64,000 nt of DNA from positions 10,788,001 to 10,852,000 of the forward strand of contig CM022674.1 of NCBI GenBank assembly GCA_012295275.1, written 5' to 3'. Below are positions 1 to 64,000 of the stretch, piece by piece (position 1 is the first letter of the stretch; each line of letters opens with the position of its first letter). The notes beneath the pieces were generated by a model that saw only the letters and a list, made by a program, of their open reading frames with translations, ran no database searches and had not been told where the DNA came from. Source of the DNA: Chrysomallon squamiferum. Its lineage: Eukaryota > Animalia > Mollusca. A program made the translations under genes and the position numbers.

Positions 1-989
1 TTAAAATAATTTAAAATATTCAATATATAAAAACACAAGATTACAGAAAACTACTGTCACTACCATCAAAATATATGTATAGGGTGTGGTCATAAACAAA
101 CTGATGCAGCTTTCTTGCAATTCTTGACTCCTTTCAAGCCAAATTCTTTACAGCATTAAGTTTTTCAACCTGGCATGAAATGAACATTATAAGTTAATAT
201 CAACGAGTATTTATTTTTTCTCAGTCGTTTCTGTCAAATACATTTTATATGTCATAACTGAAGCAGTAATACTTATAGGATCATCTGAAGTAAAACCACC
301 AGCATAAGTAGTAATTAAATATAACAGTATTACTAAACTACTCTATAGTGATAGCTACATTAAAATACTGAAAAGGTTAAAACATACCCAGACCAAATAT
401 TGTTAAATAAAATGGCCGACAATGAAGTCTGCATAATTGATCAGTATGAAAATATGCCGGCTCGCCATCTTGAATATGTTTACACAACTCGCGCGCTCCA
501 CAAGAAAATTGAATGCACATGCACCATATATTTTAAGAAAATTATATTGGTAATACAAATCTTGGTGGACGTTAATAATTTGATTATCAATAAATACAAG
601 AAGGATCTACAAAACAAAATTAAAAAACTAAAGAATAAAAAAAGGAGAAAAAAAAAGCACAACATACAACCCACTTCCTTTGTCGGCTTCTGCTGAGCAA
701 CTGGAATTACTGCAAAACGATGTGCTGACTTTAACAAGTAAATTTAGAATAAAGTTGCAATCAAACAACTGTATGGATAAGGTATATCTACAAATCGTTT
801 TACAGCATGCAAACTGTCAAATTGTTAAAACAAGGAACATGAATTGAGGTCACAGATGAAAGGGACTGGGATTTACTGCATTTGCATACAGCAATGGCAA
901 ATGACAGGCATCAGACGACATACAATCAGGCTGAAAATAAGGCTACTCTTAATGATTTGTAAACAACCTATGGGACTCCAAGATCATCT

Positions 990-1220
990 ACTCACCTGCC
1001 GATTATTGTGTAGTTAGTGTACATCCACACAAATGTAACATATATCTCACTTCGTCACCCTTTCCAAACATAAATCAGACAGTTTCCCCACAAAGTCTAC
1101 GCTTATCATGAACGACAAGGGTGCGGCGCCCCTGATCTTGGAATAAGGAACCCCCAGTGTAAATCAGTGCGCATGCGCTTCTCTTCGCACAGACTCTGTG
1201 TTCGATATCGATCGAGGAAG
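990..1220 (-). promoter_or_regulatory. Putative promoter and first exon of a minus-strand gene running off the left edge of the window
   Basis: NRF1-type GCGCATGCGC at 1169-1178, a CpG-rich patch, palindromic CGATATCG at about 1203, and a strong minus-strand donor CAG|gtgagt at 996/995. No product is identifiable. Confidence 0.45.
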
Positions 1221-3796
1221 CAAGGACGCTCGAGAATAAAGAAATGATATTGATATTATTTCAATTTTTGTTTAATATATTTCACGATATTTATTAATAA
1301 TTAAAATTTATTTCAATGTAAATAATAGTTTTTATCTCAATGAATTATAAAAATATCCACAAATATAAATATCTAAACTTAAAAACATTAATTTGCTTAT
1401 GTTTGAATATTGCTTTCAATAATCTACATATATATGTAACAACTTAAAATGTTTCAGTATTCTGATAAACTCTGTTAAATATGTAATATCATTCTTCTTG
1501 ATAATACAAAAATCTGTTTTGTTTGAGCATAAATAACCATTAATATATTTAGATATATGTTTAAACAAATATTCACTCTCATTATCACTTTGTACTTTTT
1601 CTTCTTGTTATATTATTATTATTGTTATGTTGTTGTTGCTGTTTTCTTATCATTATTAATGCTTTCATATTCTTCATATCTGTTTCATAGTCTGTATTTT
1701 GTTTATTTTCATCCCTTTCCCCACCCCCAATTAAGCTGACGTTGAATGATTTTATTATTTATTACTTGATATAAAGAAACATATTGCGAGTATTTGTGTG
1801 TAAACATAAATTTTTGGTTGTCTGTTTCTGTGTATGACTGTGTTTCTAGGTTATAATGGTTGAATACTGTGTAATACATTACCTTGACTTGAAAATTTAA
1901 TTACATCAGTTAATTAAAACACACACACGCACACACACACACACACAAACAAAAAAACCAAAAAAAACCCCAATAACAATAAAAATTAATAATAAGTAAA
2001 TAAATTAATTAATAAACTGTATTTTAGAGACGCTGAAGTATCCATGGCTATACTGGATTTGGAAAAATGTTCAGTTCATTGCGTAGTAACAGCAGCATTA
2101 TTTGACCGGAGTTAGTAGGAACATCGAAAAAGAAAGATTAAAACGGAAATTCATGCGACACCTCTGTTGGTTTTTAATTAATTAACAAACCCGGCTTAAA
2201 ACAGAATTAAGGCAATGCTTGTCAGGTTTTGGCGCGATTTAGTGTGTGGCGGCATATTATGCACACTGTTCTTACAAACCAGCATTACCAAACTGGCAGA
2301 CGGCAGTCGTCTGAAATTAATTGTATTACTCGGAGTCCAGTGACATCATAATTACATAAACAGTTGTAAAGTTACTTGTGTCAGTCATATTTTGATTACT
2401 AAATACGAATAGAATGCGGCATATTAAAATCACTAAGTGTTTCGAAAAAGGACAAATGAAGACTAGCCACTAAATGCAGATAAATTTGCTCAACACTTGT
2501 ACCCATATAACGCGCTTTTCCAATTACATATTTTTACTGCAAATGTCGCTGGAGTACAAGGTCGATTCAAAATTTTTAATAGAAATGTTTCGTCAAAGCT
2601 TTTCTATAACCATGGATCGTAAAGGAACACTTTTTTTTTTCTATTCTCGGTTACGAAATGGCAGTTTTCCGATGCAGCACTGCATACGTCACACAGTTGT
2701 ATCACGATGTCTCAGGGGTGGAAGAGACACAAAAATAAGGATCGCAGAGTGAGTGACATTCTACAAGCACACCGTGTGACCTACCATACGTTACTGTAAT
2801 ATAAATATCTGTAGGAAGAAAACAACAACAACCAAAACAAACAAAGAGAAGGACGTCACGCCACTTGATCTATACATGGAAAGGACATTAAACCAGCAGA
2901 CATTTCTTAAGAATATGGCAACCAAAATTACCTGAAAAATTATAAAATCAGATTAAGAGTTAGTTAACTTTAGCGTATTATAACATTATGTTGCGTAATC
3001 TGCTGAAACTTGTAATATAATTAGGTAATATCAGTATACGGTTTTTGTCGTTTAGTAGCTTCATGTGTTGTTAGTCCAGTAATGGCAGAAACGGGTAATA
3101 AAATAAAATAACAAATAAATAAATTAATAAAAAAAAAAAAAATAAATAAAATAAAATAAAATAAAATAAAATAAAATATAAATAAATAAATTAAATAATT
3201 ACAAAAAAGTAACACCCCCCAAAAATAATAAAAATTTACAAAAAGAAAAATTAAAAATTAACATAGAATATAATCCAGACGGTTTTTAAAATTTTGTTTT
3301 CCAAATATTAAAAGTACAACAAGTAGTATTGTTCGGTCGAACGATAGAGACTAAAATAGATAAACATTCCCATTTTTTTAAAGGGAAATATTTTAAAAAG
3401 ATTATTAAAGTAATAATAAAATAAAAAATGTGATGGAAGAGCACTCGCTTAGACAGCGAAGATTCCTAATCCTTGCTATGCCCGTTGTTTACTTTGACTG
3501 CCGCATTTGGTATTTCTTGTATGGTAATATCGGAGACTACATGTAATCAAGCCGGGACCCACTTGAAGCCTTACAAAAAATTAAGGGCACACTGTACACA
3601 AAATGCTAAGAAATATAATGCAAAATGTAAAAAAAATACAGAAATAACTGAAAGAAGGATATTGCGGCTTAATCGGTTGCTGAGCAGGCTGCTGAGGTTG
3701 TCTATCCTCATTGTCTACATCTATGTCAGATTCTTCATCATTTCGCGTATAAACAGTTCTCGTCTGGAATCTGTACCGTTTGGTTTTCTTCTGTGA

Positions 3797-4477
3797 CAGA
3801 TGCTCACTTTTAGAGTTACTGCCCTTGTGTGAGAGATGTTCATTGATTTATTTAGAGATACCGCCCTTGTGTGAGAGATGTTCACTGATATATTTAGAGT
3901 TACCGCCCTTGTGTGAGAGATGTTCACTGATATATTTAGTTACCGCCCTTGTGTGAGAGATGTTCACTGATATATTTAGAGTTACCGCCCTTGTGTGAGA
4001 GATGTTCACTGATATATTTAGTTATAGATGTTTGATATATTTAGAGTTACCGCCCTTGTGTGAGAGATGTTCACTGATATATTTAGTTACCGCCCTTGTG
4101 TGAGAGATGTTCACTGATATATTTAGAGTTACCGCCCTTGTGTGAGAGATGTTCACAGATATATTTAGTTACCGCCCTTGTGTGAGAGATGTTCACTGAT
4201 ATATTTAGTTACCGCCCTTGTTTGAGAGATGTTCACTGATATATTTAGAATTATCGCTCTTGTGTGAGAGATGTTCACTGATATATTTAGAATTATCGCT
4301 CTTGTGTGAGAGATGTTCACTGATATATTTAGAATTACCGCCCTTGTGTGAGAGATGTTCACTGATATATTTAGTTACAGCCCTTGTGTGAGAGATGTTC
4401 ACTGATATATTTAGAATTACCGTTTTTGCGTGAGAGATGTTCACTGATATATTTAGAGTAACCGACCTTGTGTGAGT
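3797..4477. repeat. Minisatellite, 40-42 bp unit, about 16 copies
   Basis: Unit gatatatttag(ag)ttaccgcccttgtgtgagagatgttcact, read directly. Confidence 0.95.
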
Positions 4478-4997
4478 AAATACCTTTATTCATCATCTAT
4501 TTTGTGCTGATGAGCCTGACGTGTCTTGGCAATTTCTTCAAAAATATTGTAATATGAAATACAAAGCAATGGACTGTTAAAATGTCAAAAAACTGTACAA
4601 AGGCTATATTTTTAATGGTATGCATTGTGCACTGAGGGAAAACATTTATCAATCGTTTGCTTTTAATAAATATAACACTATAATAGGCTAAAATTCTAAA
4701 AAGTATTAAAGTTTTAGATGGGTTGTGACTGTGACAGTGATAGGAATATGTCACAAGAAAACGTTGGCTATTTATCATTCTTGCACACCCTGTCACTCAT
4801 ACTGTCACTGGTAAACTACTGCACAGCTTTGAGCAGCCGCGCTTTCTCATCAGCCAAAACTCGTTTCGAACGAGTTTACAAATCTTTTTCCGGGCAATTG
4901 GCTATTTCTTACTGGATATCTTTCCGCTCTTAACATAATCAATTTGTTATCATCACAAATATCTACCTAGATCCTAGAATTTCGTGGGGCACACCTT

Positions 4998-5018
4998 TTG
5001 AGAACCACTGCTCTAAAC
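4998..5018. mobile_element. Possible terminus of a hAT/Charlie-like DNA transposon remnant
   Basis: TTGAGAACCACTG is the reverse complement of the Charlie-type TIR CAGTGGTTCTCAA and is followed by CTCTAAAC, resembling an 8-bp hAT target site. No partner TIR was found. Confidence 0.35.
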
Positions 5019-7483
5019 TTACGAAAGACACTATGCCAAATCGATTACGTTCTGTTCGAAATAAGGGAAATAACTCTGTTGAATTTGCAGAAAGTCATCG
5101 GTACTCAATAGCCACTGTGCGCAAACGCGTATATTTTAAGAACGCTTAAAATAAGTAAATATTAGTAGAAGACATTGATCAGAATAGAGTCAGTTAATAA
5201 TAATTAATAAACAATGAAAAAATAAAAAATAATTAGGCATACCGACTGTCCATGTTACAAATTAGGCTGGCTATATGGCGCGTCATTTGTGAGTGAGCTT
5301 TGTATTCCGAAACAAAATGTGAGCACTTTTCATAATTTCACAAATATGTCTATTCATACGCTACAAATATGTAAATATGTTCGATGAATTCCTCTTACTA
5401 GCTGAGATGTTTGGCTTATCCCTTTAAGAATTTCTAAAATGAGTTATATTCAGTTTCATGCTTCCTTAAGCAGATCGCTTGGGTAGTTCACATTTAATTT
5501 TTATAGATAAAAACATAAATAAATAAATTTAAAATAATAATAATTAAATAAATTTAAAATAATAATAATTTAATAAATTTAAAATAATAATAATTAAATA
5601 AAACAATAGATGTCCACATTTGTGCACCCTGCCAAGCTCTGAATGATATTCGAGTTTCAGTTTGGTTTCTTGAAGCAGTAACTATGGCAATAAGCATTGG
5701 CGAAGAGATAGCAGTGCCATGAACGTGAATAGACACACACTAATATTTATACTGTAATTTCAAATTATAAACATTTGCATATTGTTTTGAAAACATAATT
5801 CGCCCCTGCATGACATCGGGAAAGTGTTTCCTATCAGCTATTACAGTGTGACAGTGATTTCCTAACAAATATGTCTCTGTGATTACGTGTTCAACATCAG
5901 CTTGTATTGTCGTATCCCCATTTATATTAATCTTAGCTCAGGATTTTATTGTCATACCTTTGTTTTTATCACCCTTATTATCCCTTCGTTGCTGTACTTA
6001 TAAAACTATCCTCTAATGTAAAATGCGTTCAGTAGCAGAAGCGAAGCATTGATTTAAGAATACTATTATACATACGCACGCACACATAAACACACCCTGA
6101 AAAGGAAATAGCAGTGATCACGATCAATGACAGAGTATGCTTCAGATCTTAGATGATAATATTTTCAATAAAAGCAGGTTGCATTCAAAATTTATCAAGG
6201 GTAGCGGAATAGAAAACATGGGATTGAATAATTCGCGGACAAACGCTTTCTTGTCGATCGATACTCTGCTTACCTGTTAAGCTATTCTGAGTGCAACACA
6301 CAGAACCATTTAGCGTATAAACAACAGGATGGAAGACAAGTCTAAATATAGCGCAGATGACAACATGGAGACTGTCGTAATTAAAATAAAAACTGATATA
6401 TTAAAATATTATAATTACTATACTTTATTAACAACGAATCTACTACTTAATTATAAAAAAATTCTACTTCCTGGTACAAAATACTTCATTATAATAACAC
6501 GCTAGTACTTCTTAGTAACATTAATAATTTATCATAATGAACTAATACTTCGTAATAACAAACTATATTTATGTTATAACAAAATACTACTTCACTGAAA
6601 AAACTCTACTTCAGTTTGTACCATATTACTTCTTTATTAACAATGTATTGTTTTATAAATAAATATACATCATTATAAAGTAATAATTATTAGCAAAGAG
6701 TAACTTCATTATAACAAAATACTTAAAAAGTAATTTGCATATAAATAATCCAGGTTAATAATTTCTATTGACAACATAAAATGTAACAAATTATTTGTTT
6801 AAATACTAAATGTATATAATAAATAATTTTAATATTATTGTAATTAGAAGTATATATATATATATTCTTATTATCTATATTTATTGTAAAAACATTAAAT
6901 ATATTTGTAACATATTACAACAATGTAGCTAGTCGTCTGTTTTTTGTTGGGTTTTTTTTCTCGATCTAAATCATTTACTTTGTAATTAACACAGTATAAA
7001 CAGGTGTAAAACCATGAGTATCTTTTGAAAGATGACAGGTAAATATCTCTACAAGCAATTAGCCAATTGTTTTACACTCCGTTCCTTTGTCTAGTGTTGA
7101 CATTAATGCTAGCAATGTATTTTTATGCTTGCCATAGATAGCAAATATACATGTAGAGATTTAATTGTCTATATGTCGAGTTTTAACGCTTAATGAATTA
7201 ATAGTTATGTTAATTAATTACTCCTATTACTATACTGGCATCTGACAGATTTTAAGACTTATAAGAACAGTTTAAGTACATGTATTGGAAACTTTAAATG
7301 TTTATTTGTTTGGATTGAATGCCCAATACGTGATCGTGATCGAGCCAATGTAGTGTGGATAGACCATTCAGTGCAAACCACCAGTGTAAGTGACCATAGT
7401 GTATTCAGTTGCATTGTGCTGTAAGGTTCATCCAGTGATGCAAGGTGCGCCAACATACATTGATTATATAAATAAACTATATA

Positions 7484-7770
7484 AGGTAGCGATTTGTTTT
7501 GTTTTATTTTATATTGTTATTTGTTGTTCTTTTGTCCTAAGCCGAAATGTCCGTAGCCCAGGGATGCTCACACTTGTTCAGCTTGCGAGCTGCTTTTAAA
7601 ATGACCAGGTCAAAACGTGTATATACACGTATTTAGTATTTTTTAATACAGGTAGATCATTTTGACCTGCTCATTTTAAAAGTAGCTCGCAAGCTGAAAA
7701 AGTGTGAGCATCCCTGGGACAAAAGAACAACAAATAACAATATAAAATCAAACAAAACAAATCGCTACCT
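7484..7770. mobile_element. Foldback/MITE-like element with inverted arms of about 110 bp
   Basis: 7484-7615 is the near-perfect reverse complement of 7660-7770 (aggtagcgatttgttttg... / ...caaaacaaatcgctacct), apart from an insertion of about 20 nt in the left arm. It sits in a TA-rich site. Confidence 0.8.
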
Positions 7771-8326
7771 ATATATATATATATATATATAACTATAACT
7801 GAAAAATAATAGAAGGTAGAGCTTCGGATATGTTGTAGCTCATAAGACTGGCTAATGAAAAATACCCTGTAATAACAATTAACTCTTGCAAGTAATATTT
7901 AGTAATATCTCATTGAAACTGCTGTTAATTGAGAAATATTTAAGTACAAAAACATCATTATTAGTCATTACACGAAGGAGGCTATAGTAACACGGGAATA
8001 AAACAAAAGATGAAATTAGACAAAGTTCACTGTGATAGCAACAGTCAATCCTCTGTTGTAAAGCCTCACAGTGCTTACATGACGTTTGTCGTTCTCGCTT
8101 CCCAGTCAACTGACACTTTCTTTATAAACTAATTTAGTAAACTCCTCTTGCTTTATACGACTATTCCAGCTAATTAGAAATAGGAAATGGTTTAAATAAC
8201 TGAATTGGGTTATTAATATTCGGCCTATTCGAAAACAACGTTGATGAATAAATAAATATCTACAGGATTTCGATTATTTTATTATTTATTTATTATTATA
8301 TGAAAAACAACAACAACAACAACATT

Positions 8327-8379
<53 letters not shown>

Positions 8380-8754
8380 AATTCCCAGAGCACAACAGCA
8401 ACAAACAACAACAACACCACCACCACGTAATAATAATAGTAATAATAATAAAATTAAGACATGAAAATAAATTTATTAAGATTTTTTTCAATATATACTT
8501 AAAAGAAAAAAGTTTAATTTAATTATTTCCGATGTATCACTTTTTAATTAGTTATAACTGACGAACGGACATGCTGCCACGACGTGGTGAAACACTCGGT
8601 GTGGACGACTTACACAGAATTCAGAGGTAAAGAGTTCACGATCTCCTACATCTCGAGATAACATCGCCTTTCTAAGTTGTTAGCTGTAACAGGCGAGTGG
8701 CAAGTAGTTTGACTTGTTCGTTTATATGAAACATGTTTATTAATTAATTAATTA

Positions 8755-8804
<50 letters not shown>

Positions 8805-8997
8805 AATTTTTATATAAAGTTTTTAAATGTAGGCTACTTATTTTTATTTTTTTATTTTTATTAAAATATATTTTACTTGAAATGTCCTCTCTAATGTAAG
8901 TCGATTGGCTGTCGCATCAGTTTCTTTCAAAATTTTATATATATATATATATATATATCCTTATAATACACAACGTTAAAAAAAAAAAAAAAAAAAT

Positions 8998-9030
<33 letters not shown>

Positions 9031-9095
9031 GTAAAATAAGAATAAAAATTCAAATAATAATAAAAGAAAATTAAAAAAAAAAACCCCCAGCAAAA

Positions 9096-9128
<33 letters not shown>

Positions 9129-9149
9129 AAGAAGTTTTAATACAATAGT

Positions 9150-9260
9150 GCACAGCAGACGAGTCAGACAGCTTTCTCGTTCAGCGCATGCGCAGTTTGA
9201 AAGGGACATTTTTGATCCGTGACACCGGAATTGTAGCCTCTTTCAGGCAGTCTGGGATAT
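9150..9260 (+). promoter_or_regulatory. PLOD promoter / 5' end
   Basis: NRF1-type palindrome GCGCATGCGC at 9184-9193 and ETS-like ACCGGAA at about 9224 in a CpG-containing patch about 270 bp upstream of the ATG. Confidence 0.6.
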
Positions 9261-9462
9261 TTGTGCTGCCGTCTCGGATTACTTCCAGACAACAGTGTGA
9301 TGTGGCAAAGACGAGTTTAAACTTAAAGATTACTCTTACATTTTGAAAATCAGGATACGTCTAAACTTATTGTTAATATTAACAAATCGATAAAGTTCTT
9401 CCGAAAAGCAGACGATATAAATTCAGCTTCTTTGGTAACTTTAAGAATCTTTGAGAATCAGA

Positions 9463-10440
9463 ATGTTGTGGAATTTGCTGCCAGTTCTTGGTTTATTAGC
9501 AGTTTTCTTAACTTCGACCGAATCAAAATCAAGTGATGGTAAGTTAATATCAGTTTAAATACTTGTGAAATAACAATATTAAAAATTAATTGTGCTGATT
9601 GGTTTTAGAAATTAATAAATTTAAAAAAGAAAGAAAAAGAAAAACTATTAATATTATTAAAAGTTGCATTTACAGTTAATGAGCTGTTGTTATTATTATT
9701 ATTATTATTAATTTAAAATAATATTTGCAGCGTTAGGAAGTATAACAAAATAATAAATTTAAATAGGTTTTTGTTAAACATTCTCATAACTTTTTAAAAT
9801 CCAGATTCCAACTTACATTGTTTATCTGTGTCACGTGTGTGCAATACGTCACGTACATTACCCGGTTTTTGTTCAGCGACAGCACACAGATTTCCCACGA
9901 ATACTAAATAATAAAGTACATTGTTTCACCTAATCTTTGTATTTCACTCCCAGTATATTACAACACAAGTAAATGTAACTAACATGAAATATAACTATAC
10001 AAAATTTTAAAAATTAAAAGGATTCAAAAAAAAAAAAAAAAAAGTATTATTATTTTATTTATATATATTTTTTAGAGAAAAAAGTACAAATATAAATTTA
10101 ATAGGATTAGAATTTTATCTGTTCTTTTACCTTTTTTTTTGTCAGATTAAAAATTTTCATTCTAATGAATTAATATCACAGCAAAGGAAACACACACAAA
10201 AAAAAAAAAAAAAAAAAAAAAAAAAGAATATTAATAATAATAAAAAATCATATCAGTGTTGCTTAATAAATTAACTCACTGCTTATTTGTACATGCATTA
10301 ACTGATATACTGAAAATGTTTTAAGCACTTGAGATAATTTTAAAATAATTGAAGAACAGAAGAGGAAAAAAATATATACTGCATTAACACCATATTATAT
10401 CAAATGATAACTAAAAAATTTAAGTTATACTAATATACTT

Positions 10441-10485
<45 letters not shown>

Positions 10486-11699
10486 GCTGATTATAGGCTA
10501 TTGCTAAGAGGTACTGCTTTTATTTCAGCAATATATACATAAGTCAGAGAAGCTGAAAAAAACAACAACAACTCAACAACAACCTGATTGTGTTACATGC
10601 TTCATACAAAGAAATTTATAATTAATACTGGTTTACTTTATAGAAGAATTTAAAAAAAATTCTGAATATTTTCCAACTCCCTGCATCTCCAGGGACAAAA
10701 AGCTCAAACCCTGCTCGTGGAGGTGATCGTTACATTTTTGTATTTAAATTTTCAGGTCTGCTTGTTCTGACCATTGCCACATCTGAAACAGATGGATTCA
10801 AACGATTCATGGCCTCTGCTAAGAAGTATGGACTGGATGTCAAGGTAATAACAAACTGTACTTCATCATAACATTTACTACTTCATAAAAAAGTACTTCA
10901 TTAAAAAACAATAACAAAAAAGACAACAAAAAAACAATGCATATGATTATAACATTATAATAAACATTACTTTATTACACAAAAAGTAAACAAATTACAA
11001 AAAAACAAACTAAAAAAAAACAAATATATGATTACAACTTTAAAATAAATCATACTTCAGCATAACTATTTTTCAAACAAAACTACTTGAATATAAAAAT
11101 ATTGCTTCATTATAACACAGTATAGTTCATTATATAATAAATTACTATTTCATAGCAAAAAAGCAACAAAAAACCCATTAATTAATAAAAAAACTTCAAT
11201 TTACTAAACTAATTATAATTATAACAAACAATTTTAATAGGGAAATTTACTTATTTGTGATAACAAATAAATATAATTATAACAGAATACACATCATTAT
11301 AAGGTAATGTTTATTAAAAGCAAATTGTTAGGTTGTTTAACAAACTGCAGCTGCATTTAACCAGCTATCAGAAAGGTGTCAAGTGACCTAACCAATTAGT
11401 CAGCTTTGTACATACATTTCACAGGTGTTGATGTTCTTGCGGTAAAAAGTGGTTAACAATGAATTTTTATGATTGCCACAGACACACACAAAAACATGTT
11501 GAGTAATTGTAATAGAGAACTGTACCTATCACTTGTGACATTGATTCACTATCCTGACAGAATTTGACACCATTTTAAATATTAGAACCCATTAATTATT
11601 TATCTGGTTGAATTAGATGTCATGCATATGCAGTCAGCCTGCAAATGTATACACAGATAATACTGAGAAACACACATTGCAAGTATGCACAGATTTATT

Positions 11700-11744
<45 letters not shown>

Positions 11745-12463
11745 ATTATTATTATTTAAGGAATATGTATATAACAATACTGCTTAATTCAGTGTTATCT
11801 TAAAGGTTCTAATATTTATTTATTAATATATTTTATTGTAATATTTCAATGGATTTAAATGAAAATATTGAATATATTTTATATAAAAAATGTTATAGAT
11901 GAGTTATAATATATGATATAATATTATTATAATACTTATTTGTTAAATAGGTGAAAATGTATACTTTGTGTTTAAGTCTATTTAAAATCAGTATAAATGT
12001 ATTGCAGGTTCTGGGGCTTGGCACAAAGTGGGAAGGGGGGGATGTGGCAAGATTTGCTGGTGGAGGACAGAAGATAAATATCTTGAAAGAAGAACTGAAA
12101 AAATACAAGAGTAAAAAGAACAAGCTCATCATGTTTGTTGACAGGTGCGATAAACATCGATTTTATATAAATGAATGACTGGTATATATGTATACTGGTT
12201 CATTTTCACTGTTTTCAGTTGTACCAAATTAGTTTATATTTAAATAAGTTATTACTTGTCACAGATTTTTTTTTTTATAATATGATTTATGAATATTTCT
12301 TATTAATTTATAAATTTAATTATGTATTACAAAGTATAAATGGTTAACTTTACAAAACGTTATATTTTAGTTTGTCATGTATTACAGTGTTTATGTATTA
12401 CTAACATAATACTGAGGTTAACTGTTGGTATCAAAACCATTTTAAATGAAAGTACTATGAAAC

Positions 12464-12506
<43 letters not shown>

Positions 12507-12730
12507 TATAATTATAATAATAATTATAATAATAATTATTATTATTATTATTATTATTTAATTTTTTTTTTAAATTTTAATTTTTATAATATTCTTTTTT
12601 AATAGTTACGATGTTGTTTTCACTGATGGTGAACCTGCCATTTTGGAGAAATATCTCAAATTTGATGCTCGGGTTGTGTTTTCTGCTGAAGGTTTCTGTT
12701 GGCCAGATTCAAGCTTGGCTGTGAGTATAA

Positions 12731-12789
<59 letters not shown>

Positions 12790-15642
12790 TAACAATAAAA
12801 AAATTAAATAAATAATTTAAAATAAAAATCATACCTGTGTGTTAAGAGAGTTTAGATACTATTTTTAACATTGTCATTATGTTAATATTAAAAATTGCAT
12901 TCTAAGTGTACAAAATTGTATTCCTAGTGTACATGTGTGTTAGGGTTTATAGTTGCCTGTTTACAAGCAAAGCTGAACATATAAATGTTAGATTTCTGAA
13001 TCTATTTTTTAATTAATTTAATTTAATTTAATTTAATTTAATTTAATTTTATTTTATTTTATTTTATTTTATTTTATTTTATTTTATTTTATTTTATTTT
13101 TTAACAGAAAGAGTATCCTACTGTGAAGAGTACTGAGAAAAGATATCTGAACTCTGGAGGTAAATATATTTATTTATGTAAAAAAACAAAACAGAAAATA
13201 CAGCAGTTTAACCACGTGTGCTTTATTATTATTTTGTTTTATATCCTGGTTTGAAACTGCCTGTTTCTCATTGCAGGGTTTATGGGCTATGGAAAGGAGC
13301 TGTATGAAATAGTGACACATTCTAAAGTGGACAACAAAGATGATGATCAGCTCTACTACACAAAGATATTCCTGGACAAAAAGCTTAGGGTTTGTATTTA
13401 AATCTGTACAAAAAGCTTAGGGTTTGTATTTAAATCTGTACAAAAAGCTTAGGGTTTGTATTTAAATCTGTACAAAAAGCTTAGGATTTGTATTTAAATC
13501 TGTACAAAAAGCTTAGGGTTTGTTTTTAAATCTGTACAAAAAGCTTAGGGTTTGTATTTAGTTCTGTACATAGCTGCAGTTCCAGTAACAGTCATACAAT
13601 ACTCCATTGAGGATCCATAATCCAAGATTCCAAATCCAAACATCTGCAAAATCTTTAAGCAGCAAAATGCTGATTGTTTCTAGTTATTTTATGGTTTAGT
13701 AAAATTATTTTAAAATATTAAATAAAATTATCTGTAAACTATATGTATAAACTGTATATGAAATAGAAATAGATTTTGTCTTTAATTTAGATCCTGTTCT
13801 CATTAGATTCCAAAATCTGAAAAATTCTTATATCCTAAACTTTTCTAGTTTTACGGATTTCAGTTAAATGATCCTTAATTTGTTCTTTGTTGTACCTTTA
13901 ACTACCCTGTAATGATTTGTATTTTCTAGTGTAAACTTCAATTAGTACTATACAGATATTTCTTTATTCACTGTTCTAATTATTTGTAATTTATTATAAA
14001 AATATTAATCTGAATGCAGATTAGTTAGTTATACAAGTTAAGGTACTGTCTGTGGGCATAGAAAAAATAGTTTTGTATATGTATCAGTAAAGTTTGTTTT
14101 TAACTTCAGGACAAATGGAATATCAAACTGGATACTAGATCAGATATCTTCCAGAACCTTAATGGTGCTTTAGGTAAGTTAGTGCAACTCATTTAAACAG
14201 TTAGATTATTTATTATCTTAAATGATCAAGTTCAATTTATTTTGGAATAATAAGCCTTCATAAGGTTGAAAAGTTTAAATATCTGATTTTTAGCCACATT
14301 TTTTTTAAAATTTTAGTCCACAGGCACATTTAGCTGAAAAAGCTGTATCTGAAATCTATTACAAAATATTACATATCAGAAGCATCAAATTATTTGAAAT
14401 AGACAGTAAAATACTACACTTATTCTACAGAAATTTACATTAGTCACTGGATAACAGTATATTTATACACCATAAAATCACTTTTCAATGGATACATCGG
14501 ACAAAATATTATATAAAAAAAAAAAGTATCTTAGTAAGATAACCAATATGATAATTTGTTTTCATTTACTGTAGTTTAAACTAGAGGAGAAACACACAGA
14601 GGAGTTATGATGATAACCTGTGATGATCATGTCTGAAATGCATCCCTTTTTTTAGAAATCTTTAAATTACTGTCAAAAATACAGTTAAATATACACTGTC
14701 TTCTGCTGCATTCAATTAGTTCTGACAACATGACTTCAGTACCACAGAATGTTACTAAATGTATGTAACTGTAAAAACTGTATGCATATTTTTTTGTTTG
14801 TTTTTCTTACAGGTGACACAAATATCAAGTTCAAAGGATCTCACAGTTACCTGTACAACATCATGTCAGGAACCACACCCATTGTTATCCATGGAAACGG
14901 GCCAATAAAGGTTAATATTTCACTCATAGTTTGTTTTTGAAATATGTTTTATACTTAATGTGATGATATTTTGTTCTGTCATACATATTCATTAGTTTAC
15001 ATAAGTCACATGATACCTGAATATGTTGAGTGTTTTAATTAATATGTAAATGAAAAATAGAATAAAACTGTTATAATTAAAAATGACATATTGAAAATAC
15101 AGTAAGAATTTTTATTTATTATTTGGTGGTCTGTTACAAATGTTATTATTTACAAATCACTAAGTGATATTGTTGCAAAATTGATTTGTTTTAAATTAAA
15201 TTCATTATTTATAAAATCCTATGATATAAATAAATCCTTAATTTTATTTGAAATATTTTTTTCAACTCTTCTTAATATGGTAAGAAACTGATGACTGTCA
15301 TTTTTTAAACTAAAATGTTCTTGTAGGTGGAGTTTAACAGAATGGCAAACTACCTTGCAGACGGATGGACTGTCAGCTCAGGCTGTCAGTCGTGCAGACA
15401 GGACACAATCAGCTTGAAGTCTCTGAAGGTGATTTTTTAACTTCATCTAACTGAACACTTCAGTTTGTTACTTTACCTGCTGTTTGTGAATTGTGTATAA
15501 AGTTTACAATTTTGAATTCTCAGCTTAAATTGTTTTGCCTTTATAAAATGATTTAAACAATTAGAATCATTAACTGAATAATAGAAATAATACTCGGTAT
15601 TCATTAAATATATATTATTACCATTATTATTATTATTGTTAC

Positions 15643-15706
<64 letters not shown>

Positions 15707-18700
15707 TGTAACTGTATTTAATTTTATTATAATTTTTTAGAAGTCAGACTATCCCACAGTTGTGATGGCTTTGTTTGTTGAACACAACACAGCTTTCGTT
15801 GAAGAATACTTCCAACATGTCTCTGAACTGAATTATCCAAAGAATAAAATTGATCTTTTTATTCACAATAATGTAAGTATAATTCTTTCAAGTGTTTTTT
15901 TAGATGTTTTTATTTGATTGTTGAGATTGTCATGGTGTATTTATCTTCTCTTAACACTGTTATAATTAATACCTCCAGCTAACTAAAATAATATTCTAAT
16001 ATATTATTTTTTATTTTTTTACCTTACAGACAATTTACATTGTTCTTTGCATACAGTCTTATAACTCTAATGTTCTCCTGATCTCTACAGTTCCATTTTC
16101 CTTGTCAAATAGTTGATTTGTTCTTCATATAATTAATTCAGCTGTTCTTTTCTCTCTCATTAATTGTTTTCACTCGTAACAAATATGTTGAACTTTTATC
16201 ACAAGTTACAACATAGTAAAACATTTATTTCATATAAAAACTTAGTAAAACTTGTGGTACATGTAACAACTTAGTAAAACTTTTATTACATATAAAAACT
16301 GAGTAAAACTTTTATTAGGTGTAACAACTCAGTAAAACATTTTCATGTGTAACAAATTAATTTAACTTTTTTTCACAAACCACAATTGTTCTCACTTTTA
16401 GTAAGCCACAAATATTCTCACATTTAACACATCACAACTAATGATAGGATACAACATATGTTACACAGCTGATAATGTAAAACAAATGTTTGCTATTGAA
16501 CTACAGGTAGAGAGACACAGCAAAGTAGTATCAAAGTTTGTGGAGCAACACAAAGACGAGTACAATTCTGTTAACTCTGTTGGACCATATGAAGAAATCA
16601 GTGAGGGAATGGCTAGAAACTGGGCTGTGTAAGTTACTTTCCTTCATAACTTGTTAACGTTAAAACAAAGGTAAACATTTCAAACCAGTTTTTGGATGGA
16701 TTATTGTAAGCAGTGTAGACACCAGGGAGGGAATTTAAGAAACTAGGCTACATAAGTAACATTCCTTGATATTATCTTTAATATTAAAAAAGGTTAAATT
16801 TGGATCTGGGGAAAAAAAAAATAATATATATATATATATATATTATATATATTGGAGAGAATATAAATATTTTAATATGTCATCTGTGATATGAGCAACA
16901 GGTTAACATGGTAACAGAGGTAGACCACATTTCAGTACTGTGTTTTTTAACAATGTGAGGAGATATCAGCTTTCAAGTGACTGCTTGAGGGAAACATCAG
17001 AAACTGGTCTGTGTAAAAATTATTTAGCTCATGTTTCTAATACAGTATTTGTTACAAGTTTAACTGTGTAATTGTTTTGAAGTATTCTGGTTTCACCAGC
17101 TTTTAAAGTGTGCAAGATTGTAATTATTATTATTATTTTTGTTTTGCCAGCGAGGAATGTATAAAGAAGAACAATAATTACCTGTTTGTTGTTGACTCAG
17201 ATGCTCAACTCACAAATAAAGATACTCTGCAGCTCCTCATTGAGCAGAACAGGTGAGATAATTAACTTTTTATTATTTAATATATATTTTATTAATGTGA
17301 TGTTTCTTATGATTTCTTACTTTTAGTATTATTATTATTTTTAATGATTCTGGAGATGTTTAACAGAAAAACCATGGACAGTTATTATTTAATTTTATGT
17401 TCAAGCTGTAATATGCAGGTATGAAATATCTTGAATATTTCACACACAAAAATGAATAGATACTATTTTCTAATTCTAGTTATTATTATTATTATTATTT
17501 TTTAATAAATATTTGGGAAACATATTGAGAATCATTTTTATTTGATATAAAATGTTGTTATTGGTTTTAGAACTATTATCGCACCTCTGTTGATCCGACC
17601 AGGAAAACTGTGGTCAAACTTCTGGGGAGCAATCGGTGACTCTGGTTTCTACGCAAGGTCCATGGACTACCACGAAATAGTAGAAAACACCAAAAAGTAA
17701 TTTTCATTCATTTTAGTTTTTGTTGTCTTTTTCTCTTTCCTTTTTATTCTGTTTATATCAAATATACTTTTTTTTCCCTGAATTCATCCTTCTTCTCCAA
17801 TTTCAAATATTAAGACAGTTAATTTAGAAAAAAGAACAACTGAATACAAAATAGTTATATCATTTTTATATTTTTCAAAATTTATTTTTTAATGTTTTGT
17901 GCAGAGGTCTATGGAACGTTCCGTTTATCAGCATCTCATACTTGATCCAGGGACGTCAGCTGGATCAGATGAGAGATGCTTACACAAAACACAACCTGGA
18001 TCCTGACATGTCTTTCTGTAAGCAGCTTAGAGAGCAGGTTTGTATGTGTGATATTTTCATATAGGTGCAGAAGCTGCCATATTTCATCATACGTACCTAC
18101 AGTAATTGATAGCAAAAATTTTACTCACTAATTTTTTTGTTATGCTGTACATGGATTTATGGATTTAGAATGCTGTAACAGATAAAAATAATGATCAAGA
18201 TTTCAGAAACATTAACTTTTGTTAAGTATTCTGTAAAATTTGAAAAATAGTTTTTTCCATGTTTTTCTGCTTTGAAGTCATTATGCTTCTACAACTATTC
18301 TTAACTGACTTGTTTTCAGGGAACATTCATGTTTGTGTCGAATGAGAAGTATTTTGGTCATCAAACAAACAGTGACAATTATGATCCAAATCATCTGCAT
18401 GACGAACTCTACCAGATATTTGATAATGCACTCGTGAGTAATCCCCCTTAATTTCATTGTTTGGTGTTATAAAATGTTTATCTCCCATGGTTTTACTGAG
18501 TTATTTCCCTTTCTTTTCTTACATTTGTCCATGAATTGTGAAAAACTTTGTCTTTTATTATATTCTCCATGTCTGAAATCTTTATAGTTTCATTGTTAGC
18601 TCAGTTATTGGAGGATCAAGGTTCAAATCCCCTCTATGATGATTTTGTAAACTATTTAAATTTGTTTTGTTTGTTTATTTGTTCATTTGAATTCATTCAT

Positions 18701-21700
18701 ATGTTTACTTGTTTATTGGAAAAAAAATAAAAATAATAAAAAGTTCAAATAAATAAACAGTATACAAATATTAAACATTAATTTAATCATTTTTTTATCA
18801 TGGAATATGCATGGTTGTCTGGCTAGAAAATACTGTTTAGGCAGTTTCTGTTCTATGTTTTAATTCAGGACTGGAAACAGCGATATATCCACGAGGACTA
18901 CTCTCGCCAGCTGGCAGATGGTTACGTGAATGAACAAGTAAGAATTCATTTAATATTATCTGATTATAACTGTTACACAAACTAAACAGTGAAACTCTGA
19001 ACTGCTGCGCTACCACAAGAAAACTGCTTTAGATTAACTCTTTATATTTGTTATTCTAATTATTTTTTATTATTAATCACATTAAATGGAGTAGATTATT
19101 ATTATCATTATCACTATCACTATCACTATCACTATTATTATTATTATTATTGATACACAGTGGCTGTTATTATTGTTAATGTTGGCTATATATTTTGCTG
19201 ATAATCACTAAAATGAAAGTACATAACAAGGTAAATAGTAATTTTTTGTTTGTTAATATCTTTAATACTGTTATTAATAATAAATGAATTTATTGTTGAT
19301 ACTGTTCAGAGTATTGTTGTGTTATTTTACAGTTATTGTTATTCAACTCTAATCTTTAATTTAATTATCACTGGTTTTGTTTAACTGATATTTTTCTTCC
19401 AGCCCTGTCCTGATGTTTACTGGTTTGCTATTTTCAAACCTCAGTACTGTAATGAGCTTATTGAGGAAATGGAGAACTATGGACAGTGGTCAGGTGGAAA
19501 AAATCAGGTGAGTCCTGGACGACATCAGCATAAATTTCAGTTTATGACACCTCAGTGGGTGTGATAATCAGTATAATGTGATATTTTACATACTGCAATT
19601 ATCATGTCTGTGTAGTTCATATCTTGAGTTTGTGAATTATTAGTTTATGTCTGACATGATTTTTGTTCCTACAGCAAACTCATTATTGATCACAATATTC
19701 CTGATTCATTTTTTAAATCTCATTTATATCTCTAATTCATTTTCAGTTCTTGTTTTTAGACTCATTATTATTATTATTTTTGATATAGAGAATATTAATT
19801 CATATCAATTCTTATTTTCAGGACAGTCTGTTTCAGGTTCCATGTTTGATTCTGTTGTCTCTGAACAGGACGTATATTCATACTGATTCATTTCCATGGT
19901 TTTGTTACTTGATTCTAAGCTTGTCTATTTCTAGGATATTCGTCTGGCTGATTATAGGACATATATTCTTACTGATTCATTTCCATGGTTTTGTTACTTG
20001 ATTCTAAGCTTGTCTATTTCTAGGATATTCATCTGGCTGATTATAGGACATATATTCTTACTGATTCAATTCCATGGTTTTGTTTGATTCTAAGCTTGTC
20101 TATTTCTAGGATATTCATCTGGCTGATTATAGGACATATATACTGATTCATTTCCATGGTTTTGTTACTTGATTCTAAGCTTGTCTATTTCTAGGATATT
20201 CATCTGGCTGATTATAGGACATATATTCTTACTGATTCAATTCCATGGTTTTGTTACTTGATTCTAAGCTTGTCTATTTCTAGGATATTCATCTGGCTGA
20301 TTATAGGACATATATTCTTACTGATTCATTTCCATGGTTTTGTTACTTGATTCTAAGCTTGTCTATTTCTAGGATATTCGTCTGGCTGGTGGGTACGAGA
20401 ATGTGCCGACTGTTGACATACACTTCAAACAGCTGGGAATGGAGCCATCCTGGCTGGAGTTTCTCCGTGTGTACGTCCAGCCACGCTGCAGCATGCCGCC
20501 TACATCGGCTACTTTAATGATGTAAGTTGTTTATTTTGTAGGACCCACGGTTACCCAGCGGGTATGAAAATGTTCCCACCGTTGATATCCACATGAAGCA
20601 GATTGGAATGGAAAATCAGTGGTTGCATTTTCTCAAGGAATATGTTATGCCATTGCAGCAAAAAGCTTTCACTGGATATTTCTCTGATGTGAGTTGCCAA
20701 TGGTTACCACATGCATGATGTAGCTAGAGTTCTGAGCATTGTACAGTGATAATAATGATAATGATAATAATGATAATAATAATGTTAATAATGATAAAGA
20801 TAATGTTAATGAGATGAAGAATTAAAGAAAGCTTGGTGAAGTAAATTTAAATGGTATTACAAATTGTTAATGAAACATCTTTAATCTGTTGTAATTGTAT
20901 TTACATTTATAAAATTCTGTAACAAAAAGTTAGTTTTTAAAAAAATTGAAAAAGTGCATGAAAAATATTTGTAAAAGACCCTTCAAAAACTTCATTGAAA
21001 AAGTCTCATTAAACAAGATTTATCTGATTTAATAAAAAAAAATATTTTTGGTTGAGTTTATCCTTTTCTCACTGATGAAAAACATTAAATAATGAATTGG
21101 AGTCAGATAGTAAAATTCAATCTCTGTGAAGCTGCAGTTACACTAATGCAATACAAAGTGGAAGACAGCCACACAAGTTACTCTTTTCAGAATTCTGATT
21201 AGGTAAAAGATGTGAAAAATAAATTGACAGAAAATCTGTTTTACTGCACATTCTTACTTTGCTCTCCTACCTGTGCAGATGCTTTCCAACACATCAGTAA
21301 AATGAATTTACACATCATATGTGTGTAACCCAAATTTGTTTTATATGTGCATTAACAAAACAGCACATTCTAAATTATTTTGACTGCCAGTCATTAACAC
21401 TTAGCAGTTGAAATACACAAAGAAACTCCATTGAGAGGGATAGATCTAGCTACCTCTCAAACCTGGGTCTACAACAGTGAGTTTTGAAAGTGTTAAGAAT
21501 ATTTACCTTTTTATCCTTTGTTATAGTTTCACTCATCATTTATTGATATAATTACTGAAATATTTATATAGTTGGTTGACAAATAATAAAATAATTTCAA
21601 TAGATGTGTACTGGTTTATTGTGTAAATTATTATATTTAAAATAACTGTATTTTAATTAGAAATGCATCTAGGTGTGTTTGTGTGTGTTTTTATGATATT

Positions 21701-21781
21701 TGTGTATCTTTCTATCTATATATGCATATATATTATTTGTCTGTTAAATCTCTGTCTATCTATCTCTCTGAACATCTTTCT

Positions 21782-21816
<35 letters not shown>

Positions 21817-22673
21817 CACACATGTGTATATATGTGATATATGGTTTTAGAAAAATAGTCTAAATAAAATAATCTGTATACTGGTTACATATTTGACCAG
21901 TTCATACGTCTTACTTACTCAGTGTTATTTGTTATTTTCTGTTGTACCTTTCAGCCTCCTCATGCTGTGATGAATTTTGTGGTGAGGTACAAACCAGATG
22001 AGCAGCCTTTTCTGCGACCACACCACGACTCCTCCACCTACACCATCAACGTGGCCCTCAACAGAGTCAACACTGACTTTGAGGTAATGTTGTTAACAGC
22101 ATGAATGCAAACATGATTAGTGCCTGGAATAAGCAAGCTAAAGATGATGAATCTGCAGTATTATGTAAATGTAAAAATTACTCTGTAGTGTGTGTGTGTG
22201 TGTGTGTGTTTGCATTTGTGTTTGTCATTTAATGCAGAATTAATACTTTTTATATTATTTTATTTCATATATTGATTACAGATACAATAAGAAAAGAAAA
22301 TATTAATAGCATTCATTTTCTAACAGAATAAAATGAATGAACATTAAATTTAATTTTATATTGTCTAGTATAGAAGAATGTATCTGGGATATTTGAAATT
22401 AATAATTCAGTATTTGTTACATACAGTAAACAAAAATATATTAAACTAAAGGTATAATGATAAAAATATCACAGAAATGAGAAACTCATTTTAAGAGAAA
22501 TGAATTGTTGTATTCAGGGAGGAGGTTGCAGGTTCATTCGCTACAACTGCAGCATCACGTCGCCGAGACAGGGCTGGATGTTCATGCATCCTGGACGACT
22601 CACCCACTACCATGAAGGACTCCGTGTTACCAAGGGAACCAGATACATCATGGTCTCCTTCGTTGACCCTTAG
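9463..22673 (+). CDS. PLOD: Multifunctional procollagen lysine hydroxylase/glycosyltransferase (PLOD/LH3-like), 20 coding exons, 726 aa using exon 18b
   Basis: Manually spliced; all introns are GT-AG and phase-consistent. Exons: 9463-9538, 10756-10844, 12008-12144, 12606-12720, 13108-13159, 13277-13389, 14110-14173, 14813-14910, 15327-15428, 15741-15872, 16507-16628, 17151-17252, 17571-17696, 17905-18037, 18320-18433, 18869-18937, 19403-19507, [20373-20521 or 20542-20688], 21955-22083, 22518-22673 (2181 nt). Signal peptide [23 protein letters not shown]-domain motifs [46 protein letters not shown]. Central WSNFWGA. 2OG-Fe(II) motifs [34 protein letters not shown]. Confidence 0.97.
13376..13570 (+). 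repeat. 32-bp tandem repeat x6 that contains the PLOD exon 6 splice donor
   Basis: acaaaaagcttagg|gtttgtatttaaatctgt starting at 13376, 13408, 13440, 13472, 13504 and 13536. Confidence 0.95.
19868..20388 (+). repeat. 85-89 bp tandem repeat x6 that contains the PLOD exon 18a splice acceptor
   Basis: ...gattctaagcttgtctatttctag|gatattcrtctggctg, with the AG ending at 19934, 20023, 20109, 20194, 20283 and 20372. Confidence 0.95.
20373..20521 (+). CDS. PLOD: PLOD alternative exon 18a (homologue of 18b; 149 nt, apparent 2-nt insertion near 20483-20485)
   Basis: tttctag|GAT acceptor and GAT|gtaagt donor. Encodes [37 protein letters not shown] and, after removing 2 nt, [12 protein letters not shown]: 49 aa, colinear with 18b. 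Confidence 0.8.
20542..20688 (+). CDS. PLOD: PLOD alternative exon 18b (147 nt, intact)
   Basis: ttttgtag|GAC acceptor and GAT|gtgagt donor, phase 0-0. Encodes [49 protein letters not shown]. Confidence 0.9.
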
Positions 22674-25600
22674 AACAGACTGCCATTGCTTGACCCTTAA
22701 TGTTTTCTTTTCTTTCTTTTATTTTTGAAATTTGTTGATCTCTTGTCCACCTTTTTTGGATGTTTGATTATTATGAAAAAAAGATAAAAATTTAAAAAAG
22801 GTAAAAAAAGAAAAATGTTCTATAGTAAAGAGTTGTTACTAATTCTTGTAATATTGGTGCTAATTTAGGTTAAGAATGGAGGAAATGATGGAGTGAATTT
22901 CTCAAAAATGACAGGATTTTGTTGACTGGTGCTGATGTTATATAAAAATATATTTTACATGTGGTGCTAGGTTACTACACACAGGTCACAAACACATGGT
23001 GAATATCTAATGTAGTCTACTGGTCACATGGTCACAGTATTTTTTTTATTTTTAATTAGTTGAATATGTTTTATAAGTAAGAATAAAAACAATAAATGTC
23101 TGTTTTTGGAATTATTTGTAGTAAAAAAAATTTTCTATTAATTTAGTTAAAAGGTTAATCAAAATAGAAATTATTGATCTTGGTTACAAGTATCATTTAA
23201 ATTGTCTTGCTTATATACAGTATAAAGGTGAAATAACAGTAAAGCTTTAACATGCTTTTTTCTTCTACTATTTGTATGAGTTTTTCCTGATTTAAAACAT
23301 TAGTTCTGTATTCTATAGTGCTAGGTTTTCAAAGTTCTTTTGCTTTAAACAATATATTGGATTTTAATTTGTTAATGTTTTTTTAAGTGCCAAATAAAAT
23401 CAAAACTTTATAATGATCTTGATGAGTACAGTTAAACCATGTTTGAAAAGTTGGTTTCAGATATCTCTTAACAATGTGAGTTGTGATTTATACATTTACT
23501 ATACAATCTGTATTTTTAAACTTTAGTCAGTAGTAATTCAGTTTAGTTCAGGGTTGTTATATTAATATCATATCAGTTCTTCCAATTGGTAAATATTCTT
23601 TATTTTTTCTTTTAAAAAAAAAGAAGAAAAATATAAAAAGAAATATGAGAAAGTAAATACTAGTTAATATCTATGTATATAGATCTGACTTTAAATTCAG
23701 GATTTGTTGCATTACTAAACATATATATAGTAAGCTTTACATGTGTTTATAGTAAAAAAAAAATCATGGTGCATTTACTATTACTAGATATATGTTAACA
23801 TTACCTATATTTGTATGCTATATTGTGAGCAATCAACTTGTGTCAAATAACAGTAATAAATTCTACATCAGTTTTCATTACACATTTATAATGAGATTTA
23901 TTACCTGTTTTCAGTGGTATTTAATACCTGGTTTAATATCATGACTGTGTTGTGTTACTGACAGGTAAATGATTTTATTAAATTATTTCAGTCATCACTT
24001 AACGAATGGCAGGAGTGATGTAAATTTGGTTTACTATTATTCTCAGTTCTGGATTATTTTCACATTAGGTTACACATGAAATAATAATTTTTCAGTTTAT
24101 TATATTTTTCATACTAATTTTTGTACTACTTTTTCACTTTGATGTATGAAATAATTAGTATTATTTTTAGCCAAAAATTATTTAGTTTATTATTTAAAAA
24201 AATGAAATCCAAAAAAAAAAAAAAAAGAGAGTAAAAAGAAAGAATTTAAATTAAAAAACAAACAGCAAACAGCAAACAACATCTGTATATGAAATATATA
24301 AAAAATAGATATTAATTACAGAAATTTCAAAGTTGATGTTTATTGAATAGAGATAGCATATTAATCTTTTTGATACTTTTTAATATACAGTGTATATAGA
24401 ATTTAATTTCTTTTTCTTTTTTTGAACCTGTTATTTGTATTTTTTCTGATATATTGTTAATGATTTTATTTTTCAAATATTGTGCCAAATATCAATCTTG
24501 CAAATAAGGCACTGTGCATATAGTAAACAAAAATATATTAAACTGAAGGTATAAGCATACATTTGCTATAAAAACTATTTTAAAAATTGAAAAGAATTAA
24601 AATAATATTTTTAGATAATAACCTGGGAAATATATTCTTGTTTGCTTTATGTGTAGGCTTAGAACGTTCAGCAGTGTAATCATGTACTTATTTTTTATTT
24701 ATTTTTTATTCTTAATCTTAAAAACATACAATAAAGGTGTGTTAACAATATATTAAATATAACATGCTGCATTATGCAAAACTGTTAATGTTGTATTAAA
24801 GGATATTAAATTCTAACCATGTCCAAATTATTAATTACAGTATAATCACTGTTAAAATTGTTAGTTATAATTTTTCTAGAATTCTTTTTTAGAATATTTT
24901 ATAAAAGTGATTTAAATGTATGTTTTAAAGAGAAGAAAATATAAAAAAACATTTCTATTTTGTATAAATAAAAAATTAACTATATTTTTTAAAACTCCTA
25001 TATTCAGATCATTACAAAAAATACTAGTTGTTTATAGCATAAACATGTTTACAGTTAATACTATGTTAACACTGTTAAAATGTTAATTCTGTTTATAACC
25101 ACTTCAACATATATATGAATGAAAGGGTGTAACCACATTGAACATTTATAACTTTTATAAATATAAATGTTTAAGCAATTTTTTTTATGATTGTATGAAT
25201 TTATACTACTTTTTCAAAATGTGTATTTGATATCTTTGTGATATTTTCAAATAAAGATTTGTAATAAGCACAAATATATGTATTTCATTTTCATTCTCTT
25301 CTTAAAATGAAAACAAATAAAAATACAATTACAAAACAGTGTTAAACATCACAGACTGAGTCAGTTCATATTCTATTTTCAGTTCTAAACTGGTGCCCCA
25401 TGATTATTAAAGAACATCAGTGTACATGTTGTTAGTGCAATTACACATCTAAGTTTTCTTCAGTGATATATTAAACACAGTCCCAGTGTTGGCACTTGTA
25501 TTAGTTATTAAAGGCCATCATCTAAGGTTTTCTGTGAAGAATATACTGTCTGGTTGTCTGATGTTTATTCCTCTTCTTAGAATGAATGATACACTTTAAT

Positions 25601-26469
25601 AAACTGGAATATATATTATTGCCATTTTATTATGTCAGAATTATAAAAATGTTCTATTTACCATCTGTAGAAAAAAAAAATAGACTAAAGATTATTATAA
25701 TAAATATTTGACATCTAAAAGAATAATAATAAAAAAAGAATCCTTTAAAAACAACAAGCTGGCAAATATTTTCTGCCTTCAAGATAAAGAAACTAAAAAT
25801 CTCTAGTTGTATCTATTATTTTTTCAATAATTAATAACTTGGCATAAAAAGAAATATTCCAGGAATTTTAAAAACATTTTAGAAAATGAATGATGTTTAA
25901 AAAAGACCCCAAAACATTAAAAAAACATCATAAACATAACCCAAGACTGAAAACTTCACAATGATGTAAGCTGAAAATAATTTTTGAAATTTACACATGA
26001 ATATGTGGATTTGTCAAATTCAGTGAAGAGCAAAAGCAGTTTGTACTAAAATTTTATTCAGCACAGTATTGTCAGTTACATCAGAAATACAAAACAGAAC
26101 ATTTATAAATAACAGTGCATACATATTCTTAATAAAATAAAAAATAAAATGATAATACAAAAACAATCAGTACAGTCAAATCACTCAACGTAAAACCCAA
26201 ACAAACGCACAGACATACAGCTGTTTTATTTTGTTGTTGTTCATGCATGTTTTTTGTGTATGAAAATGTATGTCAATATTAAATACTTTGATCAGATATG
26301 TCATGCATCAAACAACAAAGTACTAACCATTCATGCAGGACACATCATACAGTATGTTACAATATTAAGCGTTTTATATTAAAAATAAAAACAAATTACT
26401 ATGATATATATTAGAACTAGCAGTCAAATGGCCAACAGGGGTGGATTTGTTTTAAAATGTCTTATATAA

Positions 26470-26501
<32 letters not shown>

Positions 26502-28264
26502 ACCTACTGGTTATTAATTCTGGAAGTTATATAATAATATCCAGGAACGTTCTACCTTTGAGTAAATTAACAAAAATGAAAAAAAACCAAAAACAAATAT
26601 GGATGTCAAAGAATCAAAATCATGGTATTTTTAAAAAAAATTGTTTATTTGTAATCATGGAGACAGAAACATAACTGATATAGAACTATGAACTGATAAA
26701 TATCAGGCTTTGTAGGGTGTTGATTCATTACAAAATGACACTCTGCAAAGCTTTGGCCACACTACAATACTATAGTTTCACACTGTAAGGGTTTAAACAG
26801 TTATAACTATATAACAATGATATATTAATGCAGGGATGATACAAATACAGTAATAATTTCACAGCAGCAGTTTAATGAATACATGAAAAAAATTGTACAT
26901 AACAGTGATATTTATCTACAGTAATATTTTTGTATGCTTTTTAAGTTCTGTACAAAGAACATACTTTAGGGAAACCTTTCAATTATAGGAAAATAGTTGA
27001 CAAAATAATGTACATAGACATTATTGTTGTTAGTTGTAAGTTATATTAAAAATAACTACATAAATTCACAAATATTTATATTTTATTCTTTGGTAAACAT
27101 TTTTAGTTTATTATTTTAGAAGAAAATAAATAATTTACTGTTTTTTTTTTTTATTCTTGTATTATCCTGATAAAAGTGTAATGAAGACGATTTATTTATT
27201 TATAATTTCTTTTTCTTCAAAAATTGTTGTGACATTTCAACGTTATTACAATCCTTATTGTAAATATTGTTATTTCTCTTGTTTAACATACAGTTTTAGA
27301 ATAAAAAAAAAGGAACCTAACACAGTGACAGATGAATCGAAACAATGGCTTACTTACAACAGTGTGAATGACTCCAACCATCTGTGAGTAAAGTCGTGTT
27401 TTTAAAAATGCAGTGGTACAAGATAAAACTGTGCTGAAAACATCAGTTTTACATTTATCCCTTTTTTAATTACAAACTTTTGAACAGAAAACCGTAATTT
27501 TAAAAAAGAATTAGTATAGCTTTATTTTCAAAAACCCATCCACTGATCCCACCACAAATATCCAGTTAATAAGTTTTAGCTATGTTTTCTATGTAACTTA
27601 ATTAAACTATTAACTATTAAATAGAAAACAAGAATTTTTTATGCCATTTTAAAATAATGAAAAAAAATTGAAATGCACAAATGTATTTTATTTTTTTTTT
27701 TTTATCAAAATGTATGTTGGTTACTTTAATTTTATAAATGGCAGTGAAAATTTATTATATATTTTTGAAAATGTTAAATAGCACCTGAAATGTTCAAATT
27801 AAGCACTGCAGAATTTGTTATAAATAACCAACATAAAATAATTTTACTTCACAAAGTTTTTAATGAAAAATAAAATTAAGTTTGTCTTGTTGCTGAACCA
27901 ATAATATTAAAATAAATTAAAATATATTTGATTTCTGCTTAAATTTTCAGTTATATCTTTAAATAGATATAAATAGTTATTAATGAAAAATATAATTTTG
28001 TTTAGATATGGAAGGCCAGGTTTTGAAAATGTCAGATAAAAAATCAAATTTTAAAACAATGTTTATTTTATTAAGCTGAAAATGGCACTGATTGAATTGT
28101 TTTTATACTGATCACATTTCAAAAATAATGTTTAAGAAATGTTAAACAAACCAGTTCTTATGGATATGTTAGGTGTCCAGTTTCAAAATAGCAAGTTGAA
28201 AAAGGTCTAATTTAAAGCAGTTTGTCGAAAAGTCTGTATTTTCAGAATGGCTGCGAGAAAGATT

Positions 28265-31200
28265 TTAAACAAACTCGTCTTTTATAGAGCTGATTTTAGC
28301 ACAGATCTTGAGAGCAGGCCCAAGCTTTATGTTCATCGCAGTCATCAGGTGGTCTTCTTTGAGCAGCAGCAGAGCCTGGCCGTCGATTTCTTGAGACCGG
28401 AACTCTTCAGCGTACGATGAGCAGCCCGGCAGTGAGTTGATGAATTCATACACCTCACTCACCTGTGAGTAATAAAATGTATACTTTATAGCTTTTATAT
28501 CTTATTTTCTTGTTTCTTGTTACAAATCTGCATAGTGGTATTAATATATAGTTGTTTATTTCAATAATAAATTTATTTCTCATTGCTATATGAGTGTTTT
28601 GAACAAACAGTATATTTCTGTATAAGTTTAAGTTGTTATTTTGTTTCTATTAAAATGCTGATTAAAAATGAAAGGTCTAGACACCTTATGGAAACAATGT
28701 AAATACTAAATGTATATTCTGAAGACAAAACATTAACTATTTATAACAAAAATTGTAAGCAACAACAACAATAATACGTTTGTACAAGTTAAAATACTCT
28801 GTTAAGTTAGAAAACTGAATGGTCACTTACTGTCCACTTGGCTGGGTCTGATGTTGCTGTTTCTGTGTTGGACATGTCAAAGTTAGGGTGCTGGATGGGA
28901 GAGGTTGGGGAGGAGCTACTCTCCTCCTGTCCACTGTTAGAACTGCTGAATTCCTCTCCATGAGACTGTGAAACAAAACAGTGCACACAATCAAATACAG
29001 GTTATAAGGCCAGTGATAATTTCTATCAAACATAGTAAACTTTAGATGTTTAGATGTGTATTATGTTAATGTTTAGATAAATTATATAACACACTGCTTG
29101 TACAGACTGGTAACATCTTAATTTAAATTGTAACAAATCCAATCAGTACTGAGGAATAACTGTTTTATTTGTTAGCTGTGTCTGAATTTTATTTATATAT
29201 TTTTGAGGTAAAAAAAGGAGTGCACTCACTTGCTGCATGGAACCCGCCTGATCAGGCATGTTGATGTTGTAAGACAAACGACCACCTCGCTCAGAACGCC
29301 AACCTTTACGATTCCCTACAATGTGTTTTCGTTTTCTCACAAACTTTGTCACCTTTCCAGTTAAAACTGCAAAATAAAAAAATAAATAAATAACATTCAT
29401 TTAAAACTAAATAGCTTAACAAAATTAAAAACATTTAAAACCTGTTTTAGTTCCTGAACCAGTTGAGAAACAAAAATGCAACATGTACAGAAAAAAAACA
29501 CAGAAATAATTTATAAATATATTAACTACAAAGTAGAAAATAAAACTAATCTTTTTGTTAAATCACATACTGAATTATTAAAAAAGAAAATGGTTACCTT
29601 TGTTTTCTCCTCTGAATATTGAACTTCGCTTGGAGCAGGCCACGTTGTATCGCTTGGCACACATTATAGAACAGAACCGCTTTGACCTGCGGAACTTGGA
29701 CTCTCGGTCCTGGTTTCCACAGTATTCACACGTCAACATGACTGGAGCTGGAGGTGCATTACCTTAAAGTTAATTTAACAAATAACAATCCCCAAACAAC
29801 AACACTCCAATAATAAACAAATAACAATCCCCACAACAACAATCCAGTAATAAACAAATAACAATCCCCACAACAACAATCCAATAATAAACAAATAACA
29901 ATCCCCACAACAACAATCCAATAATAAACAAATAACAAACAAACAATTAATTAATTAATTAAATGAATGAATGAATGAATAAACAAACAACAAATGAACA
30001 AAAAATAAAATAAAAACAATAAAGAACAAGTTATTAACATACTAAATAAATGGCAGGGTCAGTGCAAAATTGACGTATTTACCAAATTCTCAAAAACTAT
30101 GTTTTTACCTTTTACCATGTAATAATCTGATTTTCCTACAATATGTGCATTTATAATAGTTTTACTGATCTCAACGTTACACCAGCAGAACTCTTTATGG
30201 CTATTCAATATTTCTGCTCTGGGAGAATTACACCACTAACTGTAAAAGATGCTTTTTCAAATTTTTGCAACGTCAAACAACTGAATCAGTAAATGAAAAC
30301 CCACTGCCTGCTTAAAATGATAACAAAAAAAAAAGTCTGCTTCTTTTACTAAGTCATTGTAAACTATCATTTGGAAATATAATTATTATTTTGTTTAATT
30401 AAAAGAGGTTTCTCACTTATGTTTATTACATTCAGCAAGTTATAAAAACAGATTTTACACTACATGTTGACACTACAACAAAAGCTGTTTTCTTCGTTTC
30501 TTTTAATGGACTGAACAGTTAAAAACAAACCTTCAGGTTCCAGTACTGGGGGTGGGGGGTCCATAGAGAGATCTGGCATATCTTCATCCGACTCTCTGTC
30601 TGTCCGGCTGGGTTTTGGAGGCACGTATTCTGTCAGCAGTGACGATCTCTGAACCTGACAACAAAACAAGGAATTTCTTACTGGATATCTTGAAAGAGGT
30701 TTATTCACACAGAAAATCTTGTTTCATAATTAACACAGTGAGACAGTTTTCATTCTGAAGTACTGGTAACTATTCATTCATTTGTTCAAATGACTTTAAA
30801 GATTTATAATTTCATTATTTAAATAAATGGAAAATCTTATAAAAATCTGAACATGATTCAAAATAAATATTAATGAAAAATAAATAAACAATAATAATAA
30901 TCATAATAAATTAATTAATTAAAATAATAAATAATTAATAAATTAAAATAAATAAAATACTGACTGGGAACGGTTCTGGTCCCTCCTGGATAACAAAGCC
31001 TTCAATGATATGAGTCAAAATATGTGGCTTAACAATCGCCCTCTGTTTCTCCACCACAGGAGTCTGCTCTGGCAGGAGAACAGGCTTGCTAGGCACTGGC
31101 TCCTCCATTGGCTCCTCCTTTCTGGTCTCTTTACTACTCTTCACCTCACTCTCAGCACCAGATTCCTTCGTTTCTTGGGAAGAACTGGTCTCCATGGCAA

Positions 31201-34200
31201 CATCCAATGATTTACTGGTTTCTGTCTCTGTGACATCCGAGTTTGACTTGGCTGTTTCTGTCTCAGAATCCGATTGGTTCTTGGCGGCGGGTGGAGTGGC
31301 ATTTGATTGGCTGACAGGAGGGAGTATTTTGACAGGAGTTGGACTCTGTTTCTGGACTGGGTGAGTGGTGGCAGTGGGCACAGTTGTTGTGGTTTTTGAC
31401 GAAGACTTGGATCGGCTCTTCTGTTTAGGAATCACTTGTGGTATGTTCAGCTTGGTTGTCTGACCCAGCTTGGTTGGATGAACTTTGGCTGAGGATTTTG
31501 AAGGCAGCAGTGTTTTTCCTGATGGTGTTTTGGAGCCACTGTTTTTCACCTGGGAGTTATGTGGAAGTTCTATTTTGTTTGGCTTCATCCCAGCCACAGC
31601 TTGCATGTATGGCAGCTGATTCTGAAAAACAATTAAAAAAAAAAATTATAATATTTAACTAAATCTAAAAATATCTGTATTCTGATTACTGCACTAATTA
31701 TTTAACTAAATCTAACAACAAACTAAAACATGTCTATGTCCTGAAGATGTTTAATATAAGACTTCAGTTCTTCTTCTTTGTTTCTCTTGATTTTTAAAAT
31801 GATTATCCCAATCCAGTCTTCTTCCATTTGACAGATTACTATCACAAATGTGTTTATAGTTAGTTTATTCCTATTTGGCCACAATAAAAAAAAAAACTGT
31901 GATACAAACAGTACTGTTACAAGTATATTTAATGACACTACTCTTACTAAACCCTCAGTGTAGATTGTCAGTGATATACTCCTTACATACACATTAACAT
32001 TTTAACATATTTCTAATAAACCTGTCATCTTCACATCCATGTGGATTTTATATATTTTTGTTATATTACTCTGTGTGCATATGAAAACTGATAAAACTGT
32101 CTGTTTTAAAATGTGATATATATTCAAACTGCCAACATGCTGCTGTTCTCATTTCAGATCATACTGTACTCGTTGTCATGGGAACAGTGTTTAGTGTTAT
32201 CACTAAATGAAAATATCTTGCTTATTTTGTCACAACTGAGCATATTGTTTGTTTTCTTTCTGGCGTGAAATTGCCCCAGTGTCAGTATTAGTAACTAACA
32301 TTCACACATGTTCATATATACAGATATACTCATAAACACACGTGCGCATGCTCACACATAACATATAAACACAAACACACACACATACACACACACTCTA
32401 CCACTAACAAAACACACACATGTAGTCATATATATACGAATAAATATGTAACTGCCAATAATTTAAATACAACAACCATAAAATCAGAAAGGGGACATCA
32501 CAACAAGATACTAAAGGTAAAAACCCACTAAAAAAAATAAATAATAATAATAATAATAATAATAATAGTAATAATAGATTCTATAAAACTAGGGTACTAA
32601 AAAAACCCAATATAAAATACAAATATAACAATATTTCCCATTAACAAAACATAAAATATCTAAATAAGAAAATTTCTTAACAATAAAATTTATTTACAAA
32701 ATCTTTATTTTTAATTTAAATTTTCTTAATTTGTATAACATTAATAATGTTATTGTTAGAAAAAAAAAAAATATATATATATATTGAATTTTTTTTGCAA
32801 TAATAACAATACTGAAAATACAACAATAATATGAATTGTTCATTAAAGAAAACCTAATTTTAAATCTAAAACAAAAAACAAAAAAACAAAAACAAAAACT
32901 GAAAGATAAAGAAATGAAAGGATGTACAAAAATTGGTTTGTCACAACAGATTATAAAGTAAATTCCCCCAAAACACAGAGAGCACCACAGCTCAACAGAG
33001 AGAGATAGAGACTTACGACAGAACTTTCATTCATTCCTGGATATTGCTGCAGGAACTGTAGATTAGAAGGAACAATGTATTGGGTTTTATATAAAAAAAA
33101 AAAAAATTTAAATGTTAGAGATCATTACTTAGTGAAAATACAATATCTATGAATATGTATGGAGGTATGTGAGTTATTATATATACATATAAATAAATAA
33201 ATGATGTCAGATCCCACTTAAATAAAGATTATGTATGTCAAGAATAGTTAATGTCTGTACATAAACAATTTTAATTTAAAAAAAAGAAACTGCTTAGATG
33301 ATAAATGATAAATCTTTGGATATATAAAAAGCCTTCCTAGCTACTGAAGTTTAAATATACTCACCTGCATATTAGCCATCATTCCCTGAGGTTGTATGGG
33401 ACCAGCAGTGCGAATGTACAGAGACTGGCCTGCCATGATTGCGGGTGACTGGCCATGGCCTGTAAGCAGGGGCTGATGAGCAGCCAATGGGATTCCTTGT
33501 TGCAAATTAGCCATAGCCTGTAGAACAGCCTGGTTTGTTAACAGTGGTGTTGATTGGATGATCTGCCCTGTGTTGGTGACAAGCTGCGGCTGACTGAAGC
33601 GAAGAGGTGCCTGTGTGGTGATGAGCTGTGGCTGACCTTGAACTTGACCCTTTGACTGTTGTAATAATAACAGAAAAACTATCATTAACAAATATTCTGA
33701 CAATTATATAACATATATATATATATATATATAAAATAATGTGAGGTACTAAATAAAAATGAAAAGCATTGTTTTAATTGTTTTTTGTTTTTTTTCAGAT
33801 GCAGTTTTTTGAATATGCGTCATCTGTAAATCTAATTAATTACCTGGGCAACGAGAGCTTGATTAGCAGCATTCTGACCAAAAACAGCACCTAAAAGATA
33901 ATTGTAATTTTTACTATAATATCAAATTACATTTAAACAATTCATTTTCTTAAATGTGTTGAAAAAAAAGGTAACAACATTTTTCTTCTGTTCTTTTCAA
34001 TAACAATGTTCATTAGATCATTTAAAATTTTAAACAACACCATTACCATTGTATTGAAAAAGTATTAAAATAATAGTTTAAAAAAAGGCTGAATTCCCAA
34101 TATACAAATATCAACAAAATAGAATTAAAAAATCACCAGTCTTACCAAGCTGTCCAAGCACTAATGGCTGAGCCTGTTGTGACATCACAGCAGGTTTGCC

Positions 34201-35753
34201 ACCAATCATTGGAGTTGCTTGCCCTTGTTGTATCTGATTTTGTTTTCCACTGTTTTGTTTGCTGTTGGAGTTTGTTGATCCTTGGCTTGAATGAGATGAT
34301 GTTGTTACACAGCCTTGTTGCTGCTGCTGTTGTTGCTGCTGCTAAAGGTTATAAATGTTCTCTTTGATAATCGTTATTTAAAGGCCATTAAGCATTTTGT
34401 ATATTTATGTAAGTAACAATCACACACGCACACAACATATATAGTGTCCCACACCTAAAATACACTTTCTAAATGTGAACAATTTTATGTTAAATATTTT
34501 TGGACTCTTGAATATTATATATGTATAATTTTGTTTAATGTCATAACAATTCTTAAACATTTGAAAACACAACTTGGGCAGCTTACTCCAAACTTTGATG
34601 TCACTATTTTATATAACAAATCAGTAATCTGTCACAAAGCTAAGTTTTGTATTTAAAGCTATTATCATTTTAAATAAGTTCATGTCACTACCTGTGACAT
34701 CATACTGGGTGACATTAGACCAGGACTTGTAGGACTTACTGAGGGTGGTCTCCCTTGCATCATGGCTGTCATGTTCAGCTGCTGTTGGGCCATGGCAGCT
34801 AAATAGTTAAAATAAATAGAGACGCTGTACTTGTGCTTTTATTAGCAACGAACAACAACTACATTATATATATATATAAAACGTGAATCTATGATAGAAC
34901 AGTTTATTTTAAAATCAAAATAATATAGAGTTTAAGATTAAATCATTATAAATCAGCATTTTTAATTGTAAATAATAAAATAATTAAATGTTAAAAAATG
35001 TTTTAGTATCATTTTGTACCAGTGGTTTATCATGACATTCTTTTAAAAAGAAGGTAGAATTCTTCAAATCATACAAAATAAATATGAGTAAAAATGAGTT
35101 TTGCTAAACATAATTGCACTATAAGCATATTTTGAAATGTTTTGTTTCAAAGACTGTAATATTAATGATATTTTTTTGTTTTTTAATCCATGATATTTTT
35201 TTAATGTAGAATTTCTAACAATGTTATTGAATTAATGATATCATGATAATAAAGAAAAATAATTTGGATGCCTACTAAATAAATCTAATTAGGTTATTTA
35301 TATATGTTACCATATATTCATGCATAAAGATTTTCAGTATCACAAGTTTGGTAATAATTAACATAAAATGTTATTACTACTTCACATGAAATGTATGACT
35401 ACTTTATATAAAAATATGCTACTTAACACAAAATGTATTTACTACTTAACATAAAAATAATAATACTTCACATAAAATATATTACTCTTTCATATAAATG
35501 CATTATTATTTCACATAAAATGCATTCCTACTTAACACAAACTGTTCTTACCGACTGCAGCATTCTGAAGCATGAGTTGTTGATTGTAAGGAAACTGAGT
35601 TAAATATGGCGGACCATGCATTGTCTGAGGTATTACTTGAACTTGGGGCAATGGTCCTGGAGATCGTATTGTTGTTGCCATGGAGGCAATAGGTGTGGAT
35701 GCAGTTGTGGCAGCAATGCTGCTAGGCGTAGAACTGGTTCTCTGTTCAGACAT
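28265..35753 (-). CDS. PHC: Polyhomeotic-like protein (PRC1 subunit, PHC family), 12 coding exons, about 765 aa
   Basis: Exons in transcript order: 35753-35552, 34798-34692, 34341-34146, 33890-33844, 33655-33365, 33055-33017, 31621-30965, 30654-30531, 29762-29598, 29366-29230, 28965-28831, 28462-28265. All introns are GT-AG and phases match (2298 nt). Q-rich N-terminus, S/T-rich stretch, HD1 (KPHILTHIIEGFVIQEGPEPFPV), FCS zinc finger (CEYCG...RFCSIMCAKRYNVAC) and C-terminal SAM (DPAKWTVSEVYEFI...EIDGQALLLLKEDHLMTAMNIKLGPALKI). Confidence 0.95.
29776..29945. repeat. About 37-bp tandem repeat x4-5 next to the FCS-exon acceptor of Polyhomeotic
   Basis: Unit ataacaatccccacaacaacaatccaataataaacaa. 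Confidence 0.85.
33017..33055 (-). CDS. PHC: 39-nt in-frame micro-exon of the Polyhomeotic gene (FLQQYPGMNESSV)
   Basis: Minus strand reads ccttctaatctacag|TTC...GTC|gtaagt. It is 13 stop-free codons, phase 0-0, between two phase-0 exons. Confidence 0.7.
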
Positions 35754-36313
35754 TTTTGTTGTTCTACTGAAATCTGAAACTGAATTACCAATATTCTTGT
35801 TTGTACTTCTTTCAGTGTCAAATGTAAATTAATTTCTTTATAAATGTATTTACAAACACTCTTCCATTATTATATTAAATTATATAAATAAAATGTAATT
35901 TCATGTTTTACCCAAAAATATATAAATTTTGTTATCAGTTGACAATTCTTTCACTAGATAAAACAAAATGTATATTGAATGGTAATACAGCTGTAAGATC
36001 AGAACTGAGATTATTTCAATGGTATGGAACAAACAACACTATTTCAATCTGCAATTTCAAGCTGAACTTTAAATATACATATTATATTGTCATAACGTAC
36101 TAATTTCAAAACATTGAAACGCCAAGAGTTACTTCCCTTGCTTTCATTAAACCAATTTCATATTTTCATTTATTCGTTTGAAAAACATCTAGAATGTGAA
36201 TACTACAAGCAACTGATGCAGCATTTGTTAAACAGTCACAAACACTAATATTACAAAGCAACGAATTACTTGAAAATATATAGTGAAATATACGAAATCA
36301 GTCCGTAGCTCAT

Positions 36314-36455
36314 ACTTACAACAAATAAAATATCTTTACTTTGTTACCAGTCGGCCATTTTGCCTTGCCTTAATGGTGACGTCACAAGCACTAGCCAGAA
36401 CATTGTGGAGTTTCTCATCAGAGATTGGTTACAGTTTGACTAAGGGGCGTGACAC
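36314..36455 (-). promoter_or_regulatory. Polyhomeotic promoter and short first exon
   Basis: Minus-strand donor gtaagt at 36319-36314, YY1-type AAAATGGCCG at about 36352-36361, perfect CRE TGACGTCA at 36377-36384, CCAAT box at about 36424-36428 and GC-box-like GGGGCGTG at about 36444. Confidence 0.65.
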
Positions 36456-36819
36456 ATAACGAAATGATCAAAACTGTTTTCTTTCGTCTTTTGTCCTTGT
36501 TGTTTTTCTTTTCTTTTCATCCAACGACTCTTTCACTTTCATTATATTAACAAAATTTGTGCATATTTGCGCATATCTAAAAAACCTAATTTTTAAAAAA
36601 TGTGTGCGAATATATGCGCATCTATAAGCATTTTAAAAATTAATTAGACTATTTTAGAAATGTTGCAATTAGTAGTTACTTATATAAATTCAAATTTCTA
36701 AAAAAAAATAATTAATAAGCAAATTAATTAGTAAACAAATTATAAATAATAAATTTGTATAAATAAATAAATAAATTTAAAAAGTAATAAATAAGTAAAA
36801 AGTAAAAAAAAAAACAAGA

Positions 36820-36850
<31 letters not shown>

Positions 36851-36924
36851 CCAAAATAATTAGGTGTATTTGAAATAAATGAATAAATCAAATACTTTTA
36901 AACAGCACAATAATAATAATAATG

Positions 36925-36977
<53 letters not shown>

Positions 36978-37051
36978 GAATATTTTTCAGGTAGTAATTT
37001 CTTAATGATCTTTTTATTGTTACTTTTTTTTTAGTTTCCATTAATAAATAG

Positions 37052-37111
<60 letters not shown>

Positions 37112-37384
37112 TGGAGGACCAAATATTCTAGAAAGCCTGAGTCATCAGAATTTATCATTATTATTATTTTAAAATTAATTGTGATCATTTAATATAAGAA
37201 AGAAACTGCAGCCAAAATGTAACTGTGGATGAATACTTTATTTGAAGTCTGAGAAGTGTGGAAAATCAGTTTGGACAATGAGTCAGTAATAAGTACGTTT
37301 TAACAAGTGTTTGTAGTGCTTGCAGTTCGTATTAAACGTTTTTTTTTTTTTTATATTATTTAATTTGTTCAACTGAATTAAGCA

Positions 37385-39385
37385 GATTTGTTTGATTTGT
37401 ATTTCTAGTCTGTATCACTGTACACCACGTAACTGAAGAGTTTGATAAACTATATTTCTACTTTGTATCATTGTACATCACGTAATTGCAGAATTTGATA
37501 AACTGTTTTTCTACTTTGTATTGCTGTACGTTACGTAATTGTAGTTTGATAAACAGTTTGTATTTCTACATTACTGTACACCACATAATTGTAGTTTGAT
37601 AAACTGTATTTTTAGTTTGTATCACGTAATTTTAGAGTTTGATAAAATGTTCGCATTTCTACTTTGTATTACTGTATATCACGTAACTGAAGAGTTTGAT
37701 AAATTATTTTTGTTTCTAGTTTGTAACACTGTACATCACGTAATCGAAGTGTTTGATAAACTGTTTGTGTTTATACTTTGTATCACTGTACATCATGTAA
37801 TTGTAGAGTTAGTTAATCTGTTTGTAATTCTTGTTTGTATCCCTGTACATCGTGTAATTAAAGAGTTTGATAAATTATTTTTGTTTCTAGTTTGTAACAC
37901 TGTACATCACGTAATCGAAGTGTTTGATAAACTGTTTGTGTTTATACTTTGTATCACTGTACATCATGTAATTGTAGAGTTAGTTAATCTGTTTGTAATT
38001 CTTGTTTGTATCCCTGTACATCGTGTAATTAAAGAGTTTGATAAATTATTTTTGTTTCTAGTTTGTAACACTGTACATCACGTAATCGAAGTGTTTGATA
38101 AACTGTTTGTGTTTATACTTTGTATCACTGTACATCATGTAATTGTAGAGTTAGTTAATCTGTTTGTAATTTTTGTTTGTATCCCTGTACATCGTGTAAT
38201 TAAAGAGTTTGATAAATTATTTTTGTTTCTAGTTTGTAACACTGTACATCACGTAATCGAAGTGTTTGATAAACTGTTTGTGTTTATACTTTGTATCACT
38301 GTACATCATGTAATTGTAGAGTTAGTTAATCTGTTTGTAATTCTTGTTTGTATCCCTGTACATCGTGTAATTAAAGAGTTTGATAAATTATTTTTGTTTC
38401 TAGTTTGTAACACTGTACATCACGTAATCGAAGTGTTTGATAAACTGTTTGTGTTTATACTTTGTATCACTGTACATCATGTAATTGTAGAGTTAGTTAA
38501 TCTGTTTGTAATTCTTGTTTGTATCCCTGTACATCGTGTAATTAAAGAGTTTGATAAATTATTTTTGTTTCTAGTTTGTAACACTGTACATCACGTAATC
38601 GAAGTGTTTGATAAACTGTTTGTGTTTATACTTTGTATCACTGTACATCATGTAATTGTAGAGTTAGTTAATCTGTTTGTAATTCTTGTTTGTATCCCTG
38701 TACATCGTGTAATTAAAGAGTTTGATAAATTATTTTTGTTTCTAGTTTGTAACACTGTACATCACGTAATCGAAGTGTTTGATAAACTGTTTGTGTTTAT
38801 ACTTTGTATCACTGTACATCATGTAATTGTAGAGTTAGTTAATCTGTTTGTAATTCTTGTTTGTATCCCTGTACATCGTGTAATTAAAGAGTTTGATAAA
38901 TTATGTTTCTACTTTGTATTACTGTACGTCACGTCATTGTAGTTTAATAAACATTATTTTCAGTTTGTAACATTGTACATCACGTAATGTTAGAGTTTGA
39001 TAAAATGTTTGTTTTTCTACATGTCACGTAATTGTAGAGTTTGATAAACTGTTTGCATTTCTACATTACATCACTGTACACCATGTAACTGTAGTTTGAT
39101 AAACTGTTTGTATTTCTACATTACATCACTGTACATCACGTAACTGCACAATTTGTATTTCTATATCACTGTACACCATGTAATTGTAGTTTGATAAACT
39201 GTTTGTATTGTTAGTTTGTATCCTGTACATCACGTAATTTTTGAGCTTTTAAAAATGTTTGTGTTTCTAATTTGTATTACTGTAGGTCACGTAATTGTAG
39301 AGTTTGATAAACTGTTTGTATTTCTAGTTTGTATCATTGTACATCACATGTCTGAAGAGTTTGATCAATTATTTGTATTTTACAC
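37385..39385. repeat. 57-bp satellite with a homogeneous 171-bp (3x57) higher-order core (7 copies, 37690-38886) and diverged monomer flanks
   Basis: aagagtttgataaatta recurs at 37690, 37861, 38032 ... 38887. Each unit has three related ...ctgtacatc(a/g)... subunits. Confidence 0.95.
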
Positions 39386-40253
39386 AATGCAAATATTTAT
39401 TTAAAACTGTAATATTAAAAAAGAAAACAAACAACAGAAAATCATGGAAGATAAAGTACTTTAATGTTGCTGCCTGGCAAATAATGCCATTTTTTGCCAG
39501 TTAAAAATAATGTATAAATATATACATTTATAAACATATATAAAATAAACTACAAGAAATAAAAGAATACATATCCTTTTCTTTCTGAAAAAATCACGTA
39601 GAAATTATCAAACTGAATCATTAACTTGATAAAATTTTAAAACAAAATTCTAAATTTTGAAATAACAATACAAAATAGATCTGATATTAAAAACATATTA
39701 TTTGTCTATAAAGAAATGAAGTAAATAAAAAACATCTGATATAATATATAAAAGTGGTCTTAGATATGTCTACATAAAATGATTTCTGACTTTTCTGGCT
39801 TGTTAATGGTCTGTTAATGTTTAATGGGTAAATAATAAACTATTGGTATTTAAATTTCAAATTTAATTATCTTTATAAAACAGAAAATACAAATTACATA
39901 GTGGAAAGAATAATACTTGATCAAACTCAGAATATCAGATATAAAAAAAAAGAGAAAAAAGAGCAACAAGTTGATTTTGGATGCTATGGATATTATTACT
40001 TCTTGTTATTATAACAAAACTGAATACACACCTCCAGTTTAATTCAGAAACGTAGAGATCTATCAAGAAATTAATTATTGTTGTATCTGTATGCAGCATT
40101 ATGAAAATTATTGGTTTGGCAGGATATTCTAAATTTAAATGTTTTAGGTTATATAATAATTTATGATGAAATAAGTTATGTTAATTTGATCCCAGTTAAT
40201 GATAGAGAAAAATGTTGTTAATTTGTATAATATTGTTATATATATACAATATA

Positions 40254-40354
40254 CACCCACACCCACATCCACACCCAGACCCACCCCACCCTAACACACA
40301 CACACACACACACAGACCCATACAAACACACACACACACACACACAGACCCATA

Positions 40355-40394
<40 letters not shown>

Positions 40395-40400
40395 CCCATA

Positions 40401-40447
<47 letters not shown>

Positions 40448-40503
40448 CATACTTGTGCAGACACATACAGACACTTGTGCAGACACATACAGACACGCAT
40501 ACA
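40254..40503. repeat. Compound (CA)n microsatellite
   Basis: CA runs interrupted by gacccatacaa. Confidence 0.9.
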
Positions 40504-43135
40504 GACTAAACTGCAAAATGTGGTTAAATTATCATTTAAAATAAACTGTCGAAAATGATCACTGTTTTTTTTCCTATTCTAACTACTTTTCTGTGACTCT
40601 ACATTAGACTACTGCAAACTTTATTATCATTTAATAATAACTGAATTTTTTTTTAATTTATTAAACAATAATTAAAATTAGTTATAATAATAAAAAATAA
40701 CATATAAAGGGGTATATAAAAATCTTGGTGGGTTGTTAATATGCAGAAAAAAAAAAGAAAAAGAAAAATTCTCTACAATCAAAGGGTATTTACAAGACCA
40801 ATGAACTTGTTATAATAAAAAGGATGCAGACATGATTTGTAATAAATCTTGTTTCTGAGGTATATTCACATATAAATATGATAAATAATGTCATTTAGAC
40901 TTCTATCAAAGAGTATATTCTTAACCAAATATTTTAATGATTGATAATAAAATAACAGACTGTAAAATAATATAAAAATGATCCTGACACAAAAACCTGA
41001 AATTTTTGAAAAATAATTTGATAATTGGTAACAAACTGAATTTATGTAATTCATTATTTTTCTGCATATTTTCTTTCAATAAGTATCAAAATATGGTGAT
41101 GATAATAATAATAATAATAATACCAAATTTATAATGAATTAAAATCAAATACATGTTGAGGATCCATTACATGAAATTAAAAAAACAGAAAATCTGAAAA
41201 CTTTTAAAAGCAACCAAAACAGTCAAAACTTGCAGTTTTCCATTAGGCTTAACATTCATGAATTTTATTTCATGAACAAAATTATTAAAAATAACACATA
41301 AAATGATCTGAAGACTATCTGTATAAACCATGTTTGAATTATATGTCATGTATTTATTTTGTGTTTAGATTTTGATCACATTCTTATGTTTGTAAACCCC
41401 AAAAGGTCTGAAGTCTGAAACAGTTCCAGTCTGAAGAATATTAATGGACCCTCAACCTGCATAAAATTTCCTTCTATACAAACCAGAGTATTTAGAATAA
41501 TTAAAATAAAGTAAATAATAATAATAATAAAAAAGTTATTCAGTACTGGCATGTACAAGATTTGTATATCTATTTACATCAGAATAAACATGATTGTTAC
41601 TTTTAGTATTACATTTATGTACAGACACTGTAAATACAAATGTAAGCTATATGCTTTGTGTGTGTGTATGGGTGCATGCATGTGCATATGTATTTGTGTG
41701 TTATGTGTGTCTGTGTGTGTGTGTGTGTTATAAAAAAGTACAGTTTACAGCCACATTAACGTTGTATTCATATATTTGTGTCTGTTCATATATAAAATTA
41801 ACAATTAAAAGATAGTACAAAAAATATGATATGTACATAAACACAGGTATCCACAGATACACCACACCTGTGATAAACTGATATTTTAATAAATATAATA
41901 TTTATACAGGTAAATACAAAACATTAGCTTGCTATAACTTGAAAGTAAAACTTGGAATTAATATTAAAATGTAATTCAATGCATTAACTATGTAAAAAGT
42001 ACTGTTCATTCAAAAGAATAAAATAAAACTAACAAAGAAATTAATGCTGAATATGTAATTATCAATATGTAACCAACAAATAAAACTATGCACCAAACAA
42101 ATTAAAAGAGTGGTTAAAGGGAGATAATAATAATCTTCATATTCTTTTTATTTCAGTAAAATGATTATTTCCTTGATGCAAAACAACTACAAATGTTACA
42201 ACTGTAAAATATTACAACCTACAAAATAAACACATTATTGTGTATAGGAAAAATTTAAACCTTTTTTTAAAAACAAAAAGAATTCATATTAATTGCTGGT
42301 TTTTATAAAATAAATATATGTAGTTTTTCTTTTTTGCAAATGATGTGTATAAATTTGCTTCCGTATAAAGTAACATTGAAAATGTTAAAAAAAGTTTTAT
42401 TTTGAAATGTAGACAATAAATAATAGATACAAATTTTGTATCTGAATTATTAATGGACTGAAATTCAGAATATAGAAATGTATCTATGTCATTTGCCAAA
42501 TGAAGCTAAATGGCCATTAATATACTTAACACACACAAATGTGTGACATTACTTGAAATATATGTTAAATTCAGACTGATATAAATAAAACAATATATAT
42601 ATTTTTTTTCATTTTAAAATGAAAATAATTACTGAATTTTTAATCTGCTTTTTATCTGTATCTTACTGAATCAATTAAAATGTATTAATCCAGAATCTGT
42701 TTTAATTAAATTAATCACTAATCTGATATAAAAACAAAGAAGGAAAATGATTAAAATATGTTTACATTTCACTCCATGCACCAAACATTTCTTCTTATTC
42801 TTTTGCTAAATATCTCCATAAAAACAAGGTTCTTGATTTAAAATTAATAAAATTATAATTAATAATGTATCTGCTTATTAATTTATAACTACACAGTTCA
42901 ATTGAAATTATTAAGAAATAAAACTAATTGTTAAATAAATAATTTAAAAATTATTTGATAAATAATAATAACAGTATTATTTTTTTAACTGCACTTAAGC
43001 TAGAGTTTTCTAAACTCCTAGAAGATATTACACTGTTTTAGCAGTTTAGATAAATTAATGAAATGTCGATCAAACAGCAAAATTAAAAATAAATTACTGA
43101 AATAAAATAGACACACAAAAAGTTAATATTCAGCA

Positions 43136-44998
43136 TTAAACTAAAGTAGACAGTTTTTCTTTTTCTCCTGACAGGGACCGATGTTTAATTTGGTCTGACG
43201 ATTTACCACTTCCTGTTGTCTCCCAAGGGAGGTAACTCTCAGCTACGTGGTTGTAGATGTCATGGTTTGCTTTGACAGGCACAGGTCCATTAGACCTGTT
43301 AGCCTGAGTACCACACGAGGCCCCTCTCAGCCTTAATTTCACCTCTGACACAGAAACATTTGGTTGCCATGACTGTGATGGAATGGCATGGAAACTATGA
43401 CGATGAGAAGACTTAGGCTGCGACAAGCCTGAGGAGTGACCCTGACCTTGGAACAGTCTATAAATATCACTTGATGTCGCAAACAGAGGCCTTCCTGACT
43501 TTAGTGACATTTCAGATGAAGCTCGAATCTGATTGGTCAGTTTTGGCGGTTCTGGAATTCGGTCAGAAAGATTTTGATTGTCAGTGTCACTGAATTTTCC
43601 TTTCACAGAATTAACATCGCAGTAATCCCATGAGTAACGATGTGATCGCCATGGTGATGAACCCACATTTGATGATTTTGGTCTCATTCGCACCTGGGAT
43701 GTGTCCACCCCATTTTCAAATGGGTTACCAGTGCGGGCAACAGAAGCATTTATGTTTGGCATTGAGGTCATGTGACTTGGTCTTTGATGAATTTCTTCAG
43801 TAGACTGACTATCTTGAGGGAAAACCTTTGTGAGTTTTGTAATCGTGAACCATTCCTTAAAATTCCTCTTTTTCTAGTTTCAGAATCTATAGTATTACCA
43901 ACAGAATAATTTGGGTCATTGTAAAAATTCCCATCAGAATGAGTTAAATCATTACAAGAAATGTTTCTGCCATTAGCCATTCTGTTATCCAAGAGTCTAG
44001 AAGACTCAGTATCCATGGCAACCTGTACCGGCTTTGCTCTGAAAACTCCTTCTCTAACATAGACTGGTCTAACATTTCCAGAACAATTACTTCCCTCCTG
44101 GACACTGTTAAAACCCTGGTCATTGGAACATTTTGGGTTTGGAACACTTTTCCTCACATTGTTCCACTCCTGTTCAACATTTGCTGGTGTCAGTGTTTCC
44201 TCTTCCTCAATGGTTGTCAAGGCACGAAGTCTCTCTATCAAAGAGTTATCGTTCTTTTCAACTGGTTGCGGTTTCTTCTTGACAACCACATTAGGTTTGT
44301 TTCCAATGACCAGACGTCCATTTCCCTGAATTTGCTGTGATTTTGAGTTTGAGTTCATGCTTTGACTCACACCTCGTTTTAAACTCCCCTGACTAGATGA
44401 GCTCTCAGATGTCAGCAGTGATGACAAACTTGATGACAAAGGAGATGATAATGATGCTGTAGTGTTGGTGCGGCTGTCAGTGCCATAGCCTTCATCAACA
44501 TTTACATCATAATCAGAACCCCGGCCCGACTGACATTCAGTTGATGTCAGTTCATAATTACCATGGTTACCGAAATCCTGAGAATAAGACAATGAAGAGT
44601 TTTTGATGTTTTTCTGTCGTTCGAAGGCTAGAAAACTGTTTTTGATGCTTTCTTCATTTTTCCTTTCTTCTTCTGTGGTCATCATAATCATACTAGCACC
44701 AGATGAGCTGCTTTTGTCACTTCCTGAGTCAATGAGTAAATCAAGAGGATCGTACCTATCCCACAATTCTTCAACTACTTCTGGCGTGATGTGTTTCAAT
44801 GGAGGTGAAAACAAAGAATTCTTGTTAATGTTAAAACCATAAAACCCGTCAGAGGTTTCTTTTTTCCAGATCCGATCGTGTTTAGTCACATTTAAACGAG
44901 TAAGAGGCTGCTGCTGAGGTGACAGCTGCATAATTATCTCCCCTGACAGTCACTCTCTTCTCACTAAAGATAGTTTTATCAAACTGCATGGATTCCAT
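43136..44998 (-). CDS. Uncharacterised Ser-rich, probably disordered protein of about 600-620 aa in one coding exon, interrupted by apparent frameshift(s); C-terminal -STLV
   Basis: Abutting ORFs 44931-43768 (387 aa) and 43771-43136 (211 aa), plus an upstream overlapping 38-aa ORF at 44998-44882. The block is GC-enriched relative to its flanks. Candidate acceptor ttctgtttttcag| at 45337. No domain recognised. Confidence 0.7.
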
Positions 44999-46630
44999 TG
45001 GTTTTAATAAGTGAATCACTCACATTTTATTATAACAATCTGAATATTAATTAAACTATTTTTTCTAAGAAATAAATGTTTTTTTATGATTGATTAAGCA
45101 TAAAAAGTTTCCCAGCACAGAATATGTAGATACAGAATAAAAAGAATATTGTATATCCTTATTGTTTTTCAGTACTATTCTCAAAGCTTAGCAGTCTTTG
45201 CTTTTTCCTTCCAGTTCACAAAAGAATACTGATCACTGTTAAAATGTTTATCTAACACAGTCTCCTAATTCCACATCTCTCTATGTAACCATGTTGATTC
45301 AAATATGTCTAGTGTGAAACTTTTACATTTTCATCATCTGAAAAACAGAAATAGCAAATAATGGTGAGTTTGAAATAAACCTTTTTTCAGTTAATAGTTG
45401 TAGAATATTTGTATAAAATATTTCAGTGGATTTTAAAATTAACTGCTGTTATGTTTTGTTTTGGTTTTTTGTTGAGAAAGAAGGAAAATAGATAGATAGA
45501 TAAATAGAGAGAAAGAGAAAGAATGAGAGACAGAAAAACAGACAAATAACTTTTGGTGAAAATTATGTACTACAAATATATTCTAAATTAATTTTATAAC
45601 AACAGAATAAAAAGAAACAAGAAAAATGAAAAAAACAAACAAAACATAATAGGATTAAAATGAAGAAAATGCCACAAAATATAAATAAAAATACAGAGAG
45701 AGAAATAAATAAATAATGAAAAAAAGGAAGAAAGAAAGAAATAAAGATAAAATAAAGGCAGGAAAGAAATGAAATAATCAGAAAATGAAGATGAAAACTG
45801 TGTTTGCAACAATGAACAACTGCATCCTATCAAACTTTAATAACTACAGCAGCAACACCGTGGACATCAATGAACAACGTTAACTGTACTGACACAAGAC
45901 ACACTCCAACGTTGAGACAGTCTGCAGACTAAATTAACTGTCAGAAGATTTAATTGACTGACGGGCAATGTTGTTGCAGCAGAGATGATGTTGAGACGAT
46001 GTACTCGATGTGTAAGTAGCAGCATGTAAAGGAGTAACAGACCTGCTGTGTTAAATTGATTAACAGTTAACAGCATCTGTACTCTGATTAACAGTTAGTA
46101 ACATGTTCCTGTTTGTAATTACTGGCCAGAAATTTCAGAATGGACAGAGTGAGAGTGAGAAAGAGAGAAAGAGATATAGATAGTGAGATAAAAGAAATAG
46201 AGAGAAAGTGAGAGATTACAGAGATAGAATGCGAGAGATAGACTGAACCTGAGTGAAATAAAGAGGGAGAGACAGAAATATACAGAGAGAGAGAGAGAGA
46301 GGGAGAGAGAGAGAGAGAGGCAGTGAAGGGACAGAAAAAGAAAGGATATAATAATAAGAAGAAGAAAAACAAAACAAAAAATATGTTTGTAATAAATGGG
46401 TTTATAAAATGTATTAAAATAAAATATATATATATATATATTATGTCTGTGTAAATTTTATTAAGCGTAAACATGTAAACATTATGTTCAAAATATTGCA
46501 AATAGATAGCTTTTTCAACACCAAGTTATTAACTCTCTTTTCCTTTCTTTATGAAACATCCAAACACATTTTTCTGTTTCATATATCAAACAGGAAATGT
46601 TAAAAAAACTTCGACACCACCACCACTACC

Positions 46631-46708
<78 letters not shown>

Positions 46709-48436
46709 AATGAATGAATGAATAAAAAGGTAAATAGAAAGAAAAGGTTTTAATATTCACTAATTATCAGGTTACCCTAAAACCACATTATTCCATTCAG
46801 CCATTTTTTATTTCATTTTTTTTTTTTTTAGCATAAAACATCTTTTAACAGAAACCTTTAAAAAAACAAAAATGAGGTTCTCAAATATCTAACACATTTG
46901 TAAAAATCTATTTTACGTCTCTAGTGTATTCAGTTGCCACTTTTTTCAGTGATAGTGTGATTTAAAGATTAAAAAGTGTATGTTTTCATGACAAGAAGAT
47001 AAATCATCCGAAACTAACAAAATGTATAGCTTTACCTGTCTGCAGAAAGATATGACAACAGGATGTGGTGTATGGGGGGCATATACTCAGTTATCCCCTT
47101 CCCCTGTTTTTCAAACATGCTTTTTTCTTTATTTTATCTTGAACATTATTCCAAAGCAGTGATATCACCCCAGCTTTTTGAATCTGTGGATCAGACCCTT
47201 GGTAAGAAGAAGCAGACATGAAGGTTTACAAGATGAGACAGTTTATCAGCTGGTTAAGTCATTACCAAAACCCAGCTCACCTTTCTCTACACATGTACCT
47301 CATTTAACCACGGCTGATGAGAAAACAGCAGACCACAGTTATACATTCACTGTCTGTTTGTTGTTTGTTTGTTTGTTTATTAATTTATTTATTTATTTCA
47401 TTAATATTAATTATAAAAATATTATAAAATATTTCTTGATACATGTAAGTCATTTAACTACCAGAAGATGAGAAAACAGTAGTTTAATTTATTTATTTAT
47501 ATAATATTAATTATAAAAATATTACATAACATTTCTCAATTTATGTAAATAATTTAACTATAACATGAGAAAATAGTGCCTAACATTCCTGTAAAGTTAT
47601 ATATTGACTACCTATTTATTTATCTATTATTTATTTATTTATTATAAAAACATTTCTCTATATATGTCATTTAAGTATCAGATGATGAAAACATAGTTTG
47701 AAATAAAAATTTCAAACATTTCTATAGTTATTTACTTAGTGTCTGCTTATTTAGTTAATTATTTACTTAGTTATTTAGTTAGTTATTTAGTTAGTCATAC
47801 TGTTTGTGTATGGGCTTGTTTAGTTACTTTCATACAGACTCTTATTTCACCTACTTTTTAAACTACTCAGTTGTTTTACTTTCTTATACAAAGAAAAAAA
47901 AAAAAGAAAAAAAAAATAATAAAATTAAAACGTCTTTGAAAACAGAGTATAGAACATACACATGCACATACCTAAACACACACACACAACACAAACACAC
48001 ACACACACACACACACATTTTAATTATTTATTATTATAGACAAAATTATGCTGTATTTAAGAAATATATTCAGTCACATGATTATTGTAATATACATTTA
48101 TTTACTAAAAATGATACAAATTAATATGAAAACCAAAACATCACACTATTATTAAGTCTACAGAACAGTCTATACCTAATTACTTATTTACTATGAGAAA
48201 ATGTTACACTTAACATTCTTTATTCGTTACTGGAGTCAATTACTTCACATTAATTTCTACGTCTTCATCAAACACATTAATAAAACTTCATAGTTAGAAA
48301 GTTTCTGTCACAGTTTGATTTAGCTATTTATTTTTTTATACAAAATAATGATAATAAAAATCTTTCTTTGTACAGTAAGTTATATACATCATTTAATTAA
48401 AATTTATTTATTACCAGCCAGTACCATTATATGGTT

Positions 48437-48501
<65 letters not shown>

Positions 48502-49884
48502 ATATATATATATATATATATATGTTATAGAGAAATTTGTTTAGATTTATATGAATTAATAACTAATAAGATTTAATATATTTAATACAAAATGCTACTT
48601 CAATTTGGATCCTAAAATAAAATAAATTAAAATAAATTGAATAAATAAATCTTTTAAATAAAATATAAAATAAAGAAATAAAGAAACAAAGAAACAAATG
48701 ATATTAAAATAAAAACAATTTATTAAAATTAAATTAAAATAAGTAAATAAAAAGGAAACTCATGAAATAGTACAAAACAAAAAATTCTAAAACATTTTTC
48801 AAATTCACACATTCAGACTGACTCTCTTTCTGCTCTTTAACAACTGTAACAGAGCTTCTAAAAATAACAATACATTTTACCTGCAATTAAAGGTGTTCTG
48901 TGTCCACTTTGAAAATTTGCAAAGTGCATATTTACCTGGGCTTAAAGGTGATGTACACTCAAAACTGTGAGTTTGCAGAGAAAGAGAGACAAAATAAAAC
49001 TAAAAATTCGAGGGTCCAGTCTCCTCTCTCACTGTGGCCATTAAACACAATACAAAGTTTATCAGTGAAAGTCTACTGAAATAGCTGATACAACCCTGCT
49101 AAGCTGCGTATTTCACTTACAGGTTTTATGTGGGCTGTGTGAGAAATTTGTAGGGGGACATGTGTGAATGTATGTGTGTGTGTGTGTGATTGTGTGTTTA
49201 GTTTTGTACTCAAGTATATTTATATCTGCTGCATGTTTATAAGTGTTTGTGCGTGAATATATGACTGTGGTGTGTTTATATAGGTATGTAGTTATATAAA
49301 TGCAAATAAGAATATTTATTTAGCACTCTTTTGAGTTCTCACATCATTAAAAGATTAATATGTACAGGTTCCTAAAAATAATTAAAAATATTTTATATAG
49401 ACAGATATATAGATATATAGATAGATATAAAATTAATAATGCATCATTTAGATTGAACCCAGCTACACAGGGTAAAATCAACTCTGGTTGTAGCAAACTA
49501 ACCCAAACAACTTGAAATGAGAAAACAATTAAAATGTTGTTTGTGTCTGTACTTTACTACACACTTGCACTATCTTTCTACATCTGATTCCACATAACAG
49601 TACTGTTGTTACTTTATCACTACAGCAGCCACATCGCTGTCTGACATCACAAACCAGTCGTTGTGTTCAAACAAAACAACATCACTGTCTCACTCCAGAG
49701 ACAAAAACAGTGAAAGTTAGAAACAAATAAACTTCATTTTAGCTGTGCAGCTTTCATCTGTATCCATCAGACCAAACATGTCACATGAAGAGAAAACTCT
49801 TCAGTTCATTATGAAAAAATCTTACAACTCAAAGAAGAGTTTTATAGAAAAGCAATACAGGAAAACTTTTTAATATTATAATAT

Positions 49885-50465
49885 TTATTAATTAAAAACA
49901 CAACTAAATGTTAGTAATATTAGTAACAATATTAATTAACTAAAACACAATTATATGTTAGTAATATTAGTAACAACAGTATTTATTAACTAAAAACACA
50001 ACTATATGTTAGTAATATTAGTAACAACAATATGTATTAACTAAAAACACAACTATATGTTAGTAATATTAGTAACAATATTTATTAACTAAAAACACAA
50101 CCATATGTTAGTAATATTAGTAACAATATGTATTAACTAAAAATACAACTATATGTTAGTAATATTAGTAACAACAGTATTTATTAACTTATATGTTAGT
50201 AATATTAGTAACAATATTTATTAACTAAAAACACAACCATATGTTAGTAATATTAGTAACAATATGTATTAACTAAAAATACAACTATATGTTAGTAATA
50301 TTAGTAACAACAGTATTTATTAACTAAAAACACAACTATATGTTAGTAATATTAGTAACAACAATATTAATTAACTAAAAACACAACTATATGTTAGTAA
50401 TATTAGTAACAACAATATTAATTAACTAAAAACACAACTATATGTTAGTAATATTAGTAACAACA
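49885..50465. repeat. AT-rich minisatellite, 48-51 bp unit, about 12 copies
   Basis: Unit ttaactaaaaacacaactatatgttagtaatattagtaacaa(cag)tattta. Confidence 0.92.
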
Positions 50466-51098
50466 ACATCACCAAAATATTTAGGTGTTGGGTGACAGAG
50501 CTAAAACGTGATACTAAAACTATGAGGAGAGGATCAACAAGGAGAAATATTTACAATCTCTTAAACTATGTAATATGTTGACAGTCAGGCACAACAGCAA
50601 TCTGGCTGTGATTAAACAAACACACAGAATAAAACCTGTGAATATAATTTGACATGTTTCCAACCCTGCTAAAAACAGAATCTCTACATCGAGGACAAAG
50701 AAAGACTTAGCAGAAAACAACAGGTGTTTATAAAAAGAATATCTTCTGGAATGGATGAATGTGTTTATGTATGCCTAAGTAAACTTCAACATTATGCTGG
50801 TTAATATTATATTATGGTTTTGATTACCATTTTTTTTATTATTATCTAAAATTGATAAAACATTTTTAGTATTAAACATCATTTATGGTAATTAATATTA
50901 TAACTAAGGTTTTGATGATTATTCATTTATGATTTTGGTATTCAAAGAGAATACCTTTTTCTAACTTTTTCATTGGATATTCATAATGATTATCTCTGCA
51001 AAAGATTTTTTTATAAGCATCTTTTCATAAAGACAAAAGAATGTAAACTTGTTTTATATAAAAGGCAAGACATGGGAGCACTGTCTGTATTGGGAAAA

Positions 51099-51179
51099 AC
51101 AATCAAAGAGTCTTCCTAAGAAGAATTGATCCTTTGGACAATCAAAGAGTCTTCCTAAGAAGAACTGATCCTTTGGACA
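51099..51179. repeat. 39-bp tandem duplication
   Basis: acaatcaaagagtcttcctaagaagaaytgatcctttgg x2. Confidence 0.85.
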
Positions 51180-51754
51180 GTCCTACATAGAAGTTCTGTG
51201 TTACTTTATTATAACAGTTCTGTTTTTTCTCAGGTGTTACAAAGTGTTTCTATTTGTTCTCATTAGACTGTCTAAAATAATTTCTATAAGCAGAATTTAG
51301 ATTTTGTTAAATAATGCTTGTAAAAAAATTGTATGTATTTATAATAATAAAAATAATTTTAATAACAATAGAAAGAGAAAGAAATAAAAGAAAATGAAGA
51401 TAAACGATCAAAACAACAACATTAAAGTTAAAGCACTTTTTATTATTACTGTTATAGTACACAAAAATGTCACTTTGCAGAAAAATATTTGAAATTTGGT
51501 TTGGCCTAAAAGTCAATATATGTAGATACTTACAGGTAAGATTATAAAAACTTTCAAAGTGGTATGATACAGGTAAAGGTAAATAGAGATAGATAACTGG
51601 ATCGTACTGTGTTCATACAGGCATGTTCACCTGTCACCTGGGGCAAAGAGAACAGGTGAGTAAACGAGAAGTTTGTCAGCTTCAAAGAAATCAATCAACT
51701 TGCATCTTACACTGACAACTGATTGATGACTCCATATTATGTCATATCCCTCCA

Positions 51755-51756
<2 letters not shown>

Positions 51757-51803
<47 letters not shown>

Positions 51804-52600
51804 AGCAAATATGTATAACATAAACACACATATGCACATACACATATATAACACACACACAATATACATATGCATACAGTACAAATATGTATAACATAAC
51901 ACACATATATACACATACACATATATACACATATACAAACACACACACACAAATAATATACATATGCATACTATACATATACACAATATACATACAGTAT
52001 ATATACACACATACATACAATATATATATACACAATATATATATATATATATACAATACACACATATAATATATATATATATATAAACAACACACACACA
52101 AAAATATATATATATATAGACAACACATATATATATATACAATATATATATATACATACAATACATTCACACAATATATATATATACAGTTCACACACAC
52201 ATACATATATATATATATCTACAATACACATACACACAATATATATATATATACAATACACATATATATATATATATATATATCTACAATACACATACAC
52301 ACACATATATAATAACCATACATGCATGCACACACACACACACACCTTCACACATGCAACCACACATATATAGACATAATATGTATTGTCTGATTATGCA
52401 TGTGTATGTCTAAGTATTTGTGAGTGTGATATCATGAATATGAATGTATGTATGCGTGTATGTATGTATGTATGCATATATGTGTTTTTTTGTACATACA
52501 ATGATATATATATATATGCATAAATAAACACAATGTGGTGCATTTTTCTGTGTATATATATTTGTAATATTTGTACATTGTGTATGTGTAATAAATGAAT
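51757..52600. repeat. Long degenerate (CA)/(TA)/(TG) microsatellite field
   Basis: Read directly; it is the source of many spurious CVYI-type ORFs. Confidence 0.9.
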
Positions 52601-53914
52601 ACAAGAGATTGTACAAAACGTCTGTTTTATCTCACACAGACTGGACTGTTCTGTGATGACTTTCACTGATTTAACTTTTTCTGTTCTTTCTGGACAAAGT
52701 TCTGCAGTGACAACCTAGCCAAGCAGACACAGAGACCAGTCGGTTAGACTTTCTCTCTTTTCTTTGATTAACTGGGACGTGAATAAAAGAGAAGTCAGTG
52801 TTAGATGAAGTAAAAGTGGAAGGAAAGAAAAAAGAAAGGAAGAATAATTTAACTAAATATATTTTTATCTGTTCAACTAACGATATATTTTTAAAATATT
52901 AGGGTACAGATATATGCTATTTAATTAAGGATTGTGCTTCTTTCAGTGAAAATATTATGAACAGTCAGCTGGGGTTTTGCCATTCCATCCAGTTCTGCAG
53001 AATATGTTTATTTTAAAAGATATTTTTTTTTTTTTTTTTTTTTTTTTTAATCTGCCAGATGGTTTATTTATTATTTAGATATCGTTCTATCTCTCTGCAC
53101 ATGCACAATAACACTTTTATTTCATGTCTGTGTCTGCACATGTGTGAATTTATACATGTCAGTGTGTTTGTGCATTCATAAATACATTTACACTTTTTCT
53201 CCATTACTGTAAAATAACATGAAATAAAAACGGTATACTTGCAATATGTTTGGATTAGATATTTCAAACTAACTTAGAGACGTGATAAAAAGCCAGCTAG
53301 TTATTTTTGTTATTCATAAACAAGATATAGTTTATATTAGCTCACACTATCAGTATAAACCAGCCCTGGAGCTTTTAGTCAGAATGGGAAATCAGGTTTA
53401 CCTTAATGTGTAAGTCAGCAAGCTTCAGGCTAAAGCTCCAACTGTAAGCTGAATTTCTTAAGACAACAAAGGAAATGAAAAAAGAAAAGAAAAAAGAAAG
53501 AAAAAGAAAAAACAAGTTGAAGGAGAAAGAAGTATTGTTTAGGTGTAAGATTAAGCTGTGGAATGTTTTAAACAATTTGACAAGTCCACCAAAAAGAAGG
53601 CAAAACCATGTTTGTTTAACAAGACTACACATCACATGATCACTGGCTGTCAGAGTTATCTGTACCTGACAAACATATGCTGAGAAATATTGGCTTAGAA
53701 ATAAGATCTTAGAGAAAAAAAAAAATATGAGAACATATTTCGGTGAAATAATGTCTTAGAAATCTTCCCTGAGAATGCCTAAAAATGTGAAACTTAGTGG
53801 TGAAAATTACATCAGAAAATACTGACTTGAAAATGTTACAAATGATGATGGTTGAGAAATATTACATTATCTCACAATTAAGATACTTTATCTTCAAAAT
53901 ATCACACATACAGA

Positions 53915-53953
<39 letters not shown>

Positions 53954-54865
53954 CAGTGTAATAATTTAAAGATATATATAACTGTGAAATTGTGAAGTAT
54001 TATCAGGGACACAAATAAAAACAAAAAAGTCCAAATGTGTGTGCGTGTGTGTGTGTGTGTGTGTGTGAGTGAGTGTGAGGGAATGTTTTTTTTATTTTTT
54101 GAACATTGTCTTGTCTTATATTTTTACTAAACAAACACAAACATTAACTGAAAGGTGACATCCTCTCTCTCATTCACACCTCATCACAGACCTATGTAAA
54201 AACACAAATAGTTACAACACAAATAAACACAAATAAACCCATTCAATTTTTATCAAAATAAGAATATATTAGTAACTAATTATAGAAGATATATACAATT
54301 AATTAATAGTATTTTTTTGAGGCATAAAAAATTACAAAAACAAACATCATAAATCATTGTGTGTTGGCCACAGGGCCAAACAGACATCCAGTCCATAAAT
54401 AAATTAATGTGTTGATGTTTTCTGATTAATGTGATCACTCACAGAAATATTTTACTAGCTGCTAATCATGGTTAAACCTGACAAGAGCTGAATGGAAAAA
54501 AAAAAAAGAAAGAATAATACAAAAATAATTTAATAAATCAGTAAATAAATAAGTAAATACAAGAAAAAAAAAAAAAAGAAAAGAAAGAAGAAATAATTTA
54601 AAAAATAATAAAAAAGTAATGGAAAAAAATATTGTTATGATTTTACACACACATTTAAACACACACACACAAAGACAAACACACACACAGAGACACATAC
54701 ACTCTTTATTATCTATCTGAGTGTGTTTATAGATGTTCAAATTTGTATATGTAAAATAATAAAAATATGTAACAAAAATAAATATTAATAATTAATAAAT
54801 AAGTAAATAAACAAAACTACAACAACTGAATGAAATAATACAGATTGTTCTGCAAGTATCTCATT

Positions 54866-55788
54866 CAGTAACAAACAGTCAGCTTGGTTTAACCAGTAAC
54901 AAACAGCTTAGTTTAACCAGTAACAAAAGTCAGCTTAGTTTAACCAGTAACAAACAGTCAGCTTGGTTTAACCAGTAACAAACAGTCAGCTTGCTTTAAC
55001 CAGTAACAAACAGCTTGGTTTAACCAGTAACAAACAATCAGCTTGGTTTAACCAGTAACAAACAGTGAGCTTGGTTTAACCAGTAACAAACAGTCGGCTT
55101 GGTTTAACCAGTAACAAACAATCAGCTTGGTTTAACCAGTAACAAACAGTGAGCTTGGTTTAACCAGTAACAAACAGTGAGCTTGGTTTAACCAGTAACA
55201 AACAGTCAGCTTAGTTTAACCAGTAACAAACAGTCGGCTTGGTTTCACCAGTAACAAACAGTCAGCTTGGTTTCACCAGTAACAAACAGTCAGCTTGGTT
55301 TAACCAGTAACAAACAGTCAGCTTGGTTTAACCAGTAACAAACAGCTTGGTTTCACCAGTAACAAACAGTCAGCTTGGTTTAACCAGTAACAAACAGCTT
55401 GGTTTAACCAGTAACAAACAGCTTAGTTTAACCAGTAACAAACAGTCAGCTTGGTTTAACCAGTAACAAACAGTCAGCTTGGTTTAACCAGTAACAAACA
55501 GCTTAGTTTAACCAGTAACAAACAGTCAGCTTGGTTTAACCAGTAACAAACAGCTTAGTTTAACCAGTAACAAACAGTCAGCTTGGTTTAACCAGTAACA
55601 AACAGTCAGCTTGGTTTAACCAGTAACAAACAGCTTAGTTTAACCAGTAACAAACAGTCAGCTTGGTTTAACCAGTAACAAACAGTCACCTTGGTTTAAC
55701 CAGTAACAAACAGTCAGCTTGGTTTAACCAGTATCAAACAGTCAGCTTGGTTTAACCAGTAATAAACAGTCGGCTTGGTTTCACCAGT
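54866..55788. repeat. Minisatellite with 28-bp and 24-bp unit variants, about 34 copies
   Basis: cagtaacaaacagtcagcttggtttaac and cagtaacaaacagcttrgtttaac. Confidence 0.95.
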
Positions 55789-57778
55789 TGGCTCTGGGCC
55801 ACGAGTTCACACAATGAAAATATTGTATAAGAGTTGACCAAGCGAATCACTGATTTTACTGTTATTTATACACTGTATTCATACACACACCACACACAGC
55901 TCTGTGGTCAAATCACAGCAGAGAGGCCTGACATAACCAGACAAACACTAATACAGACACATCTATTCATAAACAGCAACGATATTAGTTGTATATATTT
56001 TTTTTAGGTTAAGAAATTACAATAAGCAAAATTTATAAACCATCATAATTATATAAACACATATCCATACACAATTATGAACATACAGACATACATATGC
56101 ACACACATTTAAAAAACCCACACAAACACTTACAAGCACACACACACACACACACAATTTATTTATTCATTTATTCATATAACTAAAATATTTATTATAC
56201 TCTAATTACTACTACTTTTTTTTTCTGAAATAGAATATCTGGTCCTTCTTATTTCATGTGCATGCATGTGTGTGCATATATATAAATATATATAACCACA
56301 TACACCCACATTTTGAAAATGCAGTGAAAATACCTTACACACACACACACACACACAAAAAAAGAATAATAATAATTATAATCATAATTGATTTATTTCT
56401 TCTCCTAAGACCAAAACAAATTTACTGCTGATCTGTTTCCCCAACATAACTAGCCAATCAAAAAAGAGAATACTTTAATGGCTGACAGAAGTTACAAAAT
56501 GAGCTTAAATTGAGTGATGGGAAGAAGTCAGATTAGGAGCTGCTAGCAGGAAATCAATTCTTGTAATTCCCTCTACAGTAACAACAAAAATAATCTATTG
56601 ATGAATGCAGAATAAAAAAAGAAAAAGCATCAATTCTGATTTTATCCGATTTGTATCTTATTTATTATTTTTGGTGACTTATTATTCATTCATTCATTTT
56701 TTTAAGGTATTTTTTTTATCTTCTATTTAATAAGATAGATAGACTGACAAATAGATAATGCTGAACAACTATTATTAATAACAAACATATTAATAAAAAT
56801 GCCAGTTTATTTTTATTTTATCAGGTTTATATATCATTTGTTATTGTGTGGTTTATTTATTCTTTCATTCAGTTTTTTATATATGTACTTATTTGTCTCT
56901 TGCTTAGTAATAAGATATTAAATAGATGTCAGAAATAATAGTCATACATTTTTTTACTAAAAGTAATAAACAGAAACTAGTAAAAACAAATTGTTATTTA
57001 TATTTTTATATTCAAATTTTTATCTTATAAGAGTATTAGTGTGATATTCAAGATGGTATCAGTTATTACTTCAAAATTTTAATACTGGAATTTGGTGTTG
57101 TATGCCAAGGATCATTGCAGTCTTGAGTAAAAATCACTTCATTATGAACAGGACTTCAATCCTCTAACGAAATAAGTATATTTAAAATATTTCCCAAAAT
57201 TATTTTAGCAATAATACATAATATTATGTATGTCAGTTTCATTTTCATTAAGAGTTTTTTCAGTAAAAGGATATTAAGTTATGAAATGGCTCTGAAAATG
57301 GACATCCCATAAACACTGGTATAATATTTCAATAATGACTGGGTCCCGATGTTAAATAAGTCTCATTTCATGAGGGGTATGAGACTATCAGTTTTTGTTT
57401 GTATCTGAAATTTTGTATCCAGTGTGGTATTCAAGATGGTGTGTATCAGGTGACTGTACAAATTTCTGTGGTTACAAAATGTCACATAAAACTGAAACTG
57501 AAATTCTTACTAAAGCTGATGTCTTAACCTCCACACAAACACATTTGTGGTTAGAGTTAATTGTCATCACCTGTTTTCATTTTTCTAATTACTACTGTGA
57601 TCAGTTTATTTTGATAAATTTAGTTTAAGGATTTAAATAAACTTTAACTGAATACACACATACACAAAACCCCCCTCTTTCTCTGTCTCACACACACCCA
57701 CCCACCCACACAATCCTACCTCCCTCTCACAAACATACATACACTAAATAGAACATGTAAAGATATGTTTATTGCTCT

Positions 57779-57779
<1 letters not shown>

Positions 57780-57868
<89 letters not shown>

Positions 57869-57880
57869 GTGTGTTTGTGT

Positions 57881-57913
<33 letters not shown>
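57780..57913. repeat. (CT)n followed by (GA)n microsatellites
   Basis: Read directly. Confidence 0.9.
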
Positions 57914-59861
57914 CATTTATATCTTTGGTGTGTGTGTGTGTTTTTGTTTGTCTGAATGAGCAATTATAGAGATTAAATTTAAACTTGTTTTATATAAATT
58001 TTGAAAATAATTAAATAAGACACTGAAATAAAATTCGAAAAGAAATAATTCATTTTGTACTTACAGCTTAAAATAATTATCTGACCAGATCCACTTCTCT
58101 TATGTACAATGTGCTGTTTACGCTGGAATTTCAGTGTGTAAACTTAGTAGTAAACAATGTAAACGTAATACCTCTCAGGTGTGAATCAATCTCAGGTGTG
58201 TCTCCTCACCAAACAATAACAAAAGTTAAAAGAAAAATGTCAATAATTAGTAGTTCAAGTATCTGACCCAGTTTCAAATCAGATTACCTCAGGCTTGCCC
58301 GTATTTAAAATCAGCCCATTTCAGTTTGCCTGCATACAAACCAGTGTATTTTAGAATGGTCCTTCTTAAAACTGGTCTTTTGCAATTATTCAGTTTTTCA
58401 ACGAGTCCATTTCAGAGTAGTCTGGTTTTAAAACTGGAACATTTTGGAGTTGTTCAGTTACAAATTGTCCAGTTTTAAAATCTATTTCAGAGTTGTCCAG
58501 TTTTAGAATCAGTATATTTCAGTTTTGTAGTTTTTAAAGTAATACTTTTCAGCTATCAAATTTAATCAGAAACTGAATTAGCTAAATTATAATAAATCTT
58601 TTTTAATATTTGAAATTTAATTAAAAAACAAATGTATTAAAATAAACAATAAAAAATACTGTATTAAGCACTTCACTGTGAAAGAAGAATATGTGCAGAA
58701 AAACAAGTTTTAAGACAGAACTAGACTGGTATTTTAATTAAATACACAGTTAGTTAAAAACCAGTCAGGCAGGATATACAAGGTGCAGCTTTGGTTTTAT
58801 GAACCACAAACAATAAAATGTGGATTTCCACCTCCACTTTTTATTTTTTATAGCTTAAATGAATGAAAGCCACAAATAAAAATAAAATTACATTTTAATA
58901 GGAGTGGTATTTGTTAACCTCAAAAATGAAGACATGGGACGAAGACATCTTTATCTAGTTTTAAGATCAGATCAGTGCAGTTTAAAGTACATATTGATTC
59001 TTTTTATGTATTAAATACATCCCACACAAATGAAGACAGAATAAGAGAGAAAAAAGACAAAGGGATAGAGAGAAAACAGAACTACAAAGAAAATTAATGA
59101 AACAGAAGAGAAAAAAGAAAGAACAGTATAAGAAAAAAAAGTTCTTTTGTCATATTTTTATACATACAAATGGCATAAATCACATATTAAACTGTAACTG
59201 TTTGTTTTTCTTAATGACATTGGCTGTGAATATATAACACATTAATTACAGCATGCAGATGTCTTTATACATATTTTATAATTTTTTTTTTTCATTATTC
59301 TTATTAACCTGACAGCCATTTTAACATCACAATCAGTAAATAAAACCTTTCATTAAAAATTCACTGATGTTATAAAATTTGTAAAAATTAAATTTTTACC
59401 TTTTTCATTAAAGATTTTGCAGTCAAAAAGATTGTTTCTTCTTTTTCTGGTCTGTGAAATCACTTCAGTCTCCATTCTGTATTATATAAATTCATTTTTC
59501 GTGTTGAAAGGGAAATTTCTTTAACTTAAATGCTTCTAGAGTTTTATCTCAATGAGATGGAGTGATTTGGCAAGTGATCAGAAATAGTTTGAGAATTTGT
59601 CTCTAATCACCAGCTATTATTATTATTGATCACTGAGCAATTTGATGTAGTAGCTGACACCTGTGTGTATAGCTGGTGCTCCAGATTTGATTGAGGAATG
59701 TACCAAGAAATTCATTAATGAAAGATGACTGCTGGTACCTGTTTTCATTTGATGATAATGATAACTAAGATGATGATGATGATGATAATAATCATGGTCA
59801 TGATAAATAAAAAAAAGAGGGTAAAACAACAAACATAAAAAATAAATAAATAAATAAATAA

Positions 59862-59930
<69 letters not shown>

Positions 59931-61433
59931 ATAAAATAATTCTCTCTCTATATATATATAGGAAACAAAATAAAAATAAAAGCACTAACGGTTAATGAAA
60001 AATGAGATTAAAATTCAAGGTTATCAAAGCAGTAGTGAAAGCAACTAGTCATGTTGAACTGAAAGATCAAATAAACATGTGAACACAATAAAAGCTGTAT
60101 GTTTTGACCTTGACCTTTGATAACATTTGAAGAAAATGAAAAAGTTTGTTTAAAAGCAGTCAGAACAGCCAGCTGTCTGATAGTCTGTGTGTGATACTGG
60201 GCTGTTTACAATGCAAGATATTTTTTACACTGTTTGTTTTTAGAAAGGTTAATATCAGTTTTGTATGTACTACAAGGCAGAACATGCTAATATATTTCAG
60301 TAATATCTATATGTTTACTATACTTTTGAAAAGAAATTTGACTATGTAAAATTTTTAAATCCTCTACTGGAATTATAAAATATTTTTGATAGTTATCAAC
60401 AGTGACAAATGTGATATCACATACTACTGTTTTAAATCATGTATGTACATACGTATTTACATACATACATAATATATATGCATACATCAATATTGTAACA
60501 CACGTACAGTATATCTGAGACATCACTTCAACATGGAAACACATTCAATATTCAACTTTCACATCTAACACATACAATGAAGTATTTCCAGATGATGCTT
60601 TTATCAAAAAAAAAGAAATTTTTCTTTACCTTATTTATGTGTTATTTGTAGAAGTACCTGACACACCTTGAACAGGTTCAGGTAACAATCTTGAGAAAGT
60701 TTGAACAGAAAAACCATTGTATGTATTTCTTTGAAAGGTAACACAACTGTATAAGTAGGATAGGTCACAGGTAAGCAGCTACCTGTCAGGTACACCACCT
60801 GTTAGACTAACCTTTGTCTATCAGTGATTAATGACATCAGCACAACAGGTAAAAATACAGGTAGAAGGAGATTCTTAAATGTCAGGATGGTTAATGTGGA
60901 GATTTAATGTTGATACTGAGAGAAATGACAAAAGTTAGCCAATTACAGAAAGCTATTAGAAAAGATCAGTAGTAGAATAAAACATTGCTAATTATGGTAA
61001 AGTACTGTTGTTTAGAAAACACAGGTGAAATGAGAAAAGAGAAAAAGATGGATGAATATATATATTAAGACAAATTATTATGGTAAAATTAAAATAATAC
61101 CTGGCTGTACAAAAATCAGGTAGCAAATATGATGATTAATAGAAATTATTATTGTAAAAAGATACGGGTAGAATAAGGTAAATGTTTTTAAAAAGAGTAC
61201 ATAAAATAATATAATATACTGATTAATGGATGTACAGGTAAAACAAAAAACACAGGTGAAACTGAAGTGGATATTAAAATATTAATTATTATGATTCACA
61301 GGCAGTTTTTAAGAAACTGAGGTATAGTAAAACTGTAAAGAAGTAAATCTTATTTTATATATATATAAAACTCTAAGAGATCAATTGAATTTTCAGACGG
61401 ACACTGATATAGATGCAGGTGTTAAAATAAACA

Positions 61434-61470
<37 letters not shown>

Positions 61471-63062
61471 CACTGCTCCATACATATTCTCAGCTGATCT
61501 CACTCCACAGATTTTTTTTCTCAGCCTTTTAACATTATTTGATCATTATGCAAATTTCCAACAAATTTTTATTTAAAATTTAACACCCTGAAGTAAACGC
61601 ATGCATGCAGTTACAGCCTCAAACAACAAGTGATAAAAATTTGTCATCATTGTTGTGTGGACTTTAAAGAGAAATCTCTGCTGTTTGTCTAGCACTGCTG
61701 GGAGGCGCAGTTTTCATTTACCACAGCAGGGAATCGTGCAGGTACGTTAGGCAGATGTTACACAAATTACTTATACCATTGTTACCTTAATGTGCAGCAC
61801 AGCTGTGTCGCAGATTTAATAACTCATCCAGCCAGGTAATGCAACTGAATGCTTAGAAATGACAGGTAGTATTACGAATGCTCACAAATGAGATGTCGTA
61901 TAAATATTTTGTAAATATTTGTAAATATTCACTCAAAAAGGTAATATTAGTGAACGCTAATTTAAAAAAAGGTGATATCTGTAAGTCCAATTTATGGATA
62001 TTTTGAAAATAACTAATATTAGTAAATTCTCACATTGGTAATATTAGTAGAAGCTCACCAAGGGAAGTAATATTAGTTTATATTTACTGGAACAGGTAAA
62101 AATAGTAAATACTCAGATATAATTTTTAGTGTTTGGCTAACAGTGATAAAAAGCAACAACAACAACAACAATAATAATAATGACAATAATGATTATTGTG
62201 GTGATGAGAATATAATAACAAACTGCAGTGTGTTCTCACAGATTCACAAAGAACAAAACAATTTTTCTTAATGTAGCACTAGGTGGATTATTTTCCATCA
62301 AGCTGTTATCTATACAGCTTGGTTTGTTTATGTGTCTTCCAGACAAATGTTAAAGGTTATTTTGTCAGCGTGTTATCTACTGGTTAAATTAACAACTTAT
62401 AACCCCTGGTACTGATGCTGCAAAGACCATGGTGCTCGTTAAAACCCTAGAAGAACATCAATATTTTTTTTGGACAGGAAAAGGATCTGAATGTCTAAGA
62501 GCAGAGTTTTAAACAAATAATAAACAGAGTAGGCTCAAATTTACTGTGTTAAACATACACACTGCTTGTCCAAAGAAGCATATACATTTTGTTTACAGCT
62601 TCTTGTTTACCTGTGAAATGTCAGTAAATGATGTTATAAGTATGGTATAATTTACTCAGAGTGTTGTATAAACACTGTATGTGATGGGCAGGTATCCTGT
62701 TTCACCTAGCAGGTAATGAGTTCACATTACAGAGATTATTTTGTTCCTGAGAAAAATCTAGAAAGTGTGAGGTGAGACTGCAGTATTTAATTAAATAAAT
62801 AGTAGGATATTTTTATGGATGTGTGAGTGCATATTTGTCTGAATGTTGTTTTTGTGGTCTCTACATGTGCGTTTACATCATGTCTGAATGTCTGAATATC
62901 TATCAGAACACACATTTAAAGAAATGTAGATGGAAACCTGAGTTTTATCAATTTTGTATTTGTTCAAGCCTGTAGAAACTATGCTAGAAAAAAGACTTTG
63001 AAGTAAATAAAGGTAACGAATGTTGAAAAGGTTTATGCAGTTTCTGTACATCTGTGTTTAAT

Positions 63063-63292
63063 TAGTGTCTGAATGTGTGTTTATGTGCTGTTTGAATGTG
63101 TTCATTTATGTGGTGTTTGTTTATGTTGTGCATACATGTCTGTGTTTATGTGGTGTCTGTATGTCTGTGTTTATGTGGTGTCTGAATCTGCATGTCTGTG
63201 TTTATGTGGTGTCTGTATGTCTGTGTTTATGTGGTGTCTGTATGTCTGTGTTTATGTGGTGTCTGTGTTTATGTGGTGTCTGTATGTGTGTT
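63063..63292. repeat. About 25-bp GT-rich minisatellite
   Basis: Unit tgtctgtgtttatgtggtgtctgta with variants. Confidence 0.85.
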
Positions 63293-64000
63293 TCAGGTTT
63301 ACATATCTATGTGTATCTGTATATTAATGAATCGGTCAAAGGCTGTGTTCACTGTCACTTAACACAGATTAGAAATACTGGATGTCAATCACTGATTACA
63401 AAATAAGAATATAGCTGGACAACACATACCAGTACCTTTAACGAAAACTGTTGTGAGAAATATCAGTTTGTATTTACTTAGTTTTCACATACATACATTA
63501 ATATATAATATCACACAAAATATATATTTGTCTATCAGATTTCTATTTTCTGTCATATTCACATGTAGACAGAAACCCGACTTTTACAAATTTGTCCAAA
63601 GCTGTAAAAACAGCTGCATACAAATTTCAAACAACTTTAAACATTCAACTTTAGAAATGAGTGTATGTTTAAAAAGTCAAAGTGGAATATAAATTGGATT
63701 TAATCAATAAGAGTATTTGTATTCTGGGTCTGTGTTTGTCTCCAAACTTGAGGATAATATTTGTCATAATATCTCAGCCTGGCAAACAATCAAAACTCTG
63801 CAGGTGGGAACATTCTTCAGTCTTTTCATCTCAACAGAATAAAAAGTACAAATTTTGGGGCATTTTTTTTAAAATTATTTTCTTCATATTATTTTGTCTT
63901 CTTTGGTTGTTATATTTTTTCTCTTTTTATACATTGTTATTGTTATTGATCTTCTTTGTTGTTTATAATTTTTAGCATCATATTAATATGTAAAATATGC

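Follow-up and report, generated by a model that had tools for sequence, protein, structure and literature searches.

Transcripts of a procollagen lysyl hydroxylase/glycosyltransferase (PLOD) gene of Chrysomallon squamiferum hold either copy A or copy B of one 49-codon exon. We consider it likely that A-or-B transcripts arise because the gap between the copies is too short, and that the two resulting lysyl hydroxylase (LH) forms would differ in the capping loop's distal part, in the helix that follows it and in part of the dimer pocket. The pair seems to consist of expressed, mutually exclusive exons. Such pairs are a known kind, but apparently none has been described in print for this gene family. 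What is new is that a mollusc has the pair, that its spacer is shorter than in any other case seen and that duplication of this exon recurs in three phyla.

Gene model, exon pair and transcripts

The gene lies in a window of 64,000 nt, which is the whole stretch of DNA that was analysed. The features used below are as follows.

9463..22673, plus strand: PLOD gene; each isoform has 20 coding exons, and the form with exon B is 726 aa long
19403..19507, plus strand: constitutive upstream exon (exon 17), phase-0 donor, encodes the first part of the capping loop
19867..20388, plus strand: tandem repeat, 89-nt unit present 5.9 times; the unit includes the acceptor and first 16 bases of exon A
20373..20521, plus strand: exon 18A, alternative copy, 149 nt as assembled and 147 nt in transcripts
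20484..20485, plus strand: two bases of the assembly that are missing from transcripts, left out in 4/4 runs
20514..20518, plus strand: yUnAy-like motif within the final codons of exon A, a candidate branch point of exon B
20522..20541, plus strand: 20-nt spacer, GT..AG, contains the donor of A and the acceptor of B
20542..20688, plus strand: exon 18B, alternative copy, 147 nt, open frame, nearest to the Gigantopelta exon (41/49)
21955..22083, plus strand: constitutive downstream exon (exon 19), encodes the catalytic HxD, common to both isoforms

The PLOD model, derived from tblastn and a scripted gene model, is identical to Gigantopelta aegis PLOD (P0004) at 588 of 726 residues, and all 19 modelled introns are GT..AG, with lengths of 117-1266 nt. 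HHD at position 655 and HYHEG at position 705 supply the catalytic HxD...H iron triad. P0004 matches GT_PLOD and 2OG-FeII_Oxy, the last two exons in the window match 2OG-FeII_Oxy (PF03171), and exon B matches human LH3 with an E value of 1e-14. By homology, the gene is predicted to encode a full-length protein with GT, accessory and LH domains, related to LH3.

Exons A and B are each preceded by AG and followed by GT, measure 147 nt in transcripts and are in phase 0-0. In tblastn, both align with Gigantopelta PLOD at residues 585-633 (E values of 2e-12 and 4e-22, respectively), and hence their homology is not due to chance. The initial annotation had described two homologous 49-codon exons, each with its own AG and GT, 20 nt apart. 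Exons, splice sites and spacer proved exact, but exon A is 149 nt long in the assembly and its frame shifts after codon 37, so that joining it to exon 19 leads to a stop at codon 55 and tblastn sees it as two blocks in different frames. Both this frameshift and the 89-nt repeat had been missed. The two letters at 20484-20485 are absent from all four transcript runs; the expressed exon A therefore has 49 codons, the length that had been assumed, and the letters are probably an assembly error. Such an error would make annotation pipelines drop or mis-call exon A. The shares of 26 sampled words agree with this: they amount to 0.77 in three DNA-sized runs and 0.61 in spliced runs. For spliced RNA 0.62 is expected; DNA should give 0.89 with just one of two changes, loss of the two bases or the 20571 allele, and 0.78 with both. 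The shares fit an assembly error and a genomic spacer, though on few words. At base 20571 all four runs differ from the assembly, which is likewise a probable assembly error or a private allele. The 89-nt repeat, which could be genomic or an artefact of assembly, places five decoy acceptors (19935, 20024, 20110, 20195 and 20284) ahead of the real acceptor of exon A; in the contigs the upstream exon joins the real acceptor and not the decoys.

Eleven sequencing runs were listed, nine of them with this stretch, and four, from four samples in two studies, were aligned to positions 20360-22100; the repeat and the upstream exon lie outside the aligned stretch. Two of the four are labelled RNA and two were guessed to be DNA, yet these too have spliced joints and zero intron cover. 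Exon A is joined to exon 19 (20521->21955) in three of four runs and exon B (20688->21955) in all four, and the end of the upstream exon appears as a loose end before A in 4/4 and before B in 3/4 runs. In these runs, which are assembled contigs and as such lose rare variants, neither removal of the 20-nt spacer nor skipping of both exons was found (0/4 each). The proposal that the exons are used one at a time is thus borne out at the junctions, and the A-B join that would have spoken against it did not appear in these contigs. One contig (X8 record 7; 78 nt, 20492-20569) runs unspliced through A, spacer and B, with zero cover of the introns. Two single-base read differences, 20447 and 20571, one of them in A, are both synonymous. 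The contig depths of A and B are of the same order in the four runs and are not taken as a ranking of the isoforms. It is extremely likely that both isoforms are real.

Elsewhere in the window, several open frames on the minus strand at 30935-35828 resemble exons of what we take, by its motif, to be a polyhomeotic-like gene; the two pieces scanned had no Pfam hit. Two long overlapping open frames of low complexity (245 and 393 aa; minus strand, 43136-44949), also without a Pfam hit, could together form a single large exon interrupted by a frameshift, which might be a further indel of the assembly. A 465-codon open frame at 37545-38942 is built of tandem repeat and is probably non-coding.

The 20-nt spacer and the choice of exon

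The spacer is about six times shorter than the shortest other intron of the gene (117 nt). A gap of this length is likely too short for the spliceosome, so that transcripts would receive either A or B. The donor of A, the acceptor of B and probably the branch point of B overlap, and choosing one exon would thereby block joining of the two. Since 20 nt must hold both a donor and an acceptor, the spacer itself should leave no room for a branch point. The branch-point consensus is yUnAy, and a candidate of this kind, a weak motif, lies 24 nt before the end of the acceptor of B. If the acceptor of A and the donor of B were both used, the spacer would be retained, the frame would shift so that a stop follows at codon 74, and nonsense-mediated decay would eliminate the RNA. 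The spacer retained in the X8 contig is what a too-short intron predicts.

In humans, a distance from donor to branch point of under 50 nt has been counted as steric interference, with 57 cases (PMC5740500); the whole spacer here is 20 nt and falls within that limit of about 50 nt. In C. elegans, introns of 14 and 30 nt lie between mutually exclusive exons, and their excision has never been seen according to PMC4165533. Taken together, steric exclusion of A-B joining is highly probable, in keeping with the initial proposal of an unspliceable spacer: it was never seen removed and is far below the other introns of the gene (117-1266 nt). One other mechanism was rejected and another is unsupported. 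A clean A+B join is in frame and free of stops, and the reading frame is therefore not what separates A and B; an RNA-structure switch at the A-spacer-B junction has no support, as the junction folds no better than shuffled sequences (z 0.75). The class of mechanism is well known, and the PLOD pair is a likely further instance, from a mollusc, in which an ultra-short spacer keeps two exons apart.

The exchanged protein segment and its possible functions

Aligned through exon B and the spacing of D, R, D and H, the exon corresponds to residues 597-645 of human LH3. The capping loop of LH3 spans residues 590-610, the ligands of a second iron are His595, Asp597, Asp611 and His613, Arg599 acts as a substrate mimic, and Phe639 and Tyr642 are part of the dimer pocket (PMC6082870, PMC9453210). 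The loop moves out when the second iron is missing (PMC11897130), and the LH3 loop model is repeated in PMC13382579; what the capping loop does and how LH/PLOD recognise collagen are stated to be open in the structural papers, including PMC11897130. Of the 21 residues in the loop, the exon thus covers 14 (597-610), together with a portion of the dimer pocket. Equivalents of D597, R599, D611, H613 and Y642 are present in both copies, and D597 and R599 are invariant in all 289 distinct exon sequences. Position 595, which is encoded by the shared exon 17, is Asn, leaving three of the four second-iron ligands in both copies. Asn is the commonest residue at this position among the homologues read and His595 is not a requirement throughout the family; as judged from these residues, the second-iron lock of the human enzyme may be absent from both isoforms.

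A and B are identical at 33/49 residues and 91/147 bases. As had been noted initially, synonymous sites are diverged around a conserved core: pS is saturated at 0.93 and pN is 0.24, the exact length is kept, the core is intact, and 20 of 31 identical residues with degenerate codons use different codons in the two copies. The claim that the pair swaps the active-site capping loop holds in that the segment belongs to the LH3 capping-loop region. Only three loop positions differ, however (598 I/P, 601 A/P and 602 G/S), and 13 of the 16 differences fall after the loop, including 614 F/M and 639 Y/F. Phe614 of exon A occurs in none of the other 289 exon sequences.

Conservation of the pair in relatives, the check suggested at the outset, gave a divided answer. 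Exon B has an orthologue in Gigantopelta, but none was found for exon A, whose best match among all the proteins gathered is 35/49, and a comparison of its first 40 codons with proteins of 22-70 aa yielded no candidate. Two versions of the exon were seen in 0/7 mollusc clusters (Gigantopelta, Haliotis, Mytilus with 15 of 20 members listed, scallops, Liolophura, Patella and Biomphalaria).

It is likely that the two isoforms would differ in function in some way. Both proteins are presumably active hydroxylases, and the most likely reading, which we nonetheless put a little short of an even chance, is that the swap would tune the dynamics of the gate and a local preference for collagen sequence rather than act as a switch from helical to telopeptide lysines. 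The initial annotation had suggested a possible parallel to the specialisation of vertebrate PLOD1/2/3. In one such reading, the exon swap would stand in for PLOD1/3 versus PLOD2 in invertebrates, with helical lysines hydroxylated by one isoform and telopeptide lysines by the other. This would suit an exon that borders the entrance of the active site and a pair that recurs in invertebrates; in LH2, moreover, Bruck syndrome results from mutations of the loop (PMC6082870). It is weakened by the telopeptide determinant itself, two arginines (R680/R682) of LH2 that are E and P in LH1 according to PMC8055892. Just before the HxD, exon 19 has E-x-P, as do PLOD1 sequences, and both isoforms are likely of the LH1 type (R680/R682 being placed in exon 19 by inference). 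Since exon 19 is common to both isoforms, the swap probably leaves the determinant unchanged, and we regard this stand-in reading as improbable. Slightly less probable still is that exon A, though spliced in to this day, is a neutral or decaying copy, with B as the working exon and no functional meaning to the pair. The frameshift of assembled A, the multiplication of its acceptor by the tandem repeat, its branch length of 0.55 (0.11 for B), the unusual Phe614, the failure to find an A orthologue and the single version in the mollusc clusters would all suit such decay; the long branch, Phe614 and missing orthologue are also compatible with relaxed selection. Against decay, A is in frame and expressed in 4/4 runs with contig depth of the same order as B, pN stays low beside a saturated pS with the exact length kept, and the single allelic difference in A is synonymous. 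Moreover, B is nearer to Gigantopelta (41/49) than to A (33/49), and A is therefore probably older than the split from Gigantopelta. That two haplotypes or paralogues were collapsed side by side in the assembly is hardly credible. The 2-nt local error and the tandem repeat beside exon A are what might raise the suspicion, but A and B join the same flanking exons, X8 record 7 crosses A, spacer and B, DNA-sized runs exceed spliced RNA in words as the spacer predicts (0.77 vs 0.61, against expectations of 0.78 vs 0.62), and a nucleotide divergence of 38% is far above that of alleles.

Distribution, origin and comparison with known systems

The arrangement, of which the initial annotation knew no other case, is not unique: the loop exon is also duplicated in pancrustaceans and amphioxus, with isoforms in automatic annotations. 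It occurs twice in a row in 6/134 proteins, from the ostracod Darwinula, the copepod Tigriopus, the bee Dufourea, two ants and the stick insect Timema, and cluster look-ups returned single-inclusion isoform pairs in Tigriopus, Daphnia and ants (automatic RefSeq annotations). Branchiostoma has three versions that are kept across species, one of them with P-S at 601-602 like exon B (P0095, P0169, P0177, P0175). A phmmer search against cluster representatives gave 376 hits, and three of the best 150 have two matched stretches and look arthropod-like by eye. A motif scan of metagenome contigs, in which taxa are judged by sequence likeness only, found at least 119 loci from at least 114 contigs; at least 14 contigs carry a tandem pair with matching borders, and many other loci are spliced, intronless or too short to reveal a second copy. 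Among the matches listed, the spacers of the pairs measure 38, 75, 125, 126, 288, 434-445, about 731 and about 1310 nt. With spacers of up to about 1310 nt in relatives, steric exclusion is not general for the loop-exon pair. Annotation may miss a copy, as Periplaneta has one version and cockroach- or termite-like contigs have two.

Several loci of the scan stand apart. An ant-like locus with the 38-nt spacer (L085:280-611, minus strand numbering) probably represents steric exclusion as well. In L018 (two), L049 and L065 (one each), further loop-exon copies lie between the normal and the next exon; they are strongly diverged and have lost YENVPT. In L009, L011, L032, L039 and L073, an extra intron splits the loop exon after about codon 20, and the borders are thus not universal. 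In PLOD1 of sharks, rays and teleosts, it is the next exon, which carries the HxD, that has been doubled, with annotated single-inclusion isoforms, and the nematode Toxocara canis apparently has this doubling too (P0019-P0022, P0025, P0028, P0034, P0038, P0039, P0072, P0078 in all). Fish PLOD1 was accordingly rejected as the same duplication, and Fasciola P0012 was set aside as a larger multi-exon repeat.

Trees were built from 74 and 37 exon copies over 49 columns; Saccostrea P0092 was excluded because it lacks the motif, and the diverged second copies of L018, L049 and L065 were left out. The trees are mostly unresolved and their bootstraps not settled. Exon B is sister to Gigantopelta (99/74), A forms a long unplaced branch (0.55), and the three amphioxus copies group together (97/86; 91/74). 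We prefer the reading that the snail, pancrustacean and amphioxus duplications were independent, a reading that we hold fairly probable. One ancient duplication in bilaterians or protostomes, which the snail, pancrustaceans and amphioxus would have retained and numerous further lineages would have lost, appears unlikely to us. It would account for the identical exon borders and phase in all cases, for the P-S (601-602) that B shares with one amphioxus copy and for the S-D end that B shares with several pancrustacean second copies. The four AU tests reject nothing, including the shared groupings: p is 0.30 when B is placed with the second copies of pancrustaceans, 0.17 when A is placed with the first copies and 0.39 when B is placed with the amphioxus P-S copy. 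The 49 columns carry little power for or against a single origin. Against it, the amphioxus copies group together, B groups with Gigantopelta, many losses are needed, and a local clade of A, B and Gigantopelta is cheapest (1.5 likelihood units, p 0.47). Beyond the preferred independent origins, we suggest tentatively, as a somewhat doubtful extension, that the gate exon might be a hot spot: it would have been doubled or tripled independently in snails, pancrustaceans and amphioxus (the next exon in fish PLOD1 and the nematode), Pro-Ser would be convergent between snail and amphioxus, and splicing would provide tissue-tuned hydroxylases where vertebrates have three genes. If this is true, loop swaps would offer existing tools for probing how collagen substrates are selected by the capping loop. 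The isoform pairs of the three phyla differ in nothing but the loop exon, and nature has thereby supplied minimal variants with which to test the loop.

That mutually exclusive exons arising by tandem duplication recur convergently in orthologues has been published as a pattern of this class (PMC9741552), and PLOD adds a gene family in which the same exon was duplicated repeatedly. A literature search, whose scope left out most subscription journals, found, among the papers listed, none on duplication of the PLOD loop exon and none on a human PLOD1 'exon 16A'. PLOD is not named in the text of PMC9741552 or in one of its supplement files, nor in the text of PMC5740500.

Compared with known systems, the equivalent segment of human LH3/PLOD3 likewise has D597, R599, D611, H613 and the dimer-pocket positions 639 and 642, but no second exon copy is described in the available portions of PMC6082870, PMC9453210, PMC11897130 and PMC13382579. 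Exon 13A of PLOD2, a cassette exon that belongs to the accessory domain and influences glucosyltransferase activity, is a different event from the swap of a loop exon. PLOD1 of sharks, rays and teleosts resembles the snail gene in having homologous alternative exons in the LH domain, but there the doubled exon is the next one downstream, with the catalytic HxD. Closest are the pancrustacean Plod pair and the amphioxus triple, which involve the same exon with the same borders and phase and, as here, annotated single-inclusion isoforms, whereas their spacers range from 38 to about 1310 nt compared to 20 nt here. In P4HA1, a collagen prolyl 4-hydroxylase with a tandem-exon event of age 'Bilateria' in the supplement of PMC9741552, one homologous exon likewise replaces the other, and the enzyme is again a collagen-modifying Fe/2-oxoglutarate dioxygenase; the piece swapped here is the LH capping-loop exon. 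As for the mechanism, exons 5B/5A of egl-15 (14-nt intron) and exons 9/10 of let-2 (30 nt) in C. elegans share with the snail pair a spacer below the minimum intron size, which physically enforces exclusion there and probably here, in other genes and another phylum, and with RT-PCR there compared to assembled contigs only here (PMC4165533).
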